The notes beneath the pieces were generated by a model that worked only from the letters and a program-made list of their open reading frames with translations, was not told the origin of the DNA and searched no databases. 64,000 bases of DNA, taken from positions 1,482 through 65,481 of the forward strand of contig JARQZL010000016.1 of NCBI GenBank assembly GCA_029984855.1, read 5' to 3'. The DNA is from Archaeoglobales archaeon (GTDB lineage: Archaea; Halobacteriota; Archaeoglobi; Archaeoglobales; Archaeoglobaceae). Positions 1 to 64,000 of the stretch are shown here, piece after piece. Both the position numbers and the translations under genes were made by a program. The stretch's first letter is position 1. Every line of letters begins with the position of its first letter.

Positions 1-117
1 TGTACCCATCTCATATTTCAGTAATTCCAATCCCTCTTCTATGCTATCCAATTCCTTTTCTATTATAGAATGCAGTTCTTTCTCGTTTTTTGGCTTATAT
101 TTTTTTAATGTTGCCAT
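1..117 (-). CDS. N-terminal 39 codons of a DUF91/NucS-like nuclease-related protein; the gene runs off the left edge
   Basis: ATG at 117-115 is preceded by GGAGGTG (rc of 125-131). The translation MATLKKYKPKNEKELHSIIEKELDSIEEGLELLKYEMGT has the E-L-x3-I-x7-IEEGL start typical of that family. It is absent from the ORF track because it is open at the edge. Confidence 0.4.
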   Translation of the reverse strand, partial: MATLKKYKPKNEKELHSIIEKELDSIEEGLELLKYEMGT

Positions 118-230
118 TTTCTTTCACCTCCTTTAGAGCAGCGGACGATTTCGGACAACTTAGAATATACGAAACTTCATGTCATCTCCAATTCTGGCGG
201 GATATACGAACTTACTCATTCTTTAATATA

Positions 231-254
231 CCAGCATGTCCCAGCTTTTAATCT
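231..254 (-). promoter_or_regulatory. 24-bp element AGATTAAAAGCTGGGACATGCTGG (read on the minus strand): TATA-like box plus GCTGG-N5-GCTGG; perfect inverted copy of 28757-28780
   Basis: Direct comparison of both strands. It lies 114 nt upstream of the ATG at 117, and the following leader is also partly similar to the leader after the second copy. Confidence 0.55.
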
Positions 255-380
255 TACTCAGCTTAGCCATGTAAGTATAAATCTTGTCTTTTTCGAGTTT
301 TCAACAGCTCCTGAGCAGTTATACCTTTAACACCGAAAGCACGAAAAAAGTTTATTAAACACATCACCAACGCATGCAGG

Positions 381-1388
381 ATGGGCAGTGTAAAGGATCT
401 GGTGGTTTTGAAGAAGCCTGGAAAAGAGCCAGGCGTCGGGCGATTCATTTTCTCCGACCGCTATTCTGTCTTTGACTACGGTGAGATGCCCGACAGGATA
501 GATGGTAAGGGCAGGGCACTCTGCCTGATTTCAGCCCACTTCTTTGAGAAACTTGAGAAGGAAGGCATATCAAACCACTATATCGGTGTGGTTGAAGAAG
601 GAGAAGTTAAAAAACTCAAAGAGCTCGAGGAACCAAGCAACGTTATGGAAATCAGACTTGTCAGGGTTATTAAGCCCATCAGAACGAACGGGTATGATTA
701 CAGTCCTATCAAATCTGAAAACGCAAATTTCTTGCTGCCACTTGAGGTTATATACCGGAACTTTCTGCCTGAAGGTTCAAGTATCTTCAAAAGGCTGAAA
801 AAAGGGCTTATAACTCCAGAACAGCTTGGGTTGAAAAAAATGCCTGAACCAGGTCAGAAACTCGAAAAACCCATCATAGAAGCAAGTACGAAGCTTGAAA
901 GCGAAGATCGCTACATTGACTGGAGTGAAGCAATAAAAATTTCCGGGTTGAGTAAAGAGGAGTTTGAAGAACTGGAATCGATTACCATACGTGTAGATGA
1001 AATTATTACGGGGGAGGTATCGAAAGCAGGAATTGTGAATGAAGATGGCAAGCTTGAGTTTGCATTCGACGAAAAAAGGAAGCTTATGGTTGTGGATACT
1101 GTTGGAACTCCAGACGAGTGCCGCTTTGACTTTAATGGCATGCAGATAAGCAAGGAAGTCCTCAGGTGTTACTACAGGCAGACGGAGTGGTACAGAAAAC
1201 TTGAAAAGTTTAAAGGGCAGATGAACTGGAGAGAAAAGGCTGGAGTTCCACCAGAACTACCGGAAGAGCTTAAAAACGCAGTTTCTGAGATGTACATGGC
1301 ATGCTGTAATGAAATAACTGGTATAAAGTTTTTTGACGTTGGAAGGCTTGGAGATGTAATAAGAAAGCTGAGGGAGCAGATAGCATGA
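381..1388 (+). CDS. purC: Phosphoribosylaminoimidazole-succinocarboxamide (SAICAR) synthase, long form
   Basis: 335-aa ORF. GSVKDL...FSDRYSVFDYG...GKGRALC...FFEKLEKEGISNHYIG matches the SAICAR synthetase N-terminal signature. It overlaps the carA start by 4 nt. Confidence 0.85.
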   Translation: MGSVKDLVVLKKPGKEPGVGRFIFSDRYSVFDYGEMPDRIDGKGRALCLISAHFFEKLEKEGISNHYIGVVEEGEVKKLKELEEPSNVMEIRLVRVIKPIRTNGYDYSPIKSENANFLLPLEVIYRNFLPEGSSIFKRLKKGLITPEQLGLKKMPEPGQKLEKPIIEASTKLESEDRYIDWSEAIKISGLSKEEFEELESITIRVDEIITGEVSKAGIVNEDGKLEFAFDEKRKLMVVDTVGTPDECRFDFNGMQISKEVLRCYYRQTEWYRKLEKFKGQMNWREKAGVPPELPEELKNAVSEMYMACCNEITGIKFFDVGRLGDVIRKLREQIA

Positions 1389-2458
1389 AAGCTGCTCTTG
1401 CAATCGAAGACGGAACTTTTGTAGAAGGCTTCGGATTTGGAAGTGAGGGGATTGCAGAAGGAGAGCTCGTTTTCAATACATCCATGACGGGCTACGTTGA
1501 AGCTTTGACGGATCCAAGCTATGCTGGTCAGATTCTCATGATGACCTATCCCCTCATAGGCAACTACGGCGTTTGCAGAGATGATTTTGAAAGCGAGGGA
1601 GTTAAAGTTGAGGGTTTTGTCGTGAGAGAGCTTTGTAAAAAACCCAGTAACTGGAGAAGTCAGCTTAGTGTTGATGAATTGCTCAAAGAGTACGGAGTTC
1701 CAGGCATCGAAAGCATCGATACGAGGATGCTGACGAAGAAGACGAGGATATATGGAGCTATGAAAGCCGTTCTTGCAGTTGGCGATTACGACAGGGATGA
1801 ACTTCTTAAAAAGGCTGTGGAGCAGCCCTCCATTACTGAACTCGATCTCGTCGGCAGGGTTTGCGTAAAAGAACCGGTACGTATGGAGGCGAAGGGCAAG
1901 TATGAAGTTGTACTGGTTGACTGCGGGATTAAGCTGAGCATAGCGAGGCAGATGATTAAGAGAGGAATCAACGTTACTCTTGTTCCCTATAACTATCCTG
2001 CCAGAGAAATCCTCGAAATTGATCCAGATGGTGTTTTCATATCCAATGGCCCCGGTGATCCGGCAAGAGTTAAGCAAACAATCGAGACGATAAGGAAGCT
2101 TGCAGGAAAGCTGCCAATGGCCGGAATATGCCTTGGCCATCAGCTTATTGGCCTGGCTATGGGAGCAAAGACGTTCAAGCTCAAATTTGGTCATAGAGGG
2201 GCTAATCAGCCCGTTAAGGACTTTGAAACAGGCAGAGTGTTCATCTCAAGCCAGAATCACGGCTTTGCAGTAGACGATAAGACTCTACCTCCAGATATGG
2301 AAGTCACTCAGATAAACCTGAACGATCACACTGTTGAAGGCTTAAGGCACAAAGACTATCCGCTGATATGCGTTCAGTATCATCCAGAAGCGTCTCCAGG
2401 CCCCCATGACACGTACTTCTTCTTCGACAGCTTTGTAGAAATGCTTGCAGAGTATTAG
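1385..2458 (+). CDS. carA: Carbamoyl-phosphate synthase small (glutaminase) subunit
   Basis: 357 aa. It has the class-I amidotransferase triad region GICLGHQL...HGFAV...QYHPEA and a typical CarA N-domain. Confidence 0.95.
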
Positions 2459-2466
2459 GTGGAAAG

Positions 2467-5400
2467 ATGCCTAAGCGTGAAGACATCAAAAAGATCATGG
2501 TCGTAGGTTCAGGGCCGATAGTGATTGGGCAGGCAGCCGAGTTCGATTATTCAGGCAGCCAGGCATGCAAGGCTTTGCGTGAGGAGGGATACGAGGTAGT
2601 ACTTGTAAACTCAAATCCAGCCACAATAATGACCGACCCGGGGATGGCCGATAAGACGTATATAGAACCACTGACTGCAGATGTGGTTGCGAGGATTGTT
2701 GAGAGAGAGATGCCAGATGCTCTGCTTCCAACTCTCGGTGGTCAAACAGCATTGAATATCGCAGTTCAGCTTGGCGAAATGGGAATCCTTGACAAATACG
2801 GAGTTGAGCTCATAGGTGCAAAGCTCGATGCAATAAAGAAGGCCGAGGACAGAGAACTATTCAAAGAGTGCATGCACCGCATTGGCCTTGAGGTTCCGGG
2901 GAGTGATATCGCCAGTGATGTGAGTGAAGCTTTGGCGATTGCGGAAGAAATAGGTTATCCTGTGGTTGTGAGGCCTGCCTTCACTCTTGGTGGAACTGGA
3001 GGGGGTATAGCGTATAATCGCGAGGAACTGAGGGAAATAGCAGCTCACGGCCTTGAAATGTCGATGATAAACCAGGTACTCATCGAAGAGGGCGTAATTG
3101 GGTGGAAAGAGTTTGAACTCGAGGTAATGAGGGATTTAGCAGACAACGTTGTGATAATATGCTCAATCGAGAATTTCGACCCTATGGGTGTGCACACTGG
3201 AGATAGCATAACCGTCGCTCCAGCCCAAACTCTTAGCGATGTAGAATACCAGCGTTTGAGGGATGCATCGATAGCCATAATAAGGGAAATAGGAGTTGAG
3301 ACTGGAGGGAGCAACATACAGTTTGCTGTCCATCCCACAACTGATCGCATCGTTGCGATAGAGATGAATCCCCGTGTAAGTCGTTCTTCAGCCTTAGCCT
3401 CAAAAGCAACAGGCTTTCCCATTGCGAAAATAGCTGCGAAGCTTGCAGTTGGATACACGCTCGATGAAATTCCCAACGATATAACGAAGGAAACACCTGC
3501 GAGCTTTGAACCGACAATAGACTATGTGGTTGTCAAAGTTCCCCGCTTTGCCTTTGACAAATTCCCAATGGCAGATGCAGTTCTCGGCAGTCAGATGAAG
3601 AGTGTTGGAGAGGTAATGGCCATCGGCAGAACATTCGAAGAAGCGTTGCAGAAGGCGTTGAGAAGCCTTGAAATCGGCCGCTATGGTATTGGGAGCGATG
3701 GAAAGGATAAGGATGAAACGATGGAGGAGATACTGAACAAACTTCGATACCCAAATGCTGAAAGAGTTTTTTACATCAGGTATGCCCTGCAAAATGGCTT
3801 CAGCGTTGAGGAGATTTATGAACTAACAAGAATAGACCCCTGGTTCATTGATAAGATTAAGAACATCGTCGAGATGGAGAAAGAGCTGAAGGAGCTCGCT
3901 GCCAAGCATTCAATTGATGAAGTGCCCGATGAGGTATTGCGTAAGGCAAAGAAGCTTGGCTTCTCTGATGTGCAGCTTGCGAAAATATTTGGAGTTAGAG
4001 AAGAGGAAATCCGGAAGAGAAGAAAGAAATCGGGAATAACTGCGGTCTTCAAGATGGTGGATACGTGTGCTGCTGAATTTGAGGCCAAAACACCTTACTA
4101 CTATTCAACGTATGAGGAAGAGAACGATGCGAGGCCAACCGATAGACCGAAAGTAATGATTCTTGGTGGCGGGCCAAACCGCATAGGTCAGGGTATAGAA
4201 TTCGATTACTGCTGTTGTCATGCAGTCTTCAGCCTTGCAGAGGATGGATACGAGACTATAATGGTTAATAATAACCCTGAGACTGTTTCAACGGACTACG
4301 ACACCTCCGATAGACTTTACTTCGAGCCGATAACGCATGAAGATGTGATGAACATATACGAGAACGAAAAGCCTGTGGGCGTGATAGTCCAGTTTGGAGG
4401 GCAGACACCGCTCAACATATCGAGGCAGCTTGAAAGCAGCGGGGCAAGAATTCTTGGAACTTCTGTCGATTCCATAGATATAGCAGAAGATAGAGAGAGG
4501 TTTGCAGAACTCTGCAGAAAGCTCAGCATTCCGCAGCCAGAGAACGGCATAGCCTACAGCATAGAGGAGGCAAAGGAGATTGCAGCAAAAATAGGTTACC
4601 CCGTTCTTGTTCGCCCATCCTACGTTTTAGGCGGTAGGGCGATGGAGATAGTCTACGATGTTGAAACTCTGGAAAGGTACATTACCGAGGCTCTTGAGGT
4701 CAGTCCGGAGAAACCGATACTGATAGACAAGTTTCTTGAGGATGCAATCGAGGTTGAAGTTGACGCCTTGTGCGATTGTGAAGATGTTGTCATAGGCGGA
4801 ATAATGGAGCATATAGAAGAGGCGGGGGTGCACAGTGGAGATTCCGCATGTGTCCTTCCACCAGTTTCTCTCTCTCAGGACATCATCGATACCATAGAGG
4901 ACTACACGAGGAGGATGGCAATTGAACTGAAGGTTGTTGGTCTGATAAATATCCAGTATGCTGTCAAGGACAGTACAGTTTACGTGCTGGAAGCAAATCC
5001 GAGGGCGAGCAGAACTGTCCCGTATATAAGCAAGGCTACCGGATTACCTCTGGCAAAAATAGCTGCAAAGCTTATGATGGGCAAAAAACTGAGAGAGCTG
5101 GGCGTTAAGGAGGTGAAGCCCAAACATGTTGCAGTAAAAGAGGCGGTATTCCCGTTCATCAAGCTGCCCGGCGTCGATCCCGTTCTTGGCCCGGAAATGA
5201 AGTCAACGGGAGAGGTTATGGGTATTGACTACGATTTTGGTGTTGCTTACTACAAGGCGGAACTTGCTGCTGGCATGCGTTTGCCAACTAATGGGACAGT
5301 GTTTATAAGCGTGAGGAAGGCAGATAGAGAGAAAGTTTTGCCTGTGGCCAGAAAGCTGTACGAACTCGGTTTTAAGATAACTGCAACGGACGGAACTGCC

Positions 5401-5697
5401 CGATTCTTGAACTCCAATGGCATTCCTGCAGGGGTAATATACAAGGTCAGTCAGGGCAGACCCAACATAGTTGATGCGATAATAAACAGGCAGGTTGATC
5501 TGATAATAAATACACCTACGGGGAAAAAAGGAAAAACTGAGGGCTACATGATAAGAAGGACAGCAGTTGACCACAACGTGCCCTACATTACCACAGTTTC
5601 CGGGGCTATAGCTGCAGTTAGAGGGATAGAGGCGATAAAAAAGGCGAAGATGACGATAAAATCGATTCAGGAGTACCATGAAGAAGCGAGAAATTGA
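2467..5697 (+). CDS. carB: Carbamoyl-phosphate synthase large subunit
   Basis: 1076 aa with duplicated ATP-grasp halves ([21 protein letters not shown] / [20 protein letters not shown]) and a C-terminal MGS-like domain. Confidence 0.97.
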
Positions 5698-6361
5698 ATT
5701 TGCAAACATTGACCACGAGAGGCTTTGCAGGGCTGGAAAGCCGGAAGCTGTATTTGCGGAGTTCAAAGAACCGAAGGAGGTTGTGGAGATTGCCCATGAG
5801 TACGTTGACAGATGTGGAGAGGTTCTGATTACGAGGGCAAATGAAGAGCAAATAGAGGCATTACTTGAGGAGTTCAGGAGTTTTAGTGTTAGAATCAACA
5901 GAAAGGCGAGGACTGTGGTTATCAGGAGAGAGGAGGCTGAAAGGCAGAAAGCAGGAAAGGTGGCAATACTGACGGCAGGAACTTCAGACATTCCAGTTGC
6001 AGAAGAAGCAGCAGAAACTGCGGAATTCCTCGGAATGGATGTGATGAAGTTCTACGATGTTGGAGTTGCTGGCATCCACAGGTTGCTTGATCCGATCAAG
6101 AGAATCAGGGAGGAAGAAGTGGATGCTGCGATAGTGGTTGCAGGGATGGAGGGAGCTTTACCATCTGTTGTTGCTGGACTCACTGACAGGCCCGTGATTG
6201 CAGTCCCAACCTCAGTTGGTTATGGCGTGAACTTAGGAGGTTTAACAACTCTGTTTGCCATGCTCCAGAGCTGCTCTTCGGGCGTTGCAGTGGTAAACAT
6301 CGATAATGGGTTTGGTGCTGCAGTTTTTGCCCATCTTATTGCGAGGGTTGCGAGGTTATAA
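5678..6361 (+). CDS. larB: LarB-type PurE-like carboxylase/hydrolase (pyridinium-3,5-biscarboxylic acid mononucleotide synthase)
   Basis: 227 aa. [15 protein letters not shown]...[11 protein letters not shown]...[16 protein letters not shown]...PTSVGYG...[11 protein letters not shown] is the LarB/NCAIR-mutase-related signature. It overlaps the carB end by 20 nt. Confidence 0.8.
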
Positions 6362-7316
6362 GCAATTCAACCTTTCTCAACCCGTCCTCTTTACCCAGGA
6401 TATAGAGCACATCTCCTTTATAGAGAATCGTGTCGGGTTCAGGGAATATTACCTCCTCTCCTCTTTCTATCGCCACAACCATACAGCCCGTCAGTTTTCT
6501 CAGATTTGTCTCCTTTATTGTCTCCCCTGCAAACTCATCGTTTTTGAGCTCCATTTTCTCAAGCATTACGGTACCCTCTCTACCAACAACCTCAATGAAG
6601 TCTGCAGCTGTCGGTCTTTTTACGGCTATTGCCACCTTTCTGGCAACATCTCTGTAGGGAGACAGCAGCATGTCAACTCCTACTCTTTTGAGCTTTCTCT
6701 CACCAGCAGGCGTTCTGAGGACAGCCAAAGTGTATATTTCCGGATTCAGATCCTTTGCAACTATGACGGCAAATGCATTTGATGAATCTCTCTCCATGCA
6801 GGCTATCAGACTTCTTGCCTTTTTCACCCCTGCCTTTTCAAGTATCTCCTCCTCAGTTGCATCACCCTGAACGGCAAGAAATCCATTTTCTCTTGCTATG
6901 GCTATCTTATTCGGATCCAGATCAACAATTACAACCTTTTCGGCAGGTAGTTCTTTGGAAATCTCTATTCCCATTTTACCGTAACCGCATACAATATAGT
7001 GTCCTGATATCTTTTCAAGCACCTTTCTCCACCTCTCTCCTCTTTTTTCGATCAGAATGGGTATAATTGAGTTTATCGAGTAGAGGAAGATGGCAACGCC
7101 GAAGATCATGAGAAACATTGAGAGGGTTTTTCCTGCAATGCTCAATCTGCCAACCTCTTTGTAGCCTGTTGTTGTAATTGTCATTACAGTCATATAGAGG
7201 CAGTCGAACAGTGGCCACCCCTCTATTAAGTAGTATCCCAAGGTACCAAGAGCCGTGACTGCAGTGAGAAGAAGTACAAGATAAACAACCTGCCTCCCGA
7301 TGTTATTGGCCATCAA
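6336..7316 (-). CDS. MthK-like 2-TM potassium-channel family protein with RCK (TrkA-N/TrkA-C) domains and a non-canonical pore sequence
   Basis: 326 aa with two N-terminal hydrophobic helices flanking [11 protein letters not shown], then IVCGYGKMG (Rossmann RCK) and a TrkA-C-like tail. Confidence 0.8.
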
Positions 7317-7376
7317 TCAAAAATAACAGAAGTGGTTAAAATTTTTAGCGATTGGTAAATTGAAAGTATGCACGGA

Positions 7377-8339
7377 TTAAGAAGACTCCGGTCTCATAAA
7401 CTTCTTGCTCTCCACTTCGTTGTGCAACTTCTTTGCCCTGTCGTAGTACTTTTCCGCTTCATCAAATTTCATCATATCATTGTATAAAGCCCCGATATAA
7501 CCGTATGTATCTGCCACATAGCTCAGCCACTTTTCATCTTCATTTGCAAGGCTGTCAAATACGGTGAGAGCCTCTCTATGGTATTCTTCTGACTCCTCAT
7601 ATCTGTGGAGCTTTCTATAAACCACACCTATGTTATTAAACAGTATCCCGAGCGGTGGAAGGTAATTTCTATCACTCTCGGCAAGCTTCACGAGTATCTT
7701 CTCACTCTCTTTATAGAACTTCTCTGCAGTATTCAGCTTTTTTATCCTTTCGTAGAAAACACCAGCGTTATAAAGAGATTCTGCAAGTTCCGCCTCGCTA
7801 CCAGATTTTCTTCTGATTTCAAGGGCCCAGTTCAAGTACTTCTCAGCCTCATCGTTCCTCTTCAAATCCATGTACAGGATAGCAAGTTCATTAAGGACTT
7901 CTGCCAGCATGGGAAGATAGCTTTCGTCCTCTTCAGATAACTCTTTAAGTATACGCTCCGCTTCTTTGAATATCTTCTCTGCTTTGTCCTTCATTTTCAT
8001 CTGGCATATTGCTCTCCCACCACGTATGAGGAATTTTGCCTCCAAATCCGGCACTCTAAGCCTTCTGCATAGCTTTGCTGTAGTAAGTGAGGAAACTGCC
8101 AGATTTGAGATGCTCTCCTTATCATCTTTTCCTTCAGAGAGGTAGGAATAGTGAGAGAAGTAAACGAGGAGAAGAAGGTTTTTCCAGTTTTCATCAATGT
8201 TTGCAACGGACACTGGATCAGCAAAGAGATTTGCAGTAGCTTTTTTGATCTCCTCTGGTGCATTTTCTGTTATAACTGTAATCGCATTCAGGGGTGTGCC
8301 CTTTCTTACCATCTCTACAACCTCACCAACAACATCCAT
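7377..8339 (-). CDS. Tetratricopeptide-repeat protein
   Basis: 320 aa with repeated 34-aa A-x-x-Y-Y-x-x-A-L-x-I modules (e.g. AEKYLNWALEIRRK, AEKFYKESEKIL, AEKYYDRAKKL). Confidence 0.7.
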   Translation of the reverse strand: MDVVGEVVEMVRKGTPLNAITVITENAPEEIKKATANLFADPVSVANIDENWKNLLLLVYFSHYSYLSEGKDDKESISNLAVSSLTTAKLCRRLRVPDLEAKFLIRGGRAICQMKMKDKAEKIFKEAERILKELSEEDESYLPMLAEVLNELAILYMDLKRNDEAEKYLNWALEIRRKSGSEAELAESLYNAGVFYERIKKLNTAEKFYKESEKILVKLAESDRNYLPPLGILFNNIGVVYRKLHRYEESEEYHREALTVFDSLANEDEKWLSYVADTYGYIGALYNDMMKFDEAEKYYDRAKKLHNEVESKKFMRPESS

Positions 8340-8518
8340 GTCTGCGGTTCTGGCATGAAGTATTTAAAGCTAACCTTTCTAATAAGCTTTAAAGGTATGG
8401 GTCAGTATATCTATAACTATAATTATATAATTATTTTCAGAGTTGAATGATAAAGATATCGGATGCCTGAAGAGTGCCTGAGAGTAAAGGATATATCGAA
8501 ATCCTCAGAGTTAATATC

Positions 8519-9094
8519 ATGACAGTTCTGAAGGAGGTCTTATTCAACAGGGTAAGATTTAAACTTGTTCAAGGGGATATAACAAAGTGTGGAGCTGAGG
8601 CCATAGTAAATGCGGCGAACAAGCATCTGGTGCATGGAGGTGGTGTGGCTCTGGCAATTGCAAGAGCTGCAGCAAAAAATCCTGAGGAGTACACAGGTAT
8701 AAGCAGGGAAGAGATGAAGAAGCAGATCGGGAGGGACTACATAGAACATGGAGAAGTCGTAGTCACACCAGGTCTTTTGCTTGAAAAAACTGGAACGAGG
8801 TATGTTATCCACACTGTTGGCCCAGTCTGCAGAGGATGGAACAGCACAGCCAAGGAAAAGCTGAGAAAAGCTTTAATCGCACCGCTGAGAAAAGCAGATG
8901 AAATGGGGCTGAAATCAATAGCGTTTCCTGCTGTAAGTGCAGGCATCTATGGCTGCCCGCTTGAAGAGGTAATCAAGACGATTTTAGAGGTTGTTGGGGG
9001 ATTTTCAGCAAAAAGTCTTGAGGAAGTATTTCTTGTTCTCTATGACGAAAGATCTGCGAGTAAAGCATTGGAAGTTCTGGAGTCACACACCTGA
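8519..9094 (+). CDS. Macro-domain (ADP-ribose binding / O-acetyl-ADP-ribose deacetylase) protein, AF1521-like
   Basis: LVQGDITKCGAEAIVNAAN...HGGGVA...HTVGP...IAFPAVSAGIYG. It is co-linear with my recollection of Archaeoglobus fulgidus AF1521. I prefer the ATG at 8519 over the GTG at 8474 in the ORF track. Confidence 0.85.
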   Translation: MTVLKEVLFNRVRFKLVQGDITKCGAEAIVNAANKHLVHGGGVALAIARAAAKNPEEYTGISREEMKKQIGRDYIEHGEVVVTPGLLLEKTGTRYVIHTVGPVCRGWNSTAKEKLRKALIAPLRKADEMGLKSIAFPAVSAGIYGCPLEEVIKTILEVVGGFSAKSLEEVFLVLYDERSASKALEVLESHT

Positions 9095-9099
9095 CAATT

Positions 9100-9981
9100 T
9101 TAACCTGACAACCTCTTCACAACTTTAAGATCAATGACGTACCTGTTCACGTACGGGGCGAAGTTTCCGCATGCACGCATGAACTCCGCTCTGCATTCAA
9201 CACCCTCCTCTCTGAAGAGATTCTCAACTCTTCCGGGTAGCTCTTTCTCTTCTTCTACACCGGCAAACGTGTAATAGTGAATGTAACCACCCTCTTTTGC
9301 CTTTGCTGCTGCAACATCAACAAAGCTTTCGGCGTTGTGAGGGGAGGGCATCAGTATTCTGTCAAACTCGCCTTCAAGCTTCGGAACGATCCTGCGGACG
9401 TCTCCCTCATAAACCCTCACATTTTCTACTTTGTTAACTTCAACGTTCCTTCTGAAGTATTCAACTGCTGCTGGATTCAGTTCCACACCAACAACCTCTT
9501 TCGGCCTTGCATGTTTTGCTATTACAATCGCAAAAGGCCCGACTCCAGCAAACATCACAAGAATGCGCTCTCCCGGCTTTACAAGTCTGGTTATTCTCTC
9601 CCTCTCTCCTGAAAGCCTGATGGAGTAGTAAACTTTCATAGGGTCGAGAAGAAAACGGCATCCATGCTCCTTGGCCATTGTTTCCGTCTTGCCCCCGTGA
9701 ATTACTTCGTACTTCGCAACCCTGTAAACACCATTAACCTCGCCAACTTTTCTCAGCACCGTTTTTACGTGCTTGTGTTTTTTCAGAATCGCATCAACAA
9801 TTAAATTCTTCAGATGCAGAATTTCGTCAGGGAGGTTTATAATTACAACATCTCCAACTATTTCAAAGCTCCTTCTTACCCTCAGGAGCTCCTCTTCGCT
9901 CACTTTTCCTCTCAGCATCCTGCGAAGTGACATCGCTTTCGAAAAAAGCTGGTGAGTTATATCGTTTTTTCGCTCTTTCAA
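9100..9981 (-). CDS. Met-10+/Trm5-Taw2 family class I SAM-dependent tRNA modification enzyme
   Basis: 293 aa. FEIVGDVVIINLPDE, then SAM-binding ILVMFAGVGPFAI...VELNP...DRILM. Confidence 0.7.
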   Translation of the reverse strand: MKERKNDITHQLFSKAMSLRRMLRGKVSEEELLRVRRSFEIVGDVVIINLPDEILHLKNLIVDAILKKHKHVKTVLRKVGEVNGVYRVAKYEVIHGGKTETMAKEHGCRFLLDPMKVYYSIRLSGERERITRLVKPGERILVMFAGVGPFAIVIAKHARPKEVVGVELNPAAVEYFRRNVEVNKVENVRVYEGDVRRIVPKLEGEFDRILMPSPHNAESFVDVAAAKAKEGGYIHYYTFAGVEEEKELPGRVENLFREEGVECRAEFMRACGNFAPYVNRYVIDLKVVKRLSG

Positions 9982-9982
9982 A

Positions 9983-11905
9983 CTACCTGAGCTTCACTGC
10001 ATCGTCAGGGCAGATTTTACTGCAAACGTTTCCTCTGAGCCAGCAAATTTCATCCTGACAGAGCTTTATTGCTTTCTCCGGGCAGATTCTGCTACACACT
10101 CCACATCCAACGCAGAGGTTCTCATCAATTGCAACTTTTCCCTCTCGGAAGCAGATTGCAGGACAGAAAAATGAGTTGATGCATTCCATACAGAGCGTGC
10201 AGTTTTTTGTAACCGTGAATTTGGGTGTCTTCTTTCCCCCCTTCTTTCTCTCTCTCTGCAACAGCAGAGCGCATTTCTGTCTTGAAATAACAACTGCAAC
10301 ACCCTTGTACTCTATTGCCCTTTTTATGGCGTCAATTGTCCTTCTCAAGTTGTAGGGATTCACAACTTCGACAAAATCGATACCCATCCCTCTTACGACA
10401 TTCTCGATACTCACAGCTTTTCCTTTTTCACCGCAACCTCTCTCTCCTACACCGGGATGTGGCTGATGCCCTGTCATACCGGTGGTGGAGTTATCAAGGA
10501 TGACAAGAACGAAATTATGGTTGTTGTAAACCGCATTAACAAGAGCAGGCAGTCCTGCATGGAAGAACGTGGAGTCACCTATTGTAGCGATTACCGGCTC
10601 CTTAACAACATAGCTCAGCCCGCATGCAATGCCGGTGCTTGCCCCCATGCACACGCAGGTGTCAACACCCTCAAAAGGTTTGTTTGCTCCAAGAGTGTAG
10701 CATCCTATATCTCCCGGCAGTGCTGCAAGCTTAACAGCCTTTTTTATCGCATAGAAAGTCGCTGCGTGCGGACAGCCGGGACAGAAGACCGGTGGGCGAG
10801 GTGGTGCGAGTATGGCGAGTTCTCTCCCTTTTTCAAGAATTGCTTCATAATCTATACTCGGTTTAATTCCGAGAGTCCTTGCCAAACCTCTCTCAACAAC
10901 AGCCACGTTATATTCATAGCTCATTGGAAGAAAGCCATTCAGCTTACCGTAAACCTCCACCCCTGTAAGAGCTCTCACATGGAGCTCGATAAATGGATCA
11001 ACCTCTTCAACAACGAGTATGTGTTTGAGCTGAGATGCAAACTCCTCTATCAGCTCCTCAGGAACAGGATGCATGGATGAAAGTTTCAGCACAGGTATTT
11101 CCACACCAAGCCTCTCCATTGCCTCCTTAGCATAAGCGTAGCTCAGCCCGCATGCAATGATACCGGTATCGCCTTCTCCATCTTCTATCCAGTTTCCGTC
11201 CCATCTTGAAAGATAATTTCCTGCTTTTTCCATTTTCTCTACAAGTTCTGACTTCATTTTTCTGGCATGAGCCGGTAGAATAACATCTCTGGCAGGGTTT
11301 TTCTGCCATTCAACTTTTTCAAAAGCCTTTTTTTGAAGAGGAGCAAGCTCAACAATACCGCTTGCGTGGCTCAGCCTCGTATATGTTCTGAGCATTACGG
11401 GAATATTAAAATGCTCTGATAATTCGAAACAGAACTTGACAAAATCCTTCGCCTCCTGAACGCTCGACGGCTCTATTACAGGTATATTTGCAGCCCTACC
11501 GTACCATCTGTTATCCTGCTCGTTCTGGCTGCTGTGCATTGACGGATCGTCTGCAGAAACAAGGACAAAACCCCCCCTTGCCCCGATGTATGCAAAGCTG
11601 AATAGAACATCACTTGCAACATTAACGCCAACGTGTTTCATCGCTGCCATGCTACGCTTTCCAGCAAGCGATGCAGCCATGGCAACCTCTACGGCAACTT
11701 TTTCATTTGAGGAGTACTCCATTACAAAGTCGAACCTTCCCTTCAACGTCTCGCATGCTCTGCTGAGGGTATCACCAATCTCAGATGAGGGCGTACCCGG
11801 GTATGTGGCGAAAACGTCAATTCCTGCTTCAAGTGCTCCTCTCGCTATAGCCTCATTTCCGAGAAGAAATGCTTTCCCTGACTCCTTTAGAACATCATTG
11901 AGCAT
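9983..11905 (-). CDS. iorA: Indolepyruvate:ferredoxin oxidoreductase alpha subunit
   Basis: 640 aa with an N-terminal pyrimidine-binding domain, a TPP-binding GDSTFFH..., and C-terminal CxxCxxCxxxCP ferredoxin motifs (CVGCGVCSRICP). Confidence 0.9.
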   Translation of the reverse strand: MLNDVLKESGKAFLLGNEAIARGALEAGIDVFATYPGTPSSEIGDTLSRACETLKGRFDFVMEYSSNEKVAVEVAMAASLAGKRSMAAMKHVGVNVASDVLFSFAYIGARGGFVLVSADDPSMHSSQNEQDNRWYGRAANIPVIEPSSVQEAKDFVKFCFELSEHFNIPVMLRTYTRLSHASGIVELAPLQKKAFEKVEWQKNPARDVILPAHARKMKSELVEKMEKAGNYLSRWDGNWIEDGEGDTGIIACGLSYAYAKEAMERLGVEIPVLKLSSMHPVPEELIEEFASQLKHILVVEEVDPFIELHVRALTGVEVYGKLNGFLPMSYEYNVAVVERGLARTLGIKPSIDYEAILEKGRELAILAPPRPPVFCPGCPHAATFYAIKKAVKLAALPGDIGCYTLGANKPFEGVDTCVCMGASTGIACGLSYVVKEPVIATIGDSTFFHAGLPALVNAVYNNHNFVLVILDNSTTGMTGHQPHPGVGERGCGEKGKAVSIENVVRGMGIDFVEVVNPYNLRRTIDAIKRAIEYKGVAVVISRQKCALLLQRERKKGGKKTPKFTVTKNCTLCMECINSFFCPAICFREGKVAIDENLCVGCGVCSRICPEKAIKLCQDEICWLRGNVCSKICPDDAVKLR

Positions 11906-11980
11906 GGGGTGAAATTATCCTGGCTTTTTAAAATTCTTGCTGTTTCAGAAAACCTTAAGTTCTACCAAACAACTTCTGGC

Positions 11981-12424
11981 ATGATGTACAGGAACACTTA
12001 CCTCGAAAAGGTTGGAGAACTGATGAAGTACTGTATGGATCTTGCAAAGACAGTTGATGAGGCGATGGACGATATAAAGAGAGCTTCAAGTGATTTGAGG
12101 GATCCTGAACGTATTGCAGAACTGTTCCGGATAGACAGCGAGTACATTGTTCAGGTTTTCATGTCCGGTGGAATGAGTGAAGATGAAGCGAAAGAGAGCC
12201 TGAAGAGATTAAAGCAGTATGCTGTTGCCCAGCTTCAGAAGCACTACAATCTTGTTGCCCAGCTTTTAAAAGACACCGAGAAGAAGGTCATTGAAACAAT
12301 AGAGAACACAATAAAGGAAATAGAGTTTGAAATGCCGGATCAGACGAAAAAAGAGATAAAATACAGTATAGATAAAGCAGAGGAGGATGTAGAAATACTC
12401 TCAAAGGAGATGACCAACCTCTGA
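11981..12424 (+). CDS. Hypothetical helical protein
   Basis: ORF 11909-12424. The first ATG pair at 11981 lies about 47 nt downstream of TTTTTAAAA (11926-11934). No recognisable motif. Confidence 0.4.
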   Translation: MMYRNTYLEKVGELMKYCMDLAKTVDEAMDDIKRASSDLRDPERIAELFRIDSEYIVQVFMSGGMSEDEAKESLKRLKQYAVAQLQKHYNLVAQLLKDTEKKVIETIENTIKEIEFEMPDQTKKEIKYSIDKAEEDVEILSKEMTNL

Positions 12425-12505
12425 GCGATTCTAATATTATCCCAGTGTTTTATCCTCCGGGACTGACGAAAAAAGGTATATTGGTTTTGCATAGTATGCC
12501 CTGTC

Positions 12506-13792
12506 TCAACCTCGCGGCCTCAGACCTTCAATTAGATCACTAACTGTGCTTTCCACCCTGTCAACAACCTTCTCCTCATCTATTGTGAGAACATTGCGAT
12601 CATCCATTATCAATTCCCCATCAACAATCACATGTGTAACCTCACACCCGTAGCCTGCGTAGACAATGCTGTAAAGAGGATTGTAGAGCGGGAGATAGTT
12701 GAAACTCTTCGCATCGAGCAGAATGATGTCTGCCAGCATACCCTCTTTAAGCTCTCCGCCCTCAATCCCGTAGGCCACATACCCGTTTCTTGTTGCCATC
12801 TTAAGAACATCAGCAGCTTTGAGGGCATCAGCCCTTGTCGTGGCAACCTTCTGGAGTAAAGAGGCGAGTTTTATCTCCTCAAACATGTTGTAGGTGTTGT
12901 TGCTGGCAGCACCGTCCGTTCCAAGGCACACGTTCACTCCTGCCCTCAGCATTTCACGCACTCTTGCTATCCCTGATGCAAGCTTTAGGTTACTCACAGG
13001 ATTGTGGACTACACTCACACCGCGCTTTTTCAAAATCCTGATCTCTTCATTTTCAACCCAGACGGCGTGAGCAATAATTACCCTCTTCGAGAGGAAACCC
13101 ATATCATCGAGGAATTTTACGGGAGTTTTTCCGTACTTCTGTTTTATCTCCTCAAATTCGTGTTTTGTTTCCGCAACGTGGATGTGGATAAGAGTATCAA
13201 GCTCTTCAGCTCTCTCTTTAACTTTCATGAGAAAACCCGGAGAACATGTGTACGGGGCATGGGGGCCAAATACAGCTTTTATTCTTCCACTAAAAGCTCC
13301 ATCCCACTCCTTTATGAATTCTGTTCCTGTTTCGAGCTCATTTCTCCCCTTCTCCTCATCACCTTTTTCAATCATCCCGTAGCTCAGCACAGCCCTCATC
13401 CCCGACTCACCCACTGCCCTTGCAACCTCATCCATGTGGAAGTACATGTCGGAAAAAGCGGTGGTGCCTGTCTTGATCATCTCAAGAATCCCAAGTATCG
13501 AGCCCCAGTAGATATCCTTTGGTGTAAGCCTCGCCTCAATTTCCCAAACCCTTCTGAGCCACTCCATCAGGGGCATATCTTCAACGTATCCCCTCAGAAC
13601 TGTCATCGCAAGATGAGTGTGGGCATTGAACAGGCCGGGTACTACAAGTTTTTTATCAGCCATTATCTCAACTTCACCCCTGATATCCTCCCTGCCAACG
13701 TATGCTATTCTGTTACCCTGAATGCCGATATTTGCTCTGGTAAACTCATCACCAACTAAGCAGAGCCCCCCTTTTATGGATATGTCGTACAT
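12506..13792 (-). CDS. mtaD: 5'-methylthioadenosine/S-adenosylhomocysteine deaminase (amidohydrolase superfamily)
   Basis: 428 aa. PGLFNAHTHLAMT...MEWL...HVAET...GTDGAASNN is the MtaD/TRZ-ATZ pattern. Confidence 0.85.
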   Translation of the reverse strand: MYDISIKGGLCLVGDEFTRANIGIQGNRIAYVGREDIRGEVEIMADKKLVVPGLFNAHTHLAMTVLRGYVEDMPLMEWLRRVWEIEARLTPKDIYWGSILGILEMIKTGTTAFSDMYFHMDEVARAVGESGMRAVLSYGMIEKGDEEKGRNELETGTEFIKEWDGAFSGRIKAVFGPHAPYTCSPGFLMKVKERAEELDTLIHIHVAETKHEFEEIKQKYGKTPVKFLDDMGFLSKRVIIAHAVWVENEEIRILKKRGVSVVHNPVSNLKLASGIARVREMLRAGVNVCLGTDGAASNNTYNMFEEIKLASLLQKVATTRADALKAADVLKMATRNGYVAYGIEGGELKEGMLADIILLDAKSFNYLPLYNPLYSIVYAGYGCEVTHVIVDGELIMDDRNVLTIDEEKVVDRVESTVSDLIEGLRPRG

Positions 13793-13901
13793 GGATTTGA
13801 ATTTGCCGGGTGTTATATAAACTCTTTCAACACGTGATTTCTTTAATTTTTCGCACCCCTCAACTCGAAAACGTTTTGTATCCTGTGAGCTTTATGTATC
13901 T

Positions 13902-15575
13902 ATGCTCATTCCCACGGCAGCGGGAAGACATAAACCAGACCTCATTTTGAGCGGTGAGATTTTCTCAGTTTTCACTGGCGAGAGCTTTGAGGCTGATGTT
14001 GCCATATCAAATGGCAGAATTGCCGGCGTTGGGGATTATGGAGGAGGTATTGAAGTCGATTATATTCTTCCCGGATTTATAGATGCACATATCCATCTCG
14101 AAAGCACACTTCTCCACCCTGCTGAATTTGCCAGAGCCGTCATCCCTCACGGCACCACGGCGGTAATTGCTGACCCTCACGAGATTGCCAACGTAGCGGG
14201 AAAAGCAGGAATTAGGTTTTTGATAGAGGCCACGGCAGATGTACCTCTTGACTTTTACTTCATGGCTCCGTCATGCGTTCCGGCAATAGAGGGGTTTGAA
14301 AGCTTTGCTCATAAGCTCAGTGCGGATGATATCAGAGAAATCATCAAATGGGATAGAGTCCTCGGTCTTGCAGAGGTCATGGACTTTCCTGGTGTGATAG
14401 AGGGGCGGAAGGACGTTCTGGATAAAATTGATGCAGTAAAGAAGGCTGGAAAGCCTGTAGACGGACATGCCCCCGGAATTACCGGAAAAGATCTGGATGC
14501 TTACATTGCCACGGGTATAACCACAGACCATGAATGTGCTTCCACAATAGAGGCGATGGAGAAGGTAAGACGTGGCATGAGGGTGATGATACGGGAGGGT
14601 AGTGTGGCAAAAAACATGCGTGAGCTGATTAAAATTGTTAACAGCTTCAACTCATGCTTTTTCATGCTCGTGAGTGATGATCTGCTGCCCACAGACATAA
14701 AACACGGTCACATAGATAATCTGCTTAGACTTGCCACCCAGTACGGATTGAAGCCAGAACTTGCCATCAGGATGGTTACACTCAGTCCTGCGATGCATTT
14801 CGGGCTGAAATGTGGAGCCATTATGCCCGGGCTTAAAGCCGACATTGTTGCCGTTGATGGCCTGGAAAATTTCAACGTCCAGCTTGTTGTTAAGGATGGC
14901 AAAATCGTATGGGATGGAAAGCTCAATGCAGAGATCGAAAAGATCGAACCACCGATAGAACTTGCAAATACGGTAAAAACTGGAATTCAGAGACAAGATG
15001 TGCTAATCAAAGCGAAAGGCAAGGTATGCAGGCTAATCGAACCTGTTCCGGGTCAGATAGTTACAAAAGCTTCTGTGTGGGAGCCGGAGATCAGAGATGG
15101 TTATGCATTGCCGGATGCGGAACAGGATGTTGCAAAGGTTGTGGTTGTGAACAGACAGGGCAGGAGATTAGTGGGAAAAGGTTTTGTGAGGTTTGCAATT
15201 AAAGAGGGAGCAATTGCAGGCAGTGTTGCACACGATTCACACAACTGTATATGTGTGGGTGTTGATGACGGCGCAATGGTCAGAGCTTTGAACAGACTGG
15301 AAGAACTTCACGGTGGATTCGTTGTAGCAAGCAAGGACATCATGGCAGAGCTCCCTCTTCCAATCGCCGGATTGATGTCCAGCTTTACATTTGAAGAAGT
15401 TGTTAAAAAACTCGAAAAGCTTTATACTGCCTCCAGAAAGATAGGAATTAGAGCTGAACATCCCTTCACGGCCATAAGCTTCCTCTCTCTGCCAGTTGTA
15501 CCGGAGCTGAAAATGACCGATTACGGCCTCATTGATACAAAAGAAATGAAGATAGTCGATTTGTGGGTGGAATGA
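13902..15575 (+). CDS. ade: Adenine deaminase
   Basis: 557 aa. ILPGFIDAHIHLES...DPHEIANV...DGH...TDHE is the adenine deaminase metal-site pattern. Confidence 0.9.
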   Translation: MLIPTAAGRHKPDLILSGEIFSVFTGESFEADVAISNGRIAGVGDYGGGIEVDYILPGFIDAHIHLESTLLHPAEFARAVIPHGTTAVIADPHEIANVAGKAGIRFLIEATADVPLDFYFMAPSCVPAIEGFESFAHKLSADDIREIIKWDRVLGLAEVMDFPGVIEGRKDVLDKIDAVKKAGKPVDGHAPGITGKDLDAYIATGITTDHECASTIEAMEKVRRGMRVMIREGSVAKNMRELIKIVNSFNSCFFMLVSDDLLPTDIKHGHIDNLLRLATQYGLKPELAIRMVTLSPAMHFGLKCGAIMPGLKADIVAVDGLENFNVQLVVKDGKIVWDGKLNAEIEKIEPPIELANTVKTGIQRQDVLIKAKGKVCRLIEPVPGQIVTKASVWEPEIRDGYALPDAEQDVAKVVVVNRQGRRLVGKGFVRFAIKEGAIAGSVAHDSHNCICVGVDDGAMVRALNRLEELHGGFVVASKDIMAELPLPIAGLMSSFTFEEVVKKLEKLYTASRKIGIRAEHPFTAISFLSLPVVPELKMTDYGLIDTKEMKIVDLWVE

Positions 15576-16090
15576 TGAAACTGGAACCGATTATAAGCAA
15601 GGAAGAGATAGAAAGTAAGGTTAGAGAGATTGCAGAGCGGATAAGTGAGGATTACAGGGGAAAAAACCCAATTCTTGTGGGAGTTCTCAATGGAGCCCTG
15701 ATATTTCTTGCAGATCTGGTAAGAGAACTCAAGATACCCGTTGAAATTGACTTCATGAAGGTGAAGAGCTATGCTGGAACGAACTCAACTGGCAATATCG
15801 AAGTAAAGCTGGATATGGAGAGAGACATCAGAGGTAGAGATGTCATAATTGTGGAGGATATTATTGATACAGGTATTACAATAAATTTCCTGATGAAGAA
15901 GCTCAAAGCAAGGAAACCAGAAAGTCTGGCTGTGTGCGTACTTCTTGACAAGCCTGAAAGAAGAGTTGCTGACGTTAAAGCTGACTATGTGGGATTTACA
16001 ATTCCAGATTACTTTGTTGTCGGATATGGTCTTGACTTTAACGGCCAGTACAGAGAACTGCCAGCAATTTACAGAATTGTGGAGAAATAG
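15572..16090 (+). CDS. hpt: Hypoxanthine/guanine phosphoribosyltransferase
   Basis: PRPP-binding loop VIIVEDIIDTGIT. The ATG at 15572 overlaps the ade stop (ATGATGA). The ORF track starts at GTG 15563. Confidence 0.9.
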   Translation: MMKLEPIISKEEIESKVREIAERISEDYRGKNPILVGVLNGALIFLADLVRELKIPVEIDFMKVKSYAGTNSTGNIEVKLDMERDIRGRDVIIVEDIIDTGITINFLMKKLKARKPESLAVCVLLDKPERRVADVKADYVGFTIPDYFVVGYGLDFNGQYRELPAIYRIVEK

Positions 16091-16173
16091 AACGTAATTA
16101 TGTAGAGAGATTTGGTGTTTTCCTGTGTCGTATCACAAAAGTTTAAATATCACAGACCATAGAGCATGCCTTC

Positions 16174-17478
16174 ATGCCCTCAGATCGCTATTCAAAGTTC
16201 ATCGAAGCTCTCAGACAGCACCACGAGCTCTACAGGCAATCTATCCCTCTCATAGCCAGTGAAAACCTTACAAGTCTGGCAGTAAGAAGTATGTACCTGA
16301 CGGATCTGGGACATCGCTATGCAGAGGGCAAGGTTGGCAAGCGCTTCTATCAGGGCTGTCAGTATATAGATGTCATTGAAGATCTGGCAATCCAGCTTAC
16401 AAAGGAGATATTTAATGCCGAACATGCGAACGTTCAGCCCATATCAGGAGTTACTGCCAATATAGCAGCTTTCTTCGCTTTAACCTCCCCTGCTGATAAG
16501 GTAGTATCCCTCTCTGTGCCATGCGGAGGCCACATCTCTCATGATAGATTCTCTGCAGCAGGTATAAGGGGGCTTGAGGTTCTGCACTATCCATTTGACA
16601 TGGAGAGGCTCAACATTGACATTGATGAGACAAGAAAACTTGCAGAGAAAGAGAGACCCAAGGTTCTCGTTCTTGGCTCCAGTCTCTTTCTCTTCCCCCA
16701 CCCCGTTAAAGAAATAGCGGAAATCGCAAAAGAAGTTGATGCAAAAGTTATATATGATGGAAGCCACGTTCTTGGCCTGATAGCAGGAGAGCAGTTTCAG
16801 GATCCGGTTAAGGAGGGAGCAGATGTAGTTACGGCCTCAACGCACAAAACATTCTTCGGCCCGCAGCGTGCAGTAATTCTCTGCAGGAAGGAGCTTGCGA
16901 AGGCTATCGACAATGCAGTGTTTCCGGGTGTTGTCAGCAACCACCATCTGAACACCCTTGCCGGCTACGTTATCGCATGCATGGAAATGCTGGAGTTCGG
17001 TGAAGCTTATGCGAAACAGACTGTAAGAAATGCTAAAAGACTTGCAGAAAAACTGCATGAGCTTGGCTTTAATGTTGTTGGTGAACAAAATGGATTTACG
17101 GAGTCGCATCAGGTTGCCGTTGATGTCAGTGAATTTGGTGGTGGTGATCCGGTTGCAAAGATGTTTGAGCGCATAAACATAATCCTGAATAAGAACCTTC
17201 TACCATGGGACGATCTAACAAGAACAAAGAATCCATCGGGAATAAGAATCGGGGTTCAGGAGGTAACAAGACTTGGAATGAAGGAAGAAGAGATGGAGAA
17301 GCTCGCAGAGATAATGTGGGATGCGGTTAACAGTAATAAGAGTGAGGACAGGTTAAAGCAGGAGGTTGCAGAGCTGAAAAGTGAATTTAACACGATTAAG
17401 TATGCATTTGAGGAGACTGAAGCGTATACGTTCTTCGAAAACTTTTTAAGCTGGCCTGCCCGTAAACCGGCAGATTAG
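16174..17478 (+). CDS. glyA: Serine hydroxymethyltransferase
   Basis: 434 aa. LIASEN...YAEG...GGHISHD...TASTHKTFFGPQ (PLP lysine region). TTTAAATA box at 16142-16149. Confidence 0.95.
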   Translation: MPSDRYSKFIEALRQHHELYRQSIPLIASENLTSLAVRSMYLTDLGHRYAEGKVGKRFYQGCQYIDVIEDLAIQLTKEIFNAEHANVQPISGVTANIAAFFALTSPADKVVSLSVPCGGHISHDRFSAAGIRGLEVLHYPFDMERLNIDIDETRKLAEKERPKVLVLGSSLFLFPHPVKEIAEIAKEVDAKVIYDGSHVLGLIAGEQFQDPVKEGADVVTASTHKTFFGPQRAVILCRKELAKAIDNAVFPGVVSNHHLNTLAGYVIACMEMLEFGEAYAKQTVRNAKRLAEKLHELGFNVVGEQNGFTESHQVAVDVSEFGGGDPVAKMFERINIILNKNLLPWDDLTRTKNPSGIRIGVQEVTRLGMKEEEMEKLAEIMWDAVNSNKSEDRLKQEVAELKSEFNTIKYAFEETEAYTFFENFLSWPARKPAD

Positions 17479-17575
17479 GGCCTGAAAGTGGCATTGAGAG
17501 AAAGATTTAAATCTCACCTCATTAAGGGCTAAGCAAGGCTCCAGTGTACTAAAAAGGCAAAGCTGTTGTGAGAGC

Positions 17576-18436
17576 ATGATGCTGGAAAAGTTGGTGGAGA
17601 GGAAGGAGCAGCTTGAAAAAGAGCTTCAGGAGAACACTGCTCGCAGGGACGAGCTCAATAAGCTTGCGAGAGAGAGTGCAGATGAAAGAGACAGATTGAA
17701 TAGAGAAGTAAAAGAACTTCTTCTGAAAGCAAAGGAAGTTAAAGAGAAGAGAGACGAGTACAACGAAAAGGCCAAGGAGTTCAAAATGAAGAGGAACAAG
17801 GTTCATGCAGAGATAGACAAGCTCTACAGGGAACTGGACAAGCTGAGGAAGCATATAGATAAAGGCAGCAAGCCGCTTGGAGACATCGAGAAGGAGATAC
17901 GCCGCCTGGAGTTCAAGCAGCAGACTGCAGTTCTTACTATTGAAAAGGAGAGAACGCTTGTTGAGCGCATATCAAAGCTGAGAAGAGAGCTTGAAGAAAG
18001 AAAGGAACAGCTTGAGAAGCACGAGGAGTTCAAGAGGCTGATTGCAAAGATAAGGGAGCTCAAGGATGAAGCAAGGAAGTTTCACCAGCAGATGCTTGAG
18101 TACGTTGAGAAGGCTGACGTTTTTCATGCGGAGATGCTGGAGATATTCAGCCAAGTCGACGAGAAGAGAAAGCTTGCGGACGAGATGCATATTAAGTTTG
18201 TGGAGAGTAAGAAGGAAGCTGATAGATGCCATAACGAAGTTGTAAAGATAAGAAAGGACATAAGAGACCTTGAAAAAGTAATCAAAGCCCTTAAGACCAA
18301 ACAGATCAAGAGCAAGGAAGAAAGAGAGAGAGAAGATCTGATAAAGAGGGCAAAAGAAGTTTACGAGATGTTCAAGCGTGGAGAAAAGCTTGAAACTGAA
18401 GATCTTCTTCTCCTTCAGAGAGCCGGGTTGATTTAA
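17576..18436 (+). CDS. Archaeal coiled-coil protein (COG1340-like)
   Basis: 286 aa, almost entirely heptad-like E/K/R/L-rich sequence. TTTAAAT box at 17506-17512. Confidence 0.65.
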   Translation: MMLEKLVERKEQLEKELQENTARRDELNKLARESADERDRLNREVKELLLKAKEVKEKRDEYNEKAKEFKMKRNKVHAEIDKLYRELDKLRKHIDKGSKPLGDIEKEIRRLEFKQQTAVLTIEKERTLVERISKLRRELEERKEQLEKHEEFKRLIAKIRELKDEARKFHQQMLEYVEKADVFHAEMLEIFSQVDEKRKLADEMHIKFVESKKEADRCHNEVVKIRKDIRDLEKVIKALKTKQIKSKEEREREDLIKRAKEVYEMFKRGEKLETEDLLLLQRAGLI

Positions 18437-18490
18437 GGCTCTTATTGGTATTGTCAGTTGCACATTCAAAATTATTCATTTATTCAATCA

Positions 18491-18655
18491 TCAATCGATT
18501 GATATAAGGGCGCCGTGAGGACACACTCTGGTACACTCAAGGCACTCATTGCATCTTGAGCTGTCTATACGCACGACTTTTCCATTTTCGAAGATTATAG
18601 CCTCACACAACCCCAAGCAAGCACCACAACCCTGACATCCAAAGACTGCTATCAT
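18491..18655 (-). CDS. Mini 2x[4Fe-4S] ferredoxin (54 aa), below the ORF-track cutoff
   Basis: Hand translation gives MIAVFGCQGCGACLGLCEAIIFENGKVVRIDSSRCNECLECTRVCPHGALISID. It contains two complete CxxCxxCxxxC motifs, the second followed by P. Confidence 0.6.
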   Translation of the reverse strand: MIAVFGCQGCGACLGLCEAIIFENGKVVRIDSSRCNECLECTRVCPHGALISID

Positions 18656-18706
18656 TTCCTTCAGCCTTCTCTGAAATTACAGGTTCTTATATCAGAGATA
18701 TAAATA

Positions 18707-19771
18707 TCACGCATAAATTGTCACTACATCACCATCTTCAAGTGCATGCTCTAAACCAACTCTCTGGCCCTGGAATTTCACCGATGTTCCCCATACCTTT
18801 GCATACCTGAATGATTCCAGCATACCTCTATGCAGCTTTCTGCAAACGTCCTCAATTTTTGCACCTCTTCTCATTATCAATGGCCTGTCCTCCACACCCT
18901 TACCGGGGGGTTTTAAGAAGATTCGTATGAATTCAAGTTTCTCGTAGATGCGCTTCTTTAGAATGTCGAGACCAGTCCCATGCTGAGCTGAGACACAGAT
19001 TATGTCATCACTCCTGACTTCTACATTCATGAGATCTATCTTATTGACGACGGTAAGTGAAGGAATGTAGACTCTGTTGCCCATTATTGCATCTATCAGC
19101 CTCTCGATTGTTATATCTTCTCTTATCAGCACATCAGCGTTGTGTATCCTGTACTCCCTGAGAACTTCCACTATTGTCTTCCTGTCAAGTGAGAGTGGAA
19201 CAGTGGACGTGATCTTGATTCCACCCCTCTCCTTCTTCTTTATCGAAATTTCTGGAGGAGATTCATTGAGCCTTATTCCTCCGCTGTAAAGTTCCCTTTT
19301 CAGAATGTCAGTCTGATGGAGATTGAAAACATCAACGATGAGCAGAATCATGTCTGCAGTCCTTACGGCTGAGATTATCTCTTTCCCTCTCCCCCTACCC
19401 TTCGAGGCCCCCTCTACAAGTCCGGGAACGTCTATGATCTGAATTCTTGCACCCCTGTATTCCAGCACACCGGGAACCGGTCTGAGGGTTGTGAAATTGT
19501 AGTCTGCAACCTCACTTCTTGCCCCGGTTAAAGCGTTGAGGAGGGTGGATTTACCAACAGATGGAAATCCAACAAGAACAACAGTAGCATCTCCCTCCTT
19601 TTTTAGAGAAAACTGTACACCAGCTCTCCTCTTTTTCTTCTCCGCCTCATCTCTCAATCTTGCAAGCTTTGCCTTGAGTCTGCCTATATGGTGCTCAGTT
19701 GCCTTGTTGTACGGTGTGCGCTTGATCTCCTCCTCAAGTTGCTTTATTTCCTCCTCGACATCCATTGCCAT
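18707..19771 (-). CDS. DRG/Rbg-type GTP-binding protein with C-terminal TGS domain
   Basis: G1 GFPSVGKST, G3 DVPG, G4 NKID, and a C-terminal TGS-like tail. I prefer the ATG at 19771 (MAMDVEEE), 20 nt downstream of TTTATTAAT, over the track start at 19816. Confidence 0.85.
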   Translation of the reverse strand: MAMDVEEEIKQLEEEIKRTPYNKATEHHIGRLKAKLARLRDEAEKKKRRAGVQFSLKKEGDATVVLVGFPSVGKSTLLNALTGARSEVADYNFTTLRPVPGVLEYRGARIQIIDVPGLVEGASKGRGRGKEIISAVRTADMILLIVDVFNLHQTDILKRELYSGGIRLNESPPEISIKKKERGGIKITSTVPLSLDRKTIVEVLREYRIHNADVLIREDITIERLIDAIMGNRVYIPSLTVVNKIDLMNVEVRSDDIICVSAQHGTGLDILKKRIYEKLEFIRIFLKPPGKGVEDRPLIMRRGAKIEDVCRKLHRGMLESFRYAKVWGTSVKFQGQRVGLEHALEDGDVVTIYA

Positions 19772-19829
19772 GTCCTGAATCCAGATTAATAAAGCCTTTA
19801 CGTAACGAGAGCACACCCGTATTTCTGAT

Positions 19830-21623
19830 TCATCCGCATGCCCTGGACAGAGAGAGCCATGAATCTTTTATTTTTTTGCCCGCTTCCTCAAAATTAACAC
19901 TCTCTGTCTTTACGTAATCTGGCAGCAGTCTGGAATAAACTGTTTCCCCATACCTTTCATCCGCAAGGATAAACAGTGCCTTGTCTTCTGCGCTCCTCAA
20001 AGCTCTCCCCATAGCCTGACATGCTCTCTGCATGGCGGGAATCACGTAGGCATAGTACCAGCCCTTCTCTTCACCGTGGACATCCATATAGTAATCAATA
20101 TAAAGCTGGGTTTTCAGAGTCATTCTGTCGAAGGGTATGCCGATCAGGAGCATCGCCTCAAGCTCTTTACCTGGAAAATCTGCTCCTTCTGCAAACCTCC
20201 CGGTCATTGTGGCGACAAGAACTCCACCCATCTTCTTGAATCTATCAAGTATTCTTCGTCCTTCGTCTCCGCTCATTCCCTGTCTCTCCACGAAAAGCTT
20301 CTTATTGGTACTTTCTGCTGCTTTAAGGATGAATGGCATGAGTTCACCCTGAATCCTGTAACTTGCCGAGAATATAGCTGAATTTACCTCAACCCTGAAG
20401 AATTCTTTTATGAGCTTTCCATACCTTCGTTTCTGTTTTTCTGTCAGCACCTCCCCTCTTGTGCTCACTCCCTTTACCACAATGCACTTGCTCTGTCCGA
20501 GCTCAGTTTTGAAGTGTCTTCCTGCGTACCTTTCTATGCCCGCTATTTCTGCAAACGCCTTTATAGGCCTGAGCGTTCCTGAACAGAATACGCATCCTCT
20601 GAATTCATTCCATCTGCTCTTAAGTATCTCTCCACACCTCATGTCCCATCTTTCAATCCTGAGATTCTCCCTTTCAATTCTTGCAATGAAAACGACGCCC
20701 TTAACGTCCTCAAATTTCATCGATTCCATAAGAAATGTTGCAAGTCTGTAAATGCTTGATCGTGGAGTTTTATTCTCTTCAAGCATCCTCCGCCTCACCT
20801 CCTCTCCCAGCTTTTTCATTGACCTGAGGTGTGGAGTGTAAAACTCTCCTGCGTTTATCTTCCTCTCTTTCTCACCTCTTCTCTCCATTGCCCTCATCAA
20901 TTCCTCCATCTGTAGCTGAATCTTTTTCACCTCTTCTGCTACCTCATTATCCACTTTTTCAGCTTCTCTAACAGCATTTTTTGCTGTGTTGAGAGTAATC
21001 TCCTCAGAGAATACGTTTCCGGCATACCTCAGGTTGTGTGCCTCATCGACAACCAAAAAAAAGTTTTTGAACGGCACCACACTCTTTATCACCCATCCGA
21101 GTGCCGGATGTACGATGTAGTTGTAGTTCAAAGAGACGAGGTCTGCGTGGAGTAAGAGACCCCTCTGGGAATAATATGGGCATGAACCTGTCTCTTTGCA
21201 GATATCCAGTATCTCGGTATAGAGCATTGGCCCCTCGGGTTTGAATTCTAAAGAGTTGTTGTAAGGACACTTCTCACGCCTCTGTCTGCAGAGATATGCA
21301 ACACTCTCCGAATCCTTCAGTCCAATATCTCTTGCAAGCAGACACATGTCCTTTTTTCCACGAAATGAGAAACCAAAGTAGTTTTTGCCCAGTCTCCTGT
21401 TGATCTCCTTGAGTTCTTCTACCGGTCTGTCCGCTTCGTTTCCCGTTCTGACAGCCCACATGACCGGGCCGAGAGGGAGCAGCGCTGAAAGTACAACTGC
21501 TGTTTTTCCAAAACCGGTTGGGGCATCAAGACAAACTATGCCCTCTGCATGTTTTTTTATGAATTTCAGGGCATCTAATTGTCCTTTTCTTGGTCTGTAC
21601 GGAAAGTCTTTCACAAACCACAA
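19830..21623 (-). CDS. xpd: XPD/Rad3-family 5'-3' DNA helicase (DEAD_2, Fe-S cluster type)
   Basis: 597 aa. Walker A DAPTGFGKT, VVDEAHNL, and a Cys-rich insert (MCLL...YLCRQRREKCPY...CKETGSCPYY) between them. The start codon is TTG (or GTG three codons later). Confidence 0.8.
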   Translation of the reverse strand: MWFVKDFPYRPRKGQLDALKFIKKHAEGIVCLDAPTGFGKTAVVLSALLPLGPVMWAVRTGNEADRPVEELKEINRRLGKNYFGFSFRGKKDMCLLARDIGLKDSESVAYLCRQRREKCPYNNSLEFKPEGPMLYTEILDICKETGSCPYYSQRGLLLHADLVSLNYNYIVHPALGWVIKSVVPFKNFFLVVDEAHNLRYAGNVFSEEITLNTAKNAVREAEKVDNEVAEEVKKIQLQMEELMRAMERRGEKERKINAGEFYTPHLRSMKKLGEEVRRRMLEENKTPRSSIYRLATFLMESMKFEDVKGVVFIARIERENLRIERWDMRCGEILKSRWNEFRGCVFCSGTLRPIKAFAEIAGIERYAGRHFKTELGQSKCIVVKGVSTRGEVLTEKQKRRYGKLIKEFFRVEVNSAIFSASYRIQGELMPFILKAAESTNKKLFVERQGMSGDEGRRILDRFKKMGGVLVATMTGRFAEGADFPGKELEAMLLIGIPFDRMTLKTQLYIDYYMDVHGEEKGWYYAYVIPAMQRACQAMGRALRSAEDKALFILADERYGETVYSRLLPDYVKTESVNFEEAGKKIKDSWLSLSRACG

Positions 21624-21667
21624 ACAACCGAAAGATTAAGAAAGCTTTTCAATGTATGGATTAGTGG

Positions 21668-21716
21668 TTGATGATGGATAAACCGGTGAACTTGATGATG
21701 GATAAACTTGGTGAAC
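21668..21716 (+). repeat. Imperfect tandem duplication (24 + 25 nt) of the translation-start region of the RavA-like gene
   Basis: TTGATGATGGATAAACCGGTGAAC followed by TTGATGATGGATAAACTTGGTGAAC. This gives MMMDKPVN-LMMDKLGE with six candidate in-frame starts. Confidence 0.8.
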
Positions 21717-22822
21717 TGAAGCTCAGGCTTGTGGATTGCTTTGTGCAGAGGGAGGCTGAAATAACGGCTGTGCTCAGCGGACTCCTTGCCAGCGAACCAG
21801 TCGTGCTTGTGGGAGAGGTTGGTACTGCGAAGACTGCTCTGATTGAGAAGATGGCTCAGCTTATAGATGCAAGGTACTTCTACTATCTGCTCACCCGCTT
21901 CACCGAGCCGGATGAGGTTCTCGGCCCCCTCGATATAAACGCCCTCAGGGAGGGCAGCTATGTAAGGCGGACTGAGGGGAGATTGCCAGAAGCGGAGATA
22001 GTATTTCTTGATGAGATTTTCAAAGCCTCGTCTGCAATAAGAAACATACTTCTGGACATAATCCTTAACAGGAGATTCAGAAACAACGGAGGATACGTCA
22101 GGCTTCCAATGCTTGCCCTCTATACAGCAAGCAACGATATAAGCACAGACATTGAGGATGCTGCGTTCTACGATAGATTAACAGTAAGATGCTTCGCCAA
22201 AAGCGTATCTGAGGATGCCTGGAGCGAGCTTATTGCCCGGGGAATAATGCTTGAGGATATGTCCATGCAGCCAATTCTCAGTGTAGAAGATGTAAAGTCC
22301 CTGCAGCAGATGGTTATACAGAGGTTTCATTCAATGACTGAAAGTGAAATTCTCGGAGTCTATCTGGATGCTCTTGCAGCATTAAAGCAGAGAGGCGTTA
22401 AAATTTCAGACAGGAGAAAGATTAAGCTTCTCAAAGTAGCCAGTGCAATATCTGTCATCTACAACGAGGATGTCGTTACCAGAGACAGTCTTGCAGAAGC
22501 ACTGAAGTTCACGGCAGTACACGATGAGGATGACGTCAGGAAAGTTGAACAGGTAATCTTTGAGCTCGGTCTTAGCAGCTTCTACAAGCACATTCAGAAG
22601 TTGCAGACAGTGACATCAGAACTGCAAAATGCCATAAAGCTCAGCTCCTCTGGCGGACTGGATGAACTCAGGATGCTGTCTGCTGTGTGCTCCAAGGCGT
22701 CTGTCATGGCATCTGAGGTGCCGGAAAATCCGAGACTTATGCCTTACGTGAGGCAGCTCAAGAGTGCTGTTTACAAAGCTGAAAACATTCTGGAAAGAAA
22801 AAAAACAGAAATATTTGGATAG
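21668..22822 (+). CDS. MoxR-class AAA+ ATPase, RavA-like
   Basis: 384 aa. Walker A GEVGTAKT, Walker B IVFLDEIFKASSAIRNILLDIILNRRF, sensor-1 region LYTASND. The exact start is uncertain because of the duplication. Confidence 0.8.
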   Translation: MMMDKPVNLMMDKLGELKLRLVDCFVQREAEITAVLSGLLASEPVVLVGEVGTAKTALIEKMAQLIDARYFYYLLTRFTEPDEVLGPLDINALREGSYVRRTEGRLPEAEIVFLDEIFKASSAIRNILLDIILNRRFRNNGGYVRLPMLALYTASNDISTDIEDAAFYDRLTVRCFAKSVSEDAWSELIARGIMLEDMSMQPILSVEDVKSLQQMVIQRFHSMTESEILGVYLDALAALKQRGVKISDRRKIKLLKVASAISVIYNEDVVTRDSLAEALKFTAVHDEDDVRKVEQVIFELGLSSFYKHIQKLQTVTSELQNAIKLSSSGGLDELRMLSAVCSKASVMASEVPENPRLMPYVRQLKSAVYKAENILERKKTEIFG

Positions 22823-24106
22823 ATGGTGAGCAACAACCTTGTCAACATAACGAACAAGGATTTTATCTACAACCTGATATTGAGAAGGATAGCGTCCTTT
22901 CTGCCACCTGATCTTCAGGAGATATACAATTCTTCCCGTCAGGTTCAGATGATCTCAACAGACTCCTACTTCCTGCACTACTCCCTTTACCCTTTTCTCC
23001 GTGGAAAAAACGATGATGAGATTATGGAGGATGTAAGGCTGTTCTGCCGGGAATACATAAACGGGGAAAGATATCAGATGCTCAAAACAATTACGACGCT
23101 TGACGATGAGCTGAGCCTTGTTTACAGCATTGCCCTGACAAAGTATATTGTTGGAAGAATAAGGGGAAGGCTCAAACCAGGTGAGCTCTCCAAAATCTCA
23201 GGCAGAGGGGGTGAAGCAGTAGCCGGGCTTCTTAAAGGCATCTCCACCCTGCTTGAAGGGGCAGTGGAGGAGGCAGAGAGCGTAGCCAAAAACGCTGAGG
23301 AAATCAGAGAACTCATGGGTGGAAAGAATGCGGGCAGGGAAGCTGGAACCTTCCAGAAAATCCTGAACCTTGCGAAGCAGATGATGTTCGTTGAGGATTT
23401 AAAGAAAATAGTTGACATGTCCCGGAAGATGATGGAATTTGTGCCAAAGGCAACGAGAATTTCCAAGATGAAGGGGAAGACCGGTGACGAGCTTTCAGGA
23501 TACATGGTAACGAGGCAGATTGAGAGGGCTCTGCCGAGAGAACTCGCTTTACCCGATGAGCTTTTCATGCGAAGGCTTTCCGACGGCTTCCTTGCAAAGG
23601 AGAAACTGAAAGTGAGTGAGGGAGCATATTACGTTCTGATTGACAAGTCTGGTTCAATGGTTGGGGAGAAGACAATATGGGCGAGAAGTGTTGCAATGGC
23701 AATCTACAGAATGTCAAAGACAAAGAGACGGAAGTACTTTCTTCGCTTCTTTGATACAAGGGTTTATCCTGATAAACCACTCTCCGAGCCAAGAGAGATA
23801 GTGGACGCAATACTGAGAGTCCAGTCCAACGGTGGGACGGATATAACCAACGCCATTTCAACTGCTATAAATGACCTGATTGAAGGGCGCTTTGCAGAGT
23901 ACACAAACACAATAGTGATAATTACAGATGGCGAGGACGTTGTTGAAGACCTGTCGAAGGAGTTGAAGAAAACAAAGGCAGTACTGATTTCAGTTATGAT
24001 TCAGGGCAACAACGAGACGCTGAAGAGCATAAGCGATAGCTATATGCATGCAGAGCTGACAGAGCGGGGAGGAGAGAAGCTGATAAAGCTTGTTGAAACC
24101 TCTTGA
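22823..24106 (+). CDS. VWA-domain protein, ViaA/CoxE-like partner of the preceding ATPase
   Basis: 427 aa. ELALPDELFMRRL, then MIDAS LIDKSGSM...NGGTDI...IITDGED. It starts 1 nt after the ATPase stop. Confidence 0.8.
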   Translation: MVSNNLVNITNKDFIYNLILRRIASFLPPDLQEIYNSSRQVQMISTDSYFLHYSLYPFLRGKNDDEIMEDVRLFCREYINGERYQMLKTITTLDDELSLVYSIALTKYIVGRIRGRLKPGELSKISGRGGEAVAGLLKGISTLLEGAVEEAESVAKNAEEIRELMGGKNAGREAGTFQKILNLAKQMMFVEDLKKIVDMSRKMMEFVPKATRISKMKGKTGDELSGYMVTRQIERALPRELALPDELFMRRLSDGFLAKEKLKVSEGAYYVLIDKSGSMVGEKTIWARSVAMAIYRMSKTKRRKYFLRFFDTRVYPDKPLSEPREIVDAILRVQSNGGTDITNAISTAINDLIEGRFAEYTNTIVIITDGEDVVEDLSKELKKTKAVLISVMIQGNNETLKSISDSYMHAELTERGGEKLIKLVETS

Positions 24107-24149
24107 TAGAATAAAGCAAAATACAAAGCATAACCTATATATTTACTGG

Positions 24150-24839
24150 ATGGCAGCAAAATCCATGATCATTGACAATTCAAGAAAGCTGGGCTTTGAT
24201 GACAGGTTCAGATTTTCATGCTATAAAGGGATTGAATGCTTTAACATGTGCTGTAGCGATCTGAATCTGTTTCTGACACCGTACGATATAATCCGGATTA
24301 AAAATAATCTGGGATTGCCATCTGGTGAGTTTCTGGAGAAGTATACTGCATGGCATATCGGCCCTGAAACCGGCCTTCCTGTTGTGGTGCTGAAAATGCT
24401 CAATGGAAGGTGCCCGTTCGTCAGCGATGAGGGATGCAGGATATATGGAGACAGGCCGGGCGCATGTCGTCTTTACCCCCTCGTGAGAATGAAATCCAGA
24501 GAGGAGGAGTACTACTACATTTTAGTAGAGGACTTCTGTGCAGGTTTGAAAAAAGAAAAAGAGTGGACAGTCAGAGATTGGCTGAGAGATCAGGGTGCAG
24601 AGAAGTACAATGAAATGAACGACATCTTTATGGAACTTGTTCTGGGTATGTACTCGTCAGGAAGGAGGCTGAATGATGAGGAAATGCAGAGGTTTTACCT
24701 TGCCTGTTACGACATTGACACGTTCAGAAGAACCGTCCGGGAGGGAGTTCTGCCGATTGACGTGGATGAAAGGGTTCTGAAAGACGATGAAAAATTGATG
24801 ATTCTCGGAATACAGTGGTTAAAGCAAAGTCTTCTTTAG
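24150..24839 (+). CDS. YkgJ/UPF0153 family cysteine-cluster protein
   Basis: FSCYKGIECFNMCCSDLN...GRCPFVSDEGCRIYGDRPGACRLYP (CxxCxxCC-type family). The track ORF (TTG 24090) overlaps the VWA stop; the first ATG is at 24150. Confidence 0.75.
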   Translation: MAAKSMIIDNSRKLGFDDRFRFSCYKGIECFNMCCSDLNLFLTPYDIIRIKNNLGLPSGEFLEKYTAWHIGPETGLPVVVLKMLNGRCPFVSDEGCRIYGDRPGACRLYPLVRMKSREEEYYYILVEDFCAGLKKEKEWTVRDWLRDQGAEKYNEMNDIFMELVLGMYSSGRRLNDEEMQRFYLACYDIDTFRRTVREGVLPIDVDERVLKDDEKLMILGIQWLKQSLL

Positions 24840-26185
24840 CTGAGTATTCTCTTCACTGCTTTCATCCCGAGCTCCAGTATCTCTTTTGCTCTGGTCTCTG
24901 TCTTGGCCTCGGCAGTAATTCTTGCTACCGGCTCAGTTCCCGACGGCCTGATGAGCAGCCAGCCGTCGTCGTAGTCAACTCTTGCTCCATCGATGAAGTT
25001 TGCTTCCGGAAATTCCTCTTTCAGTCCATTCAGTAATTTCATCTTGTCCCTGCATGGAACTTTTGTCTTGAGCGTGAAATAGCGAGGTACAATCTTTATC
25101 AGCTCGGAAAGCGGTTTATTCTCCAGAGCCATGAGTTCAAGAATTTTTGCAGCGCTCATTGCACCATCTCTTGCAAGCAAATGCTCGGGGAATACTAAGC
25201 CGCCGTTTCCCTCTCCACCAAAAACCGCTCTGGTTTTTATCATCGTCTCTGCAACAACCGGTGAGCCGACTGCCGTGTAAACCACCTCACCACCTGCAGC
25301 TCTCACAGCATCCTCAACGCATCGTGACGAAGAGACAGGGGTAACAACAACTCCCTTTTTCCTCTCCACGTAGTATCTGGCCATGAGAGCAAGCATTACA
25401 TCCTCGCTGACGAATTGACCCCTCTCATCAACAAATGTTGCTCTGTCCGCATCACCATCGTGAGCAATACCGAGATCAGCATTCATTTCCGCTACAACTT
25501 TTTTGAGTTGCTCGACGTTCTCCTCAACGGGTTCGGGATCTCTTGCCGGAAAGTTTCCATCCGGATGAGCGTTTATGCTTATAACAGTACACCCAAGCTC
25601 TTTCAGAAGCTGGGGACTTGTAACGCATCCAGCCCCGTTACCGCAATCCACGACAACTCTGAATTCTTTCGACGCAATGGCGTTGATGTCAACTTTCTCC
25701 TTAATTCCCTCAATATAGTGCCTTCTGCAGTCTTCCATGTACACCTGACCGACCTCATTCCATGCAGCTATTCTGTACGTTTTGCTTTTGTAAATTCTCT
25801 CGCTCTCCTCGTCCATATCTCTCGTGAACTCCCTGCCGTCATCCTGAATGAATTTTATTCCGTTGTATTCCTTTGGATTGTGACTTGCGGTGACAAGTAC
25901 TCCTCCATCAATTTTTGGATTTGTTTTGACGTAGTACTGCAACGCCGGGGTCGGTACGAGTCCCAGGTCTACAACATCGCTTCCTGTTGAGGTTACACCG
26001 GCAATTACAGCAGCTCTAAGCATGTGGCTTGAAAGACGTGCATCCATACCAACAGCGACGTTTTTTCTCAGAGTACCCATAACTCTGCCGAGATTCAGGG
26101 CCATCTCAACAGTTAGCTCCTCATTCGCTATGCCTCTCACACCATCTGTACCGAAAAGCTCTCCGGTACCACCAATTCTTGCCAT
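24836..26185 (-). CDS. glmM: Phosphoglucosamine/phosphohexose mutase
   Basis: FGTDGVRG, active-site TASHNPKEYNGIK, metal loop HDGDADR. The stop overlaps the YkgJ stop region (convergent). Confidence 0.85.
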   Translation of the reverse strand: MARIGGTGELFGTDGVRGIANEELTVEMALNLGRVMGTLRKNVAVGMDARLSSHMLRAAVIAGVTSTGSDVVDLGLVPTPALQYYVKTNPKIDGGVLVTASHNPKEYNGIKFIQDDGREFTRDMDEESERIYKSKTYRIAAWNEVGQVYMEDCRRHYIEGIKEKVDINAIASKEFRVVVDCGNGAGCVTSPQLLKELGCTVISINAHPDGNFPARDPEPVEENVEQLKKVVAEMNADLGIAHDGDADRATFVDERGQFVSEDVMLALMARYYVERKKGVVVTPVSSSRCVEDAVRAAGGEVVYTAVGSPVVAETMIKTRAVFGGEGNGGLVFPEHLLARDGAMSAAKILELMALENKPLSELIKIVPRYFTLKTKVPCRDKMKLLNGLKEEFPEANFIDGARVDYDDGWLLIRPSGTEPVARITAEAKTETRAKEILELGMKAVKRILS

Positions 26186-26237
26186 ACACTTCAATCGTTC
26201 TTAGGATATTTCTCTCTTTTCCCTTCCCAGGGTGTAC

Positions 26238-27194
26238 TCACTGGACGAGTGGAACACGGGAATAGCTTTCGAATTCAACGATTTTCTGCCAGATCCGAAT
26301 ACAATCACAGCTTACGTTCAGATCCGCCAGATTCTGGCTGAGAGAGAACTTCTTTATCGCCTCTGCAACGTATTTGTCGCATTTTCTGCAGTTATGCGGC
26401 CCTCTTTCACTTCCCGCAGCAACAGGATCGCATACAATCTCCATCTCCCCACTCCTGACCCTCCTGAGGACTTCGATGGCACTCCAGAGCCAGGGGGGGC
26501 GGTACAGCTTTCGACACCACAGTTTTTCCACATAGGTATTTGATGGAATATACATCAGGTTGAGAGATACTATGTCTGTGTAGTCCATAACGTCCATTGA
26601 GGAATGAACGGCATCCTCTATCGCCTCTTTCTCTGACAGAAAAGGTGGCTTTAGCAGCAGGTAGGTTTTAACTCTTATTCCGTAGTCTCTGAGCTTCTTT
26701 GCAGCTTCGGTGAAGTCTCTGAATGTAAATCCCTTGTTTATGCAGTTCTGCCTTATGAAGTCGTTGCTTGTCTCAAGCCCTATTCCAACTTCCGCTTCGA
26801 ATGGCATTGATGCAAGCTCATTCATCACTCCGTCTCTTATAAACTCAGGTCTGCTTTCAACTATCAGCTTTTTAACGTCCATCGACTGGAGTAGGGTATA
26901 AAGATAACTTCTGAACTCATCTGGGACTTCTCGGCTGTCAAAGAAACTTCCCGATGTGAATATCTTGAGAACGTCGAATTCCTCTCCTTTAACCGCCATC
27001 TCTATCTGCTCTCTGAGAGTAAAACGGGTTTTGCTGTTCAATTCTTTACTGAAACCGCACATCAGGCAGCGATTCCAGTAGCAACCCTTGGTCTGGAGGA
27101 TTACAGTAAGGCATTTCAAAACCTTTCCGTGGAATCTCTCCCTTTCAGTCCACACTCTGAGCTTCTTTACGTTTTTTAGTACCACGTTCCCCAC
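26238..27194 (-). CDS. Radical-SAM protein of the archaeosine RaSEA (TIGR01210-like) type
   Basis: 318 aa. Cys cluster TKGCYWNRCLMCGF, followed by an Elp3-like TIM-barrel region. The family call is from memory of the GC-W...C-MCG pattern. Confidence 0.55.
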   Translation of the reverse strand: MGNVVLKNVKKLRVWTERERFHGKVLKCLTVILQTKGCYWNRCLMCGFSKELNSKTRFTLREQIEMAVKGEEFDVLKIFTSGSFFDSREVPDEFRSYLYTLLQSMDVKKLIVESRPEFIRDGVMNELASMPFEAEVGIGLETSNDFIRQNCINKGFTFRDFTEAAKKLRDYGIRVKTYLLLKPPFLSEKEAIEDAVHSSMDVMDYTDIVSLNLMYIPSNTYVEKLWCRKLYRPPWLWSAIEVLRRVRSGEMEIVCDPVAAGSERGPHNCRKCDKYVAEAIKKFSLSQNLADLNVSCDCIRIWQKIVEFESYSRVPLVQ

Positions 27195-27970
27195 CTTCTC
27201 AGGATTCTTAGCTTCTTCCCATAGTAGAGTCCCACGAGCAGGCCGGAGAGGTGAGCAACATGGGCTATGTGGTCGGGAGAGTGAATTAAAAGCAGGTCAA
27301 TAGCAGCGAACAGCAGTATCATGTGTCTTATGCTCATCGGAATTGGCGGGATGAGCAGCATAACCCTTATCTCAGGGGCGATTATTGCAAGGCATCCCAT
27401 AACACCGTATATGGCTCCAGAGGCCCCCAGAGCAGGGTAAACCTGGCCAGTAGCATATGTGAAGGCGATATATCCGATGTTTCCTGCAATGCCAGAAAGC
27501 AGAAATATCTTCAAATATCTTGATCCACCAACCCTTCTTTCGAGCTCTCCGCCAAAGAACAGGAGAACAAACATGTTAACAAAGTAGTGCCAGAAACCTC
27601 CATGAAAGAATATACTCGTTACAAGCTGCCATGCATAAATTGGGTTTGCTTTTATCCAGTCGGGATGTAGTATCATCCACCACTCGAGCTTTGGAAAGAG
27701 TATTGAGAGAAACAGCATTATCGTGCAAATTCCGATGATCAGATTGTTGTAGCCGTATGCAGTAAAGCCGGAAGGCTTTGGAATTGAGATACTGAACCTT
27801 CTCTGCTTTTTGACCTTAACCGGTACATTCCAGTACTCCTTTATTCCCTCACTCAATCCAGAGCAGTTATGTGCTTCAGGCAGCCTGTGCTCTGAACAGA
27901 AGTAGCCACCACAGTACTTACACCTGTATGGCATCCAGACCTCTTTTCCACAGTACTCGCAGCGCCTCAC
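27176..27970 (-). CDS. Rhomboid intramembrane serine protease with N-terminal AN1-type zinc finger
   Basis: CEYCGKEVWMPYRCKYCGGYFCSEHRLPEAHNC, then rhomboid motifs FFHGGFWHYFVNM, GASGAIYG and HVAHLSG. It overlaps the downstream radical-SAM gene by 19 nt. Confidence 0.8.
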   Translation of the reverse strand: MRRCEYCGKEVWMPYRCKYCGGYFCSEHRLPEAHNCSGLSEGIKEYWNVPVKVKKQRRFSISIPKPSGFTAYGYNNLIIGICTIMLFLSILFPKLEWWMILHPDWIKANPIYAWQLVTSIFFHGGFWHYFVNMFVLLFFGGELERRVGGSRYLKIFLLSGIAGNIGYIAFTYATGQVYPALGASGAIYGVMGCLAIIAPEIRVMLLIPPIPMSIRHMILLFAAIDLLLIHSPDHIAHVAHLSGLLVGLYYGKKLRILRRWGTWY

Positions 27971-28042
27971 TTACTGGCATTTTTGAAGGCAGGTATTAAT
28001 TGTTTTCCATAGTTTTATAATCAGAATTCACAACTCCTGTAT

Positions 28043-28726
28043 ATGTTTCTGGCCAAGGGACTTGTTGTTGACATCGACGGAACAATAACATACAGAGACC
28101 GCAGTATCAACTGCTCTGCAGTTGAAGCGCTGAGAAAGGTGAAGATTCCGGTCATTCTTGCAACCGGCAACATTTCCTGTTTTGCAAGAACAGCTGCAAA
28201 GCTCATAGGCGTCTCGGATATCGTCATCTGTGAGAATGGGGGCGTTGTTCGATTCAGCTACGATGGTGAAGATATAGTGCTCGGAGAGATAGGCAAGTGC
28301 CTGAAAGCGGCGGAAATTCTGAAAGAGCAGTTTGAAGTGGAATTTCTTGATGTGGAGTATAGGAAATCTGAAGTATGTCTTCGCAGAAATTTCTCTATTG
28401 AGGAGGCAAGAAGAGCCCTTGAGCATACGGGACTGGATGTCAGAATTGTTGATTCGGGCTTTGCCTACCATATTATGGATGCTGGGGTCAGCAAGGGAAA
28501 AGCACTGGAGTACATAGCCAGTGAGCTTGGAATTTCAACAAAGGATATTGCGGCCATAGGTGACTCGGAGAACGACCTTGACCTGATCAGAGCTGCTGGT
28601 CTTGGTATTGCCGTGGGAGACGCTGATAAAAAGCTCAAGATGGAGGCAGACGTTGTTGTATCAAAAAAAGACGGTGATGGTGTTGTTGAGGCTCTCGAGC
28701 TTCTGGGCTTGATTAACCCTTTCTGA
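28043..28726 (+). CDS. HAD-superfamily (Cof-type) phosphatase, archaeal phosphoglycolate phosphatase-like
   Basis: 227 aa. VVDIDGTIT...ATGN...ENGG...GDSENDLDL. Confidence 0.75.
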   Translation: MFLAKGLVVDIDGTITYRDRSINCSAVEALRKVKIPVILATGNISCFARTAAKLIGVSDIVICENGGVVRFSYDGEDIVLGEIGKCLKAAEILKEQFEVEFLDVEYRKSEVCLRRNFSIEEARRALEHTGLDVRIVDSGFAYHIMDAGVSKGKALEYIASELGISTKDIAAIGDSENDLDLIRAAGLGIAVGDADKKLKMEADVVVSKKDGDGVVEALELLGLINPF

Positions 28727-28756
28727 GACTCTTTTCAGCACGTGAACACTAACTTG

Positions 28757-28780
28757 AGATTAAAAGCTGGGACATGCTGG
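28757..28780 (+). promoter_or_regulatory. Second copy of AGATTAAAAGCTGGGACATGCTGG (TATA-like box + GCTGG-N5-GCTGG)
   Basis: Perfect 24-nt match to the reverse complement of 231-254. It lies 125 nt upstream of the ATG at 28905, which carries an AAGGAGG Shine-Dalgarno sequence as the first copy's gene does. Confidence 0.55.
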
Positions 28781-28904
28781 GAGTGTTACATTGGAGGCAT
28801 TCAGAATGGGTGAATACGCAATACAGACGCAGACGCAACCTGAATTGGAAAATATGGCTGTGCATATGAGTTAGGCTACACTTCGCTTAAGGAGGAATAA
28901 AAAG

Positions 28905-29336
28905 ATGTCAAGCAAGTTAGTAGAGATATTTGAGGATGCAGGACTTGTAAACAGGATTAAAAATAAACTACCGTATTTATTTCAGCCTGCAGAGTTAGAA
29001 ACCTCAAGAGCAGGAAAAATAGGGATGGAAGCAGGCTTTGCGTGAAAGAATAATTATCGCTTTGCTTATCTATAAATTCGGAGAGTCAAATGTTGAAACT
29101 AATATAATTGGGAAGGCACAGGAGGGTTTTATTACATCGTTAGAGGCTCAAAAGAAAATCTTTGATAGATTAGCAGAAATGGATATATTAAACTCCCCAA
29201 GCCAGGCACAAACCCGAGAGGTGTGGAAATAACTAAGGAAGCATTAACCAGTTTAGTTGAAGACGATTTATCCAGAGGTATTGAAATAAATTGGCGGAAA
29301 ACAGAAATTGATTATAATCCTTATAAAAATGGGTAG
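28905..29336 (+). pseudogene. Degraded restriction-endonuclease-like gene, readable only in three frames
   Basis: Segment 1 (28905-29045): MSSKLVEIFEDAGLVNRIKNKLPYLFQPAELETSRAGKIGMEAGFA*. Segment 2 (29038-29232): LRERIIIALLIYKFGESNVETN... Segment 3 (to 29336): EITKEALTSLVEDDLSRGIEINWRKTEIDYNPYKNG*. The family assignment is only a loose recollection. Confidence 0.4.
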
Positions 29337-29456
29337 ATTATTGGAGGGAGGATTAAAATGAAAAACCGGAGAAAAAGAGTCCTTAGTGACAGAGACCCGA
29401 AAAACTTAAATAGTTTATGAATATATATTCGTAAAGTGAGACATGGAAAATGGAGA

Positions 29457-29774
29457 ATGGCTGAGTATGGAAGAGGCAGAATGCGGAGAATACATGCTGG
29501 CTGGAGAAGAAAAAGGTCGAGATACCTCTGCACTACAGGCACAACAGTGTTGAAGTCAGCTCTCACAGGCATACTGCGTTCATTAAAATCGCATGAAAAT
29601 CGGAAGGTTGAGGAGATACTGGCGTTACTTCCTCAGCGTAACTGCGGGAGATGCGGTTATGAGTCATGTTACGACCTCGCAGTAGCAATTGCTGAAGGGA
29701 GGGAGAGACCAGATGCATGCAGAGTTGCTGGTAAGAGAATTGCGGGAGATATTGAAAAAATATTGAGGAGGTGA
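29457..29774 (+). CDS. Small protein with RnfB-N-type putative Fe-S cluster domain
   Basis: LLPQRNCGRCGYESCYDLAVAIAEGRERPDACRV, preceded by an Arg-rich N-terminus. The ATG at 29457 lies about 30 nt downstream of ATATATAT. The track starts at GTG 29436. Confidence 0.55.
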   Translation: MAEYGRGRMRRIHAGWRRKRSRYLCTTGTTVLKSALTGILRSLKSHENRKVEEILALLPQRNCGRCGYESCYDLAVAIAEGRERPDACRVAGKRIAGDIEKILRR

Positions 29775-29780
29775 GATTAG

Positions 29781-29996
29781 ATGCGTTATCCGGGTTTTGG
29801 GCCATGGAGTCATCTTCCTCCCTGGGAACGACCGGGCTGGAAGTCTGGAAGAGGTAGAGGCTGGTGCTGGTGGTATTACAGCACGTCCGGTGCTGGCAGG
29901 GAGGATGAGATAAAATTGCTCGAGGAGGAAGCTTCGTATCTCGAAGAGAGACTTGAAGAGATACGGAGAAGGCTGAAAGAACTGAAACAAGACTAA
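29781..29996 (+). CDS. DUF5320-like small protein (Gly/Arg/Trp-rich N-terminus + coiled coil)
   Basis: 71 aa. GFGPWSHLPPWERPGWKSGRGRGWCWW, then EDEIKLLEEEASYLEERLEEIRRRLKELK. Strong GAGGAGGTGA precedes the ATG. Confidence 0.55.
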   Translation: MRYPGFGPWSHLPPWERPGWKSGRGRGWCWWYYSTSGAGREDEIKLLEEEASYLEERLEEIRRRLKELKQD

Positions 29997-30031
29997 CCAT
30001 CTATTTTAATTATGAGATTATAATTATGAGA

Positions 30032-30580
30032 TTATTCTCTGAGCACTCTCATAACGTCGTGCTTTGTGATAATACCGATTATCCGTCCATTCTCGGCAAC
30101 AAGGAGGGCCTGATTTGTCAGAAGCATTCTTGAGATGGACTCTATCCTCTCATCCGGAGATATCAGTGGGAATGGAGACTCCATACACTTCCTGACTTTC
30201 ATATTAGCATCCATTCCCCTTTCAAGCAGTACTCTCACAATCGAGCTTTCAGTTACGCTGCCCAGCACCCTTTCATTCTCGATTACTGGCATCTGGGATA
30301 TCCCGTGTTTCATCATAAGCTCTATCGCATGATTGAGCGGTGTATCTGGAGTTACGGACATTACAGGAGAGTACATTATACTTCTGGCGTTGACAGTCTT
30401 TCCCTCCATCTCTTCAAGAGCTTCAAATATCCTTCTAACTAAGGAGAGCTTGGGATCAATATTTCCGGATTCTATTCTTGCAATAAGCGGCTGGCTGACA
30501 CCTACAAGTTCTGCAAGCTTTTTCTGGGTCAATCCGAGGTTCTTTCTTCTCCTTTTCATCTCCTCTATTTCAAATAACAT
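30032..30580 (-). CDS. XRE-type HTH transcription regulator with tandem CBS domains
   Basis: 182 aa. LGLTQKKLAELVGVSQPLIARIESG, then two CBS repeats. Confidence 0.8.
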   Translation of the reverse strand: MLFEIEEMKRRRKNLGLTQKKLAELVGVSQPLIARIESGNIDPKLSLVRRIFEALEEMEGKTVNARSIMYSPVMSVTPDTPLNHAIELMMKHGISQMPVIENERVLGSVTESSIVRVLLERGMDANMKVRKCMESPFPLISPDERIESISRMLLTNQALLVAENGRIIGIITKHDVMRVLRE

Positions 30581-30789
30581 TTACTGTTATTCTTGCTGTA
30601 AAGTATATAGCACTTACGTATATCTGAAGGTCTATTATCGGATTATAGTCTTTTCAATCTCGCCGCTCACCTGCTACAGTTTGATGAGTATTGATAAGGT
30701 TATTTTGTATACACTTAATATTATATTTTAACATATTTTTATCACTCCTGCACAATAAGTTTTTTAACTGCTTTCAGCATGCAGGTTAA

Positions 30790-31761
30790 ATGCTGCCCGA
30801 GCTGATTGCAGGAATTTTTACAGTATTCATAGCTGCTTTGCTCTTTGTAAATGCAATAGAATATCTGGGCTGCAGATTCAGGCTTGGCAGTTCTTTTGTT
30901 GGGGCAATTCTCTCCCCTCTTCACGTCCCTTCCAGAACTCACAGTTTTTTTAGTTGCCATACTTTCTGGACTTGACAGCGGTGAGGAGATAGGAATAGGA
31001 ACCATACTTGGCCAGCCATTCATGGCATCAAGCCTGTCATATGGTCTTGTTGGATTTTCAGCTTTTTTCGGGCATGTTCTCGGAAAAAGAAAGAGTTATC
31101 TTGAGGTGGACAGGTCTCTTATTCTTCCTTATATTCTTATTACTGTCTTTTTTCCTCTGCCAGCCCTTCCAGCCGTTATTGGATTCAGGCACGTCTTTGG
31201 ATTTGTGTTTCTTGCCATATTTGCGTTGTATATATGGACGATGTATGAGAGGAGACAGGCAGATATGATAGGCCATGCAGAGCTACCGTACTTCTGCAGA
31301 GTTCTTTCTCGCTCTCACAGAGTAATGGCGTCTGTCCAGCTGGCGTTTTCTGTCGCCCTTCTGTACTATGGGTCTGAGGGGCTTGTATCTGCCGTGGATT
31401 TAGTGGCAAGAGAGCTGGGGTTGAGCCCTTTTGGTGTTGCGCTGATCGTTATTCCTGCTGCAACAGCAATTCCAGAAACAGCAAGTGCTCTTATCTGGGG
31501 CTACAGGGGACGGGATACACTCAGTCTGGGCTCTCTCGTTGGGGAGAAGGTTCTGTACTCTACTTTCTATCCGGGGCTTGCGATGCTTGTTACTTCATGA
31601 GGCTTGACATTCATGCGTATATGAGTATCTCTACAACAGTGTTCATCTCCTTTATTCTGCTCTACTTCATATCAAAGGAGAGGATACCCTGGTACTGTCT
31701 CTGTACGGGCTCTCTCTTTTTTATATTTTATACTGTTCTAATTTTTGTCTACTATATTTGA
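30790..31761 (+). pseudogene. CaCA-family (Na+/Ca2+ exchanger-type) membrane protein split over frames 1-2-1
   Basis: The N-terminal TM helix is in frame 1 (30790-30975). The core with alpha-repeat FTSLPELTVFLVA and IPETASALIWG is in frame 2 (30884-31600). The last TM helix MRLDIHAYMSISTTVFISFILLYF... is back in frame 1 (31597-31761). The first shift lies in the CTCTCCCCTCTTC run. Confidence 0.7.
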
Positions 31762-31894
31762 TTATATTGATCATAATAGAATATATCTTAGCGTATATCT
31801 CTCCGTAGTTCATCGGATGCCTGATGAGATTGCACGATGAGAAATTCACCGCAATTTTTATTTAGAATTTTAAAGTGTAGGCTTTGATTTAACA

Positions 31895-32872
31895 ATGGAT
31901 GGTGGAAAAGCAGGTAAGAATGAGCTGAGATTTCTGAACAAGCTGTTCGGGTTAGCGATGATTGTAACCCCCGGAATCGCAGCATGTCTGATAAGCCAGT
32001 TATATCCCGGAATGGATGCTCTATTTCTTGCCCTGATATTTGGGGTAACGCTGGGAAGCTTTTTGAACAGGAAGATTGTAAGGGATATGGCGGAAAAATC
32101 CCTTGCTATAACACTCCCGCTCGGAATAGTTCTATACGGTGCAAAAATCAAAATCCCCCTCCCTGCTGACTTCCCCACGTGGGTTATACTTCTGACGATT
32201 TTTTCAGCCCTGCTTCTTGGTACTGCTGTTCTTATATTTGCGAAAATCTTCAGAGTGAGCAAAAAGCTCTCTGTACTTCTGGCATGTGGCACTGCATTAT
32301 GTGGAGTGTCCGCCATAACTATAGTCTCATCAATGGTTAGACCGAAGAAAGAGGAGTTTTCTGCAGCCATTATTGTGATAACTGTTGTCGGGCTGACGGG
32401 AGCCATACTCTATCCTTTTCTTGGATGCCATCTGGGGATGTCGCCGGAGAAATATGCAATTCTCTGTGGAGCCACACTCCATCAAACAGGCTTGGTGGAA
32501 ATAGCCTCGATACCGTTTGGAAATGATATCCTGCAGAACAGTCTGGCAGTGAAGGGCATACGCATTGCGCTGATTTCAATTGCCTCTCTTCTGATCTCCT
32601 TTGCCTATTCTGAGAACAGGTTTTACGTTCCATGGTATATTGTTGCATTTCTTATCGTAGCATTCCTTTCCAGCTTCATACTGAGCCCGGAAATCGTGAA
32701 TTTTGTAAAGCCATTCTCTACACTGGCTTTCTCAATTACGCTCGCCTCCATCGGCCTCTCGGTCAACATCAGGGACATCCAGAAAGTCCATCTCAGCCCT
32801 CTGATAGCTGCCTATGGTGGATGGTTTGTCTCGCTGGTCTTGTTCATACTGATTATGGAGTGGAAACCATGA
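31895..32872 (+). CDS. YeiH/UPF0324 family (putative sulfate-exporter family) membrane transporter
   Basis: 325 aa, polytopic. ACGTALCGVSAITIVSSMVRPKKEE is the family signature region. Confidence 0.75.
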   Translation: MDGGKAGKNELRFLNKLFGLAMIVTPGIAACLISQLYPGMDALFLALIFGVTLGSFLNRKIVRDMAEKSLAITLPLGIVLYGAKIKIPLPADFPTWVILLTIFSALLLGTAVLIFAKIFRVSKKLSVLLACGTALCGVSAITIVSSMVRPKKEEFSAAIIVITVVGLTGAILYPFLGCHLGMSPEKYAILCGATLHQTGLVEIASIPFGNDILQNSLAVKGIRIALISIASLLISFAYSENRFYVPWYIVAFLIVAFLSSFILSPEIVNFVKPFSTLAFSITLASIGLSVNIRDIQKVHLSPLIAAYGGWFVSLVLFILIMEWKP

Positions 32873-35079
32873 GAGTGCCTATCTTCCCCAAAATAGTTAT
32901 AATTTCCCTGTTTTTTTCAGTACTCTCTCTCATCTTCCACACGGTTACCTCAAATGCAGAACCCGGAATGGTTTTTGTATATCATATCTACATGTTTATG
33001 ATTATTCTTGGTATCTCTTTCTTTGTTGCCGGAAGTATAACAGAGCCCCTGGAGAGACTCAAAAAAGGATTTGAGAGCGTCATGGGAGGTGAAAGTGCCC
33101 GTATAGATGTGGAAACTGGAGACGAGCTTGAAGATCTCGCAAATTCCTTTAACTACATGGTTGAGGTTCTTACAAGCCAGAAGAATATGCTGAAGAGAAG
33201 CGAAGAGAAGTACAAGATGCTGGTAGAGGATATAAATGACTGGGTTTTTGAGCTGGATAACAACTTCGTTTATACTTACTCAAGTCCCAAAGTCCGGGAC
33301 ATAATCGGATACGAGCCTGAGGAGGTAGTGGGTAGAAGGATATTTGATTTTATGCCTGATGAAGAAAAAGCAAGGGCAGCAGAAGAGCTTGAGGGCATAA
33401 AAAGGGGTAAAATTCCGTTCTGTAATGTGGAAAATGTATTTATGCGAAAAGATGGCAGCAGGATTACGCTTGAAATCTGTGGCAGGCCTTTCTTTGATGA
33501 AGATGAAAATCTGAGAGGCTATAGAGCAGTTGGAAGAGACATAACATCGAGAAAGCGTGCTGAGGAGAAAATAGCATATTTGGCAAGCATCACAGAACAC
33601 ACTGTTGATGCCATAATCTCCCTTGATCCGGACAGTCGGATAGTATCGTGGAACAAGGGAGCAGAGATGATGTTTGGATACACAGAACAAGAGGTTATCG
33701 GTAAACCTCTGGTAACACTCATGCCGAAGGAGAACTGGGATGCGTGCAGAGAGAACTTCAAAAGAGCAGTTCTTGAGGGCTATGCAAGAGACATCGAGAC
33801 GGTGAGAATAACGAAAGACGGTAGAAGGGTTCTTGTGGATCAAACCCTGACGACGATTTACGATACAGATGGGGAGCACATAGGGTTTGTTGCGATAATG
33901 AGAGACGTCAGCAAGCGTAAAGACGCTGAAGAAAAATTGAAAAAAGCTTACAGGCAGCTTGAGGAAAAAACACAGGAATTGCTGAAGTCTCAAAAGCAAC
34001 TCAGGCACCTTGCAAATATCGTCGAAAACTCAAACGATGCTATATACTCTGTGGATCTTGAAGGCATTATTACAAGCTGGAATAAAACTGCAGAGAAGCT
34101 ATTCGGCTGGACAAGGGAGGAGGCATTGGGTATGTCTGCAGACATTCTTCTGCCGGATGAAATTAAAAACGAAATTCCATTTTTGATTCAGAAAGTAAAA
34201 AAAGGAGTCAGGTTCATTTCGTATGAAACAAGAAGATTAACAAAAGATGGCGGGATAATTGATGTTGATGTGACTGTATCTCCGATAATGGATGAAGATG
34301 GCAAACCTGCAGGTTTCTCGGTAATTGCAAGGGACATAACTTCAAAGGTCAGAACAGAGGAGAAAATACTGAAGAGAATTTTGAAATACGATATTGATAA
34401 GGGAAAGGTTTACTTGGTCGAGAAGCTTGACCTGGCCGTGGATGTCTTCAATGATCTGGTAAAGTGCGGTTATGTGGGAACTGTTATCACAAGGAAGTTT
34501 CCGGACGAAATCAACGTGCAATCAGAGCATCTCTGGCTTTGTGAAAAGAAAAGCAAGAACACTCTTTTACCGAGTATTCTGCAGGTTGAAACAGCTGTTA
34601 TGAACCTGCCCAACTGGAACAACGTAGTTCTCCTTGAACTGGATTATCTCATTCTAAAGAATGGATTCGAGAGCACTTTTGAATTCATCCAGAGATTGAA
34701 AGATGCATTCTATCTTTTGAAGAAGGGAGTTGTCCTCCTCTTAGCTGATCCAGAGGTTATGGATGAAAAAGAGTTGAAGCTTTTGAGAAAGGAGTGCAGC
34801 AGGATCAGACCAAAACCAAGACACCATGATCTGCCGCCCAGATGCTATGAACTTCTGAGATATGTTTATATGGAGAACAGGATGGGCAGGAAAATATCGT
34901 TTAAAGAGATTATGGGCCACTTTAGTATTGCAAGAAATACTGCAAAGAAGTACGTCAGATATCTTGAAGGCAGGGGTTTGATGAAGGTTATAAAGGATGG
35001 ACGTCTCAAGCTGGTAGAGGTAACCGAGAAAGGTAAAGAGCTGTTCTATACGCCAGATAGCTCACTCAGGTCTGACTGA
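32869..35079 (+). CDS. Membrane sensor: 2 TM + HAMP + three PAS domains + DUF835 + C-terminal winged-helix DNA-binding domain
   Basis: The ATG at 32869 overlaps the upstream stop (ATGA). The track ORF start at 32632 is an upstream read-through. HAMP: PLERLKKGFESV...LANSFNYMV. PAS cores: DWVFELD, DAIISLD, DAIYSVD. DUF835-like: KVYLVEK...GTVITRKFPDEI...LWLCEKK...LLELDYLILKNGFE. wHTH: ARNTAKKYVRYLEGRGLMKV. Confidence 0.8.
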   Translation: MRVPIFPKIVIISLFFSVLSLIFHTVTSNAEPGMVFVYHIYMFMIILGISFFVAGSITEPLERLKKGFESVMGGESARIDVETGDELEDLANSFNYMVEVLTSQKNMLKRSEEKYKMLVEDINDWVFELDNNFVYTYSSPKVRDIIGYEPEEVVGRRIFDFMPDEEKARAAEELEGIKRGKIPFCNVENVFMRKDGSRITLEICGRPFFDEDENLRGYRAVGRDITSRKRAEEKIAYLASITEHTVDAIISLDPDSRIVSWNKGAEMMFGYTEQEVIGKPLVTLMPKENWDACRENFKRAVLEGYARDIETVRITKDGRRVLVDQTLTTIYDTDGEHIGFVAIMRDVSKRKDAEEKLKKAYRQLEEKTQELLKSQKQLRHLANIVENSNDAIYSVDLEGIITSWNKTAEKLFGWTREEALGMSADILLPDEIKNEIPFLIQKVKKGVRFISYETRRLTKDGGIIDVDVTVSPIMDEDGKPAGFSVIARDITSKVRTEEKILKRILKYDIDKGKVYLVEKLDLAVDVFNDLVKCGYVGTVITRKFPDEINVQSEHLWLCEKKSKNTLLPSILQVETAVMNLPNWNNVVLLELDYLILKNGFESTFEFIQRLKDAFYLLKKGVVLLLADPEVMDEKELKLLRKECSRIRPKPRHHDLPPRCYELLRYVYMENRMGRKISFKEIMGHFSIARNTAKKYVRYLEGRGLMKVIKDGRLKLVEVTEKGKELFYTPDSSLRSD

Positions 35080-35168
35080 CACTTTTTGATACAATTCCTG
35101 ACAATATCGATAAGTGTTCTGTCATCGACACAGGAGTTTCTGTAAGCAGTCTGTAGAGAGGTGATAGA

Positions 35169-36632
35169 GTGTCAGATAGCGAGCAGGTGGAGGTTGTAAG
35201 AGGCGTAAGGTCTCTATGGAAGACAGAGGACTGGTGGGCCGTGTGGATGGCTTTCTTTGTGATAATTCTGGCAGCAGTGCTGTACTACAACGGCATGACA
35301 CTGAAACCACTTGCAGTGTATCCACCGAAGTGGAGCTTCACTCCTGCAGGATGGGCAAAGCTCGGAGAGCACTTTGCAATGCATGGGACATGGTACCTTG
35401 CAAATTTTGTGTTCTGGCTGGTTATGTTCACAGTGAGCAGCGGAATCCTTGGATTCAAGGCTAGCGAATTTGTTCCATCGTTTATATTTGTATATGTATT
35501 CTCAGTGCTTATAGCGATATTCTCGGCAAACGAAACTGCACACCACTACAACTTAGAGGCACCACTGTTTGCGCTAATAGTCGGGCTTGTAATAAGCAAC
35601 ATAGTAAGACTGCCGAAATGGATGGATGCCGGTTTCAGAGTAGAATACTATATCAAGACGGGTATAGTCCTGCTTGGAGCAACGCTACCGTTTATGCTAA
35701 TAGTATATGCTGGCCCAGTAGCTTTCTTTCAGGCTACAGTAATAGCGGTATCAACGTTTCTGACCATATACTTCGTTGGAAGCAGAGTGCTGAACATGGA
35801 CAGGCGTTTTGCCTCTGTTCTGGGAGCAGGAGGAGCAGTTTGTGGAGTTTCAGCAGCAATAGCAATGGCTGCAGCAGTAAGAGCGAAGAAAGAGCATGCA
35901 GCAATGGGCATAACATGTGTTATTGTCTGGGCAATAGTAATGATATTTGCAATACCTCTGATAAGCAGAGCCCTCGTTCTCCACCCGGGCGTTGCTGGAG
36001 CTTGGGTAGGAACATCTGAGTTCGCTGACGCTGCAGGATTTGCAGCAGCCTCTGCATATGGCAGTATTTTTGCGCATATACCACCAGATACCATGGTATT
36101 TGGAATGCACCAGACTGTAGGGCAGGCAATAGCGCAGGCGAAAGCTCTGGGAGTGGATGTCGATGACATTGCAGTCCGTACGTTTACGCTGATGAAGGTC
36201 ATAGGCAGGGACATCTGGATCGGTCTCTGGGCATTCGTCATGGCCATTGTGGCAACGACGAAATGGGAAGTCGAAGAAACTGGGAAAAAGCCTTCAGCAA
36301 AGGAAATCTGGTGGAGATTTCCCAAGTTCGTTCTCGGATTTTTCGCAGCTTCGGTTTTTATAACGGCATGCACAGCAGGGGTACCTCTTACGGAGTACGT
36401 GAGCCACATGAAACCTCTGATGGTGGGCCCGATAAAAACAATGAGGACATGGACATTTATATTCACGTTCTTAAGCATTGGCCTGACTACGAGGTTCAGA
36501 GAGCTTGCTGCCACAGGTAAGAAGCCGTGGATAGCCTTCTCATCAGGAGCAATAGTGAACGTCATACTCGGTGCACTGATGTCAATATTCGTACTCGGCG
36601 CATACTGGGCAACCACTGGCTGGGGAGGTTAA
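35169..36632 (+). CDS. Second, longer YeiH/UPF0324-family membrane transporter
   Basis: 487 aa with a GTG start. GAGGAVCGVSAAIAMAAAVRAKKEH parallels the signature in 31895-32872. Confidence 0.7.
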   Translation: MSDSEQVEVVRGVRSLWKTEDWWAVWMAFFVIILAAVLYYNGMTLKPLAVYPPKWSFTPAGWAKLGEHFAMHGTWYLANFVFWLVMFTVSSGILGFKASEFVPSFIFVYVFSVLIAIFSANETAHHYNLEAPLFALIVGLVISNIVRLPKWMDAGFRVEYYIKTGIVLLGATLPFMLIVYAGPVAFFQATVIAVSTFLTIYFVGSRVLNMDRRFASVLGAGGAVCGVSAAIAMAAAVRAKKEHAAMGITCVIVWAIVMIFAIPLISRALVLHPGVAGAWVGTSEFADAAGFAAASAYGSIFAHIPPDTMVFGMHQTVGQAIAQAKALGVDVDDIAVRTFTLMKVIGRDIWIGLWAFVMAIVATTKWEVEETGKKPSAKEIWWRFPKFVLGFFAASVFITACTAGVPLTEYVSHMKPLMVGPIKTMRTWTFIFTFLSIGLTTRFRELAATGKKPWIAFSSGAIVNVILGALMSIFVLGAYWATTGWGG

Positions 36633-36680
36633 TCAAAGCTGAAACTAATCTTTGTTATTTTTTATTTTTTAAGTGGTTGC

Positions 36681-37625
36681 ATGAAGGAGTACTGGGCTTT
36701 CAGAATTGGAAAAGAAGCTGGAGAAGTAAATGCGTCTTTTGATGAGGACTATCTTGTTGTAAGCTCGGGCAGTGAGCTGTACTGTCTGGATGTGAATGGG
36801 CTTCTGTGGAAACGGAGGATGACAACGACATTCTACAGAGATCCGTTCTCCGATGTGCGGATAACGGCACTGGATACGGAGAATTCGATAATCGCAGCAG
36901 GTACAAATTTTATGGATGGAAAGATGTATCTGCTCACAAAAACCGGTAGATTACTCTGGGAGCACCAGTTTGCCACAATTGCAAGCTTGGGGTGGAGACC
37001 TGAAGACGTTACGGCCATAGGCTTGGGTGATAACTGTGTGGCTGCTGGAACCGAGTTCATCGGCGAATATGTCTACATCTACACGCTCGAGAGAAAAAGG
37101 CTCTTTCAGAAGAGAGTGGAGGGTACAGTGAGAGGTATAGCCATTAACGGGAAAATCGTGGTTGGAACTGACAGGAGGCTCTACGTATACAACCGGAACG
37201 GGAAGGAGGAGCTCAGCATTCCTGCGCAGAGCATGCACGTGAAAATTTTGAACAACAAGATAGTGGCTGCAAAAAGTGACGGGCTTGTGATATACGGCAG
37301 GGACAGAGTATTGGAAAAATCCATTAAAGAACCTATCTTTTCATCTGTCGGGGACAACATCGCTTTTGCCTGTGGAAACGAGGTCTGCCTGATGACTGAT
37401 GAGGGAGGGGAAATCTGGAGCAGAAGCCTGGACAGTGTTGTTAAACTATTATACTGCTCAGATGACAAAATTTATGCCGTTGTGGATGATGGGGTTATAG
37501 TCCTGTCAGGAGATGGAAGACTCATCGAGAGAGTTGAATTTGACGGTAACCCGGTGAGTATGGGTAGAATAGGCATTCTTGTGCATGAATGTAACGTGCT
37601 CAGACTGTATCCGCTGCCCGGCTGA
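36681..37625 (+). CDS. PQQ-like/WD40-like beta-propeller repeat protein
   Basis: 314 aa with repeated short beta-strand blades (LYCLDVNGLLW, YLLTKTGRLLWE, YVYNRNGKEE, ...). Confidence 0.5.
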   Translation: MKEYWAFRIGKEAGEVNASFDEDYLVVSSGSELYCLDVNGLLWKRRMTTTFYRDPFSDVRITALDTENSIIAAGTNFMDGKMYLLTKTGRLLWEHQFATIASLGWRPEDVTAIGLGDNCVAAGTEFIGEYVYIYTLERKRLFQKRVEGTVRGIAINGKIVVGTDRRLYVYNRNGKEELSIPAQSMHVKILNNKIVAAKSDGLVIYGRDRVLEKSIKEPIFSSVGDNIAFACGNEVCLMTDEGGEIWSRSLDSVVKLLYCSDDKIYAVVDDGVIVLSGDGRLIERVEFDGNPVSMGRIGILVHECNVLRLYPLPG

Positions 37626-37684
37626 AATTGGCTGAGTTAATCAGGAATAAAGTTTAAAAATGCATCTTGCAAGCTAATATAGCA

Positions 37685-37768
37685 GCCGGGGTTGCAGAGC
37701 CAGGCTACTGCGGGAGACTCGAGATCTCCTGCTCGCTGAGCGCGTGGGTTCAAATCCCACCCCCGGCG
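37685..37768 (+). tRNA. tRNA-Ser (anticodon CGA), class II with long variable arm, no encoded CCA
   Basis: Hand fold: acceptor GCCGGGG/CCCCGGC, D stem GCAG/CTGC, anticodon stem GGAGA/TCTCC with loop CTCGAGA, variable stem GCTC/GAGC, T arm GTGGG-TTCAAAT-CCCAC, discriminator G. Confidence 0.9.
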
Positions 37769-37773
37769 TTTTT
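37769..37773 (+). terminator. T5 run immediately after the tRNA (archaeal oligo-T terminator)
   Basis: TTTTT directly follows the discriminator base. Confidence 0.4.
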
Positions 37774-37826
37774 ATAAAGGTTAAGAGGCACACTCTGTAA
37801 GTTTCACTCCAGCAGCAGCGCAAGCT

Positions 37827-38657
37827 CTATTCGCTCAATTTAAAATGCGGGATGAAGCCATATCTTTTATAGATTTTTTGTGCTTTTCTGGATCTTATAA
37901 ACTTCAGAAACCTCTCGGCATTTAACGGATTCGGTGCATCTCTCAGCCTCGCAATATAGTAGTTTACTTTATCCCTCTGATCAAGTTTTTCTCCAGGTTC
38001 AACAACTTCAATCTTAAGCCCCTGTGTTTTGGCGTAAATGGCCTCAGTAGCCCACACAGGGCCAACGTCAACTTCATGTCTTAGAATTCTCATTGGAGTC
38101 TCTCTGTGGTGAACAAGCGTTAGCATTGTTGTATCATTCTGTCTTTTATCTTCCATAATCTTCTTTACGAGCTCATCTCCGCCTGCTTCACGGTACATAT
38201 TCAGCACGTATTCTGCAATGTGCTCATTCTCCGGGTCTGGCTGCGATATCCTTACGTCATCTCTCCCGAGGTCAAGAACGGATTTAATGCCTGCCGGGTT
38301 TCCTTCTGGAACGATCAAAACTATACGGTTGTGCAGGTAAATGAAGTAGTCGTCAATGAGCCCCCTCTCCTTTAATGCATTCATTGCATCCTCGCTAACC
38401 GATGAGTAGACATCGGGTCTGCCAGTCAAGACCTTACTTCTGAAAATAGCACCGCCATCCATAATCTGTTTCAGCAAAAGACCGGGGGGCAAAGTCTCAT
38501 AAAATATTCGCTTCACACCATATTCATCCTGAAAGGCTTTGATGAGTTCGTCCATGGCCATAAACTGGTTTCCGGCCATAAATAAAATGAGCTCTGCATC
38601 ATCCATGCATTCAAGGTTGTGAATATCTTCTCCTCTCTGTGATGGGATTGTGAGCAT
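37827..38657 (-). CDS. Periplasmic-binding-protein-fold (ModA/sulfate-binding-like) protein without signal peptide
   Basis: 276 aa. LILFMAGNQF...VYSSVSEDAM...NRIVLIVPEGNPAGIKSVLDL resembles molybdate/tungstate-type SBPs. No hydrophobic N-terminus. Confidence 0.55.
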   Translation of the reverse strand: MLTIPSQRGEDIHNLECMDDAELILFMAGNQFMAMDELIKAFQDEYGVKRIFYETLPPGLLLKQIMDGGAIFRSKVLTGRPDVYSSVSEDAMNALKERGLIDDYFIYLHNRIVLIVPEGNPAGIKSVLDLGRDDVRISQPDPENEHIAEYVLNMYREAGGDELVKKIMEDKRQNDTTMLTLVHHRETPMRILRHEVDVGPVWATEAIYAKTQGLKIEVVEPGEKLDQRDKVNYYIARLRDAPNPLNAERFLKFIRSRKAQKIYKRYGFIPHFKLSE

Positions 38658-38922
38658 AGCAATATCTGAACAATAAACAGCTTAAAACTTTAACTGAATT
38701 TCGGGATTTGAAGAAGGTCAACCAACATTATTTCTTTTCTCCATTATTGCTTTATAAAAAGTACAATCGTGATTGCTGCACCTCGTGCAAACACCCTCTG
38801 CAAGCACTATGAGTTCACACATGCCCCGCAGCCTGAAGAAGAGAATATGAACTTTCCGGTTTTATGCATTTATGTGCTTATGCCTATGTGCTCGTGTGCG
38901 CCTCAAGGTGAACGTAGGAAGA

Positions 38923-39981
38923 CTACTTAAGGTATTTATCAGCCCTTTCAAGAGCCCTTGCGACAAGTAGTGATGTATTCTGAAGATCACCCATGTCTAT
39001 AACCTCCACCGGTGTGTGTATGTACCTTGCAGGCACGCTCACGACTCCTGTTGGTATTCCTGCTTTTGTCAGATGGATGGCTGTAGCGTCTGTTGTTCCG
39101 CCCTCAGCAACTTCAAGCTGGTATGGAATTCCGTTCTTTTCTGCAGTATCTTTCAGCCATTTAAGCACTTTTTTGCTTGCAATTAGCCCCCTCCCCGCCG
39201 CATCCGCAACAGTTATTGCCGGCCCCTTTCCCAGCCTTATGTCAATATGTGCTGACTCGCTACCAGGAAAATCTGTTGCAACACAGACATCGAGGGCTAT
39301 TGCAGCATCTGGCTCAATTGCAAACGCAGAAGTCCTGGCACCCTTGAGCCCCACCTCTTCCTGAACTGTTCCAACCGCATAAATCGTTGCGTCACTCTTC
39401 GTCTCCTTCATTGCAGAAATCATCGCTGCAATACCTGCTCTGTTATCGAAGGCCTTGCCAGTGACCTTTTGGCCAAGTCTGACGAGCTGTCTGTCACTGG
39501 TTACTGGTGTCCCAACATCAATACCCATTTCAATAGCTTCATCCCTGCTTGAAGCTCCAATATCAACAAACATCTCTTTGATTTTGATTATCTTCTTTCT
39601 TTCGTCATCTTCCATTATGTGGGGTGGTTTACATCCAAAAACCCCGTAAATCTTACCCTTGCTCCCATGCAAAATTACACGCTGGTTAAGAACTGTCTGG
39701 TGGAACCATCCACCCACGGGTGTTACACGTATAAAGCCCTTTTCGTCTATATGCTTCACCATAAATCCAATTTCATCCATATGGGCTGCAATCATCAGCT
39801 TCTTCTCATTTCCATTTCTTATGGCTATCAAGTTACCGAGATTGTCTACCCTTATCTCATCTGAAACAACTTCAAGCTCCGCCTTAATCAGTTCTCTCAC
39901 TTCATCTTCGTATCCACTCAGGCCGTGGGCATTACTGAGCTTCTTCAGCAATTCAAACATGTTATCACTCGAGAACTGCAT
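38923..39981 (-). CDS. M42-family (TET/FrvX) aminopeptidase
   Basis: 352 aa. SGYEDEVRE...AAHMDEIGF...AFDNRAG...VQEEVGLKGA... matches the M42 metal ligands. Confidence 0.85.
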   Translation of the reverse strand: MQFSSDNMFELLKKLSNAHGLSGYEDEVRELIKAELEVVSDEIRVDNLGNLIAIRNGNEKKLMIAAHMDEIGFMVKHIDEKGFIRVTPVGGWFHQTVLNQRVILHGSKGKIYGVFGCKPPHIMEDDERKKIIKIKEMFVDIGASSRDEAIEMGIDVGTPVTSDRQLVRLGQKVTGKAFDNRAGIAAMISAMKETKSDATIYAVGTVQEEVGLKGARTSAFAIEPDAAIALDVCVATDFPGSESAHIDIRLGKGPAITVADAAGRGLIASKKVLKWLKDTAEKNGIPYQLEVAEGGTTDATAIHLTKAGIPTGVVSVPARYIHTPVEVIDMGDLQNTSLLVARALERADKYLK

Positions 39982-40552
39982 GCCTCTTCTCGAGGTCTTT
40001 TTCTGTAAGGCTCTTTATGTCCATGAGTTCTGCAACAAGACCATCAAGAAATATCAGTGCAGTAAGTTCAAAAAGAGTTCCAAGTGGGGCTATGTTTGAA
40101 ATGCTCTCATCCCTCTGATTTTTGTTTTTACCCTTCAGTACTACAACAACGTCGCTCATTTTGGCCAGTGTGGAGTCTGTGTTCTGAGTGATTGTTACAA
40201 GCTTTGAGTGTATAAGCTCCTTGGCCTTTCTGCTGATGTTAACAACTGAAGTTGTTTCTCCAGAACCGGATATCGTAATCAGAACATCATTTCTGGCTAT
40301 TTTTGGAGTTACAGTTTCGCCAACAACGAAAACACTGTAGCCAAGGTGCATTAAACGCATGGCAAATGCCTTGGCAACGAAACCACTTCTTCCGGCACCC
40401 ATCACGAAGATGTTATCGGCATCCTCTATTGCATATATAAGATCGCCAATTTGAGCAGGGCTTGCCTCTCTCTTTAAAACGCCTATATGCTTCTCGAGAG
40501 TGTCCAGAAACGCAAACAGCTTTTCACCTACCAGTTTGCCCTTTATTGCCAT
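39965..40552 (-). CDS. hxlB: 6-phospho-3-hexuloisomerase (SIS domain)
   Basis: 195 aa. IFVMGAGRSGFVAKAFAMRLMHLG...ISGSGETT. Confidence 0.8.
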   Translation of the reverse strand: MAIKGKLVGEKLFAFLDTLEKHIGVLKREASPAQIGDLIYAIEDADNIFVMGAGRSGFVAKAFAMRLMHLGYSVFVVGETVTPKIARNDVLITISGSGETTSVVNISRKAKELIHSKLVTITQNTDSTLAKMSDVVVVLKGKNKNQRDESISNIAPLGTLFELTALIFLDGLVAELMDIKSLTEKDLEKRHAVLE

Positions 40553-40629
40553 ATCTCAGCCTTCTCCTCTGCTTGAATTTAAGCTTTTCTCATTTGATGT
40601 TGCGAGAAGTCTAAATACTCCAAGTCTGT

Positions 40630-41277
40630 ATGTCCTCCATGGAAAGAAGGACTGGTGTTATTGCAGCTCTCGATATGAATGGTATCGGCATAGCAGGTGG
40701 TATAGAGGAGTACGTTGATGCATTCAAGGTAAACTATCCTGTGGTTCTTGCACAGGGCACCTCTGTCATCAGAGAGCTTTCACTGTACAGACCCGTTATT
40801 GCGGACTTCAAGATTGCAGACGTTCCCCATATTGCTACCAGAATTGCTGAAATTGCCTTTGAAAATAAAGCAAGTTCTGTAATAGCTCACGGCTTTACGG
40901 GCAGCGATTCTGTAAAAGCAGTTCTCGATGTTGCAAAACGCTACGATGGAGAGGTTTACGTTGTTGCTGAGTTAAGCAGTGCCGGGGGAAAGGAGTTTAT
41001 GACGGGCATTTCAGAAAAAATTGTGAAAATGGCGAAAAAGCTCGGGTGCCATGGTATTATAGCTCCGGCAACGAGACCTGAGAGAATAAAAAGACTCAGA
41101 GAGATTGCGGGTGAGATGCAGATTCTTTCGCCTGGCGTTGGAAAGCAGGGTGGAGATGCTGTAGAGGCTATAAATGCGGGGGCAGATTTTGTGATAGTTG
41201 GGAGAAGCATATATGAGGGAAACGCAGTTGAAAATGCAAAAAAGCTTGCAGAGCGACTTTTAGGGGTGCTGAGGTGA
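40630..41277 (+). CDS. pyrF: Orotidine 5'-phosphate decarboxylase
   Basis: 215 aa. IAALD...ADFKIADVPH...LSPGVGKQGG...IVGRSI. Confidence 0.85.
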   Translation: MSSMERRTGVIAALDMNGIGIAGGIEEYVDAFKVNYPVVLAQGTSVIRELSLYRPVIADFKIADVPHIATRIAEIAFENKASSVIAHGFTGSDSVKAVLDVAKRYDGEVYVVAELSSAGGKEFMTGISEKIVKMAKKLGCHGIIAPATRPERIKRLREIAGEMQILSPGVGKQGGDAVEAINAGADFVIVGRSIYEGNAVENAKKLAERLLGVLR

Positions 41278-41284
41278 TGGCAGG

Positions 41285-42115
41285 ATGATAGAGTTTACGA
41301 AGATGCATGGCAACGGAAACGACTTCGTTGTTTTTGATGAGTTTCGTAGAATGCTTGTTCCTGAGGAAGAGAAGCCTGCTTTTGTAAAGGCGGTATGTAA
41401 CCGTCGCTTTGGAGTTGGAGGAGATGGGGCGATATTTGTTCAGCCTTCAGAAGTTGCGGATGCAAGGTTTCGCTACTTTAACAGCGATGGAAGTGAGGCC
41501 ATGTGCGGAAATGGAATTCGATGTTTTGCACGTCTTGTTGTTGAGGAGGGGTATACAGCAAAAAAATTCAGGGTGGAAACGCTTGCGGGTGTAAAGGAGG
41601 TTTGGGTCAGCATAGAAGACGGAGATTACTGGGTAAAGGTGGACATGGGAAAGCCACTTTTTGAGCCAGAAAAAATTCCTGTTACCGGAGGGAAATTTAA
41701 CGGCGTGTGGCACGATACATTCGACGTTCTTGGGGGAGAGTGTGAGGTTTATGCCGTCAATACTGGAGTTCCTCATGCAGTTGTCTTTGTTGATTCCCTC
41801 GACGTTGATATGCATGAAGCGAGGAAGATAAGGTACAGCAAAAAGTTTCCAGAAGGAGTGAATGTCAATTTTTCAAGAATTCTCTCTGAAGAAGAGGTTG
41901 AAGTGAGGACGTACGAGAGGGGAGTTGAAGGTGAAACTCTCAGTTGTGGAACGGGCAGCGTTGCTGTTGTTGCTGTGGCAAGCAGGCTTGGCCTGATGAA
42001 TTCGAAAGCTGAAGTTAGAACCAAGGGAGGCATTCTGAGGATAGAGATAAACGATTCATCATTCATGACAGGTAAAGCCGTAAGAGTTTTTGATGGCGTT
42101 CTGAAGGAGATATGA
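41285..42115 (+). CDS. dapF: Diaminopimelate epimerase
   Basis: 276 aa. MHGNGNDFVVFD, catalytic MCGNGIRCFA and SCGTGSVA. Confidence 0.9.
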   Translation: MIEFTKMHGNGNDFVVFDEFRRMLVPEEEKPAFVKAVCNRRFGVGGDGAIFVQPSEVADARFRYFNSDGSEAMCGNGIRCFARLVVEEGYTAKKFRVETLAGVKEVWVSIEDGDYWVKVDMGKPLFEPEKIPVTGGKFNGVWHDTFDVLGGECEVYAVNTGVPHAVVFVDSLDVDMHEARKIRYSKKFPEGVNVNFSRILSEEEVEVRTYERGVEGETLSCGTGSVAVVAVASRLGLMNSKAEVRTKGGILRIEINDSSFMTGKAVRVFDGVLKEI

Positions 42116-42861
42116 AGTTCCGTTTTCCTAACCGTCTTGTTCTTTCTGCAATGGCAGGAATAAACAATGCCAAGTTTTGTATGCAGCATCCCGTGGGCAT
42201 GGCAATTCTTGGAGGTTTCAGCGCTGACCGGGCTTCGATGAATGCAGCAAGAAAAGTCATTAAAAGAGGAAGAAAAGAGTTTATTTTTGAGAACCCTCTT
42301 GAAGGAATTGCGAAAGAAGTCAAATTGTTTGTCAAATCTTCCAGCGGGAAGTTTGCAATTAATGTGAGATCCGCAACGGTTGACGGTTATGTTGGAGCAG
42401 CGGACATATCAAGACGTTACGGAGGGATTATCGAGATTAATGCTCACTGCAGGCAGCCAGAGTTCGTTGAGGCTGGATGCGGGCAGTGGCTTATGAAACA
42501 CCCTGAACTTCTGGAGGAGATAATCAGGGAGGTTTCAGAAATCGCTCCGGTCAGCGTCAAGATCAGGAACGGTAAAAACTGTGTTAACGTAGCAAAAAGG
42601 GCATTTAAAGCTGGAGCATCCCTTGTGCATATTGATGCGATGGTTCCCGGCAATTTATGCGATTTTGAAGTTGTAAAAAAGATTTCCCGGTTAGGGATGA
42701 CGGTAGGTAACAACTCTGTAAGCACCATTGAGATGGCGGAAAAAATGGCCGAAGTTGCACACCTCGTTTCAGCTGCAAGAGCAGTACTGAAAGATCCCCT
42801 CTTCTTCCACAAACTCCTCTCATCTCCTATACTTGCTGAACCGCTTACTCTCGATCTCTGA
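42112..42861 (+). CDS. TIM-barrel flavoprotein-like protein (MJ0144/Dus-like family)
   Basis: 249 aa. LVLSAMAGINN...IEINAHCRQPE...VSVKIR is reminiscent of dihydrouridine-synthase-like barrels. It overlaps the dapF stop. Confidence 0.45.
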   Translation: MKFRFPNRLVLSAMAGINNAKFCMQHPVGMAILGGFSADRASMNAARKVIKRGRKEFIFENPLEGIAKEVKLFVKSSSGKFAINVRSATVDGYVGAADISRRYGGIIEINAHCRQPEFVEAGCGQWLMKHPELLEEIIREVSEIAPVSVKIRNGKNCVNVAKRAFKAGASLVHIDAMVPGNLCDFEVVKKISRLGMTVGNNSVSTIEMAEKMAEVAHLVSAARAVLKDPLFFHKLLSSPILAEPLTLDL

Positions 42862-42966
42862 TGGCTGGAACTAACTACCAAATCTTGTAATCAGATACAG
42901 GACAAAAACCCCGGCAACCATTATGACGACGATGTTGCTTATTTAAAAAATTAGGAAGCAAGAGAA

Positions 42967-43173
42967 GTGAGAATATCAGTCGCTCTCAATCCAGAAACGT
43001 TCAGTATGCTCAGAGAACTGTCTAACAGAAAAAGACAGACGATATCGCATGTTGTAAGAACAGCAATCAGAACGCAGTTCGAATCAGAAGTACGGGAGAG
43101 ACATCCTGAAGCAGAGATATATGCTGACTTTCTTTCAAGCAGAGAGCACGTTATTGTAGGTGTTGAACTCTGA
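42967..43173 (+). CDS. Ribbon-helix-helix (CopG-like) DNA-binding protein
   Basis: 68 aa with a GTG start. RISVALNPETFSMLRELSNRKRQTISHVVRTAI is a typical RHH beta-strand plus helices. Confidence 0.6.
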   Translation: MRISVALNPETFSMLRELSNRKRQTISHVVRTAIRTQFESEVRERHPEAEIYADFLSSREHVIVGVEL

Positions 43174-43179
43174 GATGCA

Positions 43180-43485
43180 ATGCTCGAAGAGCTGAACAAA
43201 ACAGCCTCAAGTGACTTCTGGGAAATCGCAGAGATGGAGGGATACAGACGTGGAATATACTATAAAAGTGTGGGGCTGGAAAGCTTGGGAGATATACTGA
43301 AGCACATCCAGCATATAAACTGGTTCAAGCTGAAGGTCAACAAGAACTGCTATACTCTTACACTTGCAACTTCAAGTACGAGAAAGCTCATTATAAAGTT
43401 TCTTTCCGGTATATTTAGGGCTCTGAACATCAATCCGGAAATTAACGAGTTTCAGCGGAGCCTGCTGATTGTTGAGAGATATTGA
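43180..43485 (+). CDS. Hypothetical 101-aa protein, 6 nt downstream of the RHH gene
   Basis: ORF only; no recognisable motif. Confidence 0.4.
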   Translation: MLEELNKTASSDFWEIAEMEGYRRGIYYKSVGLESLGDILKHIQHINWFKLKVNKNCYTLTLATSSTRKLIIKFLSGIFRALNINPEINEFQRSLLIVERY

Positions 43486-43560
43486 GAGTAATGCATATGG
43501 AACTATAATATCACACCTTCCAAACAGTAAACCTTTTCTTTTTCCTGGTCAAGTGTGGAC

Positions 43561-44250
43561 ATGGAGCTTATAATTATCAGTGTAGGTAACGAGCTTTTGA
43601 GAGGCGACACCCAGAATACAAATGCGGCATACATGGCAAAAAGGTTAACTCAATGCGGGCACAGGGTCAGAAGGATAGTTGTTGTACCTGATGATGTGGA
43701 TGAAATAGCCACGGAGGTAACGAGGGCAAGAGAGATGGCAGATTTTACGCTTCTAACCGGTGGACTGGGTGTCACTCACGATGACGTTACTGCTGAAGGT
43801 GTGGCATTGTCGCTCTCAAGAAAGCTGGAGATTAATGCAAAGGCAGTTGAGACGATGAAAGGTAGAGTTTCAAATGAGGATGCAATAAGAAAGATGGCTA
43901 CACTTCCAGAAGGCAGTGAGGTCATAAAAAATGATGTTGGAGCCGCTCCTGGTTTTGTTGTTGAAAATGTGGCGGTTATGCCGGGAGTGCCGAGAGAGAT
44001 GGAGAACATATTTGAGAAACTCATCCACAGATTTGGTGTCAGCGATTACTTTGAGGAGACTGTTAGAGTTGAAGGTTTTGAAGATAGAATAGCAGACAAG
44101 CTTGAGGTTGTTGTATCCGAGTTCCCTGACGTTGAAATTGGCTCCTATCCCAAGCCAGGATATATTGTTATCAAGTTCACAGGTAAGGACAAGAAGAGGG
44201 TTATTTCAGCAAAGCGAAGGTTTATTGAACTTGCAGGGCTCGGATCATGA
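43561..44250 (+). CDS. MoCF-binding/CinA N-terminal-domain protein (molybdopterin-binding fold)
   Basis: LIIISVGNELLRGDTQNTNAAYMAKRL...LTGGLGVTHDDVT. I prefer the ATG at 43561; the track GTG is at 43555. Confidence 0.65.
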   Translation: MELIIISVGNELLRGDTQNTNAAYMAKRLTQCGHRVRRIVVVPDDVDEIATEVTRAREMADFTLLTGGLGVTHDDVTAEGVALSLSRKLEINAKAVETMKGRVSNEDAIRKMATLPEGSEVIKNDVGAAPGFVVENVAVMPGVPREMENIFEKLIHRFGVSDYFEETVRVEGFEDRIADKLEVVVSEFPDVEIGSYPKPGYIVIKFTGKDKKRVISAKRRFIELAGLGS

Positions 44251-44912
44251 GGCCGCATGTTTTTATAAATATTGCAGCAAGTATAGATGGCAGGATAAGC
44301 GATGAAAGGAGGAAACAGATAAGAATCTCGTGCGAAGAGGATATGCTTAGGGTTGATAAGCTCAGAGCAGAGAGCGATGCGATTATGGTTGGCATTGGTA
44401 CAGTTCTTGCTGATAATCCGAAGCTGACAGTAAGAAACACAGCTCTGAAAGAAGAAAGAACCAGAACAGGCAAAGCTCCAAATCCCATCCGTGTTGTGGT
44501 TGATAGCAGAGCAAGAACACCACCGAATGCGAATGTCCTCAGTAAAGAAGCGAAAACTCTTATAGCAGTGTCCGAATCTGCGGATAAAGTAAAACTCGCC
44601 TCTCTCAAAAATAGAGCAGAGGTATTCATTGCCGGAAAAAACAGGGTCGACCTCAGAACTCTTCTGGAGCATCTTTACTCACTCGGTGTGAGGAGGCTGA
44701 TGGTTGAGGGCGGAGCGAGGCTGAATTACGGGCTTATATCTGAAGGGCTTGTGGACGAGATAATGATATACTATGGTGGTATTATCATCGCAGATGGGCC
44801 TGCCATCGTTGATGGCCCCTCTTTCAAACCACCGGTTCCTGTTGAACTTTCGGAAGTCAAACAGCTTGGTAAGGGTGTTTTGGCCATCTGGAAATGTACA
44901 AATAAATTGTAA
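44247..44912 (+). CDS. ribD: 2,5-diamino-6-ribosylamino-4(3H)-pyrimidinone 5'-phosphate reductase (RibD C-terminal type)
   Basis: 221 aa. RPHVFINIAASIDGRIS...MVGIGTVLADNPKLTVR...LMVEGGARLN. Confidence 0.75.
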   Translation: MRPHVFINIAASIDGRISDERRKQIRISCEEDMLRVDKLRAESDAIMVGIGTVLADNPKLTVRNTALKEERTRTGKAPNPIRVVVDSRARTPPNANVLSKEAKTLIAVSESADKVKLASLKNRAEVFIAGKNRVDLRTLLEHLYSLGVRRLMVEGGARLNYGLISEGLVDEIMIYYGGIIIADGPAIVDGPSFKPPVPVELSEVKQLGKGVLAIWKCTNKL

Positions 44913-45016
44913 CCCGTTGGCAGGAAAAACAGTTTGTCGATCTGTATTGAAAAATAATTGAACATCAGTGGATTAAAAAAAGAAAAAGTTAATAACTATC
45001 GAGTTGACCGGCAACC

Positions 45017-45967
45017 ATGAGTCCAGTATATGTTGTAGGACATAAAAACCCGGACACGGATTCGATCTGTTCTGCAATTGCCTATGCATACTTGAGAAAT
45101 GAGCAGGTCAAGAAGGGACAGATAAAGGGGGTAACTGAAGAGGCAGTTCCGGCAAGGCAGGGCGATTTAAACCCGGAAACAGAGTTTGTTCTGAAAAAAT
45201 TTGGATTTGAGGCTCCTGAACTGTTGACCGATGGAACCGGGAAGAAAGTTGTTCTGGTTGACCACAGTGAAATAGGGCAAACCTTAGACAACATTGACAA
45301 AGCTGAAATCCTGGCAATTATAGACCACCACAAGATAGGAGATATAACGACACCCAATCCGATAGTATACATAAACATGCCCACAGGCTGCACGGCATCT
45401 ATACTAAAAACGATCTTTGAATACTGCCAGACAGAAATACCGCCGAATATTGCAGGAATTTTGCTTGCAGCAATTCTGAGTGATACAGTTGCATTCAAGT
45501 CCGTAACCACAACGGAAAAAGACAAGAAAGCTGCAGAAGAGCTTGCAAAGATTGCCGGCATCAGAGATATGATGGAACTTGCGATGGAGATGTTCAAGGC
45601 CAAGTCAGATGTTTCAGGCAGAAGTCCGAGAGATTTGCTCTACAGAGACTACAAGGACTTCAACATGTCTGGAAATAAGGTTGGAGTCGGTCAGATTGAG
45701 GTTGTAAGCTTGGATTTGCTTGCAGACATAAAGGATGCTCTGTACGATGAAATGGCCAAGGTAAAGGCCGAAGGAGGTTACCACAGCATATTCTTAATGC
45801 TGACAGATATAATGAAGGAAGGAACAGAGATGCTTGTAGTAACAGATGACGCAAGCATCGTTGAGAAGGCCTTTGGTAAGAAGCTTGAGGGCAAATCTGT
45901 CTGGCTCGATGGCGTAATGTCAAGGAAAAAGCAGGTTGTTCCGCCACTTGAGAAGGCATTTGCCTGA
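45017..45967 (+). CDS. ppaC: Family II (DHH/DHHA2) manganese-dependent inorganic pyrophosphatase
   Basis: 316 aa. VVGHKNPDTDSICSAIAY...LVDH...DHHK...SDT... Confidence 0.85.
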   Translation: MSPVYVVGHKNPDTDSICSAIAYAYLRNEQVKKGQIKGVTEEAVPARQGDLNPETEFVLKKFGFEAPELLTDGTGKKVVLVDHSEIGQTLDNIDKAEILAIIDHHKIGDITTPNPIVYINMPTGCTASILKTIFEYCQTEIPPNIAGILLAAILSDTVAFKSVTTTEKDKKAAEELAKIAGIRDMMELAMEMFKAKSDVSGRSPRDLLYRDYKDFNMSGNKVGVGQIEVVSLDLLADIKDALYDEMAKVKAEGGYHSIFLMLTDIMKEGTEMLVVTDDASIVEKAFGKKLEGKSVWLDGVMSRKKQVVPPLEKAFA

Positions 45968-46275
45968 TCTCATTTTTAATCTTTGTTTTTTGTATCCCAG
46001 TGAACTCAGTATACCTGATTGATAGTTGATTGCCAAAGCCAAGCGCTTTTTTGTTTGAGCTCTCGTCTTGAGCATTTCAGGTATAAATGGGGGTGCCGGA
46101 AAAAACGCTATGGCGGTGACGGCGGGAAGGCTGCAAACCATTGCGATGGCACCCCGTATGTTATAAGTGATTCATCCTGATAAATAAACATTGCGGTGTT
46201 AAGATCATGGAGTAGTTAATCTTCACACACAATCACTTCAACAAATTTAATTAGGCAGAAGTGTGGAGGGGTGGT

Positions 46276-47031
46276 GTGCTGAAACTTGCGATATCTGGGA
46301 AAGGAGGGGTTGGAAAAACAACGCTTGCAGCAATGCTTGCATATCTATTTGTCAAGGATGGCTTTACAGTTACAGCTATAGATTGCGACTCATCCATAAA
46401 CCTACCATCTGCCCTTGGAGTGAGAGAAGAAGTTAAACCCCTCTCGGAGCTGAGGGAGATAATCGAGCAGAGAGTCAAAGGGCCTTTTGGGACTTTCCGT
46501 TATAACCCGAAGGTTGATGACGTATTCGAGAGTTATTCTGTAAGAAACAATGAGGGAGTCAGAATACTTGTCCTTGGTACTATAGAGAAAGGTGGCGAGG
46601 GGTGTTTCTGTCCTGAAAACGCATTTCTCAGGGCAATTCTCAGGTATGCGATATTCTGTGATGATGTGCTCATTCTCGACATGGAGGCTGGTATAGAGCA
46701 CTTAGGCAGGGGCACGGCAAAAGGTGTTGATATACTCATAGCGGTTGTTGAGCCTGGAACAAGGTCGATAGAGACACTTAATCGTATAGACAAGCTTGCA
46801 GCAGACCTCGGAATAGAGAGAATCGCAGTGGTTGTAAACAAGTACGTTGACTCACCGAAGGCCTTACAACTTATCTCTGGTATAGTTCATCCAGTCCTTG
46901 GGGTAGTTCCATATAACCCGTGCTTCATCCAGGCAGATCTGGAAAATATACCTCCTTACGAAATGTGTGATCTAAGGCCTTTTGAAGGGATAAAAGAAAA
47001 GCTAATTGAACTTGTTGAAGTGAAGAAATGA
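46276..47031 (+). CDS. cooC: CooC/AcsF-type P-loop nickel-insertion NTPase
   Basis: LAISGKGGVGKTT, CxC motif EGCFCPEN. GTG 46276 (MLKLAISG) is preferred over GTG 46261. Confidence 0.8.
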   Translation: MLKLAISGKGGVGKTTLAAMLAYLFVKDGFTVTAIDCDSSINLPSALGVREEVKPLSELREIIEQRVKGPFGTFRYNPKVDDVFESYSVRNNEGVRILVLGTIEKGGEGCFCPENAFLRAILRYAIFCDDVLILDMEAGIEHLGRGTAKGVDILIAVVEPGTRSIETLNRIDKLAADLGIERIAVVVNKYVDSPKALQLISGIVHPVLGVVPYNPCFIQADLENIPPYEMCDLRPFEGIKEKLIELVEVKK

Positions 47032-47666
47032 GAGTTGGGGTAGTCTCAAGAGGTAACCACGGATTCTTCACAGTCAGGGCGATGGAGCGGTACTTTGATG
47101 TTGCCATTTTTAAGCTTCCTGAAGACCTTCCTGAAATGGTGGAAGAAATGCATATCCCGGATGCGGTTCTGAACGCTGATATACTCATAAGCTACGCCAT
47201 GCACCCTGATGTGAACTTGTACATTGTTGAGAATTCAAAAGCAGGACTCGTCATTCTAACAGGTAAATCCGGATCTGTAGCTCAGCTGAAGGAAATTGCA
47301 GAAAAAAAAGGGTTGAAATTACTTATAGTTGAAATATGCTGTATTACTCCTGAAATTCCCGGTTTTGAAAACTTCTTTTCCCGCTTTGGAAAACCGGAGT
47401 TTGATGTAGAGGTAAAAAACGGAAGGCTGGAAAAAGTAGTTGCAAAGAGAAGTGCATTCTGTGGAGCAACGCATTTTGTAGCTGAGAAGTTAAAGGGAGT
47501 TAGCGTCCGGGAGGCTCCGAGGCTTGCCGGCTACTATACCCAGATATATCCCTGTCTTGCATCGAGGGGCATAAAGGGTGGGATACACCTTGCTGCTGAG
47601 ATGCACAAAATTGCAATTGAAAGGGCTATAAATAGGTTTAATAAAAGTTCATTTTTACGAGAGTAG
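47028..47666 (+). CDS. DUF166-family Cys-containing protein
   Basis: 212 aa. The start overlaps the cooC stop (ATGA). VEICCITPE...SAFCGATHFVAEKL...IYPCLASRG. Confidence 0.55.
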   Translation: MRVGVVSRGNHGFFTVRAMERYFDVAIFKLPEDLPEMVEEMHIPDAVLNADILISYAMHPDVNLYIVENSKAGLVILTGKSGSVAQLKEIAEKKGLKLLIVEICCITPEIPGFENFFSRFGKPEFDVEVKNGRLEKVVAKRSAFCGATHFVAEKLKGVSVREAPRLAGYYTQIYPCLASRGIKGGIHLAAEMHKIAIERAINRFNKSSFLRE

Positions 47667-47669
47667 ATG

Positions 47670-48309
47670 TTAACGTTGAGTTAACACCTCCAGCGGCCTC
47701 ATTGGCTTATTTACAACTTCTCCTCTCTTCAGCTTCTCGAAAGCTTCTTTAGCTGAAATTATTTGTACATCACCAACGTATTCGAGTTTTCTCCATATCT
47801 TTGTCAAATCGAGGAGTTTGCCGTTATTTCCGAGGGATATGGATATCTCTCCTCCCGGCCCAACAACGGGAAATCCGTTCAGGTGCCTCTTGAAGCTCAC
47901 ACTCACGAGAATGGGCTTTTTATAGACCACCCTTGCCGTCCTATTGACGTATTCTGTCTTTGCCATATACTCTGTCCGAACAGCAGAAAGCTTTGCATCG
48001 GTGGCAGTCCTCCATATTCCTCCAGCGCTTTCAATGCGTACTTGACTGCCTCCTCTTTAGAAGGTAGATTGGAGATTTGGGTCCACCGGATGGAGATTTT
48101 ATGACCTTTATGCTCTCATCTCCCACGACTCTGTACATCGGCATTTTCTCAGGGTCTTCTGGCAGTTCTGTGTCCAGTTTTATTCCTCCAGCAGGGCTGA
48201 GAATGCCAAGGCCCGTTTGTGAGTTCTGCACTGAGTTTACTATGAAAGCAGCGAATGCGAAGCTCAATACAACCAGACCTGCCACCACCACTTTCTTCAT
48301 GCTAAACAC
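47670..48309 (-). pseudogene. Secreted protein gene broken by two frameshifts
   Basis: Signal peptide MKKVVVAGLVVLSFAFAAFIV (48031-48309). The middle piece SKEEAVKYALKALEEYGGLPP is readable only in another frame (about 47990-48045). The C-terminal piece DAKLSAVRTEYMAKTEYVNR... is in the third frame (47670-47990). Confidence 0.55.
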
Positions 48310-48437
48310 CCCCTCCTATTCACAGTTCCAGTAGAAGTAATACACTGTTAAGATCAGGGTCGTCTGGAGCAACGTAGCCTTGGCCATGTAAGTGATCGTT
48401 CTCCTTCTGTTCCAAGCTGTCCACGATTGCCACAGCT

Positions 48438-48803
48438 TCAACATCGCTTCCAAGGGGAGTAGTCGTACAGCGCCAAATCGTAGTTGTTCCAGAGTCCATG
48501 CCCCGTATGCCAGTGAAAGTCCGCTTCGTCGAGTCCTTCCCAGCTGGAATCCGAGGTGCCAAAGTCCTCCTTTTTAACTTCACTATCTTTGTGGTAGAAT
48601 TCCAGCGTCCATCCAGCGTTTCCAAGCCAGTACTTTACCTTGTCCGCTATCTGTGTTCCGTATGGTGTTAAATCGCTAAGCCACGTGTAGTCTTCGATGT
48701 TTGTCACCGAATACTCGTATGCGCTTGCAGTCGCTGCAGTTACTGCAATCAGAAACAACACGGCTATTAACAATCTGGATGCTTTCACTGTCCCCACCTC
48801 CAA
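48438..48803 (-). CDS. Secreted hypothetical protein (possibly frameshifted; a continuation is readable in ORF 48320-48625)
   Basis: N-terminal signal LLIAVLFLIAVTAATASA. The ORF ends at 48438, but the overlapping frame continues ...GSDVEAVAIVDSLEQKENDHLHGQGY... Confidence 0.45.
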   Translation of the reverse strand: MEVGTVKASRLLIAVLFLIAVTAATASAYEYSVTNIEDYTWLSDLTPYGTQIADKVKYWLGNAGWTLEFYHKDSEVKKEDFGTSDSSWEGLDEADFHWHTGHGLWNNYDLALYDYSPWKRC

Positions 48804-48960
48804 CTCGATCTTATAGCCTCCAAATTTTTTATCAAACCACCGAAAACGTTAGATAACTCTCTAACATTTTCGTAAAGTTTAAAAAAGAATTAGAGCCATA
48901 AGTACAAGAACTGGAGATTTTTGCAAAGTAATAATTGAAAACACTCTAAATTCCAAAAAA

Positions 48961-49458
48961 TTACTGGCTATTACACTTGTCACAGCGAAAGGGGTAATCT
49001 TCAAAACTGTAAACCCTTCCAATTTGATAAAGACTCCAGTTCTGATAGCGTTCATCAATAATTGGCTCGACCACTATATAATCTCCCCAAGAAAGATTCA
49101 CTAACAAGAATGTTCTGTTTGCAGTTGTATTGTAGCAGATATCAACACCGGTAACACTTTCTCCATCACTCCATTTATATTTCTCCAAAATTGGTTTAAG
49201 TTTTAGGGCAGCCGTTCTTTCATCCCACTTAAATGGATTTTCATCTGGATAATAAAAGCTCCAGTTTGAGTTTTGGAGAGCATCGGCAAGCCCGACTATT
49301 CTTACCTGTCTTTTAAAATCATCCTTTACTGGAGTTTGAGTTATATGTGTGGGAGATTTGGTTGGAGATACTGAACTGGAATTTTTTCCATCTAAGCACA
49401 TTGCAGAAAAGCTAGCTACTAAAATGATTATAAAAATTAAAAGCTTAAATTTTCTCAT
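48961..49458 (-). CDS. Secreted/lipoprotein-like hypothetical protein
   Basis: 165 aa. MRKFKLLIFIIILVASFSAMC, followed by an S/T/P-rich linker. Confidence 0.5.
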   Translation of the reverse strand: MRKFKLLIFIIILVASFSAMCLDGKNSSSVSPTKSPTHITQTPVKDDFKRQVRIVGLADALQNSNWSFYYPDENPFKWDERTAALKLKPILEKYKWSDGESVTGVDICYNTTANRTFLLVNLSWGDYIVVEPIIDERYQNWSLYQIGRVYSFEDYPFRCDKCNSQ

Positions 49459-49618
49459 GCTTTGTCCCTCTTCATTTTTCTATCCAGTGGTAGAACCAAA
49501 ACCTTCCCCAATCGTCCACACCCCACCATATTCTTGCATAAGTTCCCTGCTGTTCGCCCCTCTTTGTAAGACATTCACTTGGCCGTCTCCAGCCTTGGTT
49601 TGTTTTTACATAATTAAG

Positions 49619-49660
49619 TATTTGTTTGTTATATGTCAAGTTATTTGTTTGTTATATGTC
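49619..49660. repeat. 19-bp perfect direct repeat TATTTGTTTGTTATATGTC x2 (period 23) covering the stop of ORF 49636-50007
   Basis: Copies at 49619-49637 and 49642-49660, read directly. Confidence 0.85.
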
Positions 49661-50128
49661 CAGTCGAACGCTGGTAAATCCATTACGTTGTACTGTATCT
49701 CTGTCATAAAATCAACGTGGATAATTTCATTTTCAGTGACATCACTGCATTCCCCAAGCAACCTCCAGTTATCATCAGTATCTTTTACCCAGGCTTTAAA
49801 TTTATCTAAGTCCGTAAGTAACTCTATCCTCCTCTCTCTCCATTGACTCTTCGCTACGGTGATGTGCGAGTCGTACCCACCACAGTCCGTGAAGTAATTA
49901 CTCGATATTTCATATTCGCCATTAGTCTGCACGGTGAGTGATTGCTCCCTTCTTCTTGCTATGGTCTGTGTATAGGTATGTATGGCATGGTATAAGTAAT
50001 ATTGCATTCGCTGTTTTGGGTAGCTTGTTCATGTTTGCTTCCCAGGACAAAGACAGAATATCGTACCCAAGTTTTGCTTCGAACTCCACAACTGCTTGGT
50101 CTATATTTTCATACGCCATTTCTTTCAC
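49636..50128 (-). pseudogene. Hypothetical gene interrupted by one frameshift
   Basis: ORF 49922-50128 (MKEMAYENIDQAVVEFEAKLGYDILSLSWEANMNKLPKTANA...) and ORF 49636-50007 (QYYLYHAIHTYTQTIARRREQ...) overlap in different frames and join naturally near 50005. Confidence 0.45.
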
Positions 50129-50194
50129 CTCCCGCCGTTTTTGTTGTCTTTCATATCCATATATAAAACCACCAAGAAATCGAGAAGTGGTAAA

Positions 50195-50437
50195 GTGGAA
50201 TCTGAATCAGAACCAGAAATCCCCGCAGATGACTTCAAGATTTTTACCGATAAAACCAGAGTGTCCATTTTGAAGATTCTTAACGAGAGGAGATACACGA
50301 CCTCAGAACTCTCAAGGATGTTGAACTTATCCAAACCAACCGTGTTATATCACATAAAAATTCTTGAAAATGCTGGATACGTTAGAAGAATTGAGAATGG
50401 TAGAAAGTGGATAAAGTGGATTTACTATGAGTTGTAG
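50195..50437 (+). CDS. ArsR-family winged-helix transcription regulator
   Basis: FKIFTDKTRVSILKILNERRYTTSELSRMLNLSKPTVLYHIKILENAGYV. I prefer the in-frame GTG at 50195, because the track start at 50096 overlaps the divergent gene. Confidence 0.7.
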   Translation: MESESEPEIPADDFKIFTDKTRVSILKILNERRYTTSELSRMLNLSKPTVLYHIKILENAGYVRRIENGRKWIKWIYYEL

Positions 50438-50635
50438 CTGTTTTACTTAAACCTAAGAAAGAAGTACCAGAATATCCAGCCATGGGTGTCAACCTGACAG
50501 AGTTGCTTATTTCAGCTGTTCTAATTATCATGTTCGTATTATCTCTGATTGTTATAATTTACTTCCTCAGAAAGTTAAATTCTGAAAGATTTTAGCTTTG
50601 TTTTATTTTTAATTTTTCAAAAAATAAAATTAAAA

Positions 50636-51061
50636 TTAGTCTATCCTACCTCTAAAGAGCATCCCTTCCTTCTCCAAGAGTTCTACAGCCTTATCCAAGT
50701 CGTTCACTCTTAGTATTATCAGAGCCTTATCTCCACCAGAGGTAAATGCATAGACGTACTCTATGTTTATGTTTGCGTCGCCCAGAGCTCTGGCAATCCT
50801 ATAAAGCCCGCCGGGTTCATCTTCTACCTCAACGCCAAGAACTCTCGTTAACGTAACCGTAAACCCCGCATTTCTCAGAATTTCATACGCTTCATCCGTC
50901 TTATCCACGACCATCCTAATAATCCCAAAATCTCCAGCCTCAGCAATTGTGAATGCCCTTATGTTAATTCCCTTCTCATAAAGCTTCTCTGTCACTGCCG
51001 CAAGTCTTCCAGGCTTGTTTTCAACAAAAACAGAGACCTGTTTTAGGGTTTTATCTTCCAT
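50636..51061 (-). CDS. Tandem ACT-domain protein
   Basis: 141 aa. VSVFVENKPGRLAAVTEKL...INIRAF, plus a second ACT repeat. This is the usual partner downstream of paaK. Confidence 0.8.
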   Translation of the reverse strand: MEDKTLKQVSVFVENKPGRLAAVTEKLYEKGINIRAFTIAEAGDFGIIRMVVDKTDEAYEILRNAGFTVTLTRVLGVEVEDEPGGLYRIARALGDANINIEYVYAFTSGGDKALIILRVNDLDKAVELLEKEGMLFRGRID

Positions 51062-51076
51062 AATACCACCTCAAAC

Positions 51077-52387
51077 TCAAATCTTTCTTTTGTCAATGAC
51101 TCGCTTTGCCTTGCCCTCGAAGCGCTGCAGAGTGCCGGGATTTACGATTTCTACCTTTGCTGTAACGTTAAGCACGGCCTTTAGTTGTTCTGCTATACGC
51201 TTCTCGAGTTCAAGCATGTCTGCTACCTTATCTGTAAAGGCCTTTTCACTGAGCTCAACCTGAACGGTCATTTTATCAAGGCCGTCTTCAGCCCTTTCCA
51301 GGATTATCATGTAGTGTTCTCCAACTTCCGGAATCTGCATGAGGACGTGCTCTATCTGGCTCGGAAAGACGTTTACACCACGAACGATTATCATGTCGTC
51401 TGCCCTGCCCAGAATGCGCATAATGCGTGGATGCGTTCTTCCACAGGCACACTTCTCACTCTCCATTATCGTGATGTCACCGGTTCTCCATCTTATCAGC
51501 GGCATCGCTTCCTTGCTCAGCGTTGTTACCACGAGTTCTCCTTTTTCACCCTCTCCAACCTGCTCTCCGGTTTCGGGATCAATTATCTCTATCAGAAAGT
51601 GGTCGGCCCAGATGTGGAGGCCGTGTTTTTCCGTGCATTCTGTAAAGAGCGGGCCACTCAGTTCTGAGGTGCCGTAAACGTCGTAGGCTGTAATACCTGT
51701 TTTCCCTTCAATCCTCCTTCTCGTTTCTTCACTCCAGGGTTCAGCCCCTAAGATCCCCCTTCTCAGTTTTGTGTCTTCAGCAATATCTGTACCTATTTTT
51801 GCAGCATACTCTGATAAATAAAGCATGTACGACGGTGTGCATGCGATTACTGTCGTGTTCAGATCCTTCATAAGCTCGATCTGCCTCTGCGTGTTGCCGG
51901 CAGAAGTAGGCAAAACAGTAGCACCAACTCTTTCGGCAGCATAGTGGAAACCCAATCCACCTGTAAAGAGGCCGTACCCATACGAGATCTGCATTACATC
52001 TTCTCTGCTTACCCCACATGCTACGAGGCTTCTGCAGAGACTCTCTACCCATACCTCAACGTCGTTTGCTGTATAGCCCACTACTGTCGGTTTTCCTGTA
52101 GTACCACTGGAGGCGTGAAAACGCACAATCTGAGATATAGGCACAGCAAATATCCCGAATGGATAATTATCTCGGAGATCCTGCTTCTTTGTGAATGGCA
52201 GTTTTGGTAAATCTCTGACTCCAGTGATGTCCCATGGATTTAGCCTTATCTCTCTAAACTTTTTTCTGTAAAAAGGCGAGTATTCATATGCATGGTGAAT
52301 GATTGCCCTCAATTTTCTTTCCTGAATTTCTTGCAGGTCTTTTTGAGGCATCTTTTCCGCTCTTGGATCCCAGTACATGCTCAACAC
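51077..52387 (-). CDS. paaK: Phenylacetate-CoA ligase
   Basis: 436 aa. FHASSGTTGKPTVV, YGTSE and GDIT motifs of the PaaK/F390-synthetase adenylate-forming family. Confidence 0.9.
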   Translation of the reverse strand: MLSMYWDPRAEKMPQKDLQEIQERKLRAIIHHAYEYSPFYRKKFREIRLNPWDITGVRDLPKLPFTKKQDLRDNYPFGIFAVPISQIVRFHASSGTTGKPTVVGYTANDVEVWVESLCRSLVACGVSREDVMQISYGYGLFTGGLGFHYAAERVGATVLPTSAGNTQRQIELMKDLNTTVIACTPSYMLYLSEYAAKIGTDIAEDTKLRRGILGAEPWSEETRRRIEGKTGITAYDVYGTSELSGPLFTECTEKHGLHIWADHFLIEIIDPETGEQVGEGEKGELVVTTLSKEAMPLIRWRTGDITIMESEKCACGRTHPRIMRILGRADDMIIVRGVNVFPSQIEHVLMQIPEVGEHYMIILERAEDGLDKMTVQVELSEKAFTDKVADMLELEKRIAEQLKAVLNVTAKVEIVNPGTLQRFEGKAKRVIDKRKI

Positions 52388-53078
52388 CCCTCCTCGCTCT
52401 TTCTGAGAATTATATATAGCTTTTCTTTACCACTCACTTTCAACTCTCACTCTCACTGACACAATGTAGCATACTTTTTATTGTATAATTTACAACATAT
52501 TTTTTGGCAGTTATTAGTTTGCTATTATCATTAAATTCATTATAATCTTTTAATTTAATTAAAATTACTTTAAGCAATATTATGTTTGAAATACTTTAAA
52601 GAATTAAATTAATTTTTTTTAATTTAAATTTTAGATTAAAATATTACGTAATTACTGGAATAGATAATTTTAGGTATACCGAAAATCTGATGCTTGAGGA
52701 GCTGAGTTGTTACAGATATTATAGGAATCAGGGGATTTATGCACGTTCAAGGGGGGTTAACTGCAGAAAGTGCGGGGGGTTTATGCATGCACCCAGCAGA
52801 ACCAATTTTTGTTACATATTTTATGTAATAACTATTTCTTGCAATTATCTGCAAATACTTTAATAATTCTGATTTATTTTAATTCAATTGAGTAATTGGA
52901 AAGAATAAATTTCAAAAAATTATTAATATTGAATTAATAAGATTGTAGTAAAAACAAGTCATCTTTTAAATTTTTAAAAGATTGATAATTAGATTGTTTA
53001 TTAAAACAAATATTAAAATAAACATATCCAAACGCCCACCATAAAAACATGGCGAAAAAGTGAGGGATAAAAAAGAGT
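52388..53078. other. 690-bp non-coding spacer: two extremely AT-rich arms around a 120-bp GC-rich island with three G-tract elements
   Basis: Counted G+C: 7/60 (52561-52620), 11/60 (52621-52680), 34/60 (52741-52800). Repeats are described in the findings. Confidence 0.5.
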
Positions 53079-54992
53079 TTATTCTTTTACCCTCGACTTT
53101 CCAGGTGGCAGAAACTTCATAATTTCGTCAGGAGTTGCTATGCTTCTAACAATGTGTCTATCTTCATCTTTTGCCATTTCTACGAGTCTTCTGGCAATTT
53201 CAACGGAAATCTCGTTAACACTCATGTTGCCAATGTCAAGCTCGACGTAATAATCACAGTACTTTTTGACTGCGCTTGCTGGCCCTCCGAGAACACGTAG
53301 CTTTGAGAGTTCAACGCCAATGGCGCACGAAACTGCAACGGTGAGATAGTTCCTCTTACCCTCAATAAAGAAACTGCCCCTTGCAAGATATTCACCATGT
53401 TTTGCAGCTCTCTTTACTTGCTCTGGTTTAACATAGTACACCTCACCGCTGTATTTACCTTCCTTCCACAGAGCTGAATAACTTGCAGCAAATTGTGCCG
53501 TCTCTTTTATACTCGTTTTAGGGGCCTCCTGACCAAACTTCAGCAAAGTGGCAGGAGCTCCCGGAGTCTGAGTGTGGAAAAAAAGGTCTTTTGGCTCCAT
53601 ATACTTCGACACTACCTCCTCGTTCATTGCGGCATTTCTACCCCCTATAGCAAGAAATCCGTCGGACGTTATGAACCACCTGAATCTTTCATACCACTCC
53701 CTCTTTCTCGCGACTCTCAGTCCTTTTACATATTTTTTAGCTTCGAGCTCCTCAACCTTCTGCATTTCCTGCTTTGTTTTCTCTATCGCCTTTAACAGTC
53801 CGTCAAGCTTGTGTTTAATTTTCTTGGCCTTTTCATAGTAAACGTCTGCTATCTGGGGGAGGGTTTTATCCAGCGGTAGCTCAATTTCCACACCCGTATT
53901 AATGATGACACTGTTTCTCTCAGGGTGGATTTCTTTAACAAGGCTTGAGAGCTTTGAATTTGCTCTAACTGCGCTCTTTATTTCATCCCACGACTTCTGC
54001 TGTCTTGCCTGTTTGAAGGCGTTTAGAATCCGGTTATACATCTGGTAGTTCTCGTAAATTGCATCTCCAGCCCTTCTGTACTTCTCCATCTCTTCTTTAA
54101 AGTTTTTTTCGGTCTCAAGCTGCCTCTCCAGCCTCGTTTTCAGCTTTTTCAGCTCTTCACTCTCTTCAACTTTTCTTTCACTGATCTTTCTTGAGTAGTA
54201 CTCATCGAGAGCCTCATTAAACGTTGGAAAGTACTTCTTTTCCAGTTTTTCGTATTTTCTTAGCTCTACAGGAAGTACATCTACATACTCTCCGTTTTTG
54301 ATTATGACGTGAGGTTTGAACTCTCCTTTTTTAATTGTCCCGAAAATGGAGCTTATGGCAAGAGCAATTCTCTCTATTTCTCTTTCATTTAGTTCATTTG
54401 CCTTCTTATTTTTATCAATTCCGGCCCTCAGACACACTTCTTCAGCATACAATCCCCCGAGACCGCTCATGGCCAGAACTCTGACAGTCTCTCTTTCTTT
54501 TTCTGCGAATATCTCCGTGAGTTTTTCAGAGCTCAGCTCGAAAGGGGTTACTCTCTTCTCGGGAAACCTGTAAGTTTCTCCTGCCTTGAAAAATGGTTTT
54601 AGAGGCATTATTATCCTCTGATTTTCATCAGCAAGTATCACATTGCCCTTGGAGAAAAGTTCAACTATCAGCAGCCGGGTTTCATTTCTCACAACCCTTA
54701 TTACGACGACCCTGTCAAAGTCGTACTGTTCCACACTCCTTATTCTCCCCCCCTCGAGGTGCTTTCTGAGCAGCATCGCAAAACTCGATGGAAACCTCGG
54801 ACTCTCCTTTGGAAACTTTGTTATGTGAATGCGTTTTCCTGCTTCAAGTACTAGGTCTTTTCTTCCTGGTGCTCGAACTTTTATCCTTATCTCGTCTGGG
54901 GGGTGGTGGTAGATTTTATCAATTCTGCCATCAACAAGCTGCTGAAGTTCTGAAACACATGCTGCTATATCGGCTGAAGACATTGATTTCAT
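53079..54992 (-). CDS. NFACT-family protein (archaeal Rqc2/RqcH homologue; FbpA-N + DUF814)
   Basis: 637 aa. N-terminal RIDKIYHHPPDEIRIKV...LEAGKRIHIT, a central coiled coil, and a C-terminal DUF814-like FFHTQTPGAPATLL. Confidence 0.85.
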   Translation of the reverse strand: MKSMSSADIAACVSELQQLVDGRIDKIYHHPPDEIRIKVRAPGRKDLVLEAGKRIHITKFPKESPRFPSSFAMLLRKHLEGGRIRSVEQYDFDRVVVIRVVRNETRLLIVELFSKGNVILADENQRIIMPLKPFFKAGETYRFPEKRVTPFELSSEKLTEIFAEKERETVRVLAMSGLGGLYAEEVCLRAGIDKNKKANELNEREIERIALAISSIFGTIKKGEFKPHVIIKNGEYVDVLPVELRKYEKLEKKYFPTFNEALDEYYSRKISERKVEESEELKKLKTRLERQLETEKNFKEEMEKYRRAGDAIYENYQMYNRILNAFKQARQQKSWDEIKSAVRANSKLSSLVKEIHPERNSVIINTGVEIELPLDKTLPQIADVYYEKAKKIKHKLDGLLKAIEKTKQEMQKVEELEAKKYVKGLRVARKREWYERFRWFITSDGFLAIGGRNAAMNEEVVSKYMEPKDLFFHTQTPGAPATLLKFGQEAPKTSIKETAQFAASYSALWKEGKYSGEVYYVKPEQVKRAAKHGEYLARGSFFIEGKRNYLTVAVSCAIGVELSKLRVLGGPASAVKKYCDYYVELDIGNMSVNEISVEIARRLVEMAKDEDRHIVRSIATPDEIMKFLPPGKSRVKE

Positions 54993-55042
54993 TGTCTCAG
55001 AGTGATCTGCTCTGTGTTTTATTCCTTTCCCCTTCTCTTCAG

Positions 55043-56053
55043 CTATATCAATCCTTTGCCCCTGATTACGACCTCACTCCTGTCCTCGTTAAGCTCGACG
55101 ATATCTCCCAAAAACTCGTTTACCACGTAAGCATTACTTCTCTGGTGCATTGAAATTTTCGAAGTCGTGTATCTTGTCTTCCCTCTCGCAACTGCTGCGA
55201 AGGGCATTATCTGGTCAGCAAGAAATTCATCGAAGCAGGCTCCACTCTCCATCTCTTCAAGCAGCAATTCAGCTGCTTCTCTGCCAACAACTTCTGCCCT
55301 CTTACCTCTCTCACCGAGAGAACTGCCGCCCTTATAGCCACACCAGAGGGTTATCCCGCTCCCTGTGGAGAACTCATTTCTCACCTCACAGCCTATGCTG
55401 CACTCGATATTCCTGCTTTTGAAAAACTCTTCTGCGGCTTTTGCCTGTCTTTCCGCAATGTGGGAAGGAAGATTGGAACAGTGGCTTATCCCCTCCACTT
55501 TACTGCCAGAACAATCAGTGAATACGACTCCTTCAAGCTCTGATGGAACTGCTGAGACCCTTATCAGCCCCCCGCCTCGGGGGTAGTATCCTCTGTGAAC
55601 GAGTTCAATAGAAACATTTGCACCGAGCTCACTTATTGCCTTAAACGTCACGTTGCTTATGTAATCGACAGGTGGGCTCCATTTCACATCCGTACCGCCT
55701 CTAATTTCGAAAGAAGAGCTCTTTTCGGCAGCAAGGGATGGTAGAAGGATTGTCTGGAGAATGAGTGTAACACTTCCCGCCGTGCCTATGTCTATCCTGA
55801 ACTTACCCCCTCTCAGTCTTCTTGGCTTGAATACAACACGGGTTGAGCCAGCTTTAAGTCCTTCAACCTCTGCATTGCTTATCATTTTTGCAGCTTCTAT
55901 CCCTCTTAAATGCTGCATTGCAAGCCCGGGCTTTGGCCTGTTTGCCCTTATCCTGTAGATTTCAACAGCCTTGCCGGTAATGCAGGAAAGTGAAATTGCC
56001 GTCCTTAAAATCTGTCCTCCACCCTCTCCGTATGTACCGTCTATGTGTATCAT
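55043..56053 (-). CDS. rtcA: RNA 3'-terminal phosphate cyclase
   Basis: 336 aa. IDGTYGEGGGQILRTAISLS...RPKPGL...; the histidine region is present. Confidence 0.9.
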   Translation of the reverse strand: MIHIDGTYGEGGGQILRTAISLSCITGKAVEIYRIRANRPKPGLAMQHLRGIEAAKMISNAEVEGLKAGSTRVVFKPRRLRGGKFRIDIGTAGSVTLILQTILLPSLAAEKSSSFEIRGGTDVKWSPPVDYISNVTFKAISELGANVSIELVHRGYYPRGGGLIRVSAVPSELEGVVFTDCSGSKVEGISHCSNLPSHIAERQAKAAEEFFKSRNIECSIGCEVRNEFSTGSGITLWCGYKGGSSLGERGKRAEVVGREAAELLLEEMESGACFDEFLADQIMPFAAVARGKTRYTTSKISMHQRSNAYVVNEFLGDIVELNEDRSEVVIRGKGLI

Positions 56054-56157
56054 CCATCTTCACTGTCTGTCAACATTTATTAACCCTTCATTGAACCAAT
56101 TCGGCAGATTTAAATTTCGAATGTGATTTGAAATTATTAATCATTAGGGGTGTTCGG

Positions 56158-56574
56158 ATGAAAGTTGTTGCATTCCTGTGCAGATGGTGTGCATATGCTG
56201 GAGCTGACACGGCTGGAGTTGGTAGAATGAAATATCCAGCGAATCTGAGGCCGATAAAAGTAATGTGCTCGGGAAGGGTCGATCCGATCCACGTGCTGTA
56301 TGCCTTGAGGAAGGGAGCAAGCTGCGTTCTCGTTGCCGGCTGCCATCCTGGTGATTGCCACTATGTTAAGGGCAACATTCAGATGAGCAGGAGGATGTTT
56401 CTGCTGAAGAATCTCATTGAATTCCTCGGTATAGAGCCTGAAAGGATTCAGGTGGAGTACATATCTGCGGGGGAGGCAAAGAAGTTCTCGGAAGTCGCAA
56501 GGAGAGTTGTTGAGAATGCTGCTGGCATGGATGGAAGCAGATTGAAGGCAGAGTGGGAGGAAGACCATGAATGA
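56158..56574 (+). CDS. mvhD: MvhD-type (methyl-viologen-reducing hydrogenase delta-like) [2Fe-2S] protein
   Basis: VVAFLCRWCAYAGADTAG...MCSGRVDP...VAGCHPGDCHY. The ATG at 56158 lies about 40 nt downstream of TTTAAATTT. Confidence 0.85.
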   Translation: MKVVAFLCRWCAYAGADTAGVGRMKYPANLRPIKVMCSGRVDPIHVLYALRKGASCVLVAGCHPGDCHYVKGNIQMSRRMFLLKNLIEFLGIEPERIQVEYISAGEAKKFSEVARRVVENAAGMDGSRLKAEWEEDHE

Positions 56575-57466
56575 AGTAAGTCTTGAAAATGTCGATTTAA
56601 TTTTAGGGTGGCAGAAGGGAGAGCTCGTGGCAAAACCCTTTATTGCGAAAAACGAAGAGGATATACCAAAACTGATAGCCGATTTTACATGTTCAATAAA
56701 CCTCGTCAGGTTTCTGCACGACCTCGAATTTGATGGAAAGGCAGGCATATTTGTAAAGGGGTGTGATGCGAGAAGCCTTGAAATGCTGATAAAAGAGGGG
56801 AAAGTTGATAGAGACAGGCTGCACATCATAGGGGTGCCCTGCAGGGGAGTGGTTGATGCGAAAAAGGCCATGCGAATTATTGAAATGGAGGGATTGAAAA
56901 GCCCCATCAGTGTTACGGATGAGGGGGATTTCACTCTCACCGATGGAAATAAGACGGTAAGGGTGAAAAGAGAAGAGCTTCTCGCCTCGTGCTGCCTTAC
57001 ATGCAGAAGCCCCACACCTCAAATCTATGATACTCTGATTGGAGAGCCTGTTGAAGGAAGTAAGGATGAATTTAAAGATGTAGAAGAAATTGAAAGTCTC
57101 AGCCTTCAGGAGCGGTGGGAATTCTGGAGTGACACACTATCACGATGCATTCGCTGCTATGCATGCAGAGAGGTTTGCCCAATGTGCTACTGCAAGGAAT
57201 GCCTTGTTGACCCTACAAACGTGGTTGTGACACCCAAAACAACGGCATATGAAAAAGCCAACAGGCCTGTATGGATTTCAAAGGCATCGCAACTTCAGGA
57301 AAACATGATATACCATCTAATACGGGCAATGCATCTGGCGGGAAGGTGTGCTGATTGCGGGGAGTGTGAGAGAGCATGCCCGATGGAGATACCGGTCAGG
57401 CTGCTCATGAGAAAGGCTGAGAAAGACCTGCGGGAGATTGAAGCGAGGCTCGCTGCGATGGGGTGA
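56567..57466 (+). CDS. Fe-S protein with two 4Fe-4S motifs (FlxC-like)
   Basis: 299 aa. CIRCYACREVCPMCYC and CADCGECERACP. It overlaps the mvhD stop by 8 nt. Confidence 0.6.
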   Translation: MNEVSLENVDLILGWQKGELVAKPFIAKNEEDIPKLIADFTCSINLVRFLHDLEFDGKAGIFVKGCDARSLEMLIKEGKVDRDRLHIIGVPCRGVVDAKKAMRIIEMEGLKSPISVTDEGDFTLTDGNKTVRVKREELLASCCLTCRSPTPQIYDTLIGEPVEGSKDEFKDVEEIESLSLQERWEFWSDTLSRCIRCYACREVCPMCYCKECLVDPTNVVVTPKTTAYEKANRPVWISKASQLQENMIYHLIRAMHLAGRCADCGECERACPMEIPVRLLMRKAEKDLREIEARLAAMG

Positions 57467-57470
57467 TTGG

Positions 57471-58388
57471 ATGGAGTTTCTGTGCAGTGAAGAGGATATA
57501 GTCAACTGGCTCGCCTCAAAGCTTGAGGAATACGCTGTTTACATCCCCTCTGAATACGGTTTTGAAAGAGCATCCTCATCTGATGAGCTAAAGCTGAACT
57601 TTCCACTTCCGGCAATCTCCATAAAGAGTCTGTTTTTTCCCCACTCTGATGTACTGATGAGGTTCAGAGGGAAAGAGATTGTGGAAGCTCTGCCGGATGA
57701 AGAGAAAAAGATTGTTCTCACAAAAGCCTGCGATGCCAATTCTCTGAAAGTCCTTGACGCAGTCTTCCTTTCTGAGCCCGTCGACCCGTACTATGAGAGG
57801 AGAAGGAAGAATACAGTAATTGTAACAGTCGAGTGCGAACAGATGTGCTATGGTGGCTTTTGTAAGGATATCGGTATTGAACCTGAAGGGGATGTTGTAA
57901 TCAGGCGGAGAGGGAAAAGTTATTGCGTTGAGGTCAGAAATAGCGAACTCCTTCCGGAGTTTGAGAAGTTCGAAGCATGCGATGAAGGGGCTGAAGAAAC
58001 GGCCAAAGGAACAAAGGAGAATTTGCTGAATATAGAGTGGCTCGAAGACGCCTTTGAGAGCGAGGTGTGGGATGAAGTCTCGAGGTTCTGTATTTCCTGC
58101 GGTGTATGCACTTATTTGTGTCCTACGTGCCACTGCTTTGACATAACGGATAGCGGGAGAGTGAGGATAAGGACTTGGGACTCCTGCCAGTTCCCATACT
58201 TCACCATGCACACCTCAGGCTACAATCCGAGGCCTGAGAAAAAGCACAGGCTGAGGAACAGAATTTACCACAAGTTTTCCTATTTCCCTCAACGCTATGG
58301 CATTGTTGCCTGTGTGGGTTGTGGGAGATGCGTGAGGATGTGCCCGTCGCGTATAGATATCAGAGAGCTTGTGCTCAGGAGGGATTGA
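57471..58388 (+). CDS. Fe-S protein of the AsrA / sulfhydrogenase-beta (HydB) / FlxB type
   Basis: CISCGVCTYLCPTCHC and CVGCGRCVRMCP. The ATG at 57471 is 4 nt after the upstream stop. Confidence 0.65.
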   Translation: MEFLCSEEDIVNWLASKLEEYAVYIPSEYGFERASSSDELKLNFPLPAISIKSLFFPHSDVLMRFRGKEIVEALPDEEKKIVLTKACDANSLKVLDAVFLSEPVDPYYERRRKNTVIVTVECEQMCYGGFCKDIGIEPEGDVVIRRRGKSYCVEVRNSELLPEFEKFEACDEGAEETAKGTKENLLNIEWLEDAFESEVWDEVSRFCISCGVCTYLCPTCHCFDITDSGRVRIRTWDSCQFPYFTMHTSGYNPRPEKKHRLRNRIYHKFSYFPQRYGIVACVGCGRCVRMCPSRIDIRELVLRRD

Positions 58389-58389
58389 G

Positions 58390-59244
58390 ATGAACCCCTA
58401 TCTTCCGAAGCCAGCGGTGATAAAGGAGATACACCGGGAAGTGGAAGGGGAGAGGGCCATAAAGACATTCAGGATAAGACCAATTGATGGAAATTTCGAT
58501 TTCACGCCAGGTCAGACTGCAATGGTCTCCGTTTTCGGCAAGGGGGAAAGCATGTTTGCAATATCCGCCTATCCAGATATCGAATTCACCGTTATGAGGG
58601 TTGGAAGGGTTACTTCAGCTCTGCATCAAATGAAGAAGGGGGACACCGTTGGCATCCGGGGACCACTCGGCAACGGCTTCCCTGTTAAGGAATGGGAAGG
58701 TAAAAACATCCTCCTGATTGGCGGTGGCGTTGGTATGGCTCCTCTTCGCTCAGTTCTTCATTACATTCTGGACAACAGAGATAAATACGGTGGACTGACA
58801 GTGATGTGTGGCGCAAGGACTTCTAAGGATATTATTTACAGAGATGAGCTCGAAAAGCTGATGGATGGAGAAGACGTCTGGCTCTCTGTGGACAATGAGG
58901 AGGAGGGATGGTTCAAGCTGAACTGGGATAAGCCGGAAGAAAGCCAGATTCCTGATGGCACAAGAAAGCTTGTGGGCTTCGTTCCAATGGTTGTTGCAGC
59001 CGTAAAACCATCCCCTGAGAACTGCATAGCCGTAACGTGCGGCCCGCCGGTAATGATAAAGTTCGTGGTTCAGAACCTGCTGAAGCTTGGTTTTAAGGAG
59101 GAGCAGATATACACAACACTCGAGAACAAGATGAAGTGCGGGATTGGTAAGTGCGGGAGATGCAATATAGGCAGCGTTTACGTATGTAAGGATGGGCCGG
59201 TTTTCAGATACGATTTTATAAAGAAATTACCTCCGGACTTCTGA
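58390..59244 (+). CDS. FAD/NAD(P)-binding + [2Fe-2S] oxidoreductase of the AsrB / HydG / PyrK / FlxA type
   Basis: GQTAMVSVFG...RVGRVTS...LLIGGGVGMAPLRS, and C-terminal CGIGKCGRCNIG...VCKDGPVF. Confidence 0.75.
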   Translation: MNPYLPKPAVIKEIHREVEGERAIKTFRIRPIDGNFDFTPGQTAMVSVFGKGESMFAISAYPDIEFTVMRVGRVTSALHQMKKGDTVGIRGPLGNGFPVKEWEGKNILLIGGGVGMAPLRSVLHYILDNRDKYGGLTVMCGARTSKDIIYRDELEKLMDGEDVWLSVDNEEEGWFKLNWDKPEESQIPDGTRKLVGFVPMVVAAVKPSPENCIAVTCGPPVMIKFVVQNLLKLGFKEEQIYTTLENKMKCGIGKCGRCNIGSVYVCKDGPVFRYDFIKKLPPDF

Positions 59245-59346
59245 TTTATTTTATTTCTGCCATATTTGTGAGCTGTATACTCATTCATATTTGTAATTCT
59301 GTATACTCATTCAGGATACACATGTGGGTAGCTTTAAGAACTATTT

Positions 59347-60111
59347 TTAAGAACTATTGAACTCCAGATCGAGAAGAGAGGGGTTGTTTACTGCAGCTAT
59401 CTTGGCTCTTCCCTCTCCAAGCGATAAATACCGTTCAACTTCTATTCTTCCACCTTTCGAGCTCTCCCCGACCCACTCCCCAGCCTCTCTGGCAATAATC
59501 TCTCCCCCCTCCATGCCGAAGCCCAGAGCATTGCCAGCTTTTTCAACCACTATTTTACCCCCTTTCATTTCCATCCCCACCCAGTCACCTGCCTCTTTTA
59601 CAAATATTTTGCCACCTTTCATACCCCTGCCGAGATAGTTCCCGGTTGATGGCGTTATAATTTCACCGTCCTCCATCTCCATACCGAGATATGTCGTTCT
59701 GCCTTCAACGTAGAGCTTACCTCCTCTCATCCTGAAACCTATTCCCGAAGCGGGATGGGCTTTGAGCCTGATGGAAAAGTCCTCCATATTTCTGAGAAAT
59801 CCGGAGATGAAAAAGCCCACAATTCCACCGTAGTGTGAGAGTACATCGTTGAACAGAACCTCAACCTTCTGAGGTGAGAGAGGATACTGGGATGCAAGCC
59901 TTCTTCCCAGCCTGAATACCCCTTCAAAAACTTCATATCTCCAGCCCTGCTTGCCCATAGCCCACTCAACGTAGGATTGAACGATATCCTCCAGAACATC
60001 AGATGAAGCGAAGCGGGTATATCTGCTGAATGTCTGGTGCTCTTCCGACACTCTAAGGCCACTTGCAAGTCTGGAGATTATTCTATCTCTTTCCATCCTC
60101 CCTCTTTCCAT
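59347..60111 (-). CDS. GXGXG beta-helix protein 2 (helical N-domain + FwdC/GltB3-type repeats)
   Basis: 254 aa. GIGFRMRGGKLYVEG...LGRGMKGGKIFVKEAGDWVGMEMKGGKIVVEKAGNALGFGMEGGEIIAREAG. It overlaps the upstream paralogue by 34 nt. Confidence 0.7.
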   Translation of the reverse strand: MERGRMERDRIISRLASGLRVSEEHQTFSRYTRFASSDVLEDIVQSYVEWAMGKQGWRYEVFEGVFRLGRRLASQYPLSPQKVEVLFNDVLSHYGGIVGFFISGFLRNMEDFSIRLKAHPASGIGFRMRGGKLYVEGRTTYLGMEMEDGEIITPSTGNYLGRGMKGGKIFVKEAGDWVGMEMKGGKIVVEKAGNALGFGMEGGEIIAREAGEWVGESSKGGRIEVERYLSLGEGRAKIAAVNNPSLLDLEFNSS

Positions 60112-60860
60112 AGAAAAATCTTTCCCCCTTCTCTCTGCCCGAAAGAGGACACTCTGCCCTTGATTTTGATTGTGCCCCCCTTCATGCCAATTCCAACGTA
60201 CTGCCCGGCATTTCCGAAAACTATAATCTTTCCACTTTCCATTGAATCTCCAAGGCGCCAGCTAACATTGCCTCTGATGAGTATCTCTCCCCCTTTCATT
60301 CCTTTACCGACTTCATCGCCTGTATAGCCTGTTACGACAATTCGGCCATCTTCCATTTCTTCTCCAAGATGGCCACCTGCATACCCTTCTATAGTGAGGT
60401 TACCACCTGGATGCCTGAAGCCAAAACCCCAGCAGAAGCCAACTCTGGTGCTGACAAGCATTCCCGGAACTTTTGGTGTAAGGGTCAGGACTTTATCTTT
60501 TATAATATCGTGGTACAGGCCGGAGACAAAATACCCCAGGTAGCTGTCATACAGCGGATGACAGAGCAGTCCTCTGATTTCTCCCGACCTCTTTTTGAGA
60601 ACTTCGTAGGCTACGTTGTTAACTGTCTCTTCAACCTCTTTCAGGGTCATGGAGTACTTCCTTCTCATCTTTCTTCCGAAATTAAAGCACTTCTCGGGAT
60701 TGAGCTGGAATGCCAGGTTCAGCTCCATATCCAGATATTCTGTTACAAGATCCACGAATCTCTGAGTATCGTGGCTATCTTGGACTTCTACAGGTTTTCC
60801 TTCAGGAATGCTGAGATCCTTGGCAAGTCTATCAATTATCCTCATGTGCCTCTCCTCCAC
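60078..60860 (-). CDS. GXGXG beta-helix protein 1 (helical N-domain + FwdC/GltB3-type repeats)
   Basis: 260 aa. GHLGEEMEDGRIVVTGYTGDEVGKGMKGGEILIRGN...GNAGQYVGIGMKGGTIKIKG. The alternative ATG at 60845 forms an ATGA overlap with the VWA stop. Confidence 0.7.
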   Translation of the reverse strand: MEERHMRIIDRLAKDLSIPEGKPVEVQDSHDTQRFVDLVTEYLDMELNLAFQLNPEKCFNFGRKMRRKYSMTLKEVEETVNNVAYEVLKKRSGEIRGLLCHPLYDSYLGYFVSGLYHDIIKDKVLTLTPKVPGMLVSTRVGFCWGFGFRHPGGNLTIEGYAGGHLGEEMEDGRIVVTGYTGDEVGKGMKGGEILIRGNVSWRLGDSMESGKIIVFGNAGQYVGIGMKGGTIKIKGRVSSFGQREGGKIFLWKEGGWKEIE

Positions 60861-62257
60861 CTTATGACTATCCCGGGTATATCTTTTTCGTCCTCAACTT
60901 CGTAGAAGTTTGTCGCTACTTCTTTTAGCCTCTTACCCCTTTTTACAAAATCTTTAACATCCTTTGCGTACTCGTTTATCCAGATGACTGTGAGATTGAG
61001 AGAAGATAACTCCTTTACAGCCTCTTCAATATTTTCTATACCTGCATCGGTTATAAGTATGAAATCGAATTTACTGCAGCCGTACCTTTCAATGTAACTC
61101 TTCAATCTGTCTGCATTGAGTCGTGTTCCACCGCCTTGGTAGATGGCAAGAGTCTCGTACACTTCTCTCCCCCTGCAAGGCGGTAGCTCCAAGTTTCTAC
61201 CTGAAAAGTTCACAACTCCAACTTTCCCGCCAATATCCATGTAGCTTCTGGCAACTGCAAATGCCCCAAGGACAGCATAAGAGCACTTTTTTGGATCTTT
61301 CATACTTCCTGAAGAATCTATTACTATAACAGCGTTTCTTGCTTCGCTGCTAACACCGTAGAATTCCTCAGCACTGTACTTCTTTGCAATTCCGGGTATC
61401 ACCCTGCCATAACTCTCCACAGGGCTGTAAAATTCTACTGAGTCGTCGAGAGAAAAATCCACGAGCTCATTAGGGTAAAGAGAGCCAGTTTTTTCAGATG
61501 ATTCGATGTAAACAACGTATCTTGAAGCTCGATGAATATACCAGTCCACATCAGCTTTCCTCTGTTCCCCCTGCTCGCCAGAAATTCCCAGAAACTTCGA
61601 AATTTCCTCAAACTCCTTCAGGTCAACTTCTCTTGCAATTTCGGCCATTGCCCTTTCCACATCCTCTTTTGAGAAATCTCCAAGTTCCGGATTCTCAAAG
61701 GGCAGGGATATTTCGAGGTCGTGAACAAGCTCAGAAAACTTCAGCAGGTTGGACTTCAGTCTCTTTCTGTCGAGGAAGTCTATTTTCAAGAGGGATTCCA
61801 GTCTTTTCTCCAGCTTCTCATCAAGCTCAGTTCTTCCAAAGTCGATGCCTGTAATACGAGAGAAGTAAGCTCTGATCAACGCATCACCCTCGCTTCTGAC
61901 TGGCAGTTCTCTGTACATCTCCGCAACTGCATCAAGCCCCCTGTTAACTACCAAGTCTAAATTTACAACGACGTCATCGAACAGCTCCCGAATTGCGTTT
62001 CCGTTTTCATAGTCTCTCAGCCAGAAAGATTCCAAGATTACTGTTTTCAAGTCGTAAGGATGTCTTGCCCAGTGATTCAGTGCATGATGAAAAGCACCAA
62101 GCAAGCCTTCTCTGCTCAGCATCTTTAAAAGTTCTCGTCCGGCAACAATCCTGTGCCTTCTTGAAAGCTCCAGTCTGCATTCTGCCCCGTTAATAATCTT
62201 GAGGTCAATTGGAGGGTAATAAAGATCACTTCTTGCCCTCTCAAAAACTTCCCTCAT
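60842..62257 (-). CDS. VWA/MIDAS-domain protein with a long helical N-terminal region
   Basis: 471 aa. MIDAS VIVIDSSGSM...QGGGTRL...LITDAGI in the last 190 aa or so. The N-region carries FHHALNHWARHPYD. Confidence 0.8.
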   Translation of the reverse strand: MREVFERARSDLYYPPIDLKIINGAECRLELSRRHRIVAGRELLKMLSREGLLGAFHHALNHWARHPYDLKTVILESFWLRDYENGNAIRELFDDVVVNLDLVVNRGLDAVAEMYRELPVRSEGDALIRAYFSRITGIDFGRTELDEKLEKRLESLLKIDFLDRKRLKSNLLKFSELVHDLEISLPFENPELGDFSKEDVERAMAEIAREVDLKEFEEISKFLGISGEQGEQRKADVDWYIHRASRYVVYIESSEKTGSLYPNELVDFSLDDSVEFYSPVESYGRVIPGIAKKYSAEEFYGVSSEARNAVIVIDSSGSMKDPKKCSYAVLGAFAVARSYMDIGGKVGVVNFSGRNLELPPCRGREVYETLAIYQGGGTRLNADRLKSYIERYGCSKFDFILITDAGIENIEEAVKELSSLNLTVIWINEYAKDVKDFVKRGKRLKEVATNFYEVEDEKDIPGIVIRWRRGT

Positions 62258-62258
62258 A

Positions 62259-63545
62259 TCAGCTCCTCAGAAGGCTTGTAAAGAAAGGATGGCCTATTTT
62301 TTCGGCCATCTGCTCCATTTTTTCCAGATCTCCTTCTTTGAGAGCCTTATATGCTACTATCTGATAGTTTCTGTGCTCCTCCCATCTCCTCATTGCCTTT
62401 GCAATTGCGTCTTTCACAGCATGAAATTCATCGCTGGTATCCTTCTCTACATCTCTGACCTCGGCGAGCTTTGCATCGCTAACCCCGCCTCGGTGCCAGA
62501 GTGCATATGGAAGTACCGCCATTACGTGTGAAAGTGAGACGTCTCCTCCTTCAAACCAGGCCAGAGCTTTGGAATATATAAAAACACTTCTTTCAGCTCT
62601 GTTAGATATACTGTAGATGTCCGAACAGATATAGCCGGCGTAATGGCATCCATCGCACCTGGCGAAGTCCTTTCTGCCGAGCTGGCAGTAAGCCTCTTGG
62701 GACAGGTAGTCCAGAAAGAGCTCGACATCATCTGAAACGTCTATTTTTTCAATTTCTTTTCTCATTTTTCTCATTTCATTCCATGTGGGGATCTCCAGCT
62801 TTATCCCCTCTTTTTTGAGCCTCTCCATTATTTTTTCTCTGAAGTCTGAAGATACCTCTTTCACATACTTTTCAGCCTCTTTTCCGTTAAGTTCATGAAT
62901 ATGAGCAATCATCTCCTCAGTGAGCCTTGCGTCTCTCAAAAAGCCATCGTTGACACCTCTTCTGATAAATCTTTTCCTGACAGGGTGAATTCTTCCAGTT
63001 TCAACCGCAATGTCGAAGCGGTCGAGCAGAGGAGGTATCAACTTGGTTGTGCCAGTATCCTGGTAGTTTATCGTGGCAAAAAATGCTTTGTTGGTGGTAA
63101 TCAGCGTGGAGCCACGGTAGCTCCATATACTTCTGTCCACCTCGTTCAGCAGCATGCTCTGCTTGCCAGGAGGCAGTCTGTTTATTTCATCTATTATTAT
63201 CGCAGGACAGAACGGGGTGATTTTCCATCTAACAACTTCTTTCCCCCCTTTTTCAAGAGCAGCAAGGTCAAGAGTAGCCTTTATTTTCTCCTCCGTCTGC
63301 TCCGGATGGCCGTGGATTGTTGCGGCCTGAACGAATTCGAGAGGAACTGCTTTTACAAGACTGGCAATACGCTCACTCGAAGTGGTCTTTCCACTCCCGT
63401 ATTCTCCAAATATAAGCTCTTTTCCGTCAAGGATGAGAGTGAGTATTCCGAAGAGTACCAAGGGATCGTATTTCTCTCTATTAACCTCCAGCCTTTCGTC
63501 CCCATAGTATAACCTTGTGCATATCAGATCGTATAGTCGCTTCAT
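62259..63545 (-). CDS. MoxR-class AAA+ ATPase with an extended Cys-containing C-terminal region
   Basis: 428 aa. Walker A GEYGSGKTT (res 47-55), Walker B AIIIDEINR (115-123), FFATINYQD, PPLLDRFD, and C287-x9-C297-x2-C300-x6-C307. Confidence 0.85.
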   Translation of the reverse strand: MKRLYDLICTRLYYGDERLEVNREKYDPLVLFGILTLILDGKELIFGEYGSGKTTSSERIASLVKAVPLEFVQAATIHGHPEQTEEKIKATLDLAALEKGGKEVVRWKITPFCPAIIIDEINRLPPGKQSMLLNEVDRSIWSYRGSTLITTNKAFFATINYQDTGTTKLIPPLLDRFDIAVETGRIHPVRKRFIRRGVNDGFLRDARLTEEMIAHIHELNGKEAEKYVKEVSSDFREKIMERLKKEGIKLEIPTWNEMRKMRKEIEKIDVSDDVELFLDYLSQEAYCQLGRKDFARCDGCHYAGYICSDIYSISNRAERSVFIYSKALAWFEGGDVSLSHVMAVLPYALWHRGGVSDAKLAEVRDVEKDTSDEFHAVKDAIAKAMRRWEEHRNYQIVAYKALKEGDLEKMEQMAEKIGHPFFTSLLRS

Positions 63546-63573
63546 CTGAGAATCTCTGAAAAGGATGTAGATA

Positions 63574-63605
63574 TTGATTACGATTGAAGTTGATTACGAT
63601 TGAAA
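63574..63605. repeat. 16-bp tandem direct repeat TTGATTACGATTGAAG/TTGATTACGATTGAAA, 29-60 nt upstream of the ATPase start codon
   Basis: Read directly. It lies between an oligo-T/A TATA-like stretch (about 63607-63640) and the ATG at 63545 on the minus strand. Confidence 0.8.
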
Positions 63606-63679
63606 TGGGATAAAAAATTGAGATAAATAGATAAAGATAAGGATAATAGCAATGTGGATGAATCCCTGCTGTTTTTAAT

Positions 63680-64000
63680 GGTGGTGTCAAAATAAGAAAA
63701 AATAAATAACCAAGATACAACTTATGCAACCCCCACTCAAGCAATTGGTAGACTACGTTAAGTCTACAAAAGTCTTTCGGAGGAACAAGAAAGATGTGGA
63801 ACTAAAGATATTAGCGGCTCTATTATACTTCTTTGGTCTCTCTTTAAGGAAAACGAGCGATTTCCTTTCTCTTTTTGAAGAAATAAGTCACGAATCAGTC
63901 AGAATATACTACCACAGACTCAAAACAGTCTTAAAGCCTCCTAAAAAGAAGAAAAGAAGGTTAATAGCGATAGATGAAACAAAGATAAAACTGGAAAGGA
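63680..64000 (+). mobile_element. Left end of an IS6-family-like insertion sequence (continues past the right edge)
   Basis: The candidate terminal repeat GGTGGTGTCAAAATAAG at 63680-63696 resembles the GG-N2-TGT-N-CAAA ends of IS6/IS26-type elements. The transposase ORF starts 28 nt after the end of this repeat. Confidence 0.5.
63724..64000 (+). CDS. IS6-family-like transposase, N-terminal 92 codons (open at the window edge)
   Basis: Hand translation gives MQPPLKQLVDYVKSTKVFRRNKKDVELKILAALLYFFGLSLRKTSDFLSLFEEISHESVRIYYHRLKTVLKPPKKKKRRLIAIDETKIKLER. This shows an HTH region followed by the first catalytic Asp context (AIDETKIK) typical of archaeal IS6 transposases. Confidence 0.65.
   Translation, partial: MQPPLKQLVDYVKSTKVFRRNKKDVELKILAALLYFFGLSLRKTSDFLSLFEEISHESVRIYYHRLKTVLKPPKKKKRRLIAIDETKIKLER

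Follow-up and report, generated by a model that had tools for sequence, protein, structure and literature searches.

Characterised MoxR/VWA pairs usually have their client genes next to the genes for the ATPase and its VWA partner. The RavA/ViaA/LdcI system combines a MoxR ATPase and a VWA cofactor with a third, structural partner that is not the client, and its target is encoded elsewhere; LdcI is an enzyme decamer bound via the LARA domain of RavA. Proteins composed of DUF2201_N and DUF2201, which are common in phages, join a putative metallopeptidase domain to a VWA-like domain and have MoxR-like ATPase partners. The chelatases BchI/BchD/BchH and CobS/CobT/CobN follow the same three-component logic as the locus described here, with an AAA+ protein, a VWA-MIDAS protein and a third subunit. 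For NorQ/NorD and CbbQ/CbbO, the expected mode of action has the VWA protein plugging a hexamer, and a VWA finger that plugs the MoxR pore is a described precedent (PMC9976466). The vWA-MoxR ternary conflict systems, enriched in multicellular bacteria, carry VMAP, iSTAND, FtsH or a beta-propeller as their third component (Kaur et al. 2020, PMC7159879).

We analysed a 64,000-nt stretch of an Archaeoglobales contig (hereafter the window) that carries four minus-strand ORFs near its end (Table 1). As in NorQ/NorD and CbbQ/CbbO, an AAA+ gene adjoins a VWA gene and both ATPase motifs and MIDAS are intact; unlike these pairs, which lie beside their nor or cbb client genes and lack a beta-helix subunit, the locus continues with two genes for GXGXG beta-helix proteins, GX1 and GX2. 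The ATPase and VWA genes are joined by TGAtATG with a gap of 1 nt at 62258, the VWA and GX1 genes by an ATGA overlap at 60845-60842, and the GX1 and GX2 ORFs overlap by 34 nt. For GX1, ATG 60845 (255 aa, the same as P0211) is the most likely start, not GTG 60860, the upstream end of its ORF (60078-60860); GX2 probably starts at its second ATG, 60096, in agreement with the alignment of the A. veneficus orthologue, which would shorten the overlap to 19 nt. The coordinates and all three junctions thus confirm what the sequence-only reading had described as one translational unit: the genes at 59347-63545 form a tightly packed, translationally coupled operon.

Table 1 Features of the ATPase-VWA-GXGXG locus in the window
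Feature	Position	Strand	Evidence
AAA+ ATPase, MoxR/chelatase class, 428 aa	62259..63545	-	Pfam, profile search, invariant residues
VWA/MIDAS partner protein, 471 aa	60842..62257	-	AF2, Foldseek, MIDAS conservation
GX1, GXGXG beta-helix protein, 255 aa	60078..60845	-	Pfam GXGXG, AF2, Foldseek
GX2, second GXGXG beta-helix protein, 254 aa (249 aa from 60096)	59347..60111	-	Pfam GXGXG, GX1 identity
Promoter-proximal leader	63546..63588	-	Upstream alignment (window, L004, A. veneficus), blastn break-points

Upstream of the operon, CGTAATCAATATCTACA lies about 20-40 nt before the ATPase ATG and is kept among the Archaeoglobales relatives; homology to all relatives stops at about 63586-63588, and the leader is a putative promoter region. 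The IS6-like element noticed beside the operon is indeed there: the N-terminus of an IS6-family transposase begins at plus-strand position 63724, and the sequence continues past the end of the window (NF033587, E 1.6e-9). The sequence-only reading took the module for an accessory one on account of this neighbour, but it is not IS cargo: the operon is collinear with relatives that carry tRNA-Val or other sequence upstream instead of IS6, and the dS of its genes matches that of the flanking genes. The dN/dS values of the ATPase, VWA, GX1 and GX2 genes were 0.048, 0.067, 0.062 and 0.166, respectively, and those of flanking genes 0.10-0.13. Selection on all four is strongly purifying.

Linkage of the ATPase, VWA and GX genes was observed in about 68 of the 83 related loci, in Archaeoglobales, Nitrospirota, Thermodesulfobacteriota, Methanocellales, Latescibacterota and others, and the module is also carried by Woesearchaeota. 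This linkage occurs in two gene orders, ATP-VWA-GX and ATP-GX-VWA, which argues for selection on the linkage itself, and the recurrence of the layout in dozens of genomes places the arrangement beyond chance. Clustering of flanking ORFs across the related loci revealed no conserved fourth gene. These data show that the conserved core is a triad of three genes found across two domains of life; the four-gene linkage proposed earlier therefore stands for ATPase-VWA-GX and falls for the fourth gene. A few variant loci are without GX or VWA and have the order ATP-lipoprotein-VWA (L011, L022 and L046) or ATP-lipoprotein only (L033, L036 and L041), suggesting that the ATPase can function in other partnerships.

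GX1 and GX2 are paralogues, as had been proposed, with 32% identity. Pfam GXGXG scored 36.8 bits on GX1 (cut-off 32.5) and 31.6 bits on GX2, slightly below the cut-off. The AF2 model of GX1 (pLDDT 84) is helical up to about residue 120 and continues in 6-7 rungs that repeat every 19 residues. Like FwdC, FhcC and the glutamate synthase C-terminal domain (PF01493), the GX proteins have a right-handed beta-helix with a G-x-x-G-x-x-M-x-G-G-x-I repeat, and Foldseek matched GX1 to the GltS C-terminal domain, FwdC and FhcC at probability 1.0. It is extremely improbable, however, that they are ordinary FwdC/GltB3 subunits with catalytic partners elsewhere and an ATPase/VWA pair that is merely adjacent. 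Although the NCBIfam FwdC models are the best named matches and some homologues are named 'formylmethanofuran dehydrogenase subunit C' or 'glutamate synthase', the FwdC equivalog TIGR03122 gave 76.7 (GX1) and 57.2 bits, both under its cut-off of 130.65. The similarity is confined to the beta-helix, the helical N-terminal domain of about 120 aa, which differs from FwdC, has no match in homology and Foldseek comparisons, and in the about 68 loci where GX is linked to the ATPase and VWA genes, linkage to fwd, fhc or glt genes was never seen. These three observations contradict the candidate, in line with the earlier reading.

In the GX alignment, conservation is nearly confined to Gly, Met and Ile in the rungs, plus a GxF(V/I)SG motif; no His, Cys or Asp is conserved, and what is kept is structural. 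The proteins also invariably start with a short conserved tag, which FwdC does not share: the peptide is MRIIDRLAKDL in GX1 (RII.RL as the Archaeoglobales type), (I/L)K.LLEKNP in bacterial clade A, and MKNPFEEF in 22/22 clade-B GX ORFs matching the N-terminal motif. In a motif scan the tag was specific to third-component ORFs, and it is retained even in ORFs whose beta-helix has degenerated or is missing; L058, for instance, has three tagged small ORFs. Bacterial single GX proteins mostly score slightly higher to GX2 than to GX1. By this comparison, GX2 is the type nearest the single GX gene of the bacterial triads; GX1 is a paralogue type specific to Archaeoglobales. The twin genes appear to be a lineage-specific duplication in this order, and the nearest sequenced relatives have either one copy or the two together; L004 keeps the GX2 type only, and L007 and L023 the GX1 type only.

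The VWA protein contains both elements read from the sequence, a complete MIDAS (DSSGS / GGGT / TDAG) and HHALNHWARHP, and DSSGSM, GGGT and TD are invariant among 68 homologues. Its AF2 model (pLDDT 84) shows a mixed N-domain at 1-245, a linker hairpin at about 260-298 and the VWA fold from about 305. Foldseek matched VWA domains at probability 1.0, including the MDN1 MIDAS and NorD in the NorQD cryo-EM entries; compared with NorD and CbbO, the sequence relationship is remote and the N-domain is zincin-like. In the window, its motif is H58-A59-x-x-H62-x3-H66-P67, with Ala in place of the catalytic Glu. The best PDB match of the N-domain profile was MJ1213 (selecase) at E 0.011, aligned across the strand and the HExxH helix, and Peptidase_M48 matched at a sub-threshold E of 0.026-0.044. 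With scores that are borderline (E 0.011-0.04), the domain looks like a degenerate zincin-like domain and is better read as such than as the helical region first proposed.

The DUF2201 proteins have the same layout, with a zincin-like domain first and a VWA-like domain after it. DUF2201 matched 5/35 members of the present family at a sub-threshold E of ~5e-3, and phage two-domain proteins annotated 'metallopeptidase' and 'VWA-like' were the top BFVD fold matches, with TM-scores of only 0.2-0.35. HExxH is degenerate in many members, the window included, in contrast to DUF2201 proteins, for which we know of no GX partner. A processing system, in which the N-domain, as an active minigluzincin, cuts the N-terminal peptide of GX or of a client bound to GX while the ATPase feeds or releases substrate, would fit these matches, the conserved GX peptide and the intact HExxH of most clade-A and Methanocellales members. 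We consider it quite unlikely: the catalytic Glu is Ala in the window and its closest relatives and Gly in most Thermodesulfobacteriota, the first His is gone in four Archaeoglobus loci, all of them under purifying selection, and every homology score is sub-threshold.

The ATPase carries the MoxR-type motifs GEYGSGKTT, IIIDEINR, ATINY and LLDRFD and the CX9CX2CX6C cluster (C287-x9-C297-x2-C300-x6-C307), both as noted before. Pfam AAA (29.6 bits) and AAA_5 (27.8 bits) exceed their cut-offs, and the best solved relatives of the family profile are MoxR 2R44 (E 3.6e-11) and ChlI/BchI (4e-9 to 4e-8). Walker A, Walker B, N160, R176 and R316 are invariant in 80/80 homologues, showing that all residues required for ATP hydrolysis are kept. 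Equally invariant is a Cys4-His site (C287, C297, C300, H301 and C307) immediately before the lid domain, a putative metal or Fe-S site; this site and an inserted helical region of about 100 aa distinguish the ATPase from NorQ and CbbQ.

The relationship to ChlI and BchI and the CobT-like phage proteins that the VWA protein matches in fold recall the chelatases. The module could serve to insert a metal cofactor into an unlinked metalloenzyme of anaerobes, or to mature it, in the NorQD/CoxDE/chelatase style, with metal carried or sensed by the Cys4-His site of the ATPase or by the His/His/His-Cys site in the N-domain of the VWA protein and GX docking onto the target enzyme as FwdC/GltS beta-helices do on catalytic subunits. 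The Cys4-His site is invariant, ChlI and BchI are among the nearest solved relatives of the ATPase, the H-x3-H-x3-(H/C)-P motif persists even without the catalytic Glu, the GX fold is that of beta-helices binding catalytic subunits, and all 80 retrieved loci are titled with lineages regarded as strict anaerobes. But the BchI equivalog model gave 14 bits against a cut-off of 467, no candidate target or BchH/CobN-type large subunit is linked in any locus, ligand-binding residues are not conserved in GX, and the four Archaeoglobus loci lack the first His. Woesearchaeota, which have very small metabolic repertoires, also carry the module. We therefore regard this explanation as possible but unlikely.

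The sequence-only reading had also offered a conflict system, which would be of the vWA-MoxR ternary type, horizontally moved and with GX as sensor or effector. The three-gene unit on a MoxR-vWA pair and its patchy distribution across two domains, the ATPases of Archaeoglobales and Nitrospirota being about 60% identical, agree with this, as do the variable flanks (IS6 in the window, tRNA-Val and a TnpB remnant in L086, Ku and ligase in Desulfofervidus) and the presence of both clades in one MAG (L025 and L074). In contrast to those systems, the third component is none of their four, a variable effector tail is missing from the VWA protein, effector/EAD domains and architectural diversification are absent, and the hosts are anaerobic archaea and bacteria. 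Moreover, PADLOC defence models gave no match, no relative occurs in the plasmid, phage or IMG/VR collections searched, the neighbours are ribosomal, biosynthetic and transport genes, and dN/dS is 0.05-0.17 with dS equal to the flanks. A role in conflict or defence is thus improbable.

On balance, the triad is probably a self-contained cytosolic remodelling machine of the MoxR-VWA kind, with the beta-helix protein as dedicated adaptor or client, by analogy with NorQ/NorD, CbbQ/CbbO and RavA/ViaA. The folds speak for it: a VWA domain, a GltS/FwdC-type beta-helix and an ATPase related to MoxR and ChlI. So do the linkage in two gene orders, the invariant catalytic and MIDAS residues, the structural conservation and specific tag of GX, the purifying selection and the coupled translation in the window. 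In such a machine, the ATPase would assemble as a hexamer, the VWA protein would dock on its ring or pore with the MIDAS gripping an acidic residue, and ATP hydrolysis would pull on or remodel the bound protein. The GXGXG protein would be a dedicated third subunit whose N-terminal peptide may be recognised either at the MIDAS or in the zincin-derived cleft of the VWA protein, a site that in the window would bind rather than cleave because the catalytic Glu is missing. Since no client gene is adjacent, either GX itself is the client, being assembled or disassembled, or the client is unlinked and GX would act as a non-enzymatic adaptor or scaffold towards it; GX1 and GX2 may be two alternative or hetero-oligomeric beta-helix subunits. 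RavA/ViaA/LdcI has the same layout of ATPase, VWA protein and third partner, but is related in sequence only through the AAA+ and VWA classes, and the triad partner is a small, tagged, operon-encoded beta-helix protein, unlike the LdcI decamer.

Taken together, the operon, folds, linkage and novelty of the sequence-only reading held, and the four-gene core, the accessory status read from the IS element and the helical N-domain did not, with the conflict option disfavoured. In the literature we found no paper that describes the triad, and no characterised MoxR/VWA family takes it in. The ATPase-VWA-GXGXG triad is a never characterised system that is widespread in anaerobic archaea and bacteria.

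Hundreds of unnamed proteins are homologous to the ATPase of the window operon, with about 60% identity reached in archaea and bacteria alike. When GTDB species were scanned with one genome each, 344 loci were found to encode a relative of the ATPase, 80 of which were retrieved. Iterative HMM searches of the locus ORFs showed that the ATPase, a VWA protein and a GXGXG beta-helix protein (GX) occur together in about 68 of 83 loci, so the linkage noted in the sequence-only reading recurs in other genomes, as a triad. Two clades of this triad were distinguished. Clade A (ATPase identity 55-83%, gene order ATPase-VWA-GX) includes Archaeoglobales, Nitrospirota/Thermodesulfovibrionales, Syntrophia, Desulfobacteria and Desulfofervidus; clade B (ATPase identity 34-40%, gene order ATPase-GX-VWA) includes Thermodesulfobacteriota, Methanocellales, Latescibacterota, Hydrothermarchaeota and Woesearchaeota. 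In one MAG (Deltaproteobacteria bacterium AUK038; loci L025 and L074), an ATPase of clade A is accompanied by a triad of clade B; the clades are therefore not simple orthologues, and they may have distinct roles. We further looked for a fourth gene by all-against-all clustering of the ORFs in the 83 loci and by checking the immediate up- and downstream ORFs on the same strand. No fourth conserved gene was found in the flanks of these loci. The neighbors were lineage-restricted only (Lon and a lipoprotein in 8 loci each, radical SAM in 3), and the Pfam-annotated neighborhoods were ordinary and mutually unrelated. By its gene content, the triad is a self-contained unit.

The lon gene lies directly 3' of the VWA gene, on the same strand, in eight clade-B Thermodesulfobacteriota loci (L049, L050, L053, L054, L061, L067, L069 and L071), an adjacency that may reflect shared ancestry of the genomes or a link to proteolysis. 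In some Archaeoglobaceae, a predicted lipoprotein of 165-220 aa is encoded directly after the ATPase, either between the ATPase and VWA genes or in place of the VWA and GX genes. Its signal peptide contains a Cys lipobox, N-x-S/T sequons are numerous, and DUF4367 is matched weakly; an exported protein would be a puzzling partner for a cytosolic AAA+ protein.

In the window, the ATPase, the VWA protein and two GX paralogues (GX1 and GX2) are encoded by four ORFs joined by TGAtATG (ATPase/VWA, a 1-nt gap), ATGA (VWA/GX1) and a 34-nt overlap (GX1/GX2). The ORFs and junctions are as first described from the sequence, and all the motifs quoted at that time were found in the window proteins. GX1 most likely starts at the ATG at 60845, because the NCBI-called protein (P0211) has 255 aa. 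The start of GX2 is probably the second ATG, at 60096, judging from the alignment with the A. veneficus orthologue.

Coordinates of the window genes and of predicted lipoprotein genes in related Archaeoglobaceae loci
Feature	Sequence	Coordinates	Strand	Description
ATPase gene	window	62259-63545	minus	ORF
VWA gene	window	60842-62257	minus	ORF
GX1 gene	window	60078-60860	minus	ORF
GX2 gene	window	59347-60111	minus	ORF
Redox operon genes	window	56128-59244	plus	FlpD/MvhD-like, FrhB-like 4Fe-4S, Fer4_22, NAD-binding with DHOD-B-type Fe-S domain
Predicted lipoprotein	L011	2206-2709		
Predicted lipoprotein	L018	10386-10877		
Predicted lipoprotein	L022	1518-2021		
Predicted lipoprotein	L046	5473-5976		
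Predicted lipoprotein	L033	8099-8686		
Predicted lipoprotein	L036	11271-11798		
Predicted lipoprotein	L040	1312-1971		
Predicted lipoprotein	L041	10875-11465		

The ATPase looks active by its residues. G47-x2-G50-x-G52-K53-T54, D119-E120, N160, R176 and R316 were invariant in 80/80 full-length homologues, and Walker A, Walker B, sensor-1, the Arg finger and sensor-2 were all intact. The protein exceeded the Pfam cut-offs of AAA and AAA_5 (27.8 bits vs 22) and fell below those of AAA_3 (17.6 vs 27) and AAA_lid_2 (12.9 vs 22.7). Among solved structures, a profile built from 19 homologues matched only MoxR (2R44, E 3.6e-11) and ChlI/BchI (4e-9 to 4e-8). On the basis of these Pfam scores and profile matches, the ATPase, with its adjacent VWA partner gene, appears to belong to the MoxR/chelatase class and to fit no characterized subfamily. 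C287, C297, C300, H301 and C307 were also invariant in all 80 full-length homologues; this Cys4-His site may hold Zn or an Fe-S cluster. The retrieved loci are all titled as lineages that we take to be anaerobes; an oxygen-sensitive cofactor would fit this lifestyle, which is no proof of one. A site of this kind brings up one rival explanation of the triad, namely the insertion of a metal cofactor into an unlinked enzyme. Identity with the Mg and Co chelatases (BchI/D/H, CobS/T/N) was rejected: the ATPase scored 14.3 bits against a TIGR02030 (BchI/ChlI) cut-off of 466.95, and no gene for an H- or N-type large subunit was present in any of the 83 loci.

The VWA protein retains the MIDAS metal-site motif (DxSxS...T...D), with D314, S316, S318, T378 and D404 conserved and DSSGSM, GGGT and TD invariant in 68 homologues. 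The C-terminal part of its AF2 model (pLDDT 84) gave many VWA-domain matches, including MDN1-MIDAS and NorD in NorQD (Foldseek, probability 1.0). Pfam VWA_2 matched 35 of 35 family members, the window protein at only 18.2 bits vs 27, and the VWA domain is C-terminal without a tail. The N-domain is modeled as three strands followed by a helix, which across the family carries the motif H-[E/A/G/Q]-x-x-H-x3-[H/C]-P-[YWF]-D. A profile built from nine diverse N-domains had MJ1213, presumably the minigluzincin selecase, as its top PDB match (E 0.011), the alignment spanning a strand and the HExxH helix; Peptidase_M48 matched the N-domain at E 0.026-0.044. The N-domains alone gave only sub-threshold matches in Pfam, and the full-length VWA profile gave 0 matches in the PDB. 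The best BFVD fold matches of the VWA protein were phage two-domain 'metallopeptidase', 'VWA-like' and CobT-like proteins. We tentatively read the N-domain as zincin-derived. Such an origin raises a second rival explanation, in which the triad is a processing protease. The window N-domain reads H58-A59-L-N-H62 and is devoid of the catalytic Glu; this position is Gly in most Thermodesulfobacteriota, and the first His of the motif is gone in four Archaeoglobus loci.

For the third component, GX1 exceeded the cut-off of Pfam GXGXG (PF01493; 36.8 bits vs 32.5) and GX2 fell just under it (31.6 bits). In the AF2 model of GX1 (pLDDT 84), a floppy helix at the N-terminus precedes a helical domain, which extends to about residue 120, and a beta-helix whose period is 19 residues. 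Only the beta-helix matched the folds of GltS, FwdC and FhcC (Foldseek, probability 1.0); the N-domain had no fold match in the same comparison. Among 68 GX proteins, the conserved columns are the Gly, Met and Ile rung positions together with G109 and S113, and no His, Cys or Asp is conserved. A short conserved peptide opens every third-component ORF: RII.RL in the Archaeoglobales type, (I/L)K.LLEKNP in bacterial clade A and MKNPFEEF in clade B (22/22 GX ORFs picked up by the N-terminal motif scan). Outside third-component ORFs these motifs were practically absent, apart from a few unrelated ORFs that fitted the two loosest patterns. Conservation of this kind suggests that the third component is a tagged, non-enzymatic protein. 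Its constant feature is the tag and not the beta-helix, since three small ORFs starting with M.YFDKF in the Woesearchaeota locus L058 are non-beta-helix. That locus (2198-5908) contains one ORF of 221 aa and at least two of 154 aa sharing the tag, and a second Woesearchaeota locus, L047 (11335-13168), contains three degenerate GX paralogues, with no VWA gene detected.

GX2 is the type nearest to the single bacterial GX, and GX1 is an Archaeoglobales-specific paralogue with inserts. Both types occur in the window, A. veneficus (L001) and the related loci L086/L087, L006 and L013. The closest relative in the genome collection, L004, is devoid of exactly the GX1 interval (window 60849-60095) and keeps GX2 and the same downstream gene, and L007 and L023 have the GX1 type only; because of these single-type loci, the duplication is not essential to the system. 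In a search of 1.84 billion cluster representatives, the GX profile matched 4431 proteins (P0298-P0443 among them) at E 1e-3 or better, many of them 300-620 aa long. No informative fusion partner was found, the ten long matches checked consisting of GXGXG repeats only. These matches point to an abundance of GXGXG beta-helix proteins that stand alone.

We then compared the triad with described systems. GX1 and GX2 scored 76.7 and 57.2 bits against the FwdC model TIGR03122 (cut-off 130.65) and 69 and 44.6 bits against NF042910 (cut-off 340). The sole match to glutamate synthase was a 12.7-bit hit to the GltS large subunit, with the GX N-domain unmatched, and neither fwdA/B/D nor glt (GltB1/GltB2) genes were found in the flanks of the window operon or of the 83 related loci. 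The GX proteins are thus not ordinary FwdC or GltB3 subunits. Sequence sources name the three proteins 'AAA family ATPase', 'VWA domain-containing protein' and 'GltB/FmdC/FwdC-like GXGXG domain-containing protein'; no curated family for the triad was found, and a literature search on GXGXG with MoxR, vWA or AAA+ returned no relevant paper. A third rival explanation, one of two options in the sequence-only reading, is a conflict system like the described vWA-MoxR ternary systems. Those systems need VMAP, iSTAND, FtsH or a beta-propeller, whereas the third component here is GXGXG, and they carry variable effector domains on the vWA protein, which in the window has no tail. The paper describing them does not mention GXGXG or a beta-helix, and a PADLOC scan of the four operon proteins gave no match. 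Between the window and L086, dN/dS was 0.048 for the ATPase, 0.067 for the VWA protein, 0.062 for GX1 and 0.166 for GX2, and 0.10-0.13 for five flanking genes with a dS similar to that of the operon. The operon is under purifying selection and does not behave like a diversifying conflict system, which makes this option unlikely. As the sequence-only reading had anticipated, the ATPase/VWA pair, although a member of the broad MoxR-VWA kind, lies outside the described families compared, the triad having failed the tests for FwdC, GltB3, BchI/ChlI and the described vWA-MoxR conflict systems.

The genomic context was also compared. Two window segments, 63588-59356 (84% identity) and 59244-55044 (80% identity), are collinear with L086, and the operon and its downstream neighbors are also collinear in L004. 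The N-terminus of an IS6-family transposase is encoded from 63724 onward on the plus strand and continues past the window end; only one IS end is visible because the window ends at 64000. The operon is not IS cargo, since L004 and L086 have the collinear operon without an IS and the flanking genes have the same dS. Sequence homology to L004, L086 and A. veneficus stops at about 63586-63588, just past a conserved leader. An exact 15-bp tandem direct repeat, TTGATTACGATTGAA, straddles this end (63574-63604, 28-58 nt upstream of the ATPase start; two copies 1 nt apart); one copy corresponds to the conserved leader and the other is extra in the window genome. At least two matches arose in only 1/100 shuffles. 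In L086, a tRNA-Val gene (anticodon TAC, 193-265) directly upstream of the operon occupies the position of the window's IS6-like element, which suggests an integration-prone site. On the other side, the 100-nt convergent intergenic region after GX2 (59250-59345) has two kinds of repeat, an imperfect direct one of about 27 bp (GAATGAGTATACAG..ACAAATATG, twice) and AGTTCTTAAA. At the same junction, 2.2 kb of additional sequence in L086 holds an HTH gene, a gene for a 394-aa membrane protein and a TnpB-like zinc-finger remnant. No match to the ATPase was found by tblastn in PLSDB plasmids or INPHARED phages, and a scan of IMG/VR gave no relative either. The operon is a chromosomal module that is stably inherited, with mobile DNA accumulating in its flanks.

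Beyond this intergenic region, the window has a redox operon of four genes in convergent orientation. Synteny of this operon holds in L086 and in part in L004, and A. veneficus has an Mvh/Hdr-type hydrogenase cluster on the corresponding side; the window, L086 and A. veneficus have FlpD-type genes downstream, and L004 shares the first downstream oxidoreductase gene. A hydrogenase/Hdr link to the triad was rejected: the FlpD-type genes are convergent, separate and absent from bacterial loci, and no link of the redox operon to the triad was found outside Archaeoglobales.

MoxR-VWA pairs form a large chaperone class, mostly orphans; to our knowledge, only a handful of clients have been identified (Rubisco, NO reductase, CO dehydrogenase and respiratory complexes), and so far the GXGXG fold is known solely from glutamate synthase and Fwd/Fhc enzymes, where it is a structural domain. 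By analogy, the triad may work like such a chaperone pair. As in NorQD, CbbQO and RavA-ViaA, a hexameric ATPase ring would be plugged by the VWA protein (PMC9976466), whose MIDAS or zincin-like cleft would capture the N-terminal peptide of GX, and ATP-driven pulling would remodel GX or an unlinked target bound to it. We tentatively propose, as a possibility still short of an even chance, a so far undescribed ATP-driven machine, confined to anaerobic archaea and bacteria. Its MoxR-type ATPase would sense redox state or metal through the Cys4-His site, its VWA protein would bind peptides through the zincin-derived domain, and the two would act on a dedicated family of GXGXG proteins tagged at the N-terminus, which would be assembled, disassembled or delivered as a scaffold.

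If true, a free-standing GXGXG beta-helix would for the first time have a function beyond glutamate synthase and the Fwd/Fhc complexes. The triad adds an apparently obligate third subunit with the GXGXG fold to the MoxR-VWA kind; even if no target is found, it is a well-defined uncharacterized family worth a Pfam or NCBIfam entry. It is widespread, uncharacterized and experimentally tractable: three proteins are few enough to reconstitute, and the N-terminal tag, the MIDAS and the Cys4-His site are direct mutational handles. Its target, if found, could uncover a step of maturation or assembly that sulfate reducers, syntrophs, Archaeoglobi and some methanogens have in common.
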